Positions 1 through 64,000 of a DNA stretch of 64,000 nt are shown here, one piece after another; position 1 is the stretch's first letter; each line of letters begins with the position of its first letter. The DNA lies in the NCBI GenBank assembly GCA_000708835.1, contig DF237341.1, positions 1-64,000 on the forward strand, read 5' to 3'. Made by a program: the position numbers and the translations under genes. The notes below the pieces were generated by a model. That model was not told the DNA's origin. It did not search any database and was given only the letters and a program-made list of their open reading frames with translations. Source of the stretch: Klebsormidium nitens. Its lineage: Eukaryota > Plantae > Klebsormidiophyceae.

Positions 1-175
1 CCATCGATATCCTCATCTACGGCTCCATATCGGCGGCCCTCTCAACCGCCTAACCTCCAAGGTTAACCGCCTAACCGCTGTGCACGCACGCCGGCGCTCA
101 CTAGTTCAAACCCTAACTCGGTCCGAACCCTAATCACGGAGTAATCCGGCTGACCATAATCACCGGATTCTAACA
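1..175. mobile_element. LTR-like terminus (family B), truncated by window edge
   Basis: 17-175 aligns by eye with 8601-8738 (GGCTGACCATAATCACCGGATTCTAACA vs GGCTGACCATAATCGCCGAATCCTAACA). Homology stops exactly at ...TAACA, the TG..CA-type LTR end. Confidence 0.5.
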
Positions 176-997
176 GTGTCGTCAAGGGCTGTGGGGGTGG
201 AAAGAGTTGCGACACTTGAGCTAGCAGTGAGCTCGAGCTCCCTATGGGTCTCCTCTTCTAGGTTCTTAAGCTCAACAACAAGCTTTGCGTGTTAGAATGT
301 AAACCCGGTCTCTTTTTTTCTTCGTTTCGAAAGCTTCCGCCTTTGCAAGATATGCCTTTTCGCAAAGCGTTTTATATTGCTTCTCCGTGTCAATACTAAG
401 CAAATACTCCGTGTATGCTTTCTTGCTCGAAATTAGTAGGTCTTCGAGCTTTGTCGCCCGAATGAGGTGTGCTTCCGCCCGATTTTGAAGCATCACCCAC
501 CGTTGTTGAGGCAAGAGCGACGAAGTGTTTGGAGAGCGCTCTTCAGCCATTGTACGAATTGAAGCAAGAACCTACCCCAAGAAATGAGCTAGAATGATGG
601 ATGAGCAATGTAGGACAAGCAAGCTCCTAGACATGAGCTTTATCGCGCGAGTCTGTACATGTCGAGTGTACACATTCACTCTCTATAAAAGGGCTATATT
701 TTCCAATTTGTCGGTGATCCAGTACCCAATGGAGTACCGAGTGTGTAAGTTCGCCGCATCCTACCTAGCTTGCTCACATCCGTCGATCCAAAATAGCCGT
801 TTTTTTTCGACGGCGCCAATTTTGCGACCGTTGCAACGTGGAATCTCCAGCCTGGTAATGCGCGCGGACAATACGACACTTACTTCAATCAAAGTGCTGT
901 GTCACTTTAAGGATGTGTTTTGCTTGTCAGAGAATGTGAGTACCCTCCCGTTTTATATTTACGATTTACAGCTTCGATACGATGGTCATAACCCTTT

Positions 998-1285
998 GAG
1001 TCACACTCCGTTCTCGAGATGATTATTTGCTTCGGATAGTAGGCTCAATTGACCGCGGATAAGCAAGCCAAAAGTTTCGTGCAAATGTGGATATCCTCGT
1101 GCAAATGTGGATATCCACGGCTATTATCGAACCTACTCATTACGGCCGTTATCTCAATTAGCCATTCGGGTGTAACGCTGTAACCCGCGCGCATTTAATC
1201 GCCAACCGCTAAGTATCGATTATCGTCGAACTCCCGTCGATGTCACTCAAAAAGATCGGGCACACGTAATGCCCGAATCTCAACA
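998..1285 (-). repeat. 3' LTR of the Copia element (partial)
   Basis: Starts TGTTGAGA on minus strand at 1285, immediately after the PPT. 1037-1279 matches 7566-7789 (about 85-90% by eye). Contains a 20-bp tandem duplication TCGTGCAAATGTGGATATCC at 1077-1116. Confidence 0.8.
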
Positions 1286-1292
1286 CTCCCCC
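1286..1292 (-). other. Polypurine tract (GGGGGAG)
   Basis: Minus strand reads ...TCTGGGGGAG|TGTTGAGA, directly after the end of RNase H. Confidence 0.8.
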
Positions 1293-1295
1293 AGA

Positions 1296-3600
1296 CACTA
1301 ATGACTTTTGCAAATCCTATGTCGCTCTTGCACTTCTTGAACTTCCCCGGTGCCAACGCCTTGGTCATGTTGTCCGCCTTCATGTCCTCCGTCATGCGAT
1401 ACGCGAACGCGGCCTCCTTGCGTGCCACACGCTCCCGTGCAAAGTGATGAATCGCGTCAATGTGCTTCGACCGCTGTGAAGGGATCAGGTGGTTTAAGGT
1501 CGAACTTCCCTCATTCGAAGATTCAAAACCCTATTGCCCGTAGCTGTGAATCATGAAGATGTCTTCATTCATATCTCGAGCTTCGCTTTATCTTTTGAGA
1601 TTCGTCTTTTGCATAAGCAAGGACACATGAATTGCTATCTATGAAGCACTAGTCGGCAGAAATGAGGTACTCTGTCTACATGCCACGACATGCTCAAAAC
1701 ATGCTTTCTGGGGCGTTTTGGAGCAGCGGGCACTTTTACGTATTGGCGCCTAAGGACCGTTTGACCAATTTTTTGGAATGAGCAAGGGGGGAAGTTGTCA
1801 TTCGACGAGTAAAGACCTGTTCGGAACATTTCCCAACAAACTTTGACAGAGGAATTTTCAATATGGGCACCATCACTTTTGGACGGAACGCCGATTTCAG
1901 AGGTTTTTGCGCTTTCGTCCAAATGTGATGGTGCCCACTGAAAATTTCTCTGTCAAGGTTTGTTGGAAAATGTTCCAAACAGGTCTTTACTCGTCGAATG
2001 ACAAGTTCCCCCCTTGCTCATTCCAAAAAATTTGGTCAAACGGTTCCCGTACGCCAACACGTAAAAGTGCTCGCTGCTCCAAAACGCCCCAGAAAGCATG
2101 TTTTGAGCATGTCGTGGCATGTAGACAGAGTACCTCCTTTCTGCCGACTAGAGCTTCATAGATAGCAATTCATGTGTCGTTGCTTATGCGAAAGACGAAT
2201 CTCAAAAAGATAAAGCGAAGCTCGAGATAGAAATGAAGACGTCTTCATGATTCTCAGCTACGGGCAATAGGGTTTTGAATCTCCGAATTAGGGAAATCGA
2301 CCTTAAAAGCCGAATTGCCCCTTGGTTGTCGCAGTAGATTTGGACCGTCCCAAGGTCCAACTCAAGATCACCCCGGAGCTTGCGGAACCACAGCGCCGCC
2401 TTAACTGCTTGCGCTGCGCTCATGTACTCCGCCTCCTCTGTTGAGGCCGCCACCGTTGGCTGCAGTCTACTCGACTAGCTCACCGCCCCCCATACATGAG
2501 GAAGACGTACCCCGTTGTGGACTGCTTCGTGTCCACGTCACCCGCGTAATCTGCGTCGCAATAAGCGCAAAGAGTCTCTCGGCTCCCCCCAAACATAACC
2601 CCGTCCTCTGCCGTACCCGCCATGTAGCGCACAACTCCATGCGCCGCCCGCCAGTGCTCCTCTGTCCGCCCCGCCATAAGCGCGCAAGGGCGCCCACCGC
2701 TTGTGCAATGTCGGGCCTATTGCACACACTCAAGTACAACAGGCTTCCTACGCACTCACTGTAGGGAAGCCACTTTGTGTCCAGGGACTCACCCTCTTTC
2801 GTCAATTGTTCCCCGTTTCGGGAGGGACGCTGCGCGCTTGAGCGCTTTTCAGTCCATATTGTCCGACTAGCTCTCCGGTCAGCTTCTTTTGCGTTAGCTT
2901 GGGGGTGTGCGCTTCCCTATTGCGCGTCAGCTCCATGCAAGGAAGTATTTCGCCCTCCCATGTCGTGCACGTCGAACTTGTCCCCTAAATGCGCCTTACT
3001 TTCGCAATGCGGTCCGCTCCCCGGGTCGCCACTAGGATGTCGTCCACCCACACCACTACATAGACCCGATCCCCGGCTATTATTCCCGTGACGAGCGCCG
3101 CGTCCGCCATTGACGCCACAAACTCAGAGTTTCCCGAGCTCCTCCTTTAAGCGCACGTGCCATGCACGCGGCGCCTGGCACAACCCGTACATAATGCGCT
3201 TAAGGTGGCAAACCATGTTGGACCCGCTTTGCTCGTATCCCCGCGGCTGCTCCATGTAGATCTCTTTTCACAGCTTCCTATTGAGGAATGCCGTCTTGAC
3301 GTCCAGCTGATGCAGCTCCATATCGCGCTCGCGACCACCGCCAGTCATGCATGCAATATGGTGTGCTTGCTTGCTCACTGAGGCGTAGACATCCTCAAAG
3401 TCAATTTCCTGCTTTTGCAGGTACCCTTTCGCCACCAACCACGAATCGTACCGCTCGACATTTCCGAGAGCGTCTCGCTTAAATCTTGTAAAACCACTTC
3501 ATGGAAACCGGTTTCACTCCTTCCGATTTTTCGACGAGCTTCCAGGTCCCGTTCTCCAACAAGGACTGCATCTCCTCGTCCATCGACTTTTGCCATAGTT
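1296..3600 (-). pseudogene. Copia reverse transcriptase / RNase H (disrupted)
   Basis: WQKSMDEEMQSLLENGTWKLV (RT start), YSECVGSLLYLSVCNRPDIAQAVG, YCDADYAGDVD..STTGY, EAEYMS, IYCDNQGAI, RSKHID, ADNMTKAL. Split by frameshifts and by the 1498-2302 insertion. Confidence 0.93.
1498..2302. mobile_element. 805-bp foldback (near-palindromic) non-autonomous DNA transposon
   Basis: 1498-1891 is the reverse complement of about 1909-2302 with a ~17-nt loop. TTAA at 1494-1497 and 2303-2306. Removing the element and one TTAA restores the RNase H frame IRLLNHLIPSQRSKHID. Confidence 0.92.
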
Positions 3601-4021
3601 CACTCTCTTCTCCACCTACGGTTTCGTGATCGATCTGCGGTTCAGGGTGCTCCCCCGACCCTTTAAGGTGCTCCCTCGCTTTCGGTTCCGCAGCTAAATT
3701 AGCACGGTATCACACCCCCCGTCCGCGTCTCTCTCGCGCGCGGTACCTCTGGGAAGTCGGTGTTTGCACCGGTATCCTTCTCTATCTTTTCCGGCCCTGA
3801 TCTCGCGCACAGTTTCAGACTTGCCCTAATTTTCGACTGTTTGTAAAGCGCGCGCGGAGGCCGCGGGGTCGTCGGGCGCGCGAGCGGCCGCGTCCCCTTG
3901 CGCGGATTCAACTTTGAGGCCCTCCTGGGCCTCCGTGTGAACCTCTGCGCCGTGACCTTCCGCCGTCTAGGAACCTTCCGTGGGGTTGGAGCCAAGCTCG
4001 ACAACCCCGTTTCCCCCGATC

Positions 4022-4667
4022 TCTTAAAAGAAAAGCGTCTTTGAGCGCCTTTCAAGTGCACAACTACTAGGAATGAGTATCTATCATAAGTCGAGAATCC
4101 AATGGCAAGTCCAATCCCGTAGCTTGGTCTACTCTAGCTTACGTGGAGACTACTTTTAGCCGAGGTATTCCAAAATTCAAATCGGCGGCCTAGCTTCAAC
4201 CACTTCAACAACTACCATCGGATGATCCACACGACTTGACTTTTTAAATGGTTTTGATGTCGTGCTGGAAATGTGCGCGGTCTCAGTCTGCGTTCACCTT
4301 AATCTGATCCTAATCTGATCTTAATCTGCGTGCTCTTAATCCTGGTAGTCTTTTATCACGATTGATCTTAATCTTAACCACCGTTAGACGTCAATCTTAC
4401 AGCACATTAAGACCAATCTCGCTTACATGAAGACCTTAATCTTGCAAGCATTAAGACTTAATCTCGGCCTCATTCGATCTCACATTAAGACTACTCTCGG
4501 CTCATTTTGACCAAACCTATGCATCACACAACGAACCAATCACAATACAATGGTATAGGATATTAGGGCATAATCAAGACAAACTCTCCCTAATCTCAAC
4601 CGCGATTAAGACCAAAGACTTCTTTATTCTAACAGAGATTAAGACCAAAGACTTCTAAATCTCAACA
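4022..4667 (-). mobile_element. Solo LTR (unrelated family) inserted between integrase and RT
   Basis: Minus-strand termini TGTTGAGA...TTTTAAGA (terminal CA mutated to GA). Perfect 5-bp TSD CGATC at 4017-4021 and 4668-4672. Excision restores DVIFDKGIGGNGVVELGS. Confidence 0.85.
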
Positions 4668-4672
4668 CGATC

Positions 4673-5684
4673 CCCTTGTCAAAAATGACGTCCCGGGAGA
4701 TGATGAACTTCCAGTCGCGATCCCGGGGCAACCTATATGCCTTCGAGTCCGGCTCGTACTCCACGAACACACATCGCTTGCTCACCGGAACCAGCTTACG
4801 CCTCCGCTGCTTGGGAACGTGGCAGAACGCTCGGGCCCCAAAAACCCTCATATGCCCGACATTCAACTTTTCACTGGAGAACGCTTCCTAGGGGGTCCTC
4901 CCATGGGCGCTCACGGGCGTCCGGGTCCGGTGTAGTTCGCCGTCACCACGGCTTCCGCCCACACTTCCTTGGGCAACACCGAGTCCTCGAGCATCGCCCG
5001 AGTCCTCTCTTCAAATTCCGGTTAAATCGCTCCGCCGACCCATTCTGCTCGCCGCTATAGGAGGCGGTGTTCTCGTGTTCCCTTTCCCCCAAGAACGTCT
5101 TCAAGGGCCCCGATCCGTCCTTCCCGACTTGAGCTTCCTCCCCAATTGCAACTCCAATCGATTGATTAGTGATCAGTGAACAGTGATCATCGATTGCTCT
5201 GTGACCTTGGCCACCTCGCTCTTCTGCTTCATGGGAACTACAACCGAGAGCTCGCTATATTCGTCCAAGAACGTGGCAAAGTACCGGCTCCCCCCCCCCA
5301 TACCGAGGTTACCGGCATGGCCCGCAGGCGTCCATGGGAAATAGCTCAAGAGGCTCCGTGCTCATGGAGTCGGATTCAGAGAGAAGGAGCCTAGTTTGCT
5401 TGCCCACAATGCAGGGTTCACACACCGAGGATTTGAGCGCCATAAACGCACTCGGTTCCATCCCGACCTTCCACAAGTTCGCCTTGCACCATTTCCGCCA
5501 AGTTTTCGTACCCGGCCTGTCCCAACCGTCGGTGCCACATTTCCGCCGTTTCCGGCTTTTTCATTAGGAAGCACGTGTCCTTTTCCGCCCGGTTGACCAC
5601 GTAGATTCCCTTCACTTTCCGAGCAACAAGGATTACCTCCCCGTCAACCTCAAGTTCGGAGTTGCCATTCTCCTTGATCAACAC
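4673..5684 (-). pseudogene. Copia GAG-pre-integrase plus integrase core and SH3-like C-terminus (disrupted)
   Basis: MWHRRLG, C..C zinc-binding remnant, MDACGPM, EQNGSAERFNR, HMRVFGARAFCHVPKQRRRKL, GYEPDSKAYR-like segment, ISRDVIFD. Confidence 0.9.
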
Positions 5685-5716
5685 TAACGCAATCTCGGTG
5701 GCCGTGCTCCCCGAGA

Positions 5717-5994
5717 TTACATCGTTGCCACCCCCGTGACATACATCACGTTCTGCCGAGTGACCAATCTATCTCCGCTCAGTGTCGCACACCGCAGGTC
5801 AATCGAGCCGGTCCCCTCTGCCAATAGGGTACCCTTTTCCCCAAACGTGAATTCTCGGCCACTCCCCCCGAACAATCCGAGGATCTCAAATAGGCTCTTG
5901 TCCACGGTTAGGTGTTGGAAATAGTACCCGAATCGGCGAGCCACTCGTCGGTACACACTCCCTCAATGACGCTAAAGGCCACACTCTTGGGAGG
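5717..5994 (-). pseudogene. Copia aspartic protease remnant
   Basis: EWLADSG followed, after a frameshift, by HLTVDKSLF...FGEKGTLLAEGTGSI...NVMYV. Confidence 0.8.
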
Positions 5995-5999
5995 TTTCC

Positions 6000-6365
6000 T
6001 GTTGAGATAAGGGCATTTAGAGACCGAATCTCTGGGTGATTCTAGGGTTTTAGGATCACGACGTCGACGTTAATTGGACGATAGCTCGTAGTTACAATTA
6101 CACGGTTGAATGCGCGAGGGCTTTAGGGCTGTAGCTTTACACCCGAATAACTTGGCGATAACCGTTGATATTCTGTAGCTTCGATGATAGCCGTCGAAGT
6201 ACGGTATAGAGTGAAAATTTATACTTACTAGGTGACACTTCATTGAGCCTACTAACTAGGCTGAAGTGTAGACCTAGACATATAGGCCGTGACTCGGAAC
6301 ACTCCATATACATTGTGTGAACTTGATTGATTCAAGATTACTTCCAACAACGCTGTGTTTCGACA
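6000..6365 (+). mobile_element. Solo LTR of a sister Copia family, antisense to its host
   Basis: TGTTGAGA...GTGTTTCGACA. Shares blocks with the reverse complement of both host LTRs (TGAGCCTACTA, ATTGTGTGAACTTGAT, CCAACAACGC.GTGTTTC, TACACCCGAAT). TSD is imperfect: TTTCC at 5995-5999 and 6369-6373. Confidence 0.85.
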
Positions 6366-6373
6366 CATTTTCC

Positions 6374-7190
6374 CCCCTTCTTCCGCTCCGGCTTGTGCTC
6401 GCGCTTGTCCGGTTTGCTGCACTTCCGGGCAATTGTGACCAAACTCCCTGCCATTGTAGCACTTCGGGCCGTTGCCCCGGCTTTCATCCTTGCCGTGGCC
6501 CTTCTCCTTGCTCCCTTTCCGCCCTGCCACATAGGCCACAACGGTGTCCGACCCACCGCCGCCCTTTTCCTTGGACGACTCCTTAAACCACTGCTCATGC
6601 ATTAAGAGCTTCGGCAGAATCGCATCCACAAGGCTAATGGCGCTCTTCAAAGCCTCTAGAATTGTTCTCAGGGTACTACGTCTTGGGCAATCCCGCCAGT
6701 ACGCTCCACGCCAACTTATCCGGCTTCATCTCAAAACCGGTGGCGATCAAGTCCATATACAAATCCTTTGCCCGACCACATACATGGTCCGAGGGCTCAC
6801 CCGACTTCATCTTGAAAGTATGCCAACTCTTTGCCTGAGCTGCATCTTCCTTGCATTGCTTTTGCTCTTGTAGGTCTTCTCAAGGAGATCCCACGCCAGC
6901 TTTGCGGTTTTGCACCCATCAATCGACCCCGAATGGTGATCCTCAACGTTTAGCCCGATGATGGACAACGCTTTCTTTGATGGAGCTGGTTGCGCTACGG
7001 GATCCTCCGTTCCATTCCATAGATCCTTGGAAGTCAGAAGAAACTTCATCTTCAAACTCCACGTTCTATAGTTTTCGACATCCAACTTATCGATGTGGAT
7101 CTTGTATCCGTCGGCCAATTTAGGGATTGCGTTCCGTTTCTTTTCTTCCTCAGGACCAAAGGTGGACACAAATTTCTTCTTGGGCTTTCC
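6374..7190 (-). pseudogene. Copia gag (UBN2/DUF4219-like N-terminus, zinc-knuckle remnant)
   Basis: KLDVENYRTWSLKMKFLLTSKDLW, TAKLAWDLLEKTYKSKSNARKMQLR, KCYN..EFGH..(ARKC) frameshifted CCHC. Confidence 0.9.
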
Positions 7191-7386
7191 CTGCCACTTG
7201 ATCCCGGCCCCCTTACGGGCTTTAAAACGTCGTTTAGCTCAAGGAGCGTCCACGATAAAGCAGATTGCCCCCATCATGCCTTCATTCACAAGAGAAACCA
7301 TTGGCCGACCATTGGCGCAGAGATTCAATCTCCACCCTCCCGGAGATCTACTCTTGAATGCTTGCCGTGGTGTGCCGTCGTGAGCC

Positions 7387-7400
7387 GTGGGCCCATAACC
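7387..7400 (-). other. Primer-binding site complementary to the anticodon arm of initiator tRNA-Met (half-tRNA primer)
   Basis: Minus strand GGTTATGGGCCCAC abuts the 5' LTR end. It is complementary to plant tRNAi-Met GUGGGCCCAUAACC. Confidence 0.85.
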
Positions 7401-7789
7401 CGTTGAAACACGGCGTTGTTGGGAATGAATGATCGAAAGATCAAGTTCACACAATACCTATCGAGTTTTTGGAGAAAAGCGGCGCTAAAGCTATGTGGTC
7501 CGAGTGCTATGTTACACTCACTCAAGTAGAGTCACACTCCTAGTCCAGGTCTATACTAATAGCCTAGTAGGCTCAGTTGATCGCGGATAAGCAAGGCCGA
7601 CTCTTTCGCGCAGGTCTGGATATCTACGGCTATTTTCGAACCTACTCATTACGGCGGTTATCTCAGTAAGTCATTCGGTGTAACGCTGTAACCCGCGCGC
7701 ATTTAATCGCCATGCAACCGCTAACTATCGGTTATCGTCGAAGTCCCGTCGACGTCACCCAATAGATCGCGCACACTAAATGCCCGAAT
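7401..7789 (-). repeat. 5' LTR of the Copia element
   Basis: Ends ...TGTTTCAACG (CA mutated to CG) at the PBS. Homologous to 998-1279 and to the 6000-6365 solo LTR. The last few terminal bases (CTCAACA) are missing. Confidence 0.8.
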
Positions 7790-8600
7790 TGCGCAATTCG
7801 GAATGCTACAGAAGCAAGACGCTTATGCCGCCCGTCGAAAGCGCTGACAAGCATAGCGACATCTCACATAGGAGTCCTTAGGAGTCCTTTGAAGCTTCAA
7901 GAAAGTGTTTCATGAAGGACAAATTGGAACAAGCTGCATATGAGATGCAAAGTTGGCCGCCATTGTGGCTTGCAATGCGCAGTGTCTTACACCCTTCTTT
8001 CAACTATCGGCACTTTCTTCTCACCCTAGGTACCGCGGTACTACTCCATGGTGGTTCGAGTTGGAGGTTCTGACGGAGACCTATAAATTTGCAATATATC
8101 GTCGTGCGGACGGGAAGGTACTGTACTGCCGCAGTTCACAGAAATGCCTGTTGTTCCGAATGTCAGAAAATTGTGATTCATGAACGGGGACCAATCCTCG
8201 AGCACCGTCGAGTACGGTCGTTAGTACTACGTACACACATTTTGTCGCGAGGTCTGACATTGGTGACTGAAAATTCGCGACCGGACCGACCGGACCGATA
8301 CCGCCGAGACCCACTGTAAGTAGCTTGTGCGATGCTCGGCACTCATGCTCATTAATGGGAGCCATGCACCCTGAGACGAAGACACGAAGCGTCTCACAAG
8401 CGGCTTTCTTCTCTTCGCAAACTTTCCAAGAACGATATATTATTAGTAGTGTTTCTCCTCCCTATTGTTTCACGGATCTCTCCTTCCACAAAGCTCATTA
8501 GCCTTATAGGCTTAAGCCAAGTGCCTAAAACGCTCACTACTAGGCTTTAATACCCAAGATCATAGTCACAAGGCTCCATCTGTGCTGTACGACTATTCAC

Positions 8601-8738
8601 ATACGGCTCGGACCGACGGCCCTCTCAACCACCTAACCTCCTCTAAGCACGCAGGCCGGCGCTGACCGAGTCGAAACTTCAACTCGGTCCAAACCTGACC
8701 CCATTGAATCGGCTGACCATAATCGCCGAATCCTAACA
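8601..8738. mobile_element. Second copy of LTR-like family B (may start at TGTAAG, 8315)
   Basis: Aligns with 17-175 and ends CCTAACA. No TSD found. Confidence 0.5.
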
Positions 8739-9316
8739 AGCTTGAACCTCGTTTTGCTGTACAGTAAATCTTCAGAATTGACACAAAAGGGCTGGGCCTT
8801 TAGAGCGCCGGAGATGGAGGAAAGAGATTGTAAGTTGCAAAAAGTTTTGAAATGCAAAACGGGATTAGGTGGTTGAGTGGTTGTGTTTCACATGCAGGGG
8901 ATCTTTATCAAACTTGCCGCTTTTGATTGTCTACTTTGCGAAGCTGGTCAAAATGATTCATTGTTGCGCGCACTCGACCGATTACAATCAATGTGCACGC
9001 GTGCTATATATGCCTTTGCCCCTCCGGAGCAGCCTCTAGAAGTTTAGATGACTGCTGTATATTTAAATTTGCATACGACAACTAGACTAGCGGAAGAGCG
9101 ATTGAAGGGACTAAGCCATGTGTCTCAGCCCGTTTCCAGGTGGCCGTGGTCATGTCATCATAATCTTTATGCAAATGATATTGTGGAGCGCATTGCACTG
9201 ATTTAAAGTGCTCAAGTATGGACCGAATATGTACGTTTTTGGTTGCAATGTTGTGCCGGTCGCTCTTGAGTCTGCGTTATGGTTGGGCACTCGCAACCTT
9301 GCAATTAGCCTCGTGG

Positions 9317-9630
9317 GGGTACCGTCATTTTGAAGTGGCACTGGGGTAGGTATTCTACAGGCCAATTTCTTAAAGGGCCACACGCCCCCCCTTCCTCCAG
9401 GGCCCAGCCAGTCGAAGATCGTCTCATGCTTGTGGCCTCTTAAGCCACAAAACGGGTCAAAATGTGGGGAAATTTGCCCTCATTTTAGTTGAAAAGGCAG
9501 CCGGGGCTGCGCCCCGGCCCAAGGCGTCAAGCCCCCCTCCCCCCCCCACCTCGATCTAGGATACCAAGCCTCAGCCCCCCCTCTCCAATCAGAATACCTA
9601 CCCCGCTTCCCCTTCAAAGTAACGGTACCC
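9317..9630. mobile_element. MITE, 314 bp, 40-bp TIRs
   Basis: 9317-9356 vs reverse complement of 9591-9630: 34/40 identical. GGG...CCC termini. TGG on both flanks (9314-9316, 9631-9633). Confidence 0.85.
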
Positions 9631-9914
9631 TGGTATCGATGATCAGCCGGATAGCTATATTGAAGCGTGAGTCCAGCAGCTCACCAGAAGTGTTTGTCGC
9701 AGTTTCAGGCATTTTCACAAAGGGTAGGACGTGCAAGCTCGATGAAAGACTCCTTGCATTGGTTGTTCAAACAAACTCGGCGCGAACCTTTTCTGAATCT
9801 GACTAGCAAATTTCTGCGACGGAGTTGTATATACATGATCGGATTGGCCGGAAGTAAAAGGCTACTTCTGCGACTCTTCCAAAACAAGGTGAAACGTTCT
9901 ATATGCCTTAGGAC

Positions 9915-11704
9915 TTAAGACGATGCTGCAGCGAAGCGCTTCTCGACATCCTTCCAGTTGACGACCTTCCAGATGGCCTTGAGGTAGTCGGGGCGCACGT
10001 TCTTGTACTGCAGGTAGTAGGCGTGCTCCCACACGTCCACCCCCAGCAGCGGCACCAGCCCGCGCGCACTCACCGGATCCTGCAACCCCACCCCGCTGCC
10101 AATCAAGCCGAGCTTCACAGTCATGCGCTCACGAGCAGCTCGCATCTGAACTTTTTTAGCATACTCACGTGACGCATGTTCCCAACCAAGCACAGACTCG
10201 AACTGTGCAACAGCAAGCAAACCCTCCGGCTTAGACCGCTCGTCCCTTGATGTGCACACGGGGTCGGGCGTGGCCTACCTGGTTGGGTGTGGTGGTGATG
10301 AGGATGTGGTGCGTGTCGGGGTTGTACGCCAGCCACTGCACGCAGTAAACACACAGAGGGCCACCAATCAGATCGGGACATACGATGATGCAACACGGTA
10401 CATGAGCCGCTTGAAGCACAAGCCATCTTCAGGGAATCTCCACGAGAACAGGCGCTGGAGGGCTGAACGCCAGCTCAAGAATTTGGCAGGCAGCACAAGT
10501 GCAACGCTGAGCAAGGCGCAGGGCGGGGACAAGGCGGGGTGGGGGCGGCTCACCCCCCAGCCGGAGCCTTGCACCGCGGCGGTGGTGGCGGCAAACTTGG
10601 ACTTGAACGCGTCCAGCGAGCCAAACTCCTGGTCCAGCGCCGCAGCCAGAGGGCCACTCGGGGGCTCCCCACCGCCCTTCTGCAGACACAGCAACGGAGG
10701 CAGGGGCGGGGTTTTGGAAAGGCGTGGGGCTAGAGGAAAGAGAGGCCAGCAGGAGGCAAACTTGGTGACATGCACAGGTGCTAGCGAGCAGGGGCGCTGG
10801 AGGGGGCAGCGGGGGGACTTACAGCGGGGGGCGCGAGGTTCTTCCAGAAGATGCTGTGGTTGATGTGCCCTGCAGGACAGGCGCCAGTCAGAAGAAGGAG
10901 CGCGCGCAGGCAGGCCAGCGGCAGCGCACATGGGCGGGAGGGCAGGGGGCAGATGCAGGCGTCAGCAAGCGCGGCACAAACTTTAATGCTCACCTCCGCC
11001 GTTGAAGTTGATGGCACTCTGGAGGGCCACGATGGCGGGGGTGTCCCCCTTGGCCTGCGCCCCCTCCAGCTTCTCCAGCGCCGTGTTGTACCCCGTCACA
11101 TACGCCTGCAGCCCCGCGGGAGCGTGAATGTTAGTGGTGGGAACGAGCTACTCCAGGACGAGGTGGACCATGCACTGTGGCAGCCTCTGATGGGCACTGA
11201 CTCCTTAGCCCCAGGCCTGGCCCCACTGCGGCCAGAGCTGGTCAAGAGCATCCAAACTCCAAAAACTGCAAGTTGCAAGTGGTGATCGCCACATCCGCAG
11301 CCGAGAGTTCAGCAGAGTGATGGGTGGTTTGCTGGGGGCAAGATAGATGAGTGCTGGGTAGATGATCCACGTAGAGCTACTGGGTACTGCTACCCTTGCT
11401 TGCCCCCATCCCAGCACTGCTCTCAGCGTCCCCCCTGTGGGCAGTGGCCGATGCATCCCCAATGCATGCCATACATGCAAGCGGCCATCGCTTGCCCCCT
11501 AAGAGGCGTGCATTGCGGTGGGGCTTGTACCTGGTGGTGTTTCTGGTGGTGCAGCCGCATGATCTCCCCGCTGATCACCGGCTCCAGCTCGCCATAGTCA
11601 TAGTCCAGCGGCGGCACCGACACCGTGTGTACACTGCGCGCGGCCCCAGCTGCGCACGCCTGACGGGACGAAGGCGCCAGCGAGCGGAGCGCGTGGCGCA
11701 GCAT
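9915..11704 (-). CDS. MSD1: Mitochondrial manganese superoxide dismutase, 6 exons
   Basis: Exons 11704-11531, 11105-10994, 10869-10823, 10679-10554, 10335-10279, 10079-9915 splice in frame with GT-AG. Motifs [36 protein letters not shown]. Arg/Ser/Ala-rich presequence. Confidence 0.97.
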
Positions 11705-12130
11705 TGTAGCGGGCAACAAAGACGCGATGCGCAACGGATTGGATTAAGGCGAGAGGGCGGAGACACGCCTGGCCTGAGCGGCTGTCAGGGTCGGTGTAGG
11801 GACAGACGCCAAGTGCAATGTGACAATGAGAATCAGAGAAAGTCTGGAGATTAGGTAGCAGTCGGACCATGGCAGTACTATGATAGTCCTAGGTAGTAGC
11901 ACCATGGCAGTACACTGTTCTTGCGATGGACCAACAGGAACCGTGGGTTGAAGGTTCCAACTCAATCCGCGCGCAGGAACGCGCAGCAGACGGTTGCGAA
12001 AAAGCGGCAGGGCCTGTGCAGTGTGCAGATCTGTGGCCCGTGTGGGAATCGCAACTTGCAGCCCGCTGATGCAGTGAGATTGTAGAGTTCGGACTGTAGA
12101 GTCAACTGTCAAGTGCAAGACGGCTGCATT

Positions 12131-15100
12131 ATGGAGCCGAAAGTATTGAGTGGTGGTGGTGGTGGCGGGGAGGGGGCTACTGCCCCCCCTCCCTTCATCA
12201 ACACTGACCTGACGAGCACCCGCCAGGAGTACTACTTCTCCCCGCCCGCCTGGATCGATGCGTGGCTGCTGCGCCAGCTCCGCGACCCGCGCGACACGCC
12301 CCTCGCGTACCTGCTGTTCAACATCATTGTGCTGGTGGTGCCAGCGGCGGTGGCCACCTTTGTGGCGCCCCCGTCCCACGCACTGGGCGCTGCGTACCTG
12401 GTGCTCAGCAACGGCCTGTTCCTGCAGCGCTTCCTGCTGGGGCTGCACTACGCAGAGCACCTGCAGGCAAGGTGCCGCCCCCGGCAGCAGGGCCGCCACA
12501 TAGTGTCAATGACAGCTCCTGGTTGCTGGCCATCAAGGATTGGCAGGGGCTACTGAGCTGAGATCTACAAGACCCGATCAGGTGCCTTCTCAATGGATGC
12601 TAGCAATAGGACTTTTGATTGACTGTGTGGCTGGAACCTTGGTGCTCTTGGCTTGACCAGCTATCCTTTCTTCTAACTGCAGATCTTCAAGAGCGGCCTG
12701 CCAGGGGCTGTCTTGAACTCCCTGTGCCCGTACTTCCTGTGTGCCCTCTTTGGCCTGCCGTGAGTGTGCCGCCCACCTTCCTGCCCAGGATGTCTGGCCC
12801 CTGCTACACCTCACATTCCCCCACTCTTGATCTGCTCCTTCCTGGCCTGCTTCACTCCCAGCTGAGCACCTGGCACAGCTCTCAGATGCGCTGCTCACTT
12901 GGAATCGCGCTGTCACATCTGGGCAGCCTCTTCCCCTGAGCCCCCACCTGTAGCCTGCATTGCTGGGCCTGCTTCTACATAACCCCCATGCCGCACTTTT
13001 GTACCAATGGTGCTGAATGGGCGCCGGGTCTCTCTGTGCCAGGCCTGGCATGTACCGCCTGCATCACATCTACATGCACCACTGCGTAAGCCCCTGCCCT
13101 TTTCTCCTCCACTGCCGCTCCATATGTTGCCCAATTGGTGGGGCATCCATGGTCCAACGTGCCTGCCTGTTCTTCCCCCCAGCTCCATTGCTTCCAGACG
13201 GCTCCTTTCGTGTCCTTTCCCTCATTGTCTGCTGACTACTGGTGCCTGTGCCGTTGCGCATGCAGGAGAACAACTTGTTCCCCCACGACCTGTCCAGCAC
13301 GGAGGTCTATCAGCGCGACAACTTCTTCCACTGGCTCCTGTAAGCTCTCGCCCCCACACTAGCCTACCCGGGGCGCTTGTCTGTCCCTTGCGCTTGTCTG
13401 TCCCTTGCGTTCCTTGCCCCATGCTTCCCCGCCTTTGGGGAGTGTTGTGCCCCCCTTCCCCTCAGCGGCTGCTGTGCTGCTGCTGCGTGCCAGGTACTGG
13501 CTGCGCTTCTGGGTGGCCATCTGGGTGGAGCTGCCCCTGTACGCCCTGCGCAAGCGCCGGCTGCGCCTCGCCGCCCACACCCTCGTCATGCTCGCCGCCT
13601 TTGCGTGAGCCTGCCGGCCATGCTCCTCCTCTCCTTTTCTGTTGTGTTACTTCGTTGTATCTGTGGTCTTATTCCAACAACCAACCCAACTGAGAATCTT
13701 GTTGGAAACAGCTCCCTCCAATTCCATTTGGACGTCTTAATCGCTTTCGAGACTCACCAGGACTTGCGGCCCAGACTCCTTTCCGTTCCAGGCAGCTTGC
13801 TTTTCGTGCCCCTCCACTCCCGGTATACTTCTCCACTGCTGCCCTATTCCCGGCCCAGCCCCTGCCCGCCCGTCTCCTCCACTGTCCTCTTGGCCTGCGT
13901 GCAGGGCCGTCGTCCGCCAGCTGTGGCTCTTCAACCACGTCGCCACCATCTGGGTACGCGGCCCCCTTTCGCTCTTCCTTCCTGCCCGAGTGCGCCCCAT
14001 GCTTGCCCCGCACCTCTCCTGCATGCTCGCTGCCCTCTCTCCCGGGGCATCCCCTGGTGGGTGTGCGCTGCTGCGTGGGCCCACTTGGTGCGTGGCCCTG
14101 TGCTGCAGGTGGTGGCTGCCCCCATGCTGGTGGCGTCGCTGGCCATGATGTTCGGCAACTGGGCGCAGCACCTCTTCCTCGACCCCGCCCGCCCCCGCAG
14201 CAACTACGCCCTCACGTCAGCGCGCTCCTCCCCCCCTCGCTCTCGGCCCACCTCTGCTGCGACCTTCCGCCAAACGGCGCTGCCTGTGTTCGTGCCCCAT
14301 GAAAGGCGTGGAGGTGCCGCCTGATGCACACACCTGCTTCGGGCTTCTGCGCGAGGCGCCTCTCTGTCTCGAGCTCTGTTGCGCATGCGCCCGTGAGCCT
14401 GGCTCGTGTATGACGCCGCTCTCTCGCTGGCGCAGCTACAACCTGGTGAACGCGGCGGACAACCTGAAGACGTTCAACGACGGCTACCACATCGTGCACC
14501 ACCAAAACTCCAAGCTCCACTGGTACGCCCCCCCCCCCTTCCGCCCTGGCTCTAGCACCATGGCGGCCCTGCTGCTGCCCGGATGCCTTGCGGTGTGGTT
14601 GTGGTGCTGTCAATTTCCGGTCGTGGCGAGTGTGGCCCAGCAGCGGCTGTGTCACCTTTGCTCTGCGCGTCTCCTCGCAGGACGGAGCTGCCGCTGCGCT
14701 TCATGCAAACACTGGACAAGCACGCGCACGAGGACGCGCTCGTCTTTGAGGTACGCCGCCCATGCTTCACCCAGCCCGGCCCGGCGCCAGGAGGAGCCGC
14801 TCGCCATGCTCGCACTCATGTCGCTGTGGGAGGACTCTGGTGCGGCTTGGGTCCCCCGTTGCTTGCCGTGCTGCCTCGTTGCATCCGGCTGATCTGTCGC
14901 CCGTCGTGCTGCGCTGCAGGGGCTCGGCTTCTTCGACGTCGGCTTCCTGGCCATGACGGGGCAGCTCCACAAGCTGGCGGACAGGTATCACCCCGCCACC
15001 TCGCTCGCCCGGCCCTCCGCAGCCAGCCGAGCGTCGTGAGCATTGTGGAAGCCGCCATGGCAGCTTCTGAGACGAGGCATCGTGTTGCAGGCCGCGCTTG

Positions 15101-15335
15101 GTTTCGGAGGCTCCGATGTGGCATGCGAGGGTGGCTCAGCGTGGGGCGTGTGTGCAGGTACGTGGACATTGGGCAGAAGCGGCGGTCGCGCGAGGAGCTG
15201 GTGGCCATGCTGAAGGAGCGGCTGCGGCCCATCCGGGCGAGCGCGCGGCACCAGGGGGCGGACGAGCAGCAGGGCGGGGGCAGGGGCGCGGGGGAGGGGC
15301 GGGGCAGGGGGAGCGGGGAGAGCCGCCGACGGTGA
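12131..15335 (+). CDS. Membrane fatty-acid-desaturase-superfamily protein of unknown specificity, about 11 exons
   Basis: His boxes LHYAEH, HHIYMHH, YHIVHH; ENN...DLSSTEVYQRD; FGNWAQH; hydrophobic spans. Exons splice in frame, with the first intron GC-AG. Confidence 0.85.
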
Positions 15336-16472
15336 CATTGGAGGATTGGGTGGACGAAGATGGACGCGGCGGCGGAGTGGGGTATGCTGTCGAGTGATGT
15401 TTGTTGCTTTCGAAATCACGAGTTGCCGAGATGGTTACACGTGAACAAGCAATTTTTCCGTTATGGTTTTCGCAAAACTTTGGCCGTAACAGCCAACCAC
15501 GGTAATCAGAAGTCCTCGAGGTGAACTGGATCAGTCAGTGGCCTTTGCAGTCGGGAACAGGGCTTGCCAAGTCACGAAGGCAAATGGTCTTTGTAGGAGG
15601 ACGTACGGACGACGGGCCTGAAAGAGGTCGTTGAGATGTGGAATGTGGCTGGCCCAGCTCTACAAAAATGGCGCTACATGCGCATCACTTGCATATGTGC
15701 CTACGCTATTCCGTCTGGTCAACTCGCCACGAGAACTAGACTCGTTCGTGCTTGTGCTATAACCTGCGTTCTCAATGTGTTCGTGCTCATCAATTGCATT
15801 GGACACCTTCCAGCCCGCAGGCCACCTTTGCTTTTGTCATGTACATATCGAGCTGTAGACTAGCGGAATCTGGACTGGATGGATCTTGCGCTGATCCGTC
15901 CTAGCAAATTACTGTTTAATCAACACCTGGCATGCATGGCTTCATGATGGGCCTTCCTTGTAGAACTGTCGCCAGTGCTGCTGTAGTCTCCTCATGACAC
16001 AGAATTATCGAGTCCAAAAATGGTCCGTTTGAATTGTTTCATGATCATGGCGTGTGCCAAAACAGAAGACGATCTGGACCTGGGTGCGTTGTAAGTTAAT
16101 GCTACATCTTGGACATCAACATAGCTGAGATCAAGAGATTCCCTCCCGTTAGCCATGAGTGTGAGATGTGAAGGTGTTGGCTACGTAGGTTAACAAGTTC
16201 AATTGTTTACATGCAAGTGGCCGTCAGGTGCGGGCGGCCCACAGAGCCCGTAGGGTAGGAAGCTATATCCACATGCGCCACAAGATACTCGGTACGGACA
16301 TGCACATTGTCTGTTGCACTTAGACAGTGTTCCTGCGGTTGTTCCAAGGATCGGGACGGTAGCGTTGCTTCGACTCTCAATGATAGAGATGAACGGAGTC
16401 TTTCATGCCATGAACTCGCGGAAAACAAACACGTATGCATGGTGCAATAATGTTTGCATCACCAGTGGTCGA

Positions 16473-18080
16473 TCAGCCAGGTTGCATCCTTTCCATTTGT
16501 ATAGACTGTGCTTCAAGGAGCCCATCCTCCTCGCCTCGCCCTTGCAGCTGCCCCCGGGGCTGGCCTCGCTCCTCGTCTAGCAGGAGCTGGATGGCGCTCT
16601 TCCCAAAGGTGTCCGGCAGGACCTCCAGGCCCGACCAAGTGTAGCACGCTCGACGTACCTGGGAAGGGCAGGCGCAGTGTGAGCAGCAAGACCAGGCGGG
16701 CCGCCCAAGCCAATACTGCAGGCAGGCGCATAGACAGAGAATCTGCGCCACTCCACTGGAAGCGACCGGTGTCAAGGCGCAGTAAGGGCGGCAGTCTCAC
16801 CTTGCGTAGGACCAGGGTGCAGATGAGCAGGCTGAGCCACAACAGGCAGTACCGCCCTACTGCAAGCAGGCACAATATAGAACGAGTTCGGTCCTGCGAA
16901 TTTCCATTCGACAGAGCACTGGCATGGCCGTGTCCAAGACTTAGAAGCTAGTCACACTAGGCCTTGCGGATGCCAGCAGTCGCTCCCCATTGTACGCCCA
17001 TCATGTTCTTATGACCACAGCGCTGCTGGGGGGCACCTGCGGGGGTGGTGGCGGCGGGCAGGGTGGCAAGGCTGGGCAACAGGTGGCCCAGGTACACAGT
17101 CTGCAGGACCACAGGAAACGCCCCAGCGGTGGGCCACAGAAAGTCCTTCACTGGCACCTGCAGGGAGCAAAGTATTGCAGTCAGCCCTGGAAGGGGCCTG
17201 CCCCCTTTTCAAAGAGGCTTGTGTGGAGGGGCTTGTGCCACAGCTCTTCTAGTTGGGCCAGCCAGCGCAGTGGCTGAGACACACGAAAGGGCACCAGATG
17301 AACAGCATGGAGAATCCTGATTGGTCACATCAACATGCTCTCCCTGTTGCGGAGAACTTGAGATGCGCACCTGCCAAAGGGCATAGTTGACGATGAAGTT
17401 TGGGATGGGGCTGAGGCGTGCTAGCAGCATAAACTTCCAGCCCCCGCGTGCAGCCCCCAGCTGCAGCACCTCATAGCGCCGGTAGTTGGCGAGGCAGGCG
17501 TGGACGACAGGCTGGAGGGGGGACCTGCGCCACACCAGCACACCCGTTCAGCGCCAGGCGAGAGCACGCCCCGGGACTGCAATGGCTGCAGCAGTGCCAA
17601 TCATGTGCAGAGAAGGGGCCCACAATGGGGCTGCGGCCCTCACCGGGCCACGGCGTACGCTGCCGCCGCTGCAAAGAACTTGGCTAGCAGGACCAGCAGA
17701 AGAGCCCCCAAAAAGGGCAGAGTGGCGCCTGCGAGGAGAAGCACACGGACACCAGACCTCAGTGGGGAGTGAGCGATGGGGCTCTATTGACAGAGTATGT
17801 CCCTGACCTGGACATTGGGCAATGCGTGTCACAGGAGGTCACACATGGGTAAGGGGGCCCTGCCATTTCGTTCGTCATTACACTATTATTGGGCGGGCAT
17901 GCTTCCCTTGCCTGCGTACAGCTCCAGCAGGAAGGTGGCAGGGAAGCAGACCACCGGGGCAAGACTGAGAAACGCCGCCAGCAAGGGCAGGCGCAAAGGC
18001 AGCGCCATGTGGTTCATGCCAAATTCAGAAGCTGCAAAACATGTTGTCTCCAGTCGGAGCATCTGCTGGCACTGCATCAT
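16473..18080 (-). CDS. VTT / SNARE-associated Golgi (TVP38/TMEM64, DedA-like) membrane protein, 6 exons
   Basis: FPATFLLELYAGATLPFLGALLLVLLAKFFAAAAAYAVAR, FMLLARLSPIPNFIVNY, TVYLG. Start codon uncertain. Confidence 0.8.
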
Positions 18081-18464
18081 GAGTCATGCTGGAGTCCGAC
18101 TGCCGTTGGCATCAGTCTGCATCCTGACTCGGAGTCTCGCGGAGGTGTCGGAGCCTCTCATGCACGCTAGCTACCTATGGTAGGCGTGAGGATTGTGACG
18201 TCATGACTCTGCGTCACTGTGTTCCTTGACAAGAAGACAGTGACCTTGACACTGCAGTAAAAAAAAAAAGTAGCAGTCCATAGATAGAATACCTTTGTGG
18301 ATGACAAAGCAACTTTGAGCAGTGTCAAGCAATCACTGCAGGCAGCAGGATTAAGTGTCAAGAGGCACTTGGCGCAAATTGGCGCGCAAATTGGTCGGGT
18401 TCCTTGCCTGTTTTACCACCGTGACTGACTGAGGCTAGTGTCGGCGGTCGCTCCCTGGATAATT

Positions 18465-18640
18465 CTCAAGAAAGATAATAGTAAGCCAAAATAATAGTAA
18501 GCTCCGACTAACACTAAAAACCCTAACCTTAAATGAAACACCCGCTCCGGACCCGTACCCACCCTAACCACCATACTAACCCTACCCGTCACAGTGCGGT
18601 TACCTTACTATTATCTGGGCTTACTATTATTCTTCTTGAG
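18465..18640. mobile_element. MITE-like element, 176 bp, 37-bp TIRs
   Basis: 18465-18501 vs reverse complement of 18604-18640: 33/37 identical. Each arm carries ATAATAGTAAG twice. Flanks share only TT. Confidence 0.75.
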
Positions 18641-18818
18641 TTTCATGCTCCCTGGGCCTGGGCCTCAGCCTGCTCAGGCTGGCCAGCCTTTGCCCCGTTC
18701 TGGCTCGTTGCCTGTGGCCAATTGCAAACATCGGATGCCTCAGGCTTTAGTGGAAGGGGCATAGATCATTAGATAAAGTAATCCAGTTTCAGCATTGAGG
18801 AGGCTTCTGTCAGTAAAA

Positions 18819-21684
18819 ATGCCGGGCAGCATTCATCTGGCAGGTAGGGTACATCTTCTCAGTCTGGCATTGTGCAGACGCTCTGCAGGCAGATTAGTTG
18901 TGGAGAATAGCGATTGACTTTATGCATCCAGCCATCATATTGGGTTTTGCGATGCACCAATGTGAACGGTCTTGATTTGGCCTCCCTGTGCATCTATCCC
19001 GCTCTTACATTCCCTTTCCCTTTGCAGTCCTGGACGCTTCTGACATATCGCAAGGTGAGTAGGGGCAGAAAGGAGAGAGGTTTTGATGTCTTTGGCTGGG
19101 CGCATGGTGGTGCTCAACTGACCGGGCTACTTCTTCAGTAGAAGCTTTTGTTCTTCAAATTGAACAAATGCAGAATTGCATATTGGCTGCTGGAGGCGTC
19201 GTTGGAATGGAGCCCAATTGTTGAGGAAATACTGTTCCTTGCAGTTGCTGGAGATGGTGTCTCCATCAAAGGTGAGACCTTTGCTTGCCGGTGTCTGCTC
19301 CCTTCTATTCTCCTATTTACAGCTGTGCAACTCTGATGCTACTTTAAACACTGCTTCCAAGAATCAGCAAGGTGGCACTGATTCGCTTTTACGTACATTA
19401 TGCCCACATGTTGCATCAGTTGAGAGCATTTGCTTGCCTACTGTATACTTACGATGAAAGGTTGACTTCCTGATCACCGCAGCAACGCTGGGCAAGAAGC
19501 AGTTTGTGACAGAAGTGGCACGCATCACAGCGGGCAAGGCTGGACCCTGGGACGATGAGGAGCATGCATTCTCGGTGATGTCACTCACTGTAAGGCACCA
19601 GGCTTATGCCCCAAACTGCTCGAGTCATGACTCCCTCTACTCATTGTCTTTGTCCCCTTCAATGCCCCTTGTTCCTGATTCTCAACTCACGAGCTTCTGT
19701 GCAGTCTGTAGACGTTGTTTTTGCCTCTCTTACTCAGTTTCTTCCTTGTTCCAGGACCCCCTTGTCCTTTCACTTCTGGACGCCAATGGCGAGCCTCTAG
19801 GCAGTACCCGTAAGTTTGCTTTAGTCAGCTAGGCTTGCGTGCAAGCAAGAAAAGCCAGCAGACACTCTGAAACTTCTCCACGTTTGGCCTTTCGTCTCAT
19901 GCAACATCTTGTGCCAGACCTGCCCTTCGATTGTAGCTCCTCTTTTCTGAACTGTGGCTTTTATTGTAATGTTGGGAGATCTCGGTGAAGTCACGAACAA
20001 CTTCATACTGACTAGTCTACTGCCTCGTGTAAATGTTCGCAAGTCCTTGTGGAATTGCACACCACCATGACTGAGGTAGGATCATCTGTTATGTATATAT
20101 CCGCGGTGATTGGACCTGTCAGACTGCTGCCGAAAACTGGTTTGACTTTAAAGCAGCAGGATCTATGCCATGGCAACCTTTGCTTGGGTCACCGTCAGTC
20201 ACTGGTTTGGATTTGGTCCACTCATATCTTCAGCTCTTTTCTGTTTGCAGAGGTTACGACTCCATCCATTGTGGAAAAGTGAGTTGCTCTGGCCTTTCCT
20301 CGTCTGCCCTGATGGCTGCTCACTATCCAATGGCCCCGTTCCTTTCTTCCTGGTCCTCGTGCGCTCTGCAGAGAGGTGATGTGGCAGGTGTGGGGCAGTG
20401 GTGCACCCCAGGCTGCCTGCGCTCTATCATGGGCTAGACATGGGCCTGAAATCCTGCTCCGCTGAATGCAGAGGTTTCCGGGACGAGACTCTTGCGCTGA
20501 AAGATGGCAAGGTAGGCTTGGGGGTGTCTGCACTGCCAGCTGCATGGCATCGTCATGCACTCCACTCTCAGACACAGGTCTGGGGCAATGCACGAAAGAT
20601 GCACGTGGGTGAGTTCATCAGGTTTGCATTGCTGATGCTGTTGGTGATGACTACACCCCCCTTGTGAGAATATGATACGTCACTTACGCAATTGCTTTGA
20701 GGAGTTGTTGATTCATCACTTGTCGGCCCCGCCTGTTGCGCAGGGCCAGATCCAGGGCCGCGTGCATGTGAAGCTCTCGTTTGTCCTGAGCGACGAGGAG
20801 CGCAAGAAGATTGAGGCCATGGTGAGCTGCCGCTCACCGCGGCGTCCACCTGCGTGGGGGCCGCACTGGCCAGGCTGGCGCGCAGTGTCAGTGGCAGCCG
20901 CCTGGCCTTGGCCTCCCTAGCGCTGGATGTTGCGAGTGCTAGTCCTCTGTTGCTTGTGATGTGGCTGTCACCATCTGTAGGCACGTCGCCAGCGTGTTGC
21001 TCTCTTAGAGAGCGACCATGTGTAGACTCGTATGAACAAGGACCCTGTATTGTGGATCCAAATAACCTGTGTCCAGCGGTGCCATGAGGTCTGTGCTGCA
21101 GGTGGCCACCCTGCAAGTCCCGCCCCTCATTGCATCCCTGCTTTGCTCCCTGCAGCGCTCCAAGTCGCTTGCAAGGAAAGGGGGGGCAGCAGAAAAGTCC
21201 CCCACTGCTGATGCGGAGGTTGTTGCCAGCCCGGGCCTGAACGGTCGGCGGGCAAGTGCGTCACGCTTCTCCTTTGAGAAGGCGATTGGCAATGGCGAGA
21301 GCACGGGGCCGGCGGAGACAGCGGCGGTGGTGGCGGCGGTGGGCGCAGAGGTGGACGCCCAGGTGGCGCGCGCCAGCACGGCCGCGCTACAAGCCACTGC
21401 CGACGTGGCGAAGCAGGCCAAGGAGGTGGCGGCCACCAGCGAGGGGGCCACCGCAAGCAGTGCAGACAAGCTGGCCCACAAGGCGGCTGAGGTTTCAGAG
21501 AAGGCAGCAGGGGTGGCAGCCACTGCAGCGGAAGGGGCGGCAGGCAAGGGAAGCGCAGGCAACGGGGTGGCAAAAACGAAGGCGGGAGAGGCGGATATGC
21601 TGCTGCGGCGGCCTAGCGTGAAGGAGCGCGTGGCAGCGCTGGAGAGCCCGGTCGGGCCACCGTCGCGTGAGGGGAGCCTGAAGA
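18819..21684 (+). CDS. N-terminal part of a protein with a C2-like domain resembling an uncharacterised land-plant family, followed by an Ala/Glu-rich linker (runs into gap)
   Basis: Eight short exons splice in frame to MPGSIHLAVLDASDISQVAGDGVSIKATLGKKQF...HAFSVMSLTDPLVLSLLDANGEPLGSTQVTTPSIVEKGFRDETLALKDGK...VHVKLSFVLSDEERKKIEAMRSK. This is close, from memory, to plant proteins starting MPGTIQVSVL with LQFVLSEEER. Confidence 0.8.
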
Positions 21685-22234
21685 NNNNNNNNNNNNNNNN
21701 NNNNNNNNNNNNNNNNNNNNNNNNNNNNNNNNNNNNNNNNNNNNNNNNNNNNNNNNNNNNNNNNNNNNNNNNNNNNNNNNNNNNNNNNNNNNNNNNNNNN
21801 NNNNNNNNNNNNNNNNNNNNNNNNNNNNNNNNNNNNNNNNNNNNNNNNNNNNNNNNNNNNNNNNNNNNNNNNNNNNNNNNNNNNNNNNNNNNNNNNNNNN
21901 NNNNNNNNNNNNNNNNNNNNNNNNNNNNNNNNNNNNNNNNNNNNNNNNNNNNNNNNNNNNNNNNNNNNNNNNNNNNNNNNNNNNNNNNNNNNNNNNNNNN
22001 NNNNNNNNNNNNNNNNNNNNNNNNNNNNNNNNNNNNNNNNNNNNNNNNNNNNNNNNNNNNNNNNNNNNNNNNNNNNNNNNNNNNNNNNNNNNNNNNNNNN
22101 NNNNNNNNNNNNNNNNNNNNNNNNNNNNNNNNNNNNNNNNNNNNNNNNNNNNNNNNNNNNNNNNNNNNNNNNNNNNNNNNNNNNNNNNNNNNNNNNNNNN
22201 NNNNNNNNNNNNNNNNNNNNNNNNNNNNNNNNNN
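21685..22234. other. Assembly gap (550 N)
   Basis: Run of N inside coding sequence. Confidence 1.
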
Positions 22235-24132
22235 GCGCTGCGGCGGGAGGAGGCGCGGCAGCGGGAGGCGGACGCACACAGGGTGGGCAAGGAGGCGGAG
22301 GAGGCGCGGCGGTACGAGGCGGAGTACCGGGAGCAGCGGCAGCGGGTGGAGGAGTACAAGCGCAAGGAGGAGGAGAAGAAGAAGGAACAGGTGCGGGGGG
22401 CGAAAGGAGGGCCAAGCCGCTGGGCACGGTCCGGGCTTTGAAGATGACTGTGAAGCTTGATGTGTGGCTTGTGCAGGCTTGCTTTGAAGATCTTCAGTGG
22501 TCGACATTCCCCCGTTGATCCAGAGGTTCGTGTATAACCTGGTCAATTGCCATGCCATGGACATTCGAAGGAACTGGCTCCTGAGCTCTTGGCTTTACGG
22601 CAGTCAGCAGTTATTAGGTAGCATCTTTGTATTGCACCTGTAGATATCTCCTGACAGGCTTTCGAGATTGGGCAGATCTGGTAACAGTGATGCAGATATA
22701 ACACACCCCCACCCAATTGGGGACACAGATGCTATGAGATTATACTGATCATCGACTTTACTGGCAAGCGAATTGGAGATGAGATTGAAGGCCTTCGTCA
22801 AAATCGAAAACGGCGCTTTTCATTAGGATCCTCATAGGACTTGGTCCAGGACTGAAAGCAGTGGCAGGGTCTCCCTATCATCACGGGCAGTTGGGAGCAG
22901 CTGTCTGGTTTGAATACGATTTGGCGGTGCTTCCAGAAGAGCTTGGCTGAAGCTGGCTTCTTTTCAAAGGTGGCCGTCATCTTGGCCATCTCAGTGGAGG
23001 GCAAAGTGCCGAATTATCTTGCCACAAAAGATCGCATCTCGCCAGACAGGCCCTCACATCACCGGTTGCTAGGCTGGCCGCTCCGAGCCCTTTCGCGTGT
23101 GCATGCTTGTGCTGGCCGCGGCCCTCACGCATGCGTGCTTGCTGCCTGCAGGAGCGCCAGCGGGCGGCCAAAGCCGCGGCGGCCACGCGCAAGGCGGAGG
23201 AGGCGCGGCAGGAGGAGCAGCGACGCGCTGAAGCGGCAGAGCACGGGGACGACGACTCCGACGAGGGCGCCCCCAGGAATATGTGGCACCAGGTCGGCAT
23301 CCCCTCTCGCACGGCCCTCTCGCGGCAGCTGTGGAGCCGCTCACCCGCGAAGTCTCACTGCAATTCCTTCTTCTCTTCCAGTCCCGTGTCGCTTGGGCCT
23401 GCTAGTGGTGCGAGGTGCTGTGCGTCCTGTGCTGAATGCCTGGCCGCCCGGGCCGGCCCTGCTGATGCGCTTCTCACTGCTGCTCGCCCCCCGCAGGTTG
23501 CCGGCACTGTGGCGTTTGCGGTCGCCCTCTTCTTCCTGTGGCCAAAAGACTCGCGAAAACGGGTCGCCTCCCGCAGGTATGTGGCCCCCCACCCAAGGCT
23601 CGCCCTGCCGCCGCTGCCGCTGGGCCCCTGCCGCTCGGTGTGAGCGTCTCAGGCCCCTGCTGCCCGCCACGTCAGTCCCGCGTGCTGACCCTCCTGTCGG
23701 CGGTGCTGTGCTCCTGCAGGCGCGTCAAGGTCAGCGGCGGCCGGTACATCGTCCAGAAGGGCGACTCGCTGGAGACCATAGTCGGCCGCATGTGCTACAA
23801 CCCAGAATCCGACTTTTACAAGATGAACCCAGGGGTAGGTCATGCCAGCTACTCCTACCTGGGACCGTGCATCGGCAGTCTCGAATACCTTGCTTGAAGT
23901 ATGCAGGTGAATCCTTTGAGGTGCTCTTTCGGTCCAAATCTGTCCTTAGACCGTACGAATTGATTGGCTAAGCTTCGCAAGAAGTATACTGGGAGTGGGC
24001 TGCCAAATCTGAGAGCTGGCGTCTTCTGTGGCCCTCGATAGTGACGTGTCGGAAACCCGTTTCCACCTGCAGGTCTGTGATCGAAACACAATCTACCCAG
24101 GCCAAGTGCTTCGAGTACCAGAGTATCAGTAG
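22235..24132 (+). CDS. C-terminal part: coiled coil, transmembrane helix, LysM domain (probably the same gene as 18819-21684)
   Basis: Five in-frame exons: ALRREEARQREA...KRKEEEKKKEQ | ERQRAAK...MWHQ | VAGTVAFAVALFFLWPKDSRKR | ...YIVQKGDSLETIVGRMCYNPESDFYKMNPG | VCDRNTIYPGQVLRVPEYQ* (stop 24130-24132). YxVxxGDSL...NP...IYPGQxLxVP is the LysM consensus. Confidence 0.85.
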
Positions 24133-25095
24133 GGTGGTGCGGAACCGTCGGTTTGCGTGCTTCTGTAAGGCTTGGCGTCGTTGTGTGTGCCTTGGTAGGC
24201 GGCTCTTGTGCGTCACGTGATGCAGGCGCCCCTACCATCGGTAAGTGACCCGGACAAGCGAGGCGATGAAGGCTCCAGGAGATGTCATGTGATTGCAGGC
24301 AGTGTGTACGAAGAGTTGCAGTCATCCGGAGCCTGGATTCTATTCCGTCTTCGCTCTTTATCACAGATATTGAATCTTGGGGACTGCTGTTCCATGTAAG
24401 TTGACAGTTTACAATTTGCTAGAAAAGGTGACCATGCGGAGTTGCCCCCCTTCGGAGCTCTAGACGATTCTCTCCCTATGTTTCCTTGGGGACTCAACTG
24501 GCCATCTGAATGTTGCGATCTGCATGGAAGACCATGCATGATCTGTTTCATGCACGAAGGACCTACTAACTTAACAAATACGCACACGTATCATGCAGAC
24601 GTGAACCAGATTTGGCATGTATGATGCACGTTCACACACCATGGATGCTATAAGATTGATGCAACCCAATCTGGTCGCTGATGCTCCTACGTCTGGATTT
24701 GACACTTGTCGTATCACGGTTCATGGTAGGTAGGTTATAGTATGATTGCATCATGATCCAGATGTTCGCGGCAAATATATGTCCCCTTATCGACCGTAAT
24801 ATTCTGGCTATGTAACCTAGCTTTAATTCAATTCGCAGTATAGAGTGCTTCCTCATGTACGCACTAGCTGAATGCGAATTTCTAAGACGTCCCGAGATGG
24901 AATTTCAAACCGTGAATTAGCACGTGTTGCTAACGTCAGTGCTCTTCGATTTACTACCACATGTTTATGTTTTTGAAGCGCCTGTCAGGCGCTAGATCGC
25001 ATGAGACCATTGCCGCCAGCATAGAAAGCGAACCTTCCATGACTGACGAGATATAAGGGAGCCTGCATGTTTCGTCATATGCATGTACGCAATGT

Positions 25096-25135
25096 GCCAT
25101 GGATTGAAGCCTATGGCCGCACAGCCGGCTACGGC
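25096..25135 (+). repeat. Dispersed intergenic motif, copy A
   Basis: GCCATG..AAGCCTATGGCC...GGCTACGGC; also at 47349 and 55064. Confidence 0.5.
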
Positions 25136-25934
25136 TTTCCTGACAATGACCAGCTTATGTTTTGACTGTCTCATAGACTGTCGCGCATGCATGTCGAATT
25201 ATATAGGAATAGGCAGTGTATTGCCGGAAACGATTTAAGCAGCATGCAATGTCATGAAAAGGTAACTTCAAGTTGATGCACGACAGTAGCTATGCAGGCG
25301 CAACTCTCACTGGACAAGAATGATGAATGACCAGGCGACCGTCTACAGTATACTACCATCTATTGCAAAACTTGTTTGCTGCATTTCTGATCTAAGCAGG
25401 AGAAAGTCAACGGGGCCAATTGGAGCTAATTTTTTCCCAATTGACGAATTGCTACCGACCTTACTGCATGTGCCTAGCTTGTCTTACAAGAGAGGATCGT
25501 CCGCTTAAAATGCGTCACGATCTGTACATTGCACGGTTCGTAACGCGGGTTGCGGTTGATCGTGGTATCCTTTTGAGTACTAGTCTCTAGGCTTCTGAGC
25601 TGGACGGCAGCCACTGACTGACCAGGCGGCCGAGTACCGCGTCAAGGTGCAAAGCTGCGAACCAGATGTAGCGCTTGCACAATTCTTACTTTTCACGGGG
25701 ACCCTATGGATAAATCCTTTGTCTTAAAACTATACCTAGCCGTACCCAGTTAAGGGTTCACCTGAATGTTGAGGTCGAGGGAAGTGCGACCTCGTGTATC
25801 TTTTCAAGGGCATCACCTGATGCTCCTTGTTCTGCCTCAACATAGACTGGTCCTCTGCAAAAGGCTGCAACTCCTACCGGAACCCTGTTCCAACATGACT
25901 CTCTAAACACCTCTGTCAACTTCCCCCTCAATTG

Positions 25935-26039
25935 CATAATAGCAACACTTCCGTCGATCTTGCGTGCGTCATAATAGCAAGACTTCCGTCGATCTTGCCT
26001 GCGTCATAATAGCAACACTTTCGTCGATCTTGCGTGCGC
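25935..26039. repeat. Tandem repeat, 3 x 35 bp
   Basis: CATAATAGCAACACTTCCGTCGATCTTGCGTGCGT starting at 25935, 25970 and 26005, with 1-2 substitutions per copy and no spacers. Confidence 0.95.
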
Positions 26040-26056
26040 CACGGTCAACAACCGCG

Positions 26057-28878
26057 TCATGTGCACGCTGCACCGACTTGCGCTCCCTGTGGCGCCAGCG
26101 ATCCCGCCTGCTGCGCGCGCATCCAGTCCCAGCCCGCCGGGCCGACCTCCCCCCCCAGCTCGCGGATGACGGCGCCCCCCGCGGCGCAGCCCAGGCGGCA
26201 GCACTCCTCCAGCGGCCGCCCGCGCAGCAGGCCCGACAGGAAGCCGCTCGCAAACAGGTCGCCCGCGCCCGTCGTGTCCAGTGGCCGCGCGTTGGGCAGG
26301 GCCGGGATGCGCACCGCCTGTGCACACGACCCGCCAACCGGGTGTCAATCAAGAGGCGAGAGCATGGGAGACTCGTAGAGCAGGCAGAGGGGGAAGTGCG
26401 GGGTCCACGAGGTACAACGCGCGTCGGCAGTCCGTCCCCATGAGGAGAATGCGGAAGCCCTGGAGCTCAAGCCCCTCTTCAACATGATAGCCGCTCGGCA
26501 ACGGCCGAACCCCAACAACCTTTAACAACCGCCAGCAGCCGGCGACGGGCGAACTCTTCAGTTGATTGTCTTTGGAGCAGTCTTGTCAGCGAGTGTGCTG
26601 CAGGCTCCACCCATCGGTAGTCTCATTGAAAGTCTCGACGGTGAGACAGAGCGCCATCGCAAGGGCCCTCTCGGCGTGCCAGTGCGGGGGCCTGACCTGG
26701 CGGCCGGCGGTGCGGGCGATGCAGCCGCGCGGGCCGAGCATGACGACCACGGTGGGGCACCACTGCGCCAGCACGTCCAGCGCAGCCTCCGCAGCGCATA
26801 CGGGCCCCTGACCGGCATCCAAGTCCCTGCATATGAGCACGCACCGATCAGGGGAGAGGCGTCAGAGGCACAACAGACAGGATTGCCACAGCGGCACGTC
26901 ATCGCAGCCCCATGCAACTGGTTTTAAAAATCGACAACACATATGACGGCAACAACTGGCTGCACCACCCCGCAGCGAGGGCACCTTTGCCTGGCTGGCC
27001 CAGGCGTGGCTGACCTGACGAGTTCGCGCGCCTCGTCCTCGTTGGCGAAGCAGAGGTCCACCTGGCGCGACTGCAGCAGCGCCAGAAGCTGCGGCTTGAA
27101 TGCGCGCACCACCTGCGACAAGGGGCACTGCGTCAGCACACGACCAGGGGTTGGGGAAAGAGCAGGGCAACGCATACGCGAGCGGTGGCACAGGAAGCCG
27201 CTCCTCCGCAGTCCGACCTCGCGGCCACATCCGCTGCTCCGCCTCACCTCGAAGCTGGCAAAGTCGAGGCAGACGCGGGCCCCCGCCGCCTTGGCCAGGG
27301 CCACCGCGCGCTCCAGCAGGCCCGCGCCATATAGGGCGTACCCATTCGCCGCCAGCCACTGCACACACAAACTCGCTTACTGACACACAGGGGACAAACG
27401 GATTGCTAAGTACGGATGAGAGATTTGGGCTCTGACAGCGCAAAGAGGCCCAACACCGCAGCCTCCCCCAACAAACGCCTCTTCAGCAAACGTCGAGTGG
27501 AACCAAGAGGCCGCCTCCAACCCCCGTTTTGTCTTCTGGCTGGCTGTCCAGTGAGCGTACCTGCGCCCCTTCTAGGTCGTGCACCGTGAGCTCGTCCGCC
27601 TGCAACCGTACGGCGTCCTGCATGCATGTGCGCATCGTGCGGCCCCCCTCGTCGTCAACCAGGCACACACACTGCGCAGCAAGGCAGGCACCCGTGAGGC
27701 AGGACCCACCGCAGCTGTCTTCACAAGAGTGGCAGCGAATCCGCAGAGACAGCGCCCTCACGACGAAGGGGAAGCAGGAGGAAGCTGGCCACTGATGCCA
27801 GGGGGGAGTGCGCGGCCGGGACAAGGAGCCGGTCTCCTGCCGGCCCTAGCTGCGGTGATGCGCCAGCTGATAGTCCAACTGCGCTGCGCTCACCTGCCCC
27901 GTCAGCCCGGCCTTTCTACGGAGGCGGTGCAGCTCCACACCGGCCCCTGCCATGCTCGTGGCAAACCTGGCACACACAACAAGGATGCTCAGGGTGGATG
28001 CTTAGGCAACAAGCCCCGCTAGCAGAAGAGTTTTTGGTGCCCACCAAGAGCACCCGATGAGTGTGGTTCTTATCTCTTCACACCCAGAACAGACACACAC
28101 TCTAACAGACACGAGCCAGGGCCTTGATCAGATCTGGGCCGCGGAATAGGCTGTGCTCATCGGGCAAGGTGAGGCCCCGTTGCTCATGACCCCGGGCGGA
28201 GGCAGAGCGGAGAACAGCAGAGGGCAGCGTGGCGTACATGTGGCCCAGGTCATCGTCACCCGCAGCCCCCAGCATGACCGCACGCACGCCAAAGCCGCTG
28301 GCCAGCCCGCGCAATGTGTTGGCCACACTTCCCCCCGCCAGCGTGCGAATGCTGTGCCCCTCTGCAGCGGAGGCAGGGCAGGCGCGCACCCCGACCAGCA
28401 GCTGAGCCAGCGCCTCGGGAGACACCTGCAGGAGCGGCCCATGCAGCATTGGCAATGGTGCGCACGACAGCGGGGGGCACCTCGCAAGCTGCGCTGATGT
28501 CAGCCTCCCACTAGAGGCGGTGCGCATCATGAAAGCCACGTCGCACATTGACACACCGAACCCAAGCAGCTGGAGGCAAGCTGCAACAGTACCACCAGCT
28601 CAGCTCGAGTGCAACCACTGTTGCCAGCTGGAGTGTGCCAACGAGCAAGAGGGGCTGGAGCGCACCCGGACGGAGCCGCCCCGCTCCCCCGGGATGCTCT
28701 CCACAAATGCGGTGGAGACGCGCGCTGCGTGGTCCACCAGCGCCACCGGCTGCAAGCCCACCACGAGAGGCTGCTGTGCGCGGTCCTCCGGAGCGGCCAC
28801 CGGCGCCATCAAATGTTGCGAGACAGCATCGCACGAAGCATCCGCCGCCGGGTTGGCAGCACCCACTGGCATCGTCAT
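26057..28878 (-). CDS. PfkB/ribokinase-family carbohydrate or nucleoside kinase, about 8 exons
   Basis: VGLQPVALVDH...GERGGS, AGGSVANT, GAAGDDDLG, CLVDDEGGRTMRT, FANEDEA, VMLGPRG, DTTGAGDLFASGFL (PfkB signature 2). Confidence 0.93.
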
Positions 28879-29824
28879 GCCGAGCTTCTTGCAGGCACGG
28901 GAAAGGCGGCCCTAGGTAGAGCCTAGGTCAGCCCTTCCCAAGGCCCGCCACCACCGCTTCGCTTGTCACATGCATGGGTACATGTGCACAGGGCCGCGCT
29001 AGGGCTGCCACTGCACAGCATTCGTCGATTTACTACCATGTTGCTCCAGGCCCGTTGCCAGTGCCGTTTCTGTCGTCTTCTACACTGCTTTGCGGATCCC
29101 GTTTTGCCCAACCTGCTGGGTTAAATTATCTGTAGCTACCCAGGTCCCACATTGCCTCCAAGGACTCCTGAAATAGGTAGGTTGAGGACTACCACGTTCT
29201 ACCAAACCACACTTTCATATTGAGGGTGTCAAAGCGGTTTACGAATCCACAGCCGGTTTTATTGGCACTTCTGAACCGTCCAGTTCCAACAAAATCGCCG
29301 GTCAACGGCTGAGAGATGTCCAAAGCAATGAGCTAGTTAACATTACGAACATGAAGGTTTCGATGCCAGAGGAGTGCGCCTTGGATTTGTTGAACGGGGG
29401 AGTGTGAATATGCTATTGCCTCAAAGAATCTTGCTTGGGTAACGGTGAACCCACGTTGAAGCGGAGCGTTTCGTCATCGTATCATCCTTGAACACGGTGG
29501 AATCTCCATTGCGCGCCAGATACCGAGCTGCGAAAGGAGCATTTGAAACAGCTGGCGCCCCTGGAGGAACATGCTCATTGCTGAATGCAAGAGAGCAATT
29601 GACGCTGCTGGGGAAGGAACCGTATCTCAAAATATCTCCATTGCAGCAAGACGTTCCTCATGCAGTTGCTATAGCGTTGCGTTCTTGGTGAAGACGTTGA
29701 GCTGTCCTCTTGAGGTTGCGCAGCCTTCTCAATTACGCGGCTCGGACAAAGTGCTGTTTGAAAGTGAGAGTCATAGTTGGCTGCCCATCAGCATTGCTTT
29801 GCCAAGTATCTCCATCCTGGGAAA

Positions 29825-32800
29825 ATGGCCCGAGCGATGGTGGCCGCGCAGCTGTCTGCCCTGCCCATCGGGACCGGCGTCACAGGTTCGTGCTGCGCCG
29901 GGAGTGGCAGCTCCGCGCGCACCTGTTTGCTCCCTCGTCCAATGATGGCTCCAGTGCGCATCAAGCACAGTGTGCCTAGCCACAGCTTCTTGGGTACCTC
30001 AGAGGGTCTCCTGGGGGTGGCCCCCTGCGCGCCTGGCCGGGCCAGCAGCCGGGGCATCGCGGCGGTGGCGTCCTCCGAGGTGGCGGCCCCAGTGGCTGCG
30101 CAGCAGCCGGGCGAGGGGGCCAAGGAGGAGGTGGCACCTGTGAGGAAGGGGAAGCGCATTGCCATGTTTGTGGAGCCATCCCCATTTGCGTAAGTGTGCC
30201 CTGGCTAAGGCCCTCTCAAGTGATCGCGCATCTTGCAGCAGTCCGCAGAATGTATTGTGCCAGCAGGCAGATCTGTAAAAGGTTCAACCTCGCGCTTGAT
30301 TGTGACACTTCCAATCAAGCGCAATTTTCAAGTGAACTTGCTTCTGAACCGTGTGTATTGATCTTGTCGCTTGCTTGCTTGCCTTGCAGCTACATCTGCG
30401 GGTACAAGAATCGCTTTCAGAACCTGATCCGCTTCCTGCAAGAGCAGGGCGACGAGGTAGGTGGCCATTTTCTGCAGGAGACGACTACCTCCTATGCTCG
30501 GCACTGTCGACAGTTGACTGTAGTGTGTGCTATCTTTCAAAAGCAGTGCCTATCCTCTGACCTTTGTTATCCTTATGGTTCCTTCCTTTGTGTAGTCATC
30601 CTTTGTATAGTCACTCCGAACAATATGATGTCACCCTGTCCCGTCTGGGGCTCCCTGCCCGTGTGCTGCGATGCCTGATGGGAGTGTTGCTGGGCGTGTG
30701 TGCAGGTGCTGGTGGTGACCACGCATCATGGGGCCCCTGCGGAGTGGTATGGGGCCAAGGTGGTCCCGTCCTGGAGGTGAGCCATGCTCATGTCTTGGCC
30801 CATGCCAGGCAGGGGACCATCCCCTTGCCTAATCACCGGTAAAATCGTTGTGTGTGTTGTTACTCTGTTTGCCCCCACCTGCAGGCTACCTCCTGGTTGA
30901 CCTTCTTTCTCCCCCTCCCTACTTTGCTTGCAGTTTCCCCTGCCCCTTCTACCCGATCTTGCCGCTCTCGCTCGCTGCCAGCCCGCGCATCTTCAACTAC
31001 GTCAAAAACTTCCAGCCTGACCTCATCCACGTCTCCACCCCTGGCATCATGGTAAGGCCCTCATGTTAATCTCTGTTGACACAGTGAGAGGCATACGGTG
31101 CCAGGGGGCCTTTGGCACTCTGGAGGTCTGGCAGGGTCTGTTCCTTGGTCCCTTTGGTGCATCATGCCTGCACCCTTGCTTGTGCTGCTGCTAGCCGCTC
31201 ATGCTTCTAACCGTGGTGGAAAGTGTCCATTGGAATGAAAATCTACTGTTGTGCTGCAGTGCTTTGGCGCGCTGCTGTTTGCCAAGCTTCTGAGCATCCC
31301 CATCGTGATGTCGTACCACACGCACGTCCCCAAGTACATCCCCCAGTACACCTTCTCATTTCTGGTGGAGCCCATGTGGGCCGTCATCAGTAAGTTATGC
31401 CCAACTGTTGTCCTCTGCATCTTGTCCCCTGTCCTGCCCATTGTATTCAGGCCATTCAAGACCCCTCAGTCTGCTGTGCTGGTTTAAGTCGTTGTGGCCC
31501 TCACTCCTGGTTTGACCTGGGACTAACCTGGTGTGTTTGTGTGCCATCTCAGGGTTCCTGCATAACGCGGCCACCTTGACGCTGGCCACCTCAGAGGAGA
31601 TGCGCAAGGAGATGGTCAGCTTCGGCGCAGCGACAGGTACGCTGTCCATCTCCTAGCTCTGCGCCACCCCCCTGTCTCATTTCCATTGATATACTGCCCT
31701 AGCCTAGGGACTTGGTGCACTATTGTGCGGTTCTTTTTCTTTGACTGACGGTCTTGGTGGTCGTGCAGTGACCCGCATCAAGGTGTGGCGCAAGGGCGTG
31801 GACGCAGAGCTGTTCCACCCCCGCTTCACCAGTGCGCTCTGGCGGAACAAGCTCAGGTATATGCTTGCTCATACCCAGCTTCGCAAGTAGTTTGGAAAGG
31901 TCTCTGGACAGATCGTGTAGCTTCATCTTGCAGCTTCAGTCTTGTAGACCATGGGGTTCACCCTAATTGCGCGGTTAAGCAGGCTGTCCTTTTGTACGAA
32001 GGGTGAAAGTCAATTTTCATCATGGCTGCGGAAGTTACGACTTTTCTTGGTGATCGTCAGAGGCCAGTCTTTGACGCTGTTAGTTCCATAATGACAGTTC
32101 AACGAGGTCCTTGGAGCTGCCTGACTACTTTGAGAGTACCAGACCTTTCGCACTTGTTTCTCCTTGATCGTCTCGCACTTTCTCTTTCTCACCCCCTCAC
32201 ATCCTCTCCCATTTTTAAAACCCCCTTGCCTCTTCAGACTCGTCGACCTTTACAAAGTCTCTTCCCTCGCCTGTTGTATTCGTCATCAGAATTTCGACAC
32301 CTTGTGGTTCAAGAGGATTTTGAGCAAGATTTTCGCACTCACTCACGTTTGACCCTGGATAGCAGCCACCCTTGGGAGGAGCCGTATCACGACCATGTTG
32401 TAAGCGACACATCAACTAGACATCAGCGTCCTGCAGCCGCCTGCCTAATTTGCCACCTGTCCTGTTCTCATCTCCCCCCTTCCACATGGCTGGGCCTCAT
32501 TGCCTCCCCCGGTGCTTGTGCAGTGACGGGCAGCCTGATCGCCCGCTGATTGTCCATGTGGGGCGCCTGGGAGCGGAGAAGAATCTGCCCTTCCTCAAGG
32601 AGTGAGTCCTGCCTGCCTGCCTTCCTGTCGCCGTGTGCCTCTGATTGTCAGAACGGGAGGAGGGAGAACGTGGACTTCCGAACCAATACCTAAAGACCCC
32701 TCCTAGCTATAATCCTCGGGCTGCTCAGTTCCACTAACTTGGACCGTCGATTTAAGGGCTTCCATCCGTCCTGTCACCGTCCTCTCCGATCATTCTGCCG

Positions 32801-34668
32801 TCATGCCAAGAATTCGATCACGGTGCTGCCATCTCACTCCCACCAGACATTTCACCGCTGCCCTGTGTCGTCTCCAGGATCCTCCGCAGAATACCGGAGG
32901 CGCGCCTGGCCTTTGTTGGCGACGGCCCTGCCCGGTAAGCCGCCAACCTGCCCCTCGCCCAGGCAGGCCCACCGGGGTCCTCCATGCTCCGAATGTGTGC
33001 CCCACCCCGCGGTACTTTCCCGTGCCCGGCACACCTAGTGTAGGCCTACTCTAATGTCGGATAGTGCCAGTACAGAGTCCCCTGGATGAGAGCCGCTTCC
33101 TGCATGTCCCATCAGTTGATGTCCTTCTGACCCTCGCTGCTGTTCACTGCGCCAGGCCCGAGCTAGAGCAGCTGTTCCAAGACACACCCACCGTCTTTAC
33201 TGGTATGCTCTCGGTGAGTGGCCGCCCGCTCACCATTCTCGTTGGCAGACCAAAAGATGTCGACTTGGCAGTTTTGGCCGGCCTCTCATCAGACTTCCAC
33301 TTTCCGACGGGAAGCGAAGAGCTACTCCCTGCAGAGGTTTGGAGCGAAGCAGGGGGCAATAGCCCCATTAGTGGCCGGCCTTTGGAGTTGGTGCGATTCG
33401 GTCTGTTGCTCGTAGCCTTATGGAGGCTTATCGGAGCTCTTCTGCACGTGGGCGGCTTGAAATGAGAAGAAGATTCTGGCCACCTGCTGCTACTGCAGCA
33501 GCAAGGTGGTTGCGATTGATGACAGCCTGGAGGATCTGAAAATAATCAAAAACTCGTAAACGGCAGGTTCGCTGAAAATTTTTCTATCATACCGACCAGA
33601 AGATAAGAAGTAACTGAGAAATCGACAGCTTTTTGAAAAGGGTCTTTTCTGGATGACCGTCTCTGGGTGGGAGGTTACATCTCTGCCTGCTGCTCCTGGT
33701 GAGCGGTGGCGCCCTGCTTGCCTTCGTGACCGGCCTGGCCCTCCCCCACGGTCGGTTGGGCGGGCCTGCAGCCCGCTTCGTGTCTGTAGCACTGCCTGCT
33801 GTTTGTCCTGACTGCGCAAGTGCGGGGTTGGTGGTGGTGCAGGGCGAGGACTTGTCCGCGGCGTACGCCAGTGCGGACGCCTTCTTCACGCCCAGCGAGA
33901 GCGAGACGCTAGGCTTCGTGGTGCTGGAAGCCATGGCCAGCGGCACCCCGGTGGTCGCCGCGCGTGCCGGCGGGATCCCCGACATTGTTGACAAGGACGG
34001 AGAAACGGTGCGGCGCTTCACCACTCCCATCCGGCCCGCCCACTCTTGTAGTGCTACATTCCGTGGCCCACTCGAATCCGATAAAGAATTAGGAAGTCAC
34101 GGGACACTTTTCCTGGGAGGAACCTGTCAACATGGGGTATGCGAAACGTTGTGGCTCAGAATAAGACAGGATTATGGGGACGACAGCCAGGCGTATATGC
34201 AACATTGATTATGAGGGCCCCTGCGGACATACTAATTTTGATTGCTTTCTCCCATGTGTGTGCAGGGCTTCTTGTACACGCCAGGGGATGTCGACGATGC
34301 CGTGGCCAAGCTGCGGCGGCTCCTCTTTGACCGCGACTTCAATGCCAAGGTGGGAAGTGCCGCTTCTACTTTGAGTGCAACATAACTGGGAAAGCAACAG
34401 CAGTGAACTTTAGAAGGTGTCCTGCTGCGCCTTCTGGACTGCGTGCCCTCCAATGGTACTCGCCTCTGTCTTGCTGAAGCTCGCTCGTCTCGTGTTCCAG
34501 ATGGCGGCGGCCGGGCGTGCGGACGTGGAGAACTACGACTGGCGGGCATCGACGCGGCAAGTGAGCGAGGACGGGTACAACACGGCGCTGCGGCTGTGGC
34601 AGCAGAGCCGGCAGGCGACGAGCGACTGGTGGCCGTGGTGGACCAAGAAGGCCGAGTGGCAGGCCTAG
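29825..34668 (+). CDS. SQD2: Sulfoquinovosyltransferase (SQDG synthase, GT4), 13 exons, plastid transit peptide
   Basis: RIAMFVEPSPFAYICGYKNRFQN, PLSLA, SYHTHVP.YIP, WRKGVD, VGRLGAEK, VGDGP, SESETLGFVVLEAMASG.PVV..RAGGIPDI, YDWRAST. All junctions are GT-AG and in frame. Confidence 0.97.
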
Positions 34669-35823
34669 GTCAATGGCGGGGGGCAGCAATAGCAGATCGA
34701 AAGACCGGGGGGGAGGGGGGGCCCAAGGGAGCAATGGGGTTGCTTGCTGAGGCCGCGGCAGGTGGGAACACCCGAGCCCGTGGGGGAGTTCCCGTGGCCT
34801 TGTACAGTGACGTAGACGATTCTTGTAGGTTGAGGCACCTTATCCTCACGTACCGACCCAGTGTTTTATGCTAGGAATCAGCATATATATGAGCACGCAC
34901 GACTGGGAACGCTGGTGGCCGATGGCCGGAAGTTAGGCTCTGCGCGTGTGGTTGTCTGCATAGCTCGAGGTAGCTAGCGTTGCTTGTTTTGGCTACACGA
35001 AGAGTCAGCTTTGCACTGGTGTTTGAGGATGCAGACGTGGTCGCTACTAACATATGCAGACCTAATTGGTGCGACTCGATTTTCTGCTCTGGGTATCGTT
35101 TGTCCGGCTTTCCGCCTCCCTTCTGTCATCGTGGCATGCCGGTCAAGTTCTTAGTAGTGCCTCAAAGTCTCTCTCGAATGGGCATAAGGGATTAGGTGTT
35201 GACCTGATAACACACAAGGATGGATCAAACAGTGACTTGATAACACACCAAGAATCATGAACCGGTCTATATGTGATTAAGTCTTGCTGTCGAAGTTTGC
35301 AGTGGCGGGAAAGGGCACAGGAGGTGCGAGGATGCAATTTCTGAAAAGAAGAACGCACTGGATAGTGTATGTCTGCCAGCAATAGATTGCATCTATATGA
35401 CTCCATCACCGCTGACCTTACTATAACCATGCTATGGCCTAATGCGCTGCAACGGATTCTGTGCTCATGCAAAAGATATATATACTGAGCTCATACCACA
35501 TTGCAAAACGAGTATTGCAGACTGACTGCAATATGAACCATACATGTCGTGGGCAATTTAACAGTCCAATACATGAAGCATGCAATGGTATCCAACGAAA
35601 AATATTCAGAATTCATTCACTGTACTATGTAGAGGCTGCGGGTTGGCCCGGCTTGATTTACTTAAGTGCAGGCTACACTGAAGGTCAATTCAGTGTCGAC
35701 GTAGGCTTGCATCTTGACGACAAGTGGTGCATGTGCGCCCCCGGATACACTGATCTCGCAATGGCACTAGTACATGTCAATCATACACGCCGCTTTGCTG
35801 ACGAGGGAGGCGCTTCCTTCTCA

Positions 35824-38416
35824 TCAATGATTGCCAAAGTCGTCGTGGAACTTGATGTTGCCGTTCAGGAATGAGTCCGAATCTGCCACGCGGACATGGC
35901 ATGGTCCCGTTAGTGCAGCAACTTCACGTTGGACCCTTTGCTCGACAGAGGAAATTCAAGCGGTGCGTGCAACCGTCAGATGGAAATGGTCTCCAGCAGA
36001 ATAAGATGTCTACCCAGCTTGCAGTCGGTGTACAGTCAGGCAACTCGCAAAATCCATACTCGAGCGGGGCAACTTTGCAGCTTACCGGTCATCTCCAAGG
36101 ACGCCAGCTCTCGCCGGACATACGCCGCAAGAATCTGCAAAGACGGAGCCAGGTCAACACCTCGGGCAGATGTACGAGAAACTTCCTGAGGAACATCTAA
36201 ATCTGCGCCACGTTCAACCCAGGGTACGACCAAGCAGTAACCTTGACTCGCGAGCCTCTCTCATTCTCGATCATCCAGGCCAGTCCTCGACTTTCTCGGC
36301 AGCACTGTTTTGTGGCAGTCTCACCTCGGCGTCGCGCGTCCGCGGCCCTGCGGGCAGCTCCCGCGGCTCGCCTTCCTCCGCTAACACGTTCCTGCATGTC
36401 CGCCATGCACGCGGTCGCTCAATACACACGGAAGGCGGATACCTCGTGCACACAAGCAGTAGACACGTACGGCATCACCAGTGAGATCCCCCCCTGAGGG
36501 CGTGGGCCCGCACAGGGCCGTCTGGTGCGAAAGCAGTGGTCGAGCTGGCTGGCAGCCAACTGGGCAGGCCCCTCAAGGCCGTGGAGGCACTGTCACGAGG
36601 AAAGGGTACGCAGCGCCATGAGGCTCTGCCTTGCACTGCCTACCTCCAGAGCGCTTGCGGAAGGTCGCCTGCAGCAGCTGTCGGGGCAGTCGCGTCATCG
36701 TACGCACTGGCCGCTCCATAAAAGTACTTTTCCAGGTCGCGCAAGTACGCAGACGTGTTCATTGTGACCTGCGGAGAAAGGGGTCAGCTCGGCAGTTCGG
36801 TGGGGGCCAGCCCGGGGGGCGAAGCCTTACAAGGAGAACAGAGACGAGAGGCAGGTGAAAGCGAGGAGAAACCAGTACTGCAGACAGAAGCTGGAGCCGT
36901 TCCTAATGTTGAGTCTCGCTCTGTGGCCCCTTTGGTGCTGGCGCTAGCTGGGGCGCTTACCCCCTCCTTGACAACGCGCTTCTCCACATCGTGCTGGAAG
37001 AGGTCGTAGAGCATCTGGCCCACGGGGGCACCGCGCTCGGGGCCGTCCTTGCGCAGGCGCACCAGGCAGAGCCACACGTGCAACACGAGCAACGAGTAGG
37101 TCGTGCGGAAGGTCACTGGCAGGTGCACCGCTGCGCGTTGCAACAAAGCAAGCCTTCAGGCACTGGCGACTAAACTTGTGGGACGCGGAGTGCAGCTGGG
37201 CAACCCAGCAACAGTCATTGGGTCTGTGTGAAAGGAGGCCAGATCTCGAGAATCTGAGCTGGTGGCCACCAGGAGGCAGGCATAGGTGCCCACCTTGGTA
37301 GAGGCGCTCGTTGAGCACCTGCACTGTGATGTGCTCAAAGAGAGCGGTGCTCCCGCGCGCCACACGACTCTCCGGGGTATAGTACCCCATCACTCGCAAC
37401 GCAAGCTGGCGCCAGCCGGCGGGGGCGCTCTCCTTCTTGAACAATGAGGAGGAAGGCGGAAGAGCCAAGGACTCAGGAGCCGCACTTTGAGGATGCTGCA
37501 AAGAGTAGAGCAGGCCACTTCAAACAGTGTCTATGAATTCCTTACGAGCACTCTTGAGATTGGACACGGCACGATCTCAGAAAAGTCGGCCTTTCCGTAA
37601 TGCTCTGTCTCATACAGTGAACCGCCAGCGCTGACCTGCTGCCTATGAAGACGGTTAGAAAGTGAGGGCATCTTACTGAAGAAGCTGCCAGCGTACTCCA
37701 GAAAGGAGAAAGCATTCATGACGTCTGCGGAGGACGATGCCAGGCAGATCTTTATTTCCATGAATCGTGCCTTTCACGCAATCAGTGGGGATCATTGGAT
37801 GGCCTCTACATACTATATAGAAGGAGAACGGAGCAGGAACTGAAGAGACTGGACGATGTTGTCAGCAGGGAAAAGGGCTTGCATGCAGGCTTGAGCTGTA
37901 AGTGACAAGGATCAAATATCGGATCTTGTGAAAGGCTGTGCGCTATAGAGCCTTGATCAATCACCCAGTGAGTGGTGTTGTAAGCCAGGGCCTAGCACCA
38001 CCTCCAGCATCACCACCACCGAGCCATCGCGTACACAGTGCTGCATCAAGGGTGATAAGAAAGACGGCGCCTACATTTAATATGCTGCCTCGGCTGGCCC
38101 CCTCCTGCTTGTCGCCTTCTCCACCTCGTGCCTTGCCATACATGGCAGATCTTTGTGCAATCTCCTTCTGCCATGTCTGTTTCCACCTTCGCCCACCCAG
38201 ATCAAAAGTTGTGTCCCAAGCAGCAGCATTCCCCTGATGCACTCTGTAGCTGGTACTGACCGTCGCCCCAGTCGTTGCGCCAGGGCTCTCCGGGCTGTCC
38301 CAGCACGCCGCAGCCAGATCGCAGGTGGCTACTCCAACCGCTCGCTCCAACTGCGAGCAGCGCCGACTGCTCAACAGAGCGGCCTCCCATATCAGAGATG
38401 CAGATTGCCGCAACAT
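35824..38416 (-). CDS. CBP3: Ubiquinol-cytochrome c chaperone (CBP3/UQCC1 family), mitochondrial
   Basis: MGYYTPESRVARGSTALF, TFRTTYSLLVLHVWLCLVRLR, LYDLFQHDVEKR, LRDLEKYFYG..SAYDDA, ALWRNV, LAAYVRRELASLEMTD. Presequence-like start MLRQSASL. The 5' exon structure is uncertain. Confidence 0.85.
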
Positions 38417-39442
38417 TTTGACAACAGTGGCTGGCTGGACCCTCTTTTAACGACTTCCTGTACAATGCTGACAGCAGCGCTCTGCTAGGCGCTCTCCCAC
38501 TTCGCAATTTCGCATTTTAATTGTTGCCCAAATTGCTGCCCACATCAGCTGATGGAATCCACATGTGACATTCCACATGCAGGGCCTGAGCGAAAACTGC
38601 AAAACAGGCTGCAAAGGGATATTTAGGGTTTGGCCAAACAGGGCGAAGGCTTTGACTAACAACGAATCTGAAGCGTCCACTTTTCCACGTTAAAAGATGA
38701 ACGGTATCGAACAATCGCAACTTCGTGCTGCCCCCGTGTTTCGCACTCCCCGAATGCACGTACCATACGTACCCGTACCTACTTATACGGTACCTACCAT
38801 CGATTCTTGCGAAAGGTCGCGGGTTCAAAGCCTCGACGTTGGAACTTGGAACATGTACATTTAACTCATCTCAGTAGCCTTTGAGCGAAAGCTGTTGATA
38901 CTTACAGCACGCTCGCATGCGCTCGCCTGATAACAACGTACACTCTTGGGTCGATTGGCATGACATTTCGTCCTCCTTTACATTGTGCGTGTGGTTGTGC
39001 TTGTCACCGGCCTCTTTTGTATTTTGCGACATGAACAAAACTGTAGGGTTCACTTGACAATTTTGATGCTCGTGGTTGCTCACTACTGGATTCTGATCCT
39101 GTGTGTTGGGTTTACTATTGTCTACCAGACAAGAAAGCAACCCTGCATCTGGCCCTTGCTGGAACCGAACATAAATATTGTAGGATGAATGAACTTGCGC
39201 CAAAGAGCTGGGCCTAGCATAGCAGGCAACTTGGGCTGTCTATTATGCTACACACTATTGGAACTATGATCAGCAGCGGTTGAAGATGACCCTCCGCAAC
39301 AAGCAGAATAGAACCCTAGACCTTCTAATAAATTTGGTGATTATCAATTTATCAATGGCTATAGCCTATCCCGCAGCAAGTTCGCAACTTGCTTGTATTC
39401 GTTGCCCTCTTTCTTTGCAGCAAATTGGCTGGGTGCCTTAAT

Positions 39443-42400
39443 TCATTGTGGTTGCTTGATTGTATCTGTATCGTCCTGCAAAGTATCGGAAGCAACCTCT
39501 CCTACATACATCTGGTATTGCAGATCGCCCCCTGAAGCACATAGTCGAAGTCCCCTATAATCGCCCCTCGCCTGCGCAGCGCAGATGTCCATCATCCTGC
39601 AATGATAGCGAGCCATGCATGTGCTTCATAGTTTTGCAACCAGATTCCAGGGTGGATCGTTTTGCAGAATCAGAAATCAAGGTAGATTCGTGTGAAAGCT
39701 GCCGTTCGGGAACGAAGCCTATTCAAAGGAACAGTGCCGGAATGCACAAGGGACTCAAACTGGATAAGCTGAAGATACGCCTGCCCTCTTGTTCGGTCAC
39801 TTGAAAGTTGTTTTTCGACGTTGGCTTTCCGTACGTTGCTTTCAACGTGATGGACCTTTATCACCTGCTGCACTGCACAAAATCCGGTGAATCTGTATGA
39901 CCATTTCAAATGGCTTTCAACTAGGAGATTAAAGGTGACCAGCTCTGTTTATCCTTGACGAGTCCGCTGAACCATCGGCTCAAATGACCAGCCATCTAAA
40001 GCAAGTCAACCAAGAATGGAACAGGAACCAGACAGGTTTAAGTCACTCACGTTCGAAAGAGAGGTCGATCTGCAAAGAAAGGCTGCTCACGAAAGCTCTT
40101 CAACGAAAGCCACTGCAGGAAACAGGGACGATATTGAATATCAATCGTTTTGGCTAACTGCATCATTTTGGCCAAACAGTTGCCAAAGAATAGAGGTGTT
40201 TCATTGCAGACACATTTAGAGCAATGAGGTATGACCTCCCGAGAACGAAAGACAAAGTTGGTCTCATAGATTGTGGTGACATGCGGCTTCTTTCTGTTCG
40301 CATTGGAAATTTCCGCTGCGAGCCCCAAAACACATTCGTCTGTCAAACTATATTGCGGTTGGCTGACCTACAGCTGCCTGCATCAAAGATTTCTCTGCCA
40401 GCCTTGTTAGTGTCTCTTTGAAGTCTCCACGTTTAGCTTACCTTGGCATCGGCGATTTCGGATTCTTGAGGAGTGATGTCATGGCTCAAAGCCCGCAGAG
40501 CACACACAAAGAAGAGGTCCGACTTCCCATGAGCTATTCCGTGGGCTTGCCTGCAAAAGTCAAGAAGCGGTGGTTGGCGTAAAGGGACGATCACACGCTA
40601 CGAGAATCCAAGAGGCGTTCAGAATCTTGACAACATGGACCGAGATACTTCCTCAATGCTCCCTATTCTTGTCACCTAAACCTTCTCTGCCCACAACCAT
40701 TCGTTGTCAAGTACACACCTGAAACACAACACTTCTTGGAATTCTGCATCGATTCCCGTCTCTTCCTTCACCTCTCGTACTGCTGCAGCACAGATATCCT
40801 CTCCCTGAGACACACGAGGGGTCGGATTAAAGATGCGCTACTTCGTAGCAAAACGAAGCCTCTACATCGTTTACTTGGTGACAGAGAAGGCTGCCACGTG
40901 CGCATCCTGTGCGGTCAATGATGGACGACAGCGATGTTCGATTTGCCTGCTCGTACATCCCCCAATGGACCAGATAGAGCGGGTGCCCCGAGGTGGAACT
41001 CACGTGATTTGCTAAACCCGTTGGCAGCTTCCAGATACCAGTGCCACGAAGTGGGCCGTTCTTCTCTTGTACGGCCAAAACCTGCTCCAAACAAGTTGAG
41101 TCCGCTTCACAAAAGGAAACGTGGGCCAGACTGTGTTCGCCGGTGCTGTCTGAAGGCTGGACGAAAGTTCCTTACGGGCAGAAGCTTTGCGGCTCCTGAA
41201 AGTAGCACTCAAACCCCTTAGAGCACAAGTGTATGATAAAGTCGCCGAATAGCTGGGTATTACCCCCTGCCAGGTTATAGACTCAGCCGCAACCGGCCCT
41301 TTTCATGTTAGCCTAGCCAAGCTCCAATTTCAATCGTTTTCAAATGGCTGCAAAAGACGTTGACAAAGCCCATGTTGGTCGCTCTGTCCACATCTCTCTG
41401 ACTTGGACGGTGCCCGCTCCTGCATGCCAATTTTGTTAACGTTGCCCCATTTCGATGTATACGCGTTACATGCAGCTTTTCTCGCTTTCTGGGAGTAATC
41501 TTCCAACTCTCCAGCCATTCTGGGAGTTGATTCCCCATCGAGCCAATTTTTACTCTAGGGCAATCCTTTCTTCCGATGTAGTAGGCCCGTAGTTTGATTC
41601 AAGGCTTTTCTTCCCTCCTGTTATGTTGTCTGTGGTGTGACTCACCTCTCCTGCGTCATTCAGCAGAAAGGCTCCTACACCCACTTGATGGGAGGCGTTG
41701 GCAGGCAGCGTTGACGGCACCTCTGGAAGCCACAGGGTCAGCATGCAGTACCCGGGGTCAGCATGGTGGTAGCCAAAACCTGCCTGCCAGGGGGGAACGG
41801 ACGTGAATTCGTGGACTACGAAGACTCGCATATGGGTCTGCTCCTTCTTGGAGGACATGTCCAGCTGACCAGCACCGCAAAAGAGTTTGATCAGATCACA
41901 CTATCATACTTCATAAAGGCGGCCTGCCTTAAATGTCCACGAAGCAGATCTCCCGTAGAAATTAGCATGTTCCTGACAGAAGCATGACAAGGGCTGGTGA
42001 AAGGAGAACTCATCCCTACAAGCAGTCACATCATCTTGGCCTGGACGCTTCAATCACGCTTTCAGTCCTGAATACCCAGCACTTTGCATCTTACTGCAAA
42101 ACCTTCGCCGCATCTTATGCACGTAAACTGGTCATTAGAACAAAACCCACATGAGGGCAAGATTCCAGCCTTACCTTGATAGCTGTGGGCACTAGATCCA
42201 CATGAGAGAGGGGCAGCTTCAACCAGATCCCTTTCTTGCCCTGCACTCGAGAAGCACAAAGTCACTCACTGAGTTTATGACTGAAATCAGCCTTACAAAG
42301 CAGTCAATGTCATCAGCCTCAGCCAAGGGATCAACCCAATGACCACTCTACTTTTGAACTTGAAGAGCCCCTGTATTGCCACCTAGCAACACGACTCCAA

Positions 42401-43254
42401 AAGCATGGTGCCCTAGCCCTGAGCTTCCTCAAGCTAACAAGCGAATGGACATCAGCGGAGACACACGTGCGCAATGCTGCCGAATCATTTTGCCTCCATC
42501 TCAACCCCTTATCATCACACCATTCCTGTGTCCATCGATCCGAATAAGCCTGTCCTCAGCTGCCCCGTGCTTTCCGTGCCCAGAATTTAAGCGGTGGAGG
42601 GACTTCGTACGACCAATGTTTGCAACCACCACCACCTACCTGAGCTTTCCAGTGAAGAATTGAGGCTTCTAGCCTGCTCCGGAACTCTTCCACAGTCGAT
42701 GGTAAGAGGTCTGCCTCAACGATCATGCCGTCATAGCGATCCTCGATGGCTCCAAGTACTTGGAACCCATGGGTTTCGCTGGTCGAAGCAACCGGGCTGG
42801 CGTCCATAGCACTGATCCTTCTTACTACCGAACGCTCGCTGCCTGCTTCGTCAGCTCGTTTGTCTACAGCCAGATATGTCTCATGCAGATCCTTGAATAC
42901 ACGACGGGAGAGGCTATTGGGCTTGGGCACTATCAAAAGATGATTTGCACATCGCATGCGTTCTGGCCCTGAAGCTGAAGCTGGTGGTGATCGTCCCAGT
43001 AATAGCGTGGTTGGCTGATGGGCCCAGCATTCTTTGCTCCCACCCTGAATGGAAAGATCAACACAAGATCGTTGCTGAAAGCGGAACTTGAAGGACGTCC
43101 TACTCCAGATTCGAGCCATCTGCCTGGAACCAACGCAATGCAGGCTGCAGCCACTAGGTAGATTGGTGGTCCACTTGTGTGCAGCACTAATTGGTGACGA
43201 GCAGCGCCCGAGTGTGAACGTGGCCGGTGTCCCACTGTCACTCAATGCAGCCAT
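39443..43254 (-). CDS. Plant-type Nudix hydrolase (NUDT2/6/8-like subfamily) with long organellar presequence, 8 exons
   Basis: DRYDG, GKKGIWLKLP, GFGYHHA..GY.MLT.WLP..PSTLPANASHQVGVGA, GIWKLPTG; Nudix box G-LANHG-E-DICAAAV-REVKEETGI; GKSDLFFVC. Last exon 39596-39443. Confidence 0.93.
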
Positions 43255-43482
43255 TATGGACGGCTTCGCGCGCTTCCCGTGGTGTCAGATTGTCCACGTG
43301 CTATATATCCGACGGCGTTGGCGGGGGGCATGGCCTCAGCCGCTAACTTTTGCCTGTTCTCATCAGTTGCCCACTGGCATCAGACTCGAAGGGACAGAAG
43401 AGACGACTGCCTAGGTCCGTTGCTGGCATTGGCATCTGCACGCTACCTCCGTCTACGTACAGTTGCGAAGAAACAAAGAGAC
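43255..43482. promoter_or_regulatory. Probable bidirectional promoter (228 bp between divergent ATGs)
   Basis: Nudix ATG at 43254 (-) and SLP1 ATG at 43483 (+). Confidence 0.55.
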
Positions 43483-46400
43483 ATGGCGGCAACACATGCT
43501 GCGCTGAAGGCATTCGGTGGCTGTCATCTACAATCGTCAATACATAGGCAATCGTCAAATGTTGATGCGTCTTTGGATTTACAGGCTTCAACGAGTGGGC
43601 GATTCTCCGCACCTTTTCAGAATGACAAAAAGACTCGAGGGTCTGCCAGGACTTGGTCTCCCTGGAGGGACAATATCCCTCTGACCAGCAAGAGAGAGTT
43701 GCTACTACATGCTATGGGCAGGAAAGGGCGGTGTCAGTGTAAGCAGGCTGGTTTGCCATGGCCCTATTCTCGACCTCTCGGCCAGCAGCGCAGGGACTTC
43801 CTTGCCTGGTGCATAGCTGCTCTGGTGGGGGGGCAAGTAGGGACAGCATGTGGATCGGACATGGGGGCAAAATCAGGGGCTCTGGCGAGCAGCGCTGTGT
43901 GTCAGCAGCCGGTTGTCCAGGGGCCGGTGGAGGTCAGCGTCATCCCGCGCTGGTCTGGAGTGGACGCTGGGCACATTATTGAGGATGGCGGGTATCCTCC
44001 AACAGTGGTCGCAGCACCGGGGCGGAGAGTAGTTGCGTGTGAGTCTGGCTTCCATGTCTGCCTCTCTATTTAGGGTTTCAGGTTGGAAAGGTCCAGAATC
44101 AGCATTATACCAATGCACTTGGGGAATACATTGGCTGCCCCCTTTGGTGTGCATGCGGTGCCTGCTGTTGGGCTTAGCTGGTAACTCAATGCTTTGCGCT
44201 GACGCAATGTTGGAATGTTAGGCTGTAAAGTCGCGGACATACATCTGATGGTTGAGAATCCAAGTGCAAAGCGCCCAATGCACGAATGACATGTCAGCCT
44301 TTTGGTTCTGCATACATTGAAGGCGTCAGCATTTCTATTTCTGATCTGCACCCAGCTCTGCTTAAGTTGCGCATTGCTTATGGTTGACCAAAGCATGTTA
44401 TGGTGCAGCTGGTGACTTTCACGGCGACATGCGGGCGGCACGGCGAGCCCTGCAGCTGGCGGGTGTGCTGAGCCAGGACCAGCAGGACCGGTGGACGGGG
44501 GGCAGCTCCGTGTTTGTCCAGGTGGGGGATGTCTTGGACCGGGGGGACGACGAGATTGCCATCATGTCACTGCTGGCGCACCTCAGCCGCCAAGCCAGCG
44601 CAGCCGGAGGGGCCCTCTACCAGGTAAAGCATATGAAACCAAGTTCTATCAGTAAGTTGGGTCTGCTATTAGCCTACCGGAAGTTTGTCCTACTGCACTG
44701 AATCTGGCAACCGATGCAGTGCCACTCTGGATCCACATTGTCATTCCATGTTCAGTGTATGCTGAGTGCATGTCACATGCAATAAGCCTCTTCTCACTGC
44801 GTTCTTTGCAGGTTTGTGGGAATCACGAAACAATGAATGTGTATGGCGACTTTCGATACGTGACTGAGGAGGGGTTCAAGGAGGGCGATTGGTTTGACCG
44901 GTGGGCCCGCGAGAACTATGGCGGCGACCACATGGCCGCCTTCCAGAGCTGGTACAAGGAGGCGCCCCTTGCCAAGTAAGCCCGCACCAGGCTGCCCCCG
45001 CTGAGCCGGCCTACCAGGTCTCAAGCCTGGCCCCGCAGCCCTGAGAAGCTGTCCTGTATGTGTGATGGCTGCAACTCCCTCTTCTTGTATCAATGTCCGA
45101 CGGAGGATGCTCCGCCCCCTGATGTGTGCCTCCCCTGCCTGGGTGTGGCAGGCAGCAGCTGAAGCGGTCGCCCAGTGCGTCATGGAACCCGCTGCTGGCC
45201 AACAGGCCCCGTAGGGTGCGGCAGGAGCTGTTTGAGCCGGGGGGTCCGCTGGCGCGGGTCATGGCCGGCTACAGCGCTGTGCTGCAGGTCAACGACTCGC
45301 TGTTTGCGCATGGGGGGGTCCTCCCGCACCACGGTCAGTCACCGCCGCGCCCCTCGAGAGACAAGGTTGAAGCAAAAGCTCGGTGATGTCAGAGATACAT
45401 TGCGCTGCCCAAAGTAGGGCCCAGGCCTGTACCCATTGGCCATATGCTCGTCTTAAACATGTCGGCCCGGATGCGCTTCAGGCTCAAGGATGTTGCACAC
45501 ATAGCTCAGCCTGAGTGTCTTGCTGACACGGCCTGCTCGCTTGCCTGGCCAGTTGACTACGGGTTGGAGCGGCTGAACCGCGAGGTGTCGCGCTGGATGC
45601 TGGGCCACACGGACCGCGTCACAGGAGAGCCGCAGGAGCAGCCCTTCCTGGCCACGCGCGGCTACAACAGCGTCATGTGGTCACGCCTCTACTCCCGCGA
45701 AGAGTACGACTCAGGGGCGGAGCGTGACCAGGTGCGCACTGCACCACCCCAGTCTCACAACCCGCTTTCTTGCGTCAGCTGCGGCAACTCGGCTGGTCCC
45801 CTCGGTTTCTGGTGCCCCTTATATAAAGGGGCCAGTGAAAAAGTCGTTTCATGTCTCCGTTGGGTTGAGACGCTCTCTGTGCCCGGCTGGCCGCCCCCCT
45901 GAGCCGCTACTGTGTGTCCTGTGCCGGCAGGTGTGCATGACGCTATCCAAGGCCCTGCGCATGGTCCCCGGGGCCAAGCGCCTCATCGTGGGGCACACGC
46001 CGCAAGAGACAGGGGCCAACAGGTAGGCACACAGCCGCGCTAAACGTACCTCTGCTGCAGCTTCTGGCAGGCTCTGGTGCGAATCGTTTTGGAGGCTTGC
46101 GATGACGGCCGGGCTCCGTCCACTTTGCGTGTGAGACAGGTAAAAACGTGGTGATGCTCACTGACGCAGCAGAGGGTTTGATAGCTGTCCAGTTGATAAC
46201 GTGGCCGGTGTTTGAGTAGGGAATATAGAATATCCAATTTTCTCAGAAGTTGCCAAGACCAACGCGTCACGCAAACATTCACAGAGTTCTGCCCGTCCGA
46301 AAGCACAAGCATCCAGAATCAGCCGCACCAGTCTGGAAATTGCAAAGCACAAGTCTGTACTCCAGTAGTCAGTCATCCAGTCTGGGCAATGTATTCCAGC

Positions 46401-46962
46401 AATCTCAAGGTATCTTACGTTGAGCATCGCAATCGAAGCTGTCCTTAGCCAGAGCTTGCTTTGTTTGACGGCTTGAACTTAAACCAGGCCGACTTTGAAG
46501 GTTAAGTTTCCTCCCACTCTCGGTTGAACCCAAGAGCAAGCAGGGTATCAGTCTCCCTCTTGTGTGTGTGCAGTGAGTGCAACGGTCGCATCTGGCGAAT
46601 AGACGTGGGCATGTCCAGCGGCATCCTGCAAGCTGCCCCGCAGGTGAGCTGCGTTAACACCAACTGCTCTGCAGACAGCACCAGTGCTTGAACATAAGGC
46701 AGTGGCCAACTTCCATATGACATGGGTTGGTCGTGCATCGAAAGGCCCCAGCAAGCTCGTCTGTGCCGGATATTCGAGGTTTCGGTGGCCTCCTTTTGAG
46801 TAACGAAATGCAGCGTGCTTGCAGCGTTGGCAGGCTGGTTTGATCAATAGTGCATAAACGCCAAGTTAACTTGTCGTGCAGGTACTCGAGATTTCTGGGA
46901 GCGACGTCCGGGTACTCAGCGAGGAGACTGGCCGCGACTTATGGTTGGCATCGTACATATAA
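43483..46962 (+). CDS. SLP1: Shewanella-like protein phosphatase 1 (PPP family), plastid-targeted, 8 exons
   Basis: GDFHGD, GDVLDRG, GNHE, FAHGG, GHTPQ, RIDVGMSSG, with in-frame splicing. Stop TAA at 46960-46962. Confidence 0.95.
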
Positions 46963-47348
46963 GTCTAACAATCACCAATGTTTGAGTAACCTCGCAATCT
47001 GCTGGCGTAAAATTGTACTTCTAAAGTGTACAACCTTCATGAGGCACTCAATTTGTAAATAGTTTTCGAACTGCAGCTTTACAGAGGGGGAATTAGTTGC
47101 CACTGCGGGTAGGATGCGGTCAGAAATTACTGATTGGATCGGGCGCCAGCTCACGTGTTGACGGGTTGAAGTTCTTAAATAAGGGGAAATTATGGGGTAT
47201 TTGTGTTACATGCTCCAACCCCAGCTACATGGAACTTCCTGATTTGTATACAACTTCCGAGAGGATTCTGTAAGTCAAGAATACTGTTCTTTGAAAGGTG
47301 ACGGGAAGTAACTCTTAGGTTCCAACGTTGACCCTCATGATCATTTTT

Positions 47349-47404
47349 GCCATGAGAACCTATGGCCTATTTTTGGCTACGGCGCATTTGGAAAAAATCC
47401 ATCA
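47349..47404 (+). repeat. Dispersed intergenic motif, copy B
   Basis: GCCATGAGAACCTATGGCCTATTTTTGGCTACGGCG...CATCA aligns with 55064-55116. Confidence 0.5.
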
Positions 47405-48411
47405 TAAGAAGCGTGTAGTCCAGGTCATGATGGTTTTGTGCCGCGCAGGCGATGCAATGAGATCATTGTAATATGTCTTCTTGCAGGTTCAATCAATGCA
47501 ACAAGTATAGGTACTGCAGCTAGTCACTAAGCTGGCAAGGCGGCGGCAGCGTATGGATTGATTCAAATATACGCATGTACATGCAGCACTTATACCTGAA
47601 GAGCTTTACCGGTACGTACTAGAAGTCAATGGCACTGAGCTCTACTCTATAACCAAGGGTACATATACTCGATCGTTCTTCTGCATGAGAACACTGTGCG
47701 TGTGGCCCGGTGGTGTTTAACAAAATTCAGCGCGGAAACCCCAACATGAGCATGGGCACACTGACCTCTTAAGCTATCGCGTCCAGTGCATGCATGTCAG
47801 ACAGCTCAGTACAACATATTACAGCTATACTTGGAGTACATGCTTCTGTAAATATTGATGAATACCAACCAATCTTCAACCCGGAGGCCCATGTTTAAGA
47901 TAGGTACGTTTCACTTTTGCAATGGCGTCATCATGTTTTCAGGAAGTAGAATCAGCGAACTTGTTATGCACTTCAAAAGCAAATGCTGCGCTTCGTTACA
48001 ATCACGTACGGATTTCACGCATACACCATCTTCAATCAATCATACGAGCTATAGGTGCCTCAATTCCAAACAACCTGACCAAACCAGGCATGTGCCCGTG
48101 ACTGAGATCCGAAACGATTGAATGGACCTTCTTCAGGTCAATACTGTAAAAGGAGCCGGCATGACAAGGTGATTGGGGTCCGGTTTAAGGCCAGTTGTTA
48201 GCGTCAGGAGCCGGCAAGGATTTGCACTCGGTACCGTGCGCATCGGATATCCGACAAATATTTCTGCCAGAAGCTGCTTGGAGGGGTTGGTTGTCCACGG
48301 TACGCCCGAATCTTCAAATCGATGCTGACGTCAGAACCAAGTCGGACAGCGAGCGACCATACCTCGAGGTCCAATCATCCGCTGGCCTGGTGCTCGCGGC
48401 CTTTAGTGGTG

Positions 48412-50957
<2,546 letters not shown>

Positions 50958-53771
50958 GGGCGCGCTGCCACCGCAGAAAGGATGGCAGAATTGCGTTGGC
51001 ACCGCCTGTCTTAGCAACGTGCATGCGTCAGTCGCCCTGGCCGGGCAACTCAGGGGGACCAAACGCCCCAGGTAAATAGGTTAGCAACATGAACAGTGTT
51101 CCAGCAGCCAAACGGCTTACCTATTGCCCGGAGCCGAAAACTTGTGGGATTGAACCTCCACAGGGTCACCATCGAAACCCCGTGGTTTCGTGTCCGGGCA
51201 AAACGCCGTTTAGGAGATGTAGAGGGCTGGTTTAGGTGGGTTTCACAGCCAAAAACACATTAACCTTCTTCTAACAGTCTTCTTAACCCTCGCCTCAGAC
51301 CAACCGAGGACCGCATCGGCCTCGGGACATCAGAATAAGCAATCTTGACCGTCAAAGTCAGGGAATTTCTCATCTGACGGTGCGGAACATGGTTCGCGGA
51401 CTTTGAGTGGTGTTTGGTCCCCCTGGGGCGACTACAGTAGTCTATAGGTAATAGGGTTTGCGATTTGGGTCACACATACGTAGGGTTCCGTCACATTTGT
51501 ACCTGGTCGGTACCCCCCCTTTTCGCCGTTCCAAGTTTACATCTATATAAGCTCAGCTCGTTCGTAGCCATATTTTGCCGGGAGCCAAAAGATTGTTTCG
51601 AAAGCGAGTCTACTGCAAATTGAATATCGCAAAGGGTGGGTTCGACCGTAGACGTGAAACCATCAATATCTACGGCCCGGGCTCTCACCTATAGAGCTTC
51701 GCGTAGCTTCTAATATCGGGCCCGACATCGCATCGCCGCGGCCGGCGCGGGGGTACCACGTTAACCTACACTGTAAGTTAAAGACGGTACTTTTCAATCT
51801 GCTTCTTCATACTTAATACTAAACTTCTCAGCACACGTTGTCCATAGAATCGCGCCCTCTTTCTACATAAATATTCGTTTATCGTCGAAACCGCCGGTTT
51901 CGAAGCCGTGGGCCCTGGCAATTTTGAGTTTAGCGACAGAATCTGATGACGGGTCGTAGCTCACGTCATTTGCATCGAACTGAATGTACAGCCATTTTGA
52001 GAGGCCGTCGAAAACAACTCCTCGGGGAACCTCAGTAGAGCGACCGTCTTCCAAGGAAATACAAGCTTCAAGTCGCTGCGCTGTTATATCCGGGGCAGCA
52101 ACGCGAAAGTAGAATTGACTTTCTCGAAATTCGTTAGGTACCGTTGTAGACTGCCCTGGTAGCGTGGGTCACAGCATCGCCCGTCAGTCTGACTCTGAGT
52201 CTCAGCTGGCAGATGCTCTCGACTCGAGAACAAAGTTCGGTGATCGATCTGCAAGTGAAGCTTCCCACGCAGCTTCGGCTTCCAACTTCAGGTTCTCCCT
52301 GCAGTGGAGTTCTCCCGGCGTTTGGAGTGGCACCAGCATGGAGGATTTCAGCAGGGAGTCCAAGATGTGCACTAGATTCCTGAAGCAAGACAGACCTAAG
52401 CTTTTTGCATTTTCAGGAGATTAAGGTGCGGAGCATCGTGGAAGACGAGCAAGACGAATTCAGGAATTCTACGGCGCATGGTTAGTCGTTGAGGTAAGGG
52501 CCCACTGGTTTATTTCCGAGGTCACCTGTCACCTAAAGGAGCTGTTGTCAAGCTGGCAGCCTTGTTGAGCGACTTGTAGAAATTTTTGACTCCTCATCAT
52601 TGAGTCGTCCTCAGCAGTCAAGCATCGCTCCGCTGGCTGTGAGTACCAAGATAATGTTCTTGGAAAGCAATTGGATTATTGCACATGCCGAGGAAATGGT
52701 ACAATGTGCAAAGTTTGCACATGATCAGTGCCATAGAGCAAACCCCCCTGGCCAAACAGAGCGCTCAAAGCTAGAGGCATCTCAATCAAAGTGATAGTTG
52801 GTGTTTTATTGTACTTGTTCAGTTTCCTTTAATAGGTGGATGCACGTTACTCAATGGCAGTGTAAAATGGTCGCAAAGCTTGGGAGCTGTGAGCGCTGAA
52901 CACCCCTTGCTAACGTTGTCTCCTTCTTTGGATCCTGTTTGAAAGTCGCGCAACATATGGCATCGCCTCAGGTCACATGCATCAGCTCTCACAGCTGTCA
53001 GGACTGTCCAAGTTTTGTGGGCCCCCTTCATCTGCTTCAAGTTTGCGCCCATTGCTAGTAAAGGCATCAAACTTACAATGCTCACAACTTGAAGAGCTTG
53101 TTTGAGATCTGGCTTTGAGCCATCTGACCGCCTCCGGCAATTGGACAAACTTTCTGCTTTTTCTTCCTCGTCATTGTGAGTGCTAAAGTCTCAAACAAGG
53201 ACTCTGGCTTCTTCTTCGTTGTCCCTGTTTAGAGGGGAGCAACTCAGTTGAGACTATCTGAAGTTTCTTCAGGTTTGCCCCATGTCACTGACTTGACTCC
53301 TGGATGGGGTACCCAAACGTGTGTGAGATGTTGTGTGAGATGTTTCGCAGATACTTATGCCTTTCAAAGGTCCAGCACAGATTTTTTGCCCAAGATTATC
53401 ATACTTGTTCAGCTTTTGTGGTGGTGGGTGCATGAAGCTAACATTGTTCATTGTATCTCCTTAGGAGGTTTCGTTAAACGTGGTGCCTTCAGGGGCTACT
53501 TGGAGCCTGATGTGCAGTTGGCTTTTGATGCTGCTGCCAAGCAAACATTGAAACGTTAAGAGCAACGCTTTAAGGAGCTACTAGTGAGATCCAAGGACTC
53601 CCCCTACAAAACGCTCTTTGTCTCTCCTCCGTGCATCTCCTCTGTGCGGCTGGTTGGTGCTGATTGCCTTTACCTGTCTTCGCTGCAGATTCTCGGCAAC
53701 GTGAACCCCCAAGTTACTTACTGGGCACGGCTTCGATCTGTCTACTGACTACACCACTCACAGTCTTCACC

Positions 53772-54257
53772 ATGATTCGCCCGGTGGCGCCAGAGGACAC
53801 GCCCACTCTTGTAGCCACGGCTGCGGCCACTGGCTTGTTTTCTCATGATGAGGCGGAGGGTTTTTTTGGGGTGCTGTTGGACGACCTGCACGCAGGACGG
53901 CTAGGAGATGGTCATCTTGCTCATGCATGGGCTAATGAGATTACAGGCAAGATAGCCGGGTGGGTATACTTTTCACCGGAGAAACATGCGGAGACAGTTT
54001 GGCAGTTGTGGTTCATTGGAGTGGACCCCAGCTGGCAAGGACGGGGAGTTGGCAGTGAGCTGCTCCAAGATGTTGAGTCCCACGTCGTAAGGGCAGGGGG
54101 TCGGCTCCTTTTGATTGAAACAAGCTCGTTGCTTGACAGGACTCAATCGTTCTACACTAAGCGGGGCTATACAAGGTGTGGACAAATACCGGACTTCTAT
54201 GCAGATGGGGATGATAAAGTAATATTTGTGAAGCGGGTGAAAACCGAGTCGTCGTGA
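53772..54257 (+). CDS. GNAT-family N-acetyltransferase, 161 aa, intronless core, bacterial-like
   Basis: MIRP..PED, motif A IGVDPSWQGRGVGSELL, LLIETSS, FYTKRGY, IPDFYADGDDKVIF. A splice acceptor at 53687-53688 may add a 5' exon. Confidence 0.9.
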   Translation: MIRPVAPEDTPTLVATAAATGLFSHDEAEGFFGVLLDDLHAGRLGDGHLAHAWANEITGKIAGWVYFSPEKHAETVWQLWFIGVDPSWQGRGVGSELLQDVESHVVRAGGRLLLIETSSLLDRTQSFYTKRGYTRCGQIPDFYADGDDKVIFVKRVKTESS

Positions 54258-55063
54258 GCATAATGGCCCAACAAACCGAGCTTGGTTCGTACTAATTGCC
54301 TGCAGTTTCAAATTCAATGGAGCCATCTATGTCCTACCAAATAAAACAGATTTTCCTTCAATGGATTCCTAGCCAACTTTTTGCGATTTTTGCGTTGTAG
54401 GAAAACACGAGAACTCTTGTCAGTTTGGGTCGATCGTGATCCTGCATCTAGATGCTCGGGATCGGTGGTCACGTTCTTCAAGTTGTGGTGATCAGCTTGA
54501 CAGACTCCGATTTTGATCATGCAATCGTGGGATCGTATATATGCCTTCGGTCATGAGGCAATGATGATGATGATGAGGCGCATCCTAAGACGTTGACCAT
54601 CAAAGCATGACCATTGGGCCGATCGCGAATGGGCTTGAATCCTTGGGCCTGCATGGCATCATGTGGGTTAGTACCATGCCCATGTCACTTTAACCAGGCT
54701 ACTACAGTAGCATGCTCGGAAGTTGCGTTTGGTAAGTAGATCTTGCACAGTGTCGTTCAAGCATGAGCACGAGAGCATTGCCGGGACTCCAGTACTAGCT
54801 CGGAATCATCCAGATATCCATTGCCGCCGGGGTCCATACGTCTACTAGTAAGCCTTTGGGAATAAAAGATTGGTGCCAGATATTGTTCTCGAAACTTGGC
54901 CCCAGGTCGCGCGATCGTAGAAGGGCGTCATCATCGAAAGACTCTCAGATAATGAATTGAACGCCAGGGATCAATGCTAGGAGCTAGGTTTGGACTAACG
55001 TAGCCCCTTCGAGATTGGTAGGGTAGTTAGGCGTTCGAACCTCAAACATCAAGTCCCATGTAT

Positions 55064-55116
55064 GCCATGGAAGCCTATGGCCCATGTGGCTACGGCGTTT
55101 TGAAAAGAGAACATCA
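55064..55116 (+). repeat. Dispersed intergenic motif, copy C
   Basis: GCCATGGAAGCCTATGGCCCATGTGGCTACGGCG...CATCA. Confidence 0.5.
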
Positions 55117-55676
55117 AAGGTACCGTTCATACCGTACTGCCTAGTCCTAGTATTAGTAACAGAAGACCCAAAGACCATTGTGATTCGAATTGCTGAAATG
55201 ATCTGGAGAAGTAATAGAAAGCAGAAGGGACCGCCATGTGTCCAGCCTCAATGATCGGACGGCTCAGCGTACTCGCATTCGAGTCGCCGTCTGACATTTC
55301 GATCACCAGAAAGGCTGGGTCCTGGCATGCGAGTCGTGACATTAGGTATAAGAGCAGCAGAGCAGCACGTACACTGCTCAAGCTGGCACGTCCAGTACAC
55401 TGTACAGCCGGTAGTTGGCGGCTGCGTACAGCTGTATATGGGCCCATGCATGTCATTCCTATGTCATTATAACAACGTGCATATCATTGCTGCCTTCCTC
55501 CGATGTCTCCCCCGGCTCTGTCGGCCAGTTGAAAAAAAACTTTTGGAGCAGAGATATATACTGAACGATATCAATCTCCTCATCGCAGCCCTCCCTGGCA
55601 AGCTCGTGCCACTGTCCGTAACCTTTTGCCTTCTCTCTGTCCTCTGCTCTTTCTGCCGCGTAAAGTTCTATTGGTC

Positions 55677-58600
55677 ATGGGGCCAGCTACCAGGTCGAAG
55701 CGCGCCAATGAGCCAAATAAGGAGCAGCCGGACTCCCTTGGCATGCTCATGCGAGGTAGGTGTGCTCCAGGTAAAGTGAGCTGGCAGGGGCCAACGCCCA
55801 CCAAAAGATACGCTACTTGCTTCACAGTGGGCAGGTGCCGTGCTCGGGCATGGTAGGGCTCAGGGCTGAGTATGTGCGTTGCTTGGGACTGCAGCTGCAG
55901 TCTCGGCGTGCATGCTTGATGATCCTTGGCTTTGGCTCTTACTTTCTGGGACGCTGGTTCAGTGTTAACGTGGCTGTTTACATGCAACGGTCTGCAGTCA
56001 TTGGCATCATTGTTGCACTGGGTTGTGTTCTGCGTTCTCTGTTGACCCCCAGCTGATTTTGTCCAGAGTTGATCTGGTTCAAGCTGTCCTTCAAGGCTTT
56101 GACTTTACCACCTGTGGCTATCTTTCTTCAGTTAGTGAGGTCAAGTGTCAGCTCATCAAAGTGTGCTTCAATAGCACAATCCAGCCGTGTGAACTCATGC
56201 ATGCACAGAACGTCTTGAGCCCGATAGCTGCAGCCCCTCCTCAGAAAGGATCGCAGCCATATCCAACAATACAGTGGCGCTGCGCACTTCACTTCAAAAA
56301 TTTCTACAGGGCTTCTGGTCAAATCTGCTCTGATGCCAGATGAACAATGTGGACTCCTTGTCCAAGGAGTTCAGCCACTCTCTGTGGGAGAGCGCGGGGC
56401 TTTGCTCTCTGACCCCTCGCGGTATCAGGCAGCACATTTACCATGCCTATGTTTGGCGCTGATGGTTCACGCACCAGGGCGAATTGTCATTGGGCTGCCC
56501 CCTCATCAGAGCTGGGGTTCTGGATGCAGATGAGAAGCGGCGGGCAGGTGCGCGCACGCACGGGGACATCTGGCAGGAGCACCGGAAGCCCTCTTCGAAA
56601 GCGGACACGACAAGCAAGAAACGAAAGAAGAGTGCTGAGAAGAAGGCAGCAGAGGAGACGGGCGAGGATGACGCCTTCAAAGTTCTGCAAGCAGGTGATG
56701 CCCCCTTCAGCAATGACGCGCAGGCTGGGCACCGCTTTTGAGCTCTTGGCAGCAATCCATTGATTCCAACTTGTGCCCAGGAACCTTGGTGCGCTGGTAA
56801 GTGGGGAAGTGAGTTGTCTGCTTCTGAATCAATCGAGTTTGTGTGGCGAAACATTGGACGACCTTGAACATTGTGCAGAGCAGAAAACGAAGACGACAAA
56901 GAGGAAAAGCGGAGAGCCTTTCGAGGAAAAGAAAGAACCAGCAAAGAAGGCGCCAAAGCGAAAAAGCGAAGAGCCTTCGAAGGAGAAAGAAGAGCCACGA
57001 AAGCGGGCGCGGAAGGATACAGAGACGAAGGACGAACCGCAGGAGAGAGACACCAAGTCTGCCGAAGGTAAAGACTGCGTCCTCGATTGCTGACGAATTC
57101 GACTAACACAGTCAGTGAACACTATCAATGTTCGAGTGCTGACCCACGAGGAGCATCAGTGACCACATGCTGAAATTTTCCTCTTAACGAGCCGTCAATC
57201 TAGTTATCTAGTGTATTTTCATTGGTCAAACAAGTGAGTTTTTTCGTAACATCTTCTATGCACTGACTTTCTTGAGTCACAGTTTCACCCCTTTTTCCAC
57301 TCCCTATGGCAGAGCCCGGTGCAAAGGCGGCTCCCGACAGCGGGGACGCCAGTGGGCAGCAGGGCGGCGGTGGGGCGGTGAGCGGGGTGGTCACCATCAA
57401 CCGGGCCCCGACCCTGACGCTCTGGGTTGCGACGGTGGCGGAGAGGCAGGGGTACAAGGCCGAGGAGGCCCTTACGTTCGGCAAGTACGTCTCGGGGGTG
57501 TTTGCGCAATCAAAAGGTGAGGCAGAGCTTCGCCTGCCACACATCGCGACCAAAGGCCCATGCGCGGAGTTTTCGTGAAAATGCTGATTGTGACACTGTC
57601 GAGCTTTCATCAGCTTGTCTTGGAGACGCACGTTGGGCAAGAACCGTTGACCCATGACGGCTGGTAGAGCAATTCTGGGCTCCTCTCTGAGCAACCTCCA
57701 CGCGAAATCTATCTGGCCCCTCGACCTTCACTACGTGACGCCTTCTTTGACCACTCTGCCGCTATCTAGTAAGTCGTTCCCTGGCAAAGAGCGACTCTCG
57801 TCCTAATCCATTGATCCTGTCTTTAAACATTCTCGGGTCACGGATTCGCGGCCAGACCCATTGTCTTCATATGACCCAAACTTCCTGCTTTCTTCTGCAC
57901 AACTGTTCGGCTATCGGCTGACGCCAGGCCGCGCTCCCGTGTGTGCAGGCAAGTCGATCGGCGTGATCGAGGCCGACCCCGAGAAGGAGGCGCAGGTCAA
58001 GGAGGCGAAGCGGGAGCAGCGGCGCGGGCTGGACAAAGTGCCGGTGTTCGGGATGAATATCACCGTCAAGAAGACGCCCGAGGGCCAGGTGCGCGCGCTG
58101 GAGGCGGGCGGGAAGCCCATCGAGCCGCGCACGGTCAAGGCGTACCTGCACCGCGCGTTCAAGGACAGGCTGGACGACGCGCAGAGTGAGCGGCAGCAGC
58201 GCGAAACTGATTTCCTTCGTCGAGGTCCGTGACCATCTTGGCGAGCGGCTGGTATTTGTGACGTTTCTCTTTGATTCCCGCGTGCCCAAGGCTCTTTTGG
58301 CCGTTTGGATTGGCTCTCAGGTTCGCGGCCCGCTTTTGGATGCGCTGGCGAGATTGAGAGCAGGTTTGATTTCCAGGAGTGTATGCGTGGCTGCTCGACC
58401 ATTTGGTGAAGAACGTCCTTGCTTGGGCCATCCTGTCCTTGCTTGGGCCATCCAGGATTCGCGCGAATCAGTCTGTTGTGAGGGCAGCTGGTCTTACAGA
58501 TAAGCCCTGTTCTGCTGACGTCAGCCGATGATTGTTTTGCCGCAGAAGCCATGGAGGCTCTGGCCGCGGCGTACCCCGCAGAGGAGGTTGGGAAGAAGGC

Positions 58601-58727
58601 GTACCACTTGTACGAGCGGTTCCGACCGACGGTACCGCAAGGCAAAAAGGGGTGGGGAGGGAAAGGCGAGCTAGACCTGGATCTAATCTCAAACAAGATG
58701 GTGCAGGAAAGCTCAGCGAGAGGCTGA
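55677..58727 (+). CDS. Uncharacterised protein: Lys/Glu-rich N-terminus plus conserved C-terminal domain, about 6 exons
   Basis: In-frame phase-1 exons at 55677, about 56530, 56879, 57311, 57949 and 58548. They give INRAPTLTLWVATVAERQGY..EALTFGK...YLHRAF...AMEALA..YP...AYHLYERFRP...KGWGGKGELDLDLI. Stop at 58725-58727. The 5' exons are less certain. Confidence 0.75.
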
Positions 58728-59847
58728 GAGCACTTTACGGTAAAGGAGTGTTGTACATTGGTGTACATACTGTATATGACGGCCGTCTAGGTTACAATTT
58801 GTACATTGAATCTGGATTTACGTTGAGTTGCATTCAAGTTTTCCTAATGAAAGCCGCAGAGAAGTGAAGTCCGTTGTGCTACTGAGACTTGTCTCAACAA
58901 GATTGCGGGTATAACGATCAGCCTGCGGGCCTGGCTTACGTCTTTCTTTATGCGAAAGTCAATGTCGCCTGGCCAGCTTTGATCATCTCGAATTTGCACG
59001 GCGGTTGGCTTCTCTGCCAAGGGCAAGCCTCAGTGATTGGGCGCCTGCGCTGCATGTACATGGGGCCATGAACATGGACATACAGCAGGCTTTGTTAAAG
59101 CTCATGCATGACAGGCCATGGACCAACCATGAATCGTCCTTCGGACAGGTTTCGTAACACATGGTACTGACAGAGAAAAATAGAGAACTTCAAAGCGATA
59201 CTAAGCGACACGCGCAGCCAGTGTGCCGTCATGGAAATCAATAGATTTTCAACACATGTCATGGAAAATGCGCCTAACAATACCGAGGCATGCAAGCCGC
59301 GCGTCTCAAAAGAGCTTCTCAACATTGGGACGATGGTAGCACGCAACCGTTACCAGAGATCATCAGATATCAATCGGCGCGTTGCCAAACCCCCGCTACT
59401 ACACACCGCATTGCGTGACCAACTTGCAGCATGCTTGCGCTCCGGTTTCGGCAGCTCAGCTTCAAGAACTACCCGTCGACAATCAATCCATAGGTGCAAC
59501 ATACACGTGGAGCTGAGCATGTTAGGATCGACAACAAAGCTTTGTCGCTAAACTCAATCTAAATGGTGCAGATTGACTCTTTGCCACGGCTGCCAATTGC
59601 TGTACGGATCCAACTGATTTACCGTATGATCAGCTTGACAGGCTAAGTTCACGAGCCTACAATTTGACAGTGAGTCAGAGAGTGACAAAACGTAAGCAGA
59701 AAAGGCGAACCCGGGCTTTTGGTCGTGCCCCCTGCTTAGATTGAATCTTCTCAACTGTATACAGGGGTTGGAATTTTTGATTGACTAGTTGATTCCAATA
59801 AACCTGGAGCATCAATAGACGGGGCAGACCGCCCTCTGCGAGACTGA

Positions 59848-62800
59848 TCATTGTCTTACTTTTGCACAGACTAGGCCTAGTTTTGCTCTATATTGACAGG
59901 CGAGTAGTACCTTTTCTTGCTCCGGTGTCCACGGAAGCGCCCCTGTTGACGCATGCTGCAATCCCTTGAACTTCAGTTCCAGGAGCCTGCACACGAGCAT
60001 TCTCTTGATGTCAGCACGAAAGCGGACCTGGAATCAGCGCCACGGTGACAGAAAAGTTCGGAAGAGGCATGTTCGAGCTCAACACCACTTACAAGGAACA
60101 TCGAAGAGCAGCTCAGAAGCGAGCAGGATTCCAAGACGTTAATCACAACGGTATCCGTTCGTATGCATCAAGGCCTGTTTTGGATGAAACAAATTCGAAC
60201 GTTCGTGGTTACAGGTTCAATCATAAAAAGTTGCTTTCCGCAGGCCTGCTCCGCCCCGGCTTACTTGCGCACGGCAGGCGTATCCCCATGCCCTGTGGCC
60301 ACGATGAGCAGCGCGTTTGGCGGGAGGCCCTGGTACACGGCATGCACGCGCGCATCCAGCCGCTGCAGCACGGCCTCCAGCGCCGCTGACACCGGGGGGA
60401 CCGCCACGTCCGCCCCGCTCGGGCTGCACGTCAGCAGGGCCGAGATGGCGGCGATAGAGGCCGCCACCGCGGTGGGTGTCCGAGCCATCTCTGCACAGAG
60501 GCAAGCAGGCGAGGGGGTGAGGACACTCATCAAGCAGGCTCCAATGGTTGTCGCCCCAACCAGAACAAGGTGCGCGGACAAAGACAGCCGGCGGCTGGGG
60601 CCGTAGAGCTTGCATAACAACGTACATGCATCTGCTTACGGGTTGCAACACCAGGCAGTGCTGCGGCTTGTCTGGCTGCGGGGCGTTACCTTCGTGGTGG
60701 GTGGTCAGCTCTGCGAGGCGCGCCCAGAGGAAGCGCGTGGCGGGGGTGTGCGCCTCCTTGCGGACCTTGGCCACCACCTCGTCGTCCGACTCCGCAATCA
60801 CCGCACCGGACGTCCCCACCGCAAACCGGCGCAGCAGCCTGCAGCACAAATTTGAAACGGTTGGTAAGAGGCGAAGGGAGTCGGCCATGTTGCGAATCAA
60901 AGTATGCGATAACAATGGGCAGCAGGCTTTGAGCATCGGTGCCCAGCAAGCAATCCCGCCGTTTGCGAGAGAGAGCCGTGATGGGAAACAAGCAACGCCG
61001 CGTACCTCCTGCGGTCAACCAGCGTGCAGCGCTTGCCCTTCCTGCCCAGCAGCTCGATCAAGCTCTCTCCTATGATCGCCCGGGCCTCCCCGAAAGAAGG
61101 GCCTGCACAGGAGGGTGGGTATCCAATAACGCTCAGCGATTTGAAGCTCACAGGGAGGTGAAAGCCGACTCGGCAAAAGGTCACCTCCAGTGACAGCAGG
61201 ACTCAAGCTTGACCGCGCCCAAAGCATTTTCTGACCCGAACAAAACAAACTCCGCGAACCCCTTAAGGACTGTAAGCGGAAGGATCGATGTCGCAGGCAG
61301 CAACGAGAGCAGCAGTGGGGATGCGCTTACCGTTCTGTATTTTGAGCTGCGCCAGCTCCATGGTCGCCCGCGCGTCCTCCACGCTGTCGTGGCCCTTGTC
61401 GCCCCCCTGGATTGTGCGGTGCAAGTGGCGCTCTGCCAACACACGCAGCGCGGGCTGCAAAAATGAAGAGACAGGTGACGGAAACCGCGAGGAAGCATCA
61501 AAGGAGCTCAACGCAAATCCGGGTAGTGTCGCTGCAAGTGGCGAACCGAGTCATGGTGCGGTTCGAAGAAGTAGACGAAGTTCGGCGGATGCTCCTATTA
61601 AGTGGGGCGGTTGTTCGCATTAGTTTGATCGAGGGCACCGTTTTCGTGACACTCCCGTGGAGCTTGTTCGTTCTTTACAGCATGAAAAGAACTTCTCGAC
61701 TGCTTGCTTGGCGGCTCTTTGCAACGAAAGAGGCGGCTGCTAGCACGGCCAAACTCTGAGCAATGAAGAAACGATCGACGAACAACCCCAAGAGGCCGGT
61801 GTCCGTCGATCTCATGTGAGAAGTATGACAACGATGCTGTAACCTTGACTGCAATTGAAAAGAGGGACACACGTGTATCGCGTAGCCATCTGGGTGGTCC
61901 TCTATCGGATCGCTGACGTGCCACAGCATTTACCGTCCTTGTCTCTGGCAAGCAGCGGCAGTGAAACCGGATCCCGCAGCGCAGACTGAGATGGCAAAAT
62001 GTTGAGAATCACCTTGTAGGGGGGTCCACGGGGATGTGGAAACGCCAGCGCGGTGTCAATGTTGTTGCCGTGTATCAACTGCGGTGCAGCAGCGCAGGGT
62101 CAGCCTTCCGCAAAAAGCAGCAGAGGGGGATGCACCAAAGCACAAGGCAGGCCGGAGCGTGCGCTCCAGGGGGCGCCTTGGTGTAGGTCAGAAACCCCCG
62201 ATGCAATGCACGAAGGTATATATTGGGATGGGCGACAGCGAGGGGGACACGGGGCAAGCCGCTGAGCTAAGAGCGGATGCGCACCTTGAGGGCCTGCAGG
62301 TCGCTCTGCAGGGAGTGGCCCACCAGAATGGTCTCCGCGCTCACCAGCTCCAGCAGCTCTGCCTGCCAACACAACACGTCAGCACCGGCCAGGCGTGCAC
62401 CAACACAGCTGCGATGACACACAGCTGACATGGAGAAGCAAGTCGCTTGCAAACCTTGATGACAAGGACACTCGGAAGAGATTGGACGGAGTAACAGCCG
62501 GGCGGCATCACCTGGATGTCCTGCAAGGTGGTGGTCACGTCTTGAAGCATCTCGGCCGTAATACCGCTGAACCTGCAGTGAAGACGAAGTCAAGCCGGTC
62601 AAAAGAGCACCAAAGCAGGATCCTCATCGTTACACCGGCTTCGACTCCTCCAGCTGTTACGAGCAAGCTTCCGACCTGTCTGCACAGCCGTTGCAAGGTC
62701 GTGTAGGAGAAGCAGCTCGTTCACCAGCAGCAGAGGCCCGCAAACACAAAGGAAGGCTGTCCACAAGCCACCTAGGGCCGTGACCTTTTGCTAGGCTTGA

Positions 62801-64000
62801 CTTCTGCAGCCTGACCAGGAAGCCGGACCACAATGATTGGTCGGACGCAGAATAGCAGGACCCGTTCGAAAGACAACGGCGTTGGTGGATGCTCACTTGG
62901 TGTTGTAGTCGCGGATGGGGTTTGTGGGCTTGACCAGCTTGTCCAGCAGCACCTTGCCCTTGCCCGACACCAGCGTCACGCGCGTCAGCTCCAGCCCCGC
63001 CTCCGTGTAGCACTGCACAGCACACACGCAGCCAGGCGGCTCAGCCAATGCGATACACGTCTGACAAAGCACGGCTGTGTCGGAGAGGAGAACCCACACA
63101 TGCAAGTGGTGGTAAGCTTGCAGCAATCAGCTTGTGACCAGGTGGACTTCGAGCTATCCCTACTTTCTCAAACCCTTTCACTAAAAGACGGCACCCGGTT
63201 CTCACCATTTCGCAGTCCACTGCCACCATGGGCTGCCGCTTCTTTGTACCTGCCAAGTCTACTGCAGGCCGCGTCTGTACAAAACCTGCACAGTCAAGGT
63301 GGTCGTCAAGTTAAAGGTGAAAAACGCAGATTGTCCTCCTGCTTGCGCCTCAGTTATAGACGAGAGTCAGGCACCCGCCTCCTCAACTGCTGATCTTGAG
63401 TAGTCCACTATCATGAACCAAAATCGTCGAAACATGTTCCAGTCAAGATTCCAATCGGCTCGTCCCCAGATCCGGACAGAAGTGCAAGCCCTACCTGGCG
63501 GACAAGTCGGTGGATCCCCTGGTATGACTGTTGGATACTCGTTGTCCCGCATCTCTGTTTCTGTCAGCACGTAATAGGAGGGGGGGAACGGAGGAGGACC
63601 GCTGTTCCTCCTCCTCGAAAAAACGGGGGCCCCACGAGCTGCACCAGCCTTCGCCCCCGCTCCTTGCCCTGCTTTCACATCAGCTGCCTCAGACGTGCTT
63701 GCTTTCTCAGAAGAACCCTCCACGCCATTCCGTTCGTCTGCTGCCGGCGTCCCTACGCCTTCCCCTGGAGCTGGCCCCACTTCTCCGCTCTCTTGTTGGT
63801 CTGCGCCAGCTAGTGACGACCCTTCTGGTGGCTCTGCTGTGGTTCCTCTCTTCCCACTGCCCTGCTCCAACATGTCAGTAATCTCGCCCTCCTCTGTTGC
63901 TCCACTCACTACACTTTTGCCCTCCACTTTCTGTCTCTTCTTCTGAGGTTCTGCGACCTGGAGTGCCGGTTCAGCTGTAACTGCCCCTTTCCCGTTCACC
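59848..64000 (-). CDS. DEDDh 3'-5' RNA exonuclease (SDN5/REXO1-like), 5' end beyond window
   Basis: ExoI VAVDCEM, YSGIT, Exo[23 protein letters not shown], Exo[11 protein letters not shown]; C-terminal [12 protein letters not shown]. The last exon ends TGA at 59848-59850. Confidence 0.92.

Follow-up and report, generated by a model that had tools for sequence, protein, structure and literature searches.

A single gene spans the assembly gap

Positions 18819–24132 (+ strand) of the window, the whole 64,000-nucleotide stretch of Klebsormidium nitens DNA that was analyzed, hold a single gene of 13 exons. Every splice junction read from the sequence is GT–AG and, given the GT..AG ‘intron’ that the annotators placed across an assembly gap (21651–22249), splicing yields P0001, the 472-aa NCBI entry ‘LysM domain containing protein [Klebsormidium nitens]’, residue for residue. 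The features, with the evidence for each, are as follows (L001 and L003 are gap-free orthologous contigs):

18819–18843, +, exon 1: start codon, MPGSIHLA, C2 strand 1 (splicing gives P0001; M-P-G invariant in 51 relatives)
19028–19054, +, exon 2: C2 domain (AG/GT junctions; within the exact P0001 match)
19245–19271, +, exon 3: C2 domain (junctions; P0001 match)
19483–19589, +, exon 4: C2 domain, ATLGKKQFVTEV...HAFSVMSLT (junctions, P0001 match; kept in L001 and L003)
19755–19809, +, exon 5: C2 domain, DPLVLSLLDANGEPLGST (junctions, orthologous contigs, P0001 match)
20251–20278, +, exon 6: C2 domain, frame QVTTPSIVEK (comparison with L003; IVEKG)
20472–20511, +, exon 7: C2 domain, GFRDETLALKDGK (L003 comparison, P0001 match)
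20744–20821, +, exon 8: final C2 strand RVHVKLSFVLS and helix start DEERKKIEAM (junctions, family alignment, AF2)
21156–21684, +, exon 9 before the gap: Ala/Ser/Glu-rich linker, probably disordered (27% Ala; 100% identical to P0001)
21606–21647, +, short linear motif RRPSVKERVAALES inside the linker (conserved as far as angiosperms, TPSNVRKMISAFES)
21685–22234, no strand, assembly gap of 550 N within exon 9 (P0002 and P0003 read through; flank spacing in L001)
22235–22390, +, exon 9 after the gap: start of a highly charged E/R/K helix (96% identical to L001; composition)
23152–23292, +, exon 10: remainder of the charged helix, then a membrane-proximal acidic patch, HGDDDSDEG (junctions, orthologues, P0001 match)
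23497–23576, +, exon 11: TM helix VAGTVAFAVALFFLWP (23497–23544) and basic flank KDSRKRVASR (hydropathy, flank charges, conserved pattern)
23720–23834, +, exon 12: final part of the basic flank, then LysM part 1 from 23745 (Pfam LysM, residues 424–469)
24073–24132, +, exon 13: LysM part 2 (to 24120), EYQ, stop (codon comparison with L003)

Residues 1–128 are thus encoded by eight short exons (18819–20821), the number that the first-pass annotation gave for the N-terminal domain, and a TAG at 24130–24132 closes the LysM exon. The frame QVTTPSIVEK of exon 6 is right because L003 differs there only at third codon positions and because IVEKG is conserved across the family; a candidate 32-nt exon at 20044–20075 and the frame RLRLHPLWK were rejected in its favor. 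An acceptor for exon 7 at 20474 was also rejected, the L003 comparison and the P0001 match placing it at 20472.

The gap itself can be bridged by comparison. In P0002 (about 85% identical) and P0003 (56%) the reading frame runs without interruption from ...REGSLK through ∼39 codons to ...EEARQREADAH, and in L001 the flanks of the gap are separated by 116 nt, a spacing that keeps the frame once the single nt remaining ahead of the gap is counted. The two flanks are therefore parts of one exon. The annotators' intron is artificial; judged from the orthologues, the gap hides ∼39 codons of exon 9 and probably has a true size of ∼0.12 kb (∼116 nt), not 550 nt. The presence of a gap does invite a different reading: a C2 gene that ends in or before it, joined to a separate TM–LysM gene after it, and land plants do possess short stand-alone TM–LysM proteins (PPASP, PMC4815162). 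We give this almost no credence. All parts of the gene occur in the same order in L001 and L003, with one ORF over the gap stretch (in L001 the post-gap part of exon 9 shares its ORF with the pre-gap part), and the C2...TM–LysM layout is found again, in a gene model or a transcript-like contig, in Chlorokybus, Mesostigma, Closterium, Riccia, Selaginella and Diphasiastrum. It recurs also in two further LysM-bearing members, whose contigs hardly exceed their ORFs, which suggests single intron-free transcripts. The claim of one gene, initially offered with the gap as a caveat, is therefore borne out by gap-free contigs, by uninterrupted orthologue ORFs and by the splicing match to P0001.

A C2 domain that begins at the first residue

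The N-terminal domain, at first described only as C2-like, is a genuine C2 domain on the evidence of a family profile, an AlphaFold model and Foldseek. Pfam C2 (PF00168; cut-off 22 bits) does not match the protein from Klebsormidium; scores of its orthologues are 72.2 bits (Chlorokybus), 25.4 (Psilotum) and 23.9 (P0005), and the family profile matches solved C2 domains with E = 5e-7. The C2 fold is an eight-stranded beta-sandwich, and the AF2 model (pLDDT 88.6), with 9 strands, conforms to it; one strand covers residues 106–118 and a helix residues 120–134. Nearly all of the top 50 Foldseek matches are C2 domains, the best of them reaching E = 2e-8 and TM-scores between 0.7 and 0.78; closest are otoferlin C2A, dysferlin C2A and plant E-Syt1 C2A. 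In the Ca2+-dependent subclass of C2 domains some five Asp cluster in loops 1 and 3 (DPY, DxD...D). A profile alignment with a Ca2+-binding C2 domain shows neither the DPY nor the DxD positions in the family consensus, from which most of the usual Ca2+-binding aspartates are absent; Klebsormidium has other acidic residues in those loops.

The C2 fold begins at Met1, within the invariant M-P-G, and almost always at residue 1 among 136 representatives of the family. There is therefore no signal or transit peptide, and a Pfam search of the protein found no kinase domain; on both points the first-pass annotation was correct.

The C2 domain is followed by ∼200 residues of low complexity, with one conserved short motif of the SVKxxIxAFE type, and C-terminal to these by a charged helix of ∼90 residues. 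These had been described as an Ala/Glu linker running into the gap and a coiled coil after it: the Ala-rich linker stands, the coiled coil is doubtful. E/R/K make up 49% of the segment and large hydrophobics 8%, a heptad pattern is lacking, and it looks more like an ER/K single helix.

A canonical LysM tail

The C-terminal domain was recognized from the outset as a canonical LysM, and Pfam score, predicted fold and structural matches all agree. Pfam LysM (PF01476/CBM50; cut-off 20.9 bits) covers residues 424–469 over profile positions 1–43 of 43, scoring 23.6 bits in the whole protein and 29.2 bits in the tail alone. The AF2 model of the tail has pLDDT 89–95 over most of the domain and the order strand-helix-helix-strand. 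Its best Foldseek matches are LysM/CBM50 domains with a probability of up to 0.96, E staying at 0.07 or above on account of the small size of the domain; OsCEBiP is among the fold matches. The domain retains its GDxL and GQxL motifs, and a Cys pair recurs in the LysM of the family, which suggests a disulfide. Between Klebsormidium and L003 the 19 codons of exon 13 show 6 synonymous and no non-synonymous differences (exon 12: 16 synonymous, 12 non-synonymous), a pattern indicating that the last LysM exon is under purifying selection. LysM domains bind chitin and other GlcNAc glycans besides peptidoglycan, which counts against the peptidoglycan reading proposed below.

Membrane anchor and orientation

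The only strong hydropathy peak (residues 385–404 of 472) coincides with the TM helix proposed on first inspection: VAGTVAFAVALFFLWP, followed by the basic flank KDSRKRVASRRRVK, with flanking charges of -5 upstream and +8 downstream. The TM exon has a KQV..G..A..WP pattern that is conserved among relatives, and the helix a conserved Gly/Ala face. Because the 388 or more N-terminal residues carry no signal and could not be translocated, the LysM would be non-cytosolic. The converse, a LysM held in the cytosol by the basic flank and binding some cytosolic GlcNAc-bearing molecule, the hydrophobic stretch being a hairpin, a monotopic anchor or a protein–protein interface, follows the positive-inside rule on the Klebsormidium flanks; it also has a parallel in signal-anchored outer-envelope proteins, whose basic region after the TM faces the cytosol (PMC4010795). 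We nonetheless consider it very improbable, since a hairpin would need more than 16–20 hydrophobic residues, the recurrent Cys pair favors an oxidizing compartment and the basic flank is not conserved across the family: in its strong form it is confined to Klebsormidium and Mesostigma, and in Chlorokybus and Riccia it is short and nearly neutral.

A single TM near the C-terminus and no N-terminal signal are features of tail-anchored proteins, and the moderately hydrophobic helix with a strongly basic flank after it matches the pattern of those in outer membranes (PMC4010795). The restriction of the strongly basic flank to Klebsormidium and Mesostigma speaks against this reading. The tail of 68 residues exceeds the classical limit of roughly 30–40, however, and the protein is better termed tail-anchor-like; the 45 relatives with tails of ≤10 residues do qualify. 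A tail of this length permits SRP-dependent, co-translational insertion at the ER, a point against an outer-membrane tether.

Such insertion would make the protein a secretory anchor with a cytosolic N-terminus and the LysM in the ER lumen or at the cell exterior – the kinase-less glycan sensor suggested in the first-pass annotation. The ligands of the LysM would be microbial fragments of chitin or peptidoglycan, or else glycans that contain GlcNAc, and the cytosolic C2 domain and motif would relay a signal or tether ER to plasma membrane. The N-side flank of Chlorokybus, Selaginella and Riccia, at least as basic as the C-side, suits an N-in ER orientation, and the possible LysM disulfide suits the ER lumen or apoplast. 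C2 domain, anchor and long spacer together form the layout of an ER–plasma-membrane tether, plant E-Syt C2A being among the top structural matches. The LysM, moreover, could have become dispensable with the rise of multi-LysM receptor kinases; Chara is the reported source of the first LysM-RLK among streptophytes (PMC6362431). On balance we hold a secretory anchor to be unlikely, though worth serious attention: the Klebsormidium charges oppose the positive-inside rule in this orientation, a single LysM 5–25 residues off the bilayer is ill placed for wall-side ligands, and the short basic tails of seed plants resemble organelle outer-membrane signals.

Among the short-tailed relatives, 32 of 45 fit the dibasic motif that was defined experimentally for tail-anchored proteins of the plant outer mitochondrial membrane (PMC4154396), which favors an organelle outer membrane as the site of the anchor. 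In the angiosperm members this motif points to mitochondria, which speaks against a plastid location. Together with the moderately hydrophobic helix and basic tail it would be in keeping with a family that is anchored throughout in the outer membrane of mitochondria or of more than one organelle, the LysM being a protein- or glycolipid-binding module of the intermembrane space or a relic. We think this quite unlikely. To our knowledge mitochondria contain no GlcNAc polymer, yet the LysM appears to be under strong purifying selection and is retained from Mesostigma to lycophytes. In addition, the motif was defined on tails of 3–8 residues, not 68, and several proteins that bear it also reach chloroplasts (PMC4154396).

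LysM distribution and plastid peptidoglycan

About 130 relatives (136 representatives) were identified, the named ones all streptophytes. The tree of their C2 domains tracks streptophyte phylogeny, and the family members are therefore orthologues; a literature search found no paper describing this C2–TM–LysM family. Ten of 144 family tails match LysM at E ≤ 0.01. Early-branching members (Mesostigma, Chlorokybus, Klebsormidium, desmids) carry an intact LysM tail, as do liverworts and lycophytes; Chara, Ginkgo and Cryptomeria have a decayed one, and it is absent from mosses, ferns and angiosperms, including Erythranthe (Mimulus) guttata. At the Physcomitrium and Ceratodon loci, the ∼10 kb that follow the TM exon downstream contain no LysM exon. 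Moss, fern and angiosperm orthologues accordingly end at a C-terminal TM helix, as the first-pass annotation had stated for the land-plant relatives. Within this family of C-terminally anchored C2 proteins, which extends across the streptophytes, Klebsormidium retains the ancestral full form.

The accompanying proposal, that the LysM was lost in plants without peptidoglycan, is not supported. Plastid peptidoglycan or its gene set is reported to be kept in mosses, ferns, the Ginkgo and Cryptomeria lineages and Erythranthe (PMC9434261; PMC12681378; Table S5 of PMC4815162), in all of which the LysM is gone or decayed. The LysM thus does not track peptidoglycan, and peptidoglycan binding is not essential to the family. 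It does hold, for the named lineages that could be checked, that an intact LysM occurs in peptidoglycan-positive ones: labelling of the plastid peptidoglycan has been achieved in K. nitens (Takano 2018, as cited in PMC9434261), antibiotics directed at peptidoglycan affect the division of chloroplasts in Closterium (PMC3398972), and Selaginella has a full peptidoglycan gene set including PBP (Table S5 of PMC4815162).

Comparison with known systems

The nearest published idea is PPASP (2016, PMC4815162), proposed to reside in the plastid outer membrane and to contact peptidoglycan or its lipid intermediates; members include Pp3c1_33030 and Solyc07g055250. Both families are streptophyte-specific, and both have one TM helix directly before a single C-terminal LysM and no transit peptide; the Klebsormidium protein shows this layout, as PPASP does, in a streptophyte that possesses the pathway for peptidoglycan. 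By description, however, PPASP is short, with an N-terminal TM and without C2 domain, linker or charged helix, whereas the Klebsormidium TM is preceded by ∼390 residues in the annotated model and ∼430 with the gap filled. Across embryophytes, mosses and many angiosperms included, the occurrence of PPASP follows that of the peptidoglycan gene set (PMC4815162), which the LysM of the Klebsormidium family does not. A profile word search with the tail returned only generic short LysM proteins, mostly bacterial by name, and a metagenome scan for PPASP-related sequence gave no match.

Extended synaptotagmins/plant SYT1 and ferlins likewise combine C2, a single membrane anchor and a spacer, the anchor of ferlins being C-terminal as here. 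The Klebsormidium protein differs in having one C2 only and no SMP or FerA/DysF domains, and its C-terminal anchor is unlike that of E-Syt/SYT1. We know of no other C2 membrane tether with a glycan-binding domain past the membrane. A review of the chloroplast outer-membrane proteome makes no mention of any C2 domain protein, which weighs against a location in the plastid outer envelope. Plant LysM receptors (LysM-RLKs such as CERK1; LYP/LYM/CEBiP) have a LysM of the same Pfam family, but theirs stand three in tandem in an N-terminal ectodomain, and these receptors also possess a signal peptide and either a kinase or a GPI anchor; the Klebsormidium protein has a single C-terminal LysM after the TM, with neither kinase nor signal peptide.

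Two further systems resemble the protein in layout or role. PDV1/PDV2 of plastid division have a helical cytosolic N-terminal part, one outer-envelope TM and, in the intermembrane space, a short C-terminal tail that binds ARC6/PARC6, not glycan. Bacterial Lpp, OmpA and Pal link the outer membrane to peptidoglycan by folds different from LysM, and by analogy would share the role proposed below. No sequence relationship to PDV1/PDV2, Lpp, OmpA or Pal was seen in any search.

A putative tether between plastid surface and peptidoglycan

Tentatively, and in line with the envelope tether suggested in the first-pass annotation, we favor the possibility that the protein is a tether, anchored near its C-terminus in the outer membrane of an organelle (for Klebsormidium, the outer envelope of the plastid), and that its LysM binds plastid peptidoglycan. 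The large N-terminal part would be cytosolic and only the 68-residue tail would cross the membrane, as in tail-anchored proteins. The LysM, then 5–25 residues from the bilayer on the far side, could grip the GlcNAc backbone of the peptidoglycan layer right under the outer envelope, while the spacer would project the C2 domain and linear motif into the cytosol, there to engage a second membrane or a protein partner. The outer envelope would thereby be fastened to the wall, and the surface of the plastid coupled to the cytosol. The LysM was dropped, and the rest kept, in mosses, ferns and seed plants; the core job of the family would therefore lie with the cytosolic part and the anchor, and the LysM would be an accessory grip.

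A single gene across the assembly gap

The gene is nuclear and belongs to Klebsormidium nitens, a streptophyte alga. Splicing of 18819-24132 (+), with GT–AG at every junction, yields exactly P0001, the 472-aa NCBI entry 'LysM domain containing protein [Klebsormidium nitens]'.

Features of the gene
18819-20821, + strand: eight short exons, encoding residues 1-128
21156 into the 550-N gap, resuming at 22235, + strand: large exon, encoding the linker and then the start of the charged helix
After the 22235 part of the large exon, + strand: last four exons, encoding the rest of the charged helix, the TM helix and a LysM split in two
23720-23834 and 24073-24132, + strand: the two exons between which LysM is divided

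The first-pass annotation assumed a single gene across the gap (21685-22234). In the public gene model the gap is bridged by an artificial GT..AG intron, 21651-22249, which discards real coding sequence: 34 nt and 15 nt on its two sides, plus ∼39 hidden codons. Two relatives, P0002 (from a Logan assembly, ∼85% identical) and P0003 (from a JGI metagenome, 56% identical), each run uninterrupted in a single open reading frame from the linker through ...REGSLK, ∼39 more codons and ...EEARQREADAH into the charged helix. In L001, a gap-free 20.6 kb contig, the gap flanks are 116 nt apart, which is in frame once the 1 nt remaining ahead of the gap is counted. Furthermore, in L001 and in a second gap-free contig, L003 (13.4 kb), the parts stand in order on one contig, from the C2 exons through linker, helix and TM helix to LysM, with no detectable match in L003 to the first three very short exons. 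The read-through, the spacing and the order of parts together make the single-gene model sound. The true K. nitens protein is ∼50 residues longer than P0001.

One alternative exon was considered: a 32-nt exon at 20044-20075, with the following frame RLRLHPLWK, is ruled out by the L003 codon-position pattern and by family conservation. At the exon that follows, every difference between L003 and the window falls at a third codon position of the frame (Q/E)VTTPSIVEK, and IVEKG is a motif found family-wide; by this comparison the annotated exon model is judged correct here.

The surroundings offer a few observations. A degenerate run of CCCTAA(A/C)C, telomere-like or telo-box-like, lies at ∼18520-18600, 220-300 nt upstream of the start codon, and may be a promoter element. 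An ORF at 42559-43254 (-) matches Nudix hydrolase at 24.6 bits, below the cut-off of 26.5; none of the other large ORFs tested matched Pfam, and no tRNA genes were found in the window. In L001, a related Klebsormidium contig, the ORFs flanking the gene are a faint VTT-domain one and one for a PfkB kinase (5480-6001 and 13841-14260).

Domain structure of the protein

A Pfam search of the Klebsormidium protein returned no C2 match in the N-terminal domain. The identity of the domain, called C2-like on first reading, is nonetheless settled as C2 by the agreement of orthologues, family profile and predicted fold. Pfam C2 scores 72 bits in the Chlorokybus orthologue and exceeds the cut-off in fern members; a profile built from 51 family N-domains matches solved C2 domains (E = 5e-7); and the AlphaFold model (pLDDT 88.6) returns nearly all C2 domains from Foldseek, among them otoferlin C2A, dysferlin C2A, plant E-Syt1 C2A and Munc13 C2B, with best TM-scores of 0.7-0.78. 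The fold starts at Met1 and M-P-G is invariant in 51 relatives, so that a signal or transit peptide is excluded. Because the family consensus, in the profile alignment, is without most of the canonical Ca2+-binding aspartates, the domain likely binds lipid or protein independently of Ca2+.

The linker is 27% Ala and contains one short motif, RRPSVKERVAALES (21606-21647), with counterparts in ferns (TPSSVKAKIKAF), Ginkgo (VKAKIKAFETS) and angiosperms (TPSNVRKMISAFES). The motif, which lies in a probably disordered linker, matched no Pfam family and is probably a docking site for a partner. The segment beyond (exonic parts of 22235-23292) had been read as a coiled coil. That reading is not borne out: E, R and K make up 49% of the residues, large hydrophobics 8%, and no heptad pattern was found. 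The segment looks more like an ER/K single alpha-helix, that is, a stiff spacer.

Both the TM helix and the LysM of the first reading hold. The hydrophobic helix, VAGTVAFAVALFFLWP, is preceded by an acidic flank (-5) and followed by a very basic one (+8); the tail after the helix is 68 residues long. A pattern, KQV..GGA...AG...WP, is kept in the family; since the helix sequence itself is conserved, a role beyond anchoring is suggested. LysM passes Pfam across the full profile length, is modeled as beta-alpha-alpha-beta (pLDDT ∼90) and has LysM/CBM50 domains as its best structural matches. Between the window and L003 the last LysM exon shows six synonymous and no non-synonymous differences.

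LysM also carries two cysteines (codons at 23770-23772 and 24076-24078). The pair recurs at matching positions in Chlorokybus, in Closterium-like members and in P0035, another relative; Riccia has two cysteines, the first at another position, and Mesostigma and Selaginella have none. The pair may form a disulfide, which, if real, would indicate an oxidising compartment. This bears on the possibility, raised in the first-pass annotation from the basic flank, that LysM lies on the cytosolic side: recurrence of the pair supports instead a tail beyond the membrane.

A streptophyte family with a repeatedly lost tail

Word searches with the N-domain matched only the protein itself, and the family was reached only by exhaustive HMMER (query residues 1-135, E ≤ 1e-3), which gave 136 representative proteins of 300-1300 aa with the domain nearly always at residue 1. 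All recovered names are streptophytes. The tree built from the C2 domains agrees with the species phylogeny – Chlorokybus with Mesostigma, then Klebsormidium, desmids, bryophytes, lycophytes, ferns, gymnosperms, angiosperms – and the members are therefore orthologues. Their C-termini fall into three classes.

C-terminal states in the family
TM helix and intact LysM: Mesostigma, Chlorokybus, Klebsormidium, Closterium, Riccia (two species), Selaginella, Diphasiastrum, two members on transcript-like contigs
Decayed tail, still recognisably LysM-derived: Chara, second Diphasiastrum copy, Ginkgo, Cryptomeria
TM helix and short basic tail: ferns (Psilotum, Pteridium, Adiantum), one Ceratodon gene pair, every angiosperm member keeping the TM helix

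Roughly one in four of the listed proteins has no C-terminal TM helix, many of these being short or truncated models. In the mosses Physcomitrium and Ceratodon each locus has the TM exon, and a tblastn search with eight LysM tails turned up no LysM exon in the ∼10 kb downstream of it; LysM is treated as absent here, distant exons or other paralogues being possible. Fern, moss and angiosperm C-termini agree with the statement in the first-pass annotation that land-plant relatives end at a C-terminal TM helix without LysM. The distribution of states across lineages, moss loci included, argues that the LysM tail is ancestral, with three or four losses or decays at the least.

Ceratodon purpureus has copies (P0024 and P0125; locus L005) on its V and U sex chromosomes, as judged from the tags KC19_VG026200 and M758_UG068700, and a third on chromosome 7.

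RefSeq and UniProt labels of the named members are generic ('uncharacterized protein', 'C2 domain-containing protein', 'LysM domain-containing protein'), and no described C2-TM-LysM protein was found in the literature searched. An annotation exists for the gene, but the family appears to be undescribed, as do its ancestral architecture and the pattern of LysM loss. The known kinds nearest to it are C2 tethers and LysM membrane proteins.

LysM and plastid peptidoglycan

LysM tracks plastid peptidoglycan in one direction only. Every named LysM-bearing lineage that can be checked is peptidoglycan-positive: Klebsormidium by labelling work cited in PMC9434261, Closterium by inference from antibiotic sensitivity (PMC3398972) and Selaginella by a full peptidoglycan gene set, PBP included. 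To this extent the proposed link between LysM and Mur/PBP retention stands. The converse, that LysM was lost with peptidoglycan, is wrong as stated: LysM is missing in mosses, the best-documented peptidoglycan-positive land plants, and in ferns, a lineage keeping peptidoglycan or its genes; it is decayed in gymnosperms, which keep peptidoglycan genes, and gone in Erythranthe (Mimulus) guttata, where MurA-G are present. The distribution is thus in part uncorrelated with plastid peptidoglycan, an outcome that the first-pass annotation had itself counted against its model.

A second protein may be relevant. PPASP, described by van Baren et al. (2016, PMC4815162), is short, with its TM helix at the N-terminus and its LysM at the C-terminus. 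It is found in exactly those embryophytes that have kept the peptidoglycan pathway and was placed by its authors, as a proposal, in the outer chloroplast membrane. It is a bioinformatic proposal only, and no functional follow-up was found in the literature searched. By description, its TM-LysM module resembles the tail of the C2-TM-LysM family. Word searches with a profile of that tail brought up nothing but generic short LysM proteins, most with bacterial names, and a metagenome scan with a narrower alignment returned no match. If PPASP and the tail are homologous, the LysM function may have passed to a separate gene in land plants, and the LysM losses would then be compatible with a peptidoglycan role.

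A putative envelope tether

Domain order, the conservation of that order and the lack of an N-terminal signal are firm for the family. It can be predicted with good confidence that the first 390+ residues are cytosolic and that the tail lies across the membrane. That this is an organelle outer membrane can be proposed with modest confidence. In the manner of outer-membrane tail-anchored proteins, the Klebsormidium helix has only moderate hydrophobicity and a strongly basic stretch behind it; and among family members P0031-P0137 with tails of ≤10 residues, 32 of 45 end in RQRKxR-like sequence, fitting the dibasic motif of plant outer-mitochondrial-membrane tail-anchored proteins. Three rival readings are plausible as well: an ER or cell-surface anchor holding a glycan-sensing LysM, from which the short basic tails point away; a mitochondrial anchor, which helix and motif also suit; and a cytosolic LysM. 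The dibasic motif, defined experimentally for the outer mitochondrial membrane, is common to some chloroplast-targeted proteins too.

Placing the protein at the plastid takes a speculative step: in Klebsormidium the membrane would be the plastid outer envelope and the LysM ligand the peptidoglycan layer. LysM is only 5-25 residues away from the bilayer, so its ligand must lie against the membrane, as would fit a wall layer or a lipid-linked precursor. We regard this putative tether as a reasonable hypothesis, commanding between a minority and a plurality of our belief.

A fuller scenario, which we consider unlikely, is that early streptophytes invented a host-encoded staple joining the outer envelope of the plastid to its retained cyanobacterial wall, with LysM in the intermembrane space, the cytosolic C2 domain and motif linking the wall to cytosolic membranes or machinery, and PPASP being the tail split off from a C2-TM-LysM gene. 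Such a staple would be a eukaryotic counterpart of bacterial outer-membrane-to-peptidoglycan tethers, and the splitting off of PPASP would explain why LysM was dropped from the C2 protein in mosses, ferns and seed plants.

Plastid peptidoglycan is well supported in streptophyte algae, bryophytes, lycophytes and ferns. To our knowledge, almost nothing has been described of host proteins in contact with it on the outer-envelope side. The C2-TM-LysM family is a concrete candidate, with a putative lipid-binding cytosolic head, a spacer, an anchor and a putative glycan-binding tail, and the intact, decayed or absent state of that tail by lineage provides a series of natural tests. Even without a peptidoglycan role, the proteins constitute an uncharacterised family extending from Mesostigma to angiosperms and sharing a C2 domain at residue 1, a linear motif and a TM helix.

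Follow-up and report, generated by a model that had tools for sequence, protein, structure and literature searches.

Described transfers and the nearest GNATs

Klebsormidium serves as a model of how green plants came to live on land, a step that genes acquired from soil bacteria probably aided. Transfers from bacteria to streptophytes are known from the MAG glycosylase (PMC5570899) and Tm-1-like (PMC5028733) cases, in each of which a bacterial enzyme gene became fixed in the streptophyte lineage. The GNAT gene of Klebsormidium nitens analysed here shares this feature, whereas it differs in being apparently restricted to Klebsormidium and one relative rather than shared with land plants. The kind of event, from a bacterium to a streptophyte alga, is thus already known, and the K. 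nitens GNAT is a new case of it; literature searches on GNAT/acetyltransferase HGT in Klebsormidium did not find this gene or its family described.

The nearest structure is 2r7h (DDE_3044 of Desulfovibrio), an uncharacterised structural-genomics GNAT deposited as a 'putative D-alanine N-acetyltransferase'. It was the best of at least 500 PDB GNAT matches returned by Foldseek (TM 0.87, rmsd 1.9), and also the best PDB sequence match (E 5.6e-15). The two proteins are equal in length and have the single-domain GNAT architecture in common, but their identity is just 29%. In the tree, Desulfovibrionaceae branch with other distant members as a subfamily of their own, whose genes share an operon with those for a KamA-type aminomutase and Ddl-like ATP-grasp ligases; this operon is absent around the K. 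nitens GNAT and its close bacterial relatives. Literature searches on 2R7H did not turn up the K. nitens GNAT either, and a search for reports on an aminomutase/ATP-grasp/deacetylase cluster found none.

Detoxifying GNATs, such as the tabtoxin resistance protein (1ghe), puromycin N-acetyltransferase (7k09), and the phosphinothricin and AAC(6') enzymes, are likewise stand-alone and single-domain, and 1ghe and 7k09 were the second and fourth PDB sequence matches (E 3.7e-06 and 2.9e-04). However, such matches were confined to the acetyl-CoA half of the protein (residues ~60-150) and lay far below every curated cutoff. The 16 NCBIfam matches (E up to 0.1) included weak AAC(6') models, and the RimI / N-alpha-acetyltransferase model TIGR01575, at 33.6 bits, did not reach its equivalog cutoff of 86.4. 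The K. nitens protein does not belong to the tabtoxin, puromycin, phosphinothricin or AAC(6') families.

The K. nitens gene lies within the 64-kb stretch of DNA analysed as a whole (the window), where its coding sequence occupies a single exon at 53772..54257 (+), from the ATG at 53772 to the TGA at 54255-54257. These 486 nt comprise 161 codons and a stop, without interruption, in agreement with the claim of the sequence-only reading that the coding part is intronless amid intron-rich eukaryotic genes; the peptide strings quoted there were all found in the translation. The product of 161 residues matched PF00583 (Acetyltransf_1) with 56.4 bits against a cutoff of 20.7 (E 4.6e-15), as well as PF13508 (45.3 vs 27) and PF13673 (29.1 vs 23.6), and this, with the bacterial relatives described below, bears out its description as a bacterial-type stand-alone GNAT. 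The acetyl-CoA loop Q89-G-R-G92-V-G94 fits the motif A pattern Q/R-x-x-G-x-G/A, with G92 and G94 invariant in an alignment of 41 sequences, and 13 of 13 family-invariant residues are kept. In the alignment, the bacterial homologues begin with the same Met. An AlphaFold (AF2) model showed a mixed alpha/beta GNAT fold with a pLDDT of 95.6 and a pTM of 0.89.

Bacterial relatives and origin of the gene

A word search yielded 411 matches, of which the top one was P0001, an orthologue of about 70-72% identity on a contig from Logan SRR23617307, followed by bacterial relatives at 58-64% identity. The best named bacterial relatives belonged to Polyangiaceae, Frigoriglobus, Isosphaera and Minicystis, a scan of genomes recovered Gemmataceae, Isosphaera, Polyangiales and Myxococcales, and the nearest ESM Atlas clusters were 94-100% Bacteria. 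The relatives are thus Planctomycetota (Gemmataceae, Isosphaeraceae) and Myxococcota (Polyangiales), and not the cyanobacteria that had been suggested from the sequence; no cyanobacterium was present among the named word-search matches or the 80 titled genome loci; a further 80 metagenome loci bear no organism names. The GNATs of Gemmataceae, Isosphaeraceae and Polyangiales (e.g. P0022 of Frigoriglobus tundricola) are 58-64% identical over the full length, with the start and the invariant residues alike. In contrast to the K. nitens copy, these close bacterial genes have a GC3 of 0.81-0.99, variable and unrelated neighbours, and no 2-residue deletion; a conserved gene neighbour was not found in their clade.

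We then placed the K. nitens protein in maximum-likelihood trees. In the careful ML tree, it grouped with P0001 at 100/100 support, and the pair fell inside five successive supported bacterial clades (95/88, 96/87, 98/87, 99/82 and 100/98), a nesting that recurred in a quick 140-row tree and in a 59-row careful tree. The proposed horizontal acquisition was accordingly upheld by the nesting within bacteria in three trees, with the direction of transfer depending on rooting with the distant subfamily. The immediate 22-row clade had a support of just 83/69, and the donor may have come from either phylum.

The P0001 contig is judged eukaryote-like by its composition and its low density of coding sequence, and a TnpB/Fanzor-type domain lies at its 3' end. 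Among the 41 aligned sequences, a 2-residue deletion occurs only in the K. nitens GNAT and P0001. The family is also present in two chytrid fungi, which form their own clade; these and the P0001 contig were the eukaryotic or eukaryote-like carriers found besides K. nitens in the word and representative searches, the ESM Atlas and the metagenome scan. Other plant or algal relatives were absent from the word search, the genome scan and the ESM Atlas, and the metagenome scan for further algal orthologues topped out at 64% identity. An AU test did not reject the alga and the chytrids as a single clade (p 0.28), and thus one transfer and two are indistinguishable.

The composition of the gene is host-like. 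Its GC3 is 0.54, and that of the P0001 locus 0.50, vs 0.81-0.99 in close bacterial homologues; the ORF has a GC of 0.54 between flanks of about 0.49-0.50 without bacterial-like ORFs, and is continuous in the assembly with intron-rich neighbours. The assembly around it is gap-free, the sole N run in the window being at 21685-22234, and none lies within 30 kb. A tblastx comparison of 51.0-57.3 kb with all bacterial loci, aimed at co-transferred bacterial DNA, recovered the GNAT only and one 19-residue low-complexity match. Over 161 codons, the K. nitens and P0001 genes differ by a dN of 0.19 and a dS of 1.6 (dN/dS 0.118), which, together with the host-like composition, bears out the view that the gene is domesticated.

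Since the deletion is shared, the GC3 host-like and the dN/dS 0.12, these data point to an old, retained horizontal transfer and not to contamination, and we consider it likely that the GNAT is a nuclear single-exon gene of 161 residues, captured from bacteria and retained. The donor would most likely have been a bacterium from soil or freshwater with a high GC content, either of the Polyangiales (Myxococcota) or of the Gemmatales/Isosphaerales (Planctomycetota) kind, and the transfer is presumably older than the split from the P0001-bearing organism, after which the gene would have drifted to a host-like base composition under strong purifying selection.

Three other origins were weighed against this reading. 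Bacterial contamination or a chimeric assembly in the algal scaffold would account for the lack of introns and for the exclusively bacterial closest named relatives, but the algal GC and GC3, the unremarkable flanks, the distance to any gap and a best bacterial identity of just 64% make it barely conceivable. That the gene was inherited vertically, or came with the plastid endosymbiont, and was then lost in nearly all other eukaryotes would fit its presence in the two chytrids and the single eukaryotic clade that the AU test did not reject; this seems highly improbable in view of the identity to Planctomycetota and Myxococcota, the lack of cyanobacterial, other plant or algal relatives among the matches, and the several supported nodes deep within bacteria when the distant subfamily is taken as root. 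A gene of bacterial origin might instead be an unexpressed or decaying relic whose ORF is intact by luck. In line with this, its GC3 lies well under the 0.74-0.78 of the exons of the neighbouring agmatine deiminase, a host gene, so that expression may be weak, and it is apparently unannotated: the 161- and 197-residue products had no exact match in public protein sets, and neither the word search nor an all-length representative search recovered a protein of ~100% identity, so that the gene may lack an annotation. Nevertheless, an ORF free of selection would not survive divergence to a dS of 1.6, at which the dN/dS is still 0.118, and every invariant residue has been retained, leaving decay very unlikely.

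Possible role and significance

By its predicted structure, the K. nitens protein would adopt the canonical GNAT fold and bind acetyl-CoA via the Q-x-x-G-x-G loop. We infer that it acetylates an amine, and a small molecule (a metabolite or a xenobiotic/antibiotic-like compound) is the most probable carrier of this amine, more so than a specific protein; the enzyme is probably cytosolic.

The gene offers a clean, datable case: the bacterial enzyme gene is intact, it has clear donor-like relatives, its composition is host-like and purifying selection on it is strong. The occurrence of the family in chytrid fungi hints at a recurrent benefit. By itself, the gene adds modestly to the many transfers already listed, and would gain weight only if the substrate were ecologically meaningful, as in the detoxification of a bacterial metabolite. 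One speculative reading, which we hold to be rather unlikely, is that the clade was captured separately by the terrestrial alga and the chytrids and kept under strong selection for inactivating an amine compound of soil and freshwater biofilms. Candidate compounds would be an antibiotic of myxobacteria or planctomycetes, or else free amino acids of the D- or beta-type. Genes of the distant subfamily stand beside a KamA-type (beta-amino-acid) aminomutase and Ddl-like ligases. If this is true, the gene encodes a transferred chemical-defence enzyme and not a polyamine enzyme.

The agmatine deiminase neighbour and the 5' region

Head-to-head with the GNAT lies a multi-exon agmatine deiminase (PAD_porph) at 48412..51062 (-), with at least three Pfam-matching ORF pieces (E 1.8e-27, 3.2e-38 and 5.8e-08, at profile positions 1-91, 141-241 and 289-321), each scanned singly. 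Its start codon is probably near 50957, 2.8 kb from the ATG of the GNAT, and the sequence between is unexplained: six ORF pieces at 51.8-53.6 kb had no Pfam match.

Upstream of the GNAT, the elements listed in the sequence-only reading were all present: CTGAT at 53660-53664, a pyrimidine-rich tract, and TGCAG at 53684-53688. This acceptor-like motif (53660..53688, +), a candidate 3' end of a 5'-UTR intron, ends 84 nt 5' of the ATG. The reported open lead-in of ~27 codons corresponds to the 83 nt at 53689-53771, and the frame is open from 53664 to the ATG. When an acceptor-like site was defined as YAG with at least 13/18 pyrimidines and CTRAY 8-45 nt upstream, the + strand of the window held 14 such sites (0.22 per kb). 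Since they are this uncommon, a distance of 84 nt or less to the ATG would rarely arise by chance (~0.02), making a 5'-UTR-type intron that ends at 53688 plausible; a 36-codon open lead-in is by itself unremarkable (chance ~0.18).

A candidate for this intron spans 105 nt (53584..53688, +), with GTGAG as its donor at 53584 and CAG as its acceptor at 53688. Splicing here would put an exon with stops in the GNAT frame (TAA at 53571-53573) upstream, and the lead-in would therefore be untranslated. Another strong acceptor-like site (53464) precedes an exon-like piece at 53465..53583 (+), in which the longest frame closes with a TAA at 53557-53559 and which gave no Pfam match. This piece could belong to the GNAT gene as a 5'-UTR exon, or else be the final exon of another gene upstream.

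These surroundings bear on two further readings, one of function and one of gene structure. According to the earlier proposal of a two-gene module, the GNAT and the agmatine deiminase would be co-regulated, and agmatine, N-carbamoylputrescine, putrescine or another polyamine would be acetylated. Their divergent orientation with no Pfam-detectable gene between them suits this idea, as does a flavin amine oxidase 628 nt from the GNAT in one Sphingomonadaceae subclade, and polyamine N-acetyltransferases (SSAT, SpeG, PaiA, BltD) have the superfamily and fold in common with the K. nitens protein, with PaiA (1tiq) among the structural matches (rank 10, TM 0.80). But that match, at 16-17% identity, is level with and no better than those to RimI and the detoxifying phosphinothricin and tabtoxin acetyltransferases, and a specific sequence relationship to polyamine N-acetyltransferases was not seen in PDB or NCBIfam, as SpeG, SSAT, PaiA and BltD were absent from 52 PDB sequence matches (E up to 1) and from the 16 NCBIfam matches. 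Agmatine deiminase neighbours of bacterial homologues did not appear either, with 0 of 163 bacterial or metagenomic loci linked (6-10 kb flanks, 1.5 Mb), and the 2 kb upstream on the P0001 contig showed no agmatine deiminase similarity. With the two start codons 2.8 kb apart, the module idea is not supported by these comparisons, and we regard it as quite improbable. The GNAT could, on the other hand, be the last exon of a larger gene, joined at 53689, with the lead-in as an N-terminal extension (a targeting peptide or other domain). The strong acceptor-like site at 53688, the frame open up to the ATG, an open lead-in of 64 codons in P0001 and the lack of a public protein corresponding to the 161-residue model are in its favour. 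Against it, the lead-ins of the two orthologues are dissimilar in protein and DNA, the DNA similarity starting just 21 nt 5' of the ATG; their candidate acceptors differ in phase; the nearest candidate upstream exon brings in-frame stops; the shared Met begins the bacterial homologues; and the all-length representative search held no longer protein at ~100% identity. This makes an extended protein unlikely, and the 161-residue single-exon model is the one we prefer. At its 3' side, an AATAAA hexamer (54340..54345, +), a possible poly(A) signal, is located 83 nt 3' of the stop codon.

Probable bacterial ancestry and retention of the acetyltransferase gene

We examined the relatives of the GNAT acetyltransferase encoded at 53772-54257 (+), which the sequence-only reading had likened to cyanobacterial and other bacterial enzymes. 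The word search returned 411 proteins, headed by P0001, a protein of 70-72% identity from a 2.9-kb Logan contig (L001, run SRR23617307) that we treated as the orthologue. The matches next in rank all showed 58-64% identity, the named ones coming from Polyangiaceae, Frigoriglobus (Gemmataceae), Isosphaera and Minicystis, and one match came from the chytrid Podochytrium. The genome scan was headed by Gemmataceae, Isosphaera, Polyangiales and Myxococcales, and no cyanobacteria were among its matches, so that the cyanobacterial resemblance was not supported. Among the 3192 matches of the all-length representative search (E no higher than 0.001) was one from a further chytrid, Chytriomyces sp. MP71, and none, whatever its length, came near 100% identity; the metagenome scan gave no match above 64% identity, and the nearest ESM Atlas clusters were bacterial. 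Several metagenomic proteins of 315-375 residues (P0121, P0125, P0127, P0128, P0136 and others) aligned to the query in two places and may be tandem double-GNAT fusions within the same family.

In the careful ML tree (LG+C20+F+G4, 60 rows), the window protein and P0001 were sisters with support of 100/100, and the pair fell inside five successive supported bacterial clades (95/88, 96/87, 98/87, 99/82 and 100/98). The quick 140-row tree, with the well-separated distant subfamily as outgroup, was concordant. The immediate neighbours include Polyangiales with weak support (83/69), so that the donor may have belonged to either Myxococcota or Planctomycetota. The single-exon genes of Podochytrium sp. 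JEL0797 (L085:449-931, JADGJG010001090.1; GC3 0.60, on a contig shared with an XRN exonuclease gene) and Chytriomyces sp. MP71 (P0126, KAI8620564.1) belong to the same GNAT clade, where they form a clade of their own (100/99). They represent a second eukaryotic occurrence, possibly by independent transfer; forcing the four eukaryotic rows into one group was not rejected by the AU test (p 0.28), so that one acquisition and two are both compatible with the tree.

Contamination as the source of the gene was weighed against an old transfer. The ORF has GC 0.54 and GC3 0.54 (0.50 in the orthologue), as compared with GC3 of 0.81-0.99 in close bacterial homologues and 0.74-0.78 in the adjoining agmatine deiminase exons, and its flanks, at GC 0.49-0.50, contain neither bacterial-like ORFs nor an assembly gap. 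Furthermore, only the window protein and P0001 have lost two residues behind the ETSSL motif, and the two genes differ by dN 0.19 and dS 1.6 (dN/dS 0.118). The composition, clean flanks, common deletion and dN/dS argue against contamination and for an old horizontal transfer retained by selection, a reading that is well supported by these sequence comparisons and agrees with the proposed horizontal origin and domestication. The gene would be a further case of a known type of event; our literature search found no paper describing it.

The P0001 contig itself looks eukaryotic, since it carries one called gene in 2.9 kb at 50% GC. About 100 nt 3' of the P0001 stop, an open frame (L001:2673-2882, +) runs to the contig end and encodes a TNB zinc-ribbon domain of the TnpB/Cas12f type (PF07282, E 1.3e-08), identifying it by domain match as a TnpB- or Fanzor-like element adjoining the transferred gene. 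No such counterpart was seen 3' of the GNAT gene in the window.

Gene model and surroundings

The ORF runs without interruption from the ATG at 53772 to the TGA at 54255-54257 (486 nt, 161 codons), and its translation contains all of the peptide strings quoted earlier. The splice-like motif claimed 5' of it is likewise present, with CTGAT at 53660, a pyrimidine tract and a TGCAG ending at 53688, and the reading frame contains no stop between 53664 and the ATG. Only 14 acceptor-like sites as good as this one (YAG, 13/18 pyrimidines or more, CTRAY 8-45 nt upstream) occur along the 64 kb of the window's + strand, a density of 0.22 per kb, and the site at 53688 is thus more than would easily arise by chance; it is nevertheless only a motif, a candidate acceptor. 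The coding sequence most likely comprises just the 161 codons, because the similarity shared with the orthologue, in DNA as in protein, sets in 21 nt 5' of the ATG, the lead-ins being unrelated, and the bacterial homologues share the same start Met. Position 53464 holds a second acceptor-like site and position 53584 a GTGAG donor, so that a 105-nt candidate intron (53584-53688, +) may join an exon-like piece (53465-53583, +) to the GNAT ORF. Since this piece carries in-frame stops, the lead-in would be 5' UTR. The 5' intron itself is plausible.

Downstream lie a gene for a lysine/glutamate-rich, probably nuclear protein (56440-58230, +; no Pfam match in two pieces) and exon pieces (60200-63400, -) that, by eye, look like an RNA exonuclease of the REX1/REXO type.

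The neighbouring agmatine deiminase

The agmatine deiminase gene proved real, with PAD_porph matching three exon pieces, searched one at a time rather than as a joined spliced model, on the - strand (48412-51062). It stands head-to-head with the GNAT gene, and the starts are separated by 2.8 kb of unexplained sequence. Within this, 51100-53460 (2.4 kb, 49% GC), between the deiminase start and the exon-like piece, has several open frames of 60-120 codons in both orientations, gave no Pfam match and could be intergenic or include an unrecognised small gene.

The suggested two-gene agmatine/polyamine module was unsupported and seems unlikely, because of this gap, because the 6-10 kb flanking the GNAT gene contained no agmatine deiminase at any of 163 loci (1.5 Mb), bacterial or metagenomic, because no polyamine acetyltransferase occurred among its NCBIfam and PDB sequence matches, and because PaiA is structurally no nearer than other GNAT classes. 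As a separate observation, all seven loci of a long-branch Sphingomonadaceae subclade (L032, L035-L037, L039-L041) have a flavin-containing amine oxidase (PF01593) at a distance of about 630 nt from the GNAT gene.

Family, fold and hints to function

The protein matched Pfam Acetyltransf_1 above the gathering score (E 4.6e-15), as well as Acetyltransf_7 and Acetyltransf_10, and NCBIfam gave generic sub-threshold matches only (RimI, 33.6 bits vs a cutoff of 86.4; weak AAC(6') models). Its closest solved relative is 2r7h (E 5.6e-15), an uncharacterised structural-genomics GNAT (DDE_3044) of Desulfovibrio, followed by tabtoxin resistance protein and puromycin acetyltransferase, matched over the acetyl-CoA half only. 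Foldseek with the AlphaFold2 model (pLDDT 95.6, pTM 0.89; 41-sequence alignment) also ranked 2r7h first (TM 0.87, 29% identity), above a flat series of generic GNATs (RimI, PaiA, phosphinothricin, ArsN, Ard1). In the 41-sequence alignment, all 13 family-invariant residues are retained, including the Q89-x-x-G92-x-G94 loop.

No conserved gene neighbour was found in the close bacterial clade, a pattern usual for stand-alone GNATs that modify small molecules or serve detoxification. In the distant subfamily (30-40% identity), which includes Desulfovibrionaceae, kin of 2r7h, the GNAT is the last gene of a conserved same-strand operon, preceded by a KamA-type 2,3-aminomutase, nearest to AblA yet under its cutoff, and then one or two Ddl-like ATP-grasp ligases. 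The operon occurs at L062:2559-6453, L055, L068, L065, L067 and about 20-29 further bacterial loci across Spirochaetota, Planctomycetota, Chloroflexota, Gemmatimonadota, Desulfovibrionaceae and Riflebacteria; our literature search found no paper on it. The aminomutase and ligases point to a beta-amino-acid-derived small molecule as the substrate acetylated by this branch, the operon apparently encoding an uncharacterised beta-amino-acid pathway; for the algal protein this is no more than a distant pointer. Some loci of the distant subfamily, such as L067, encode a fused ATP-grasp/GNAT/HDAC protein instead.
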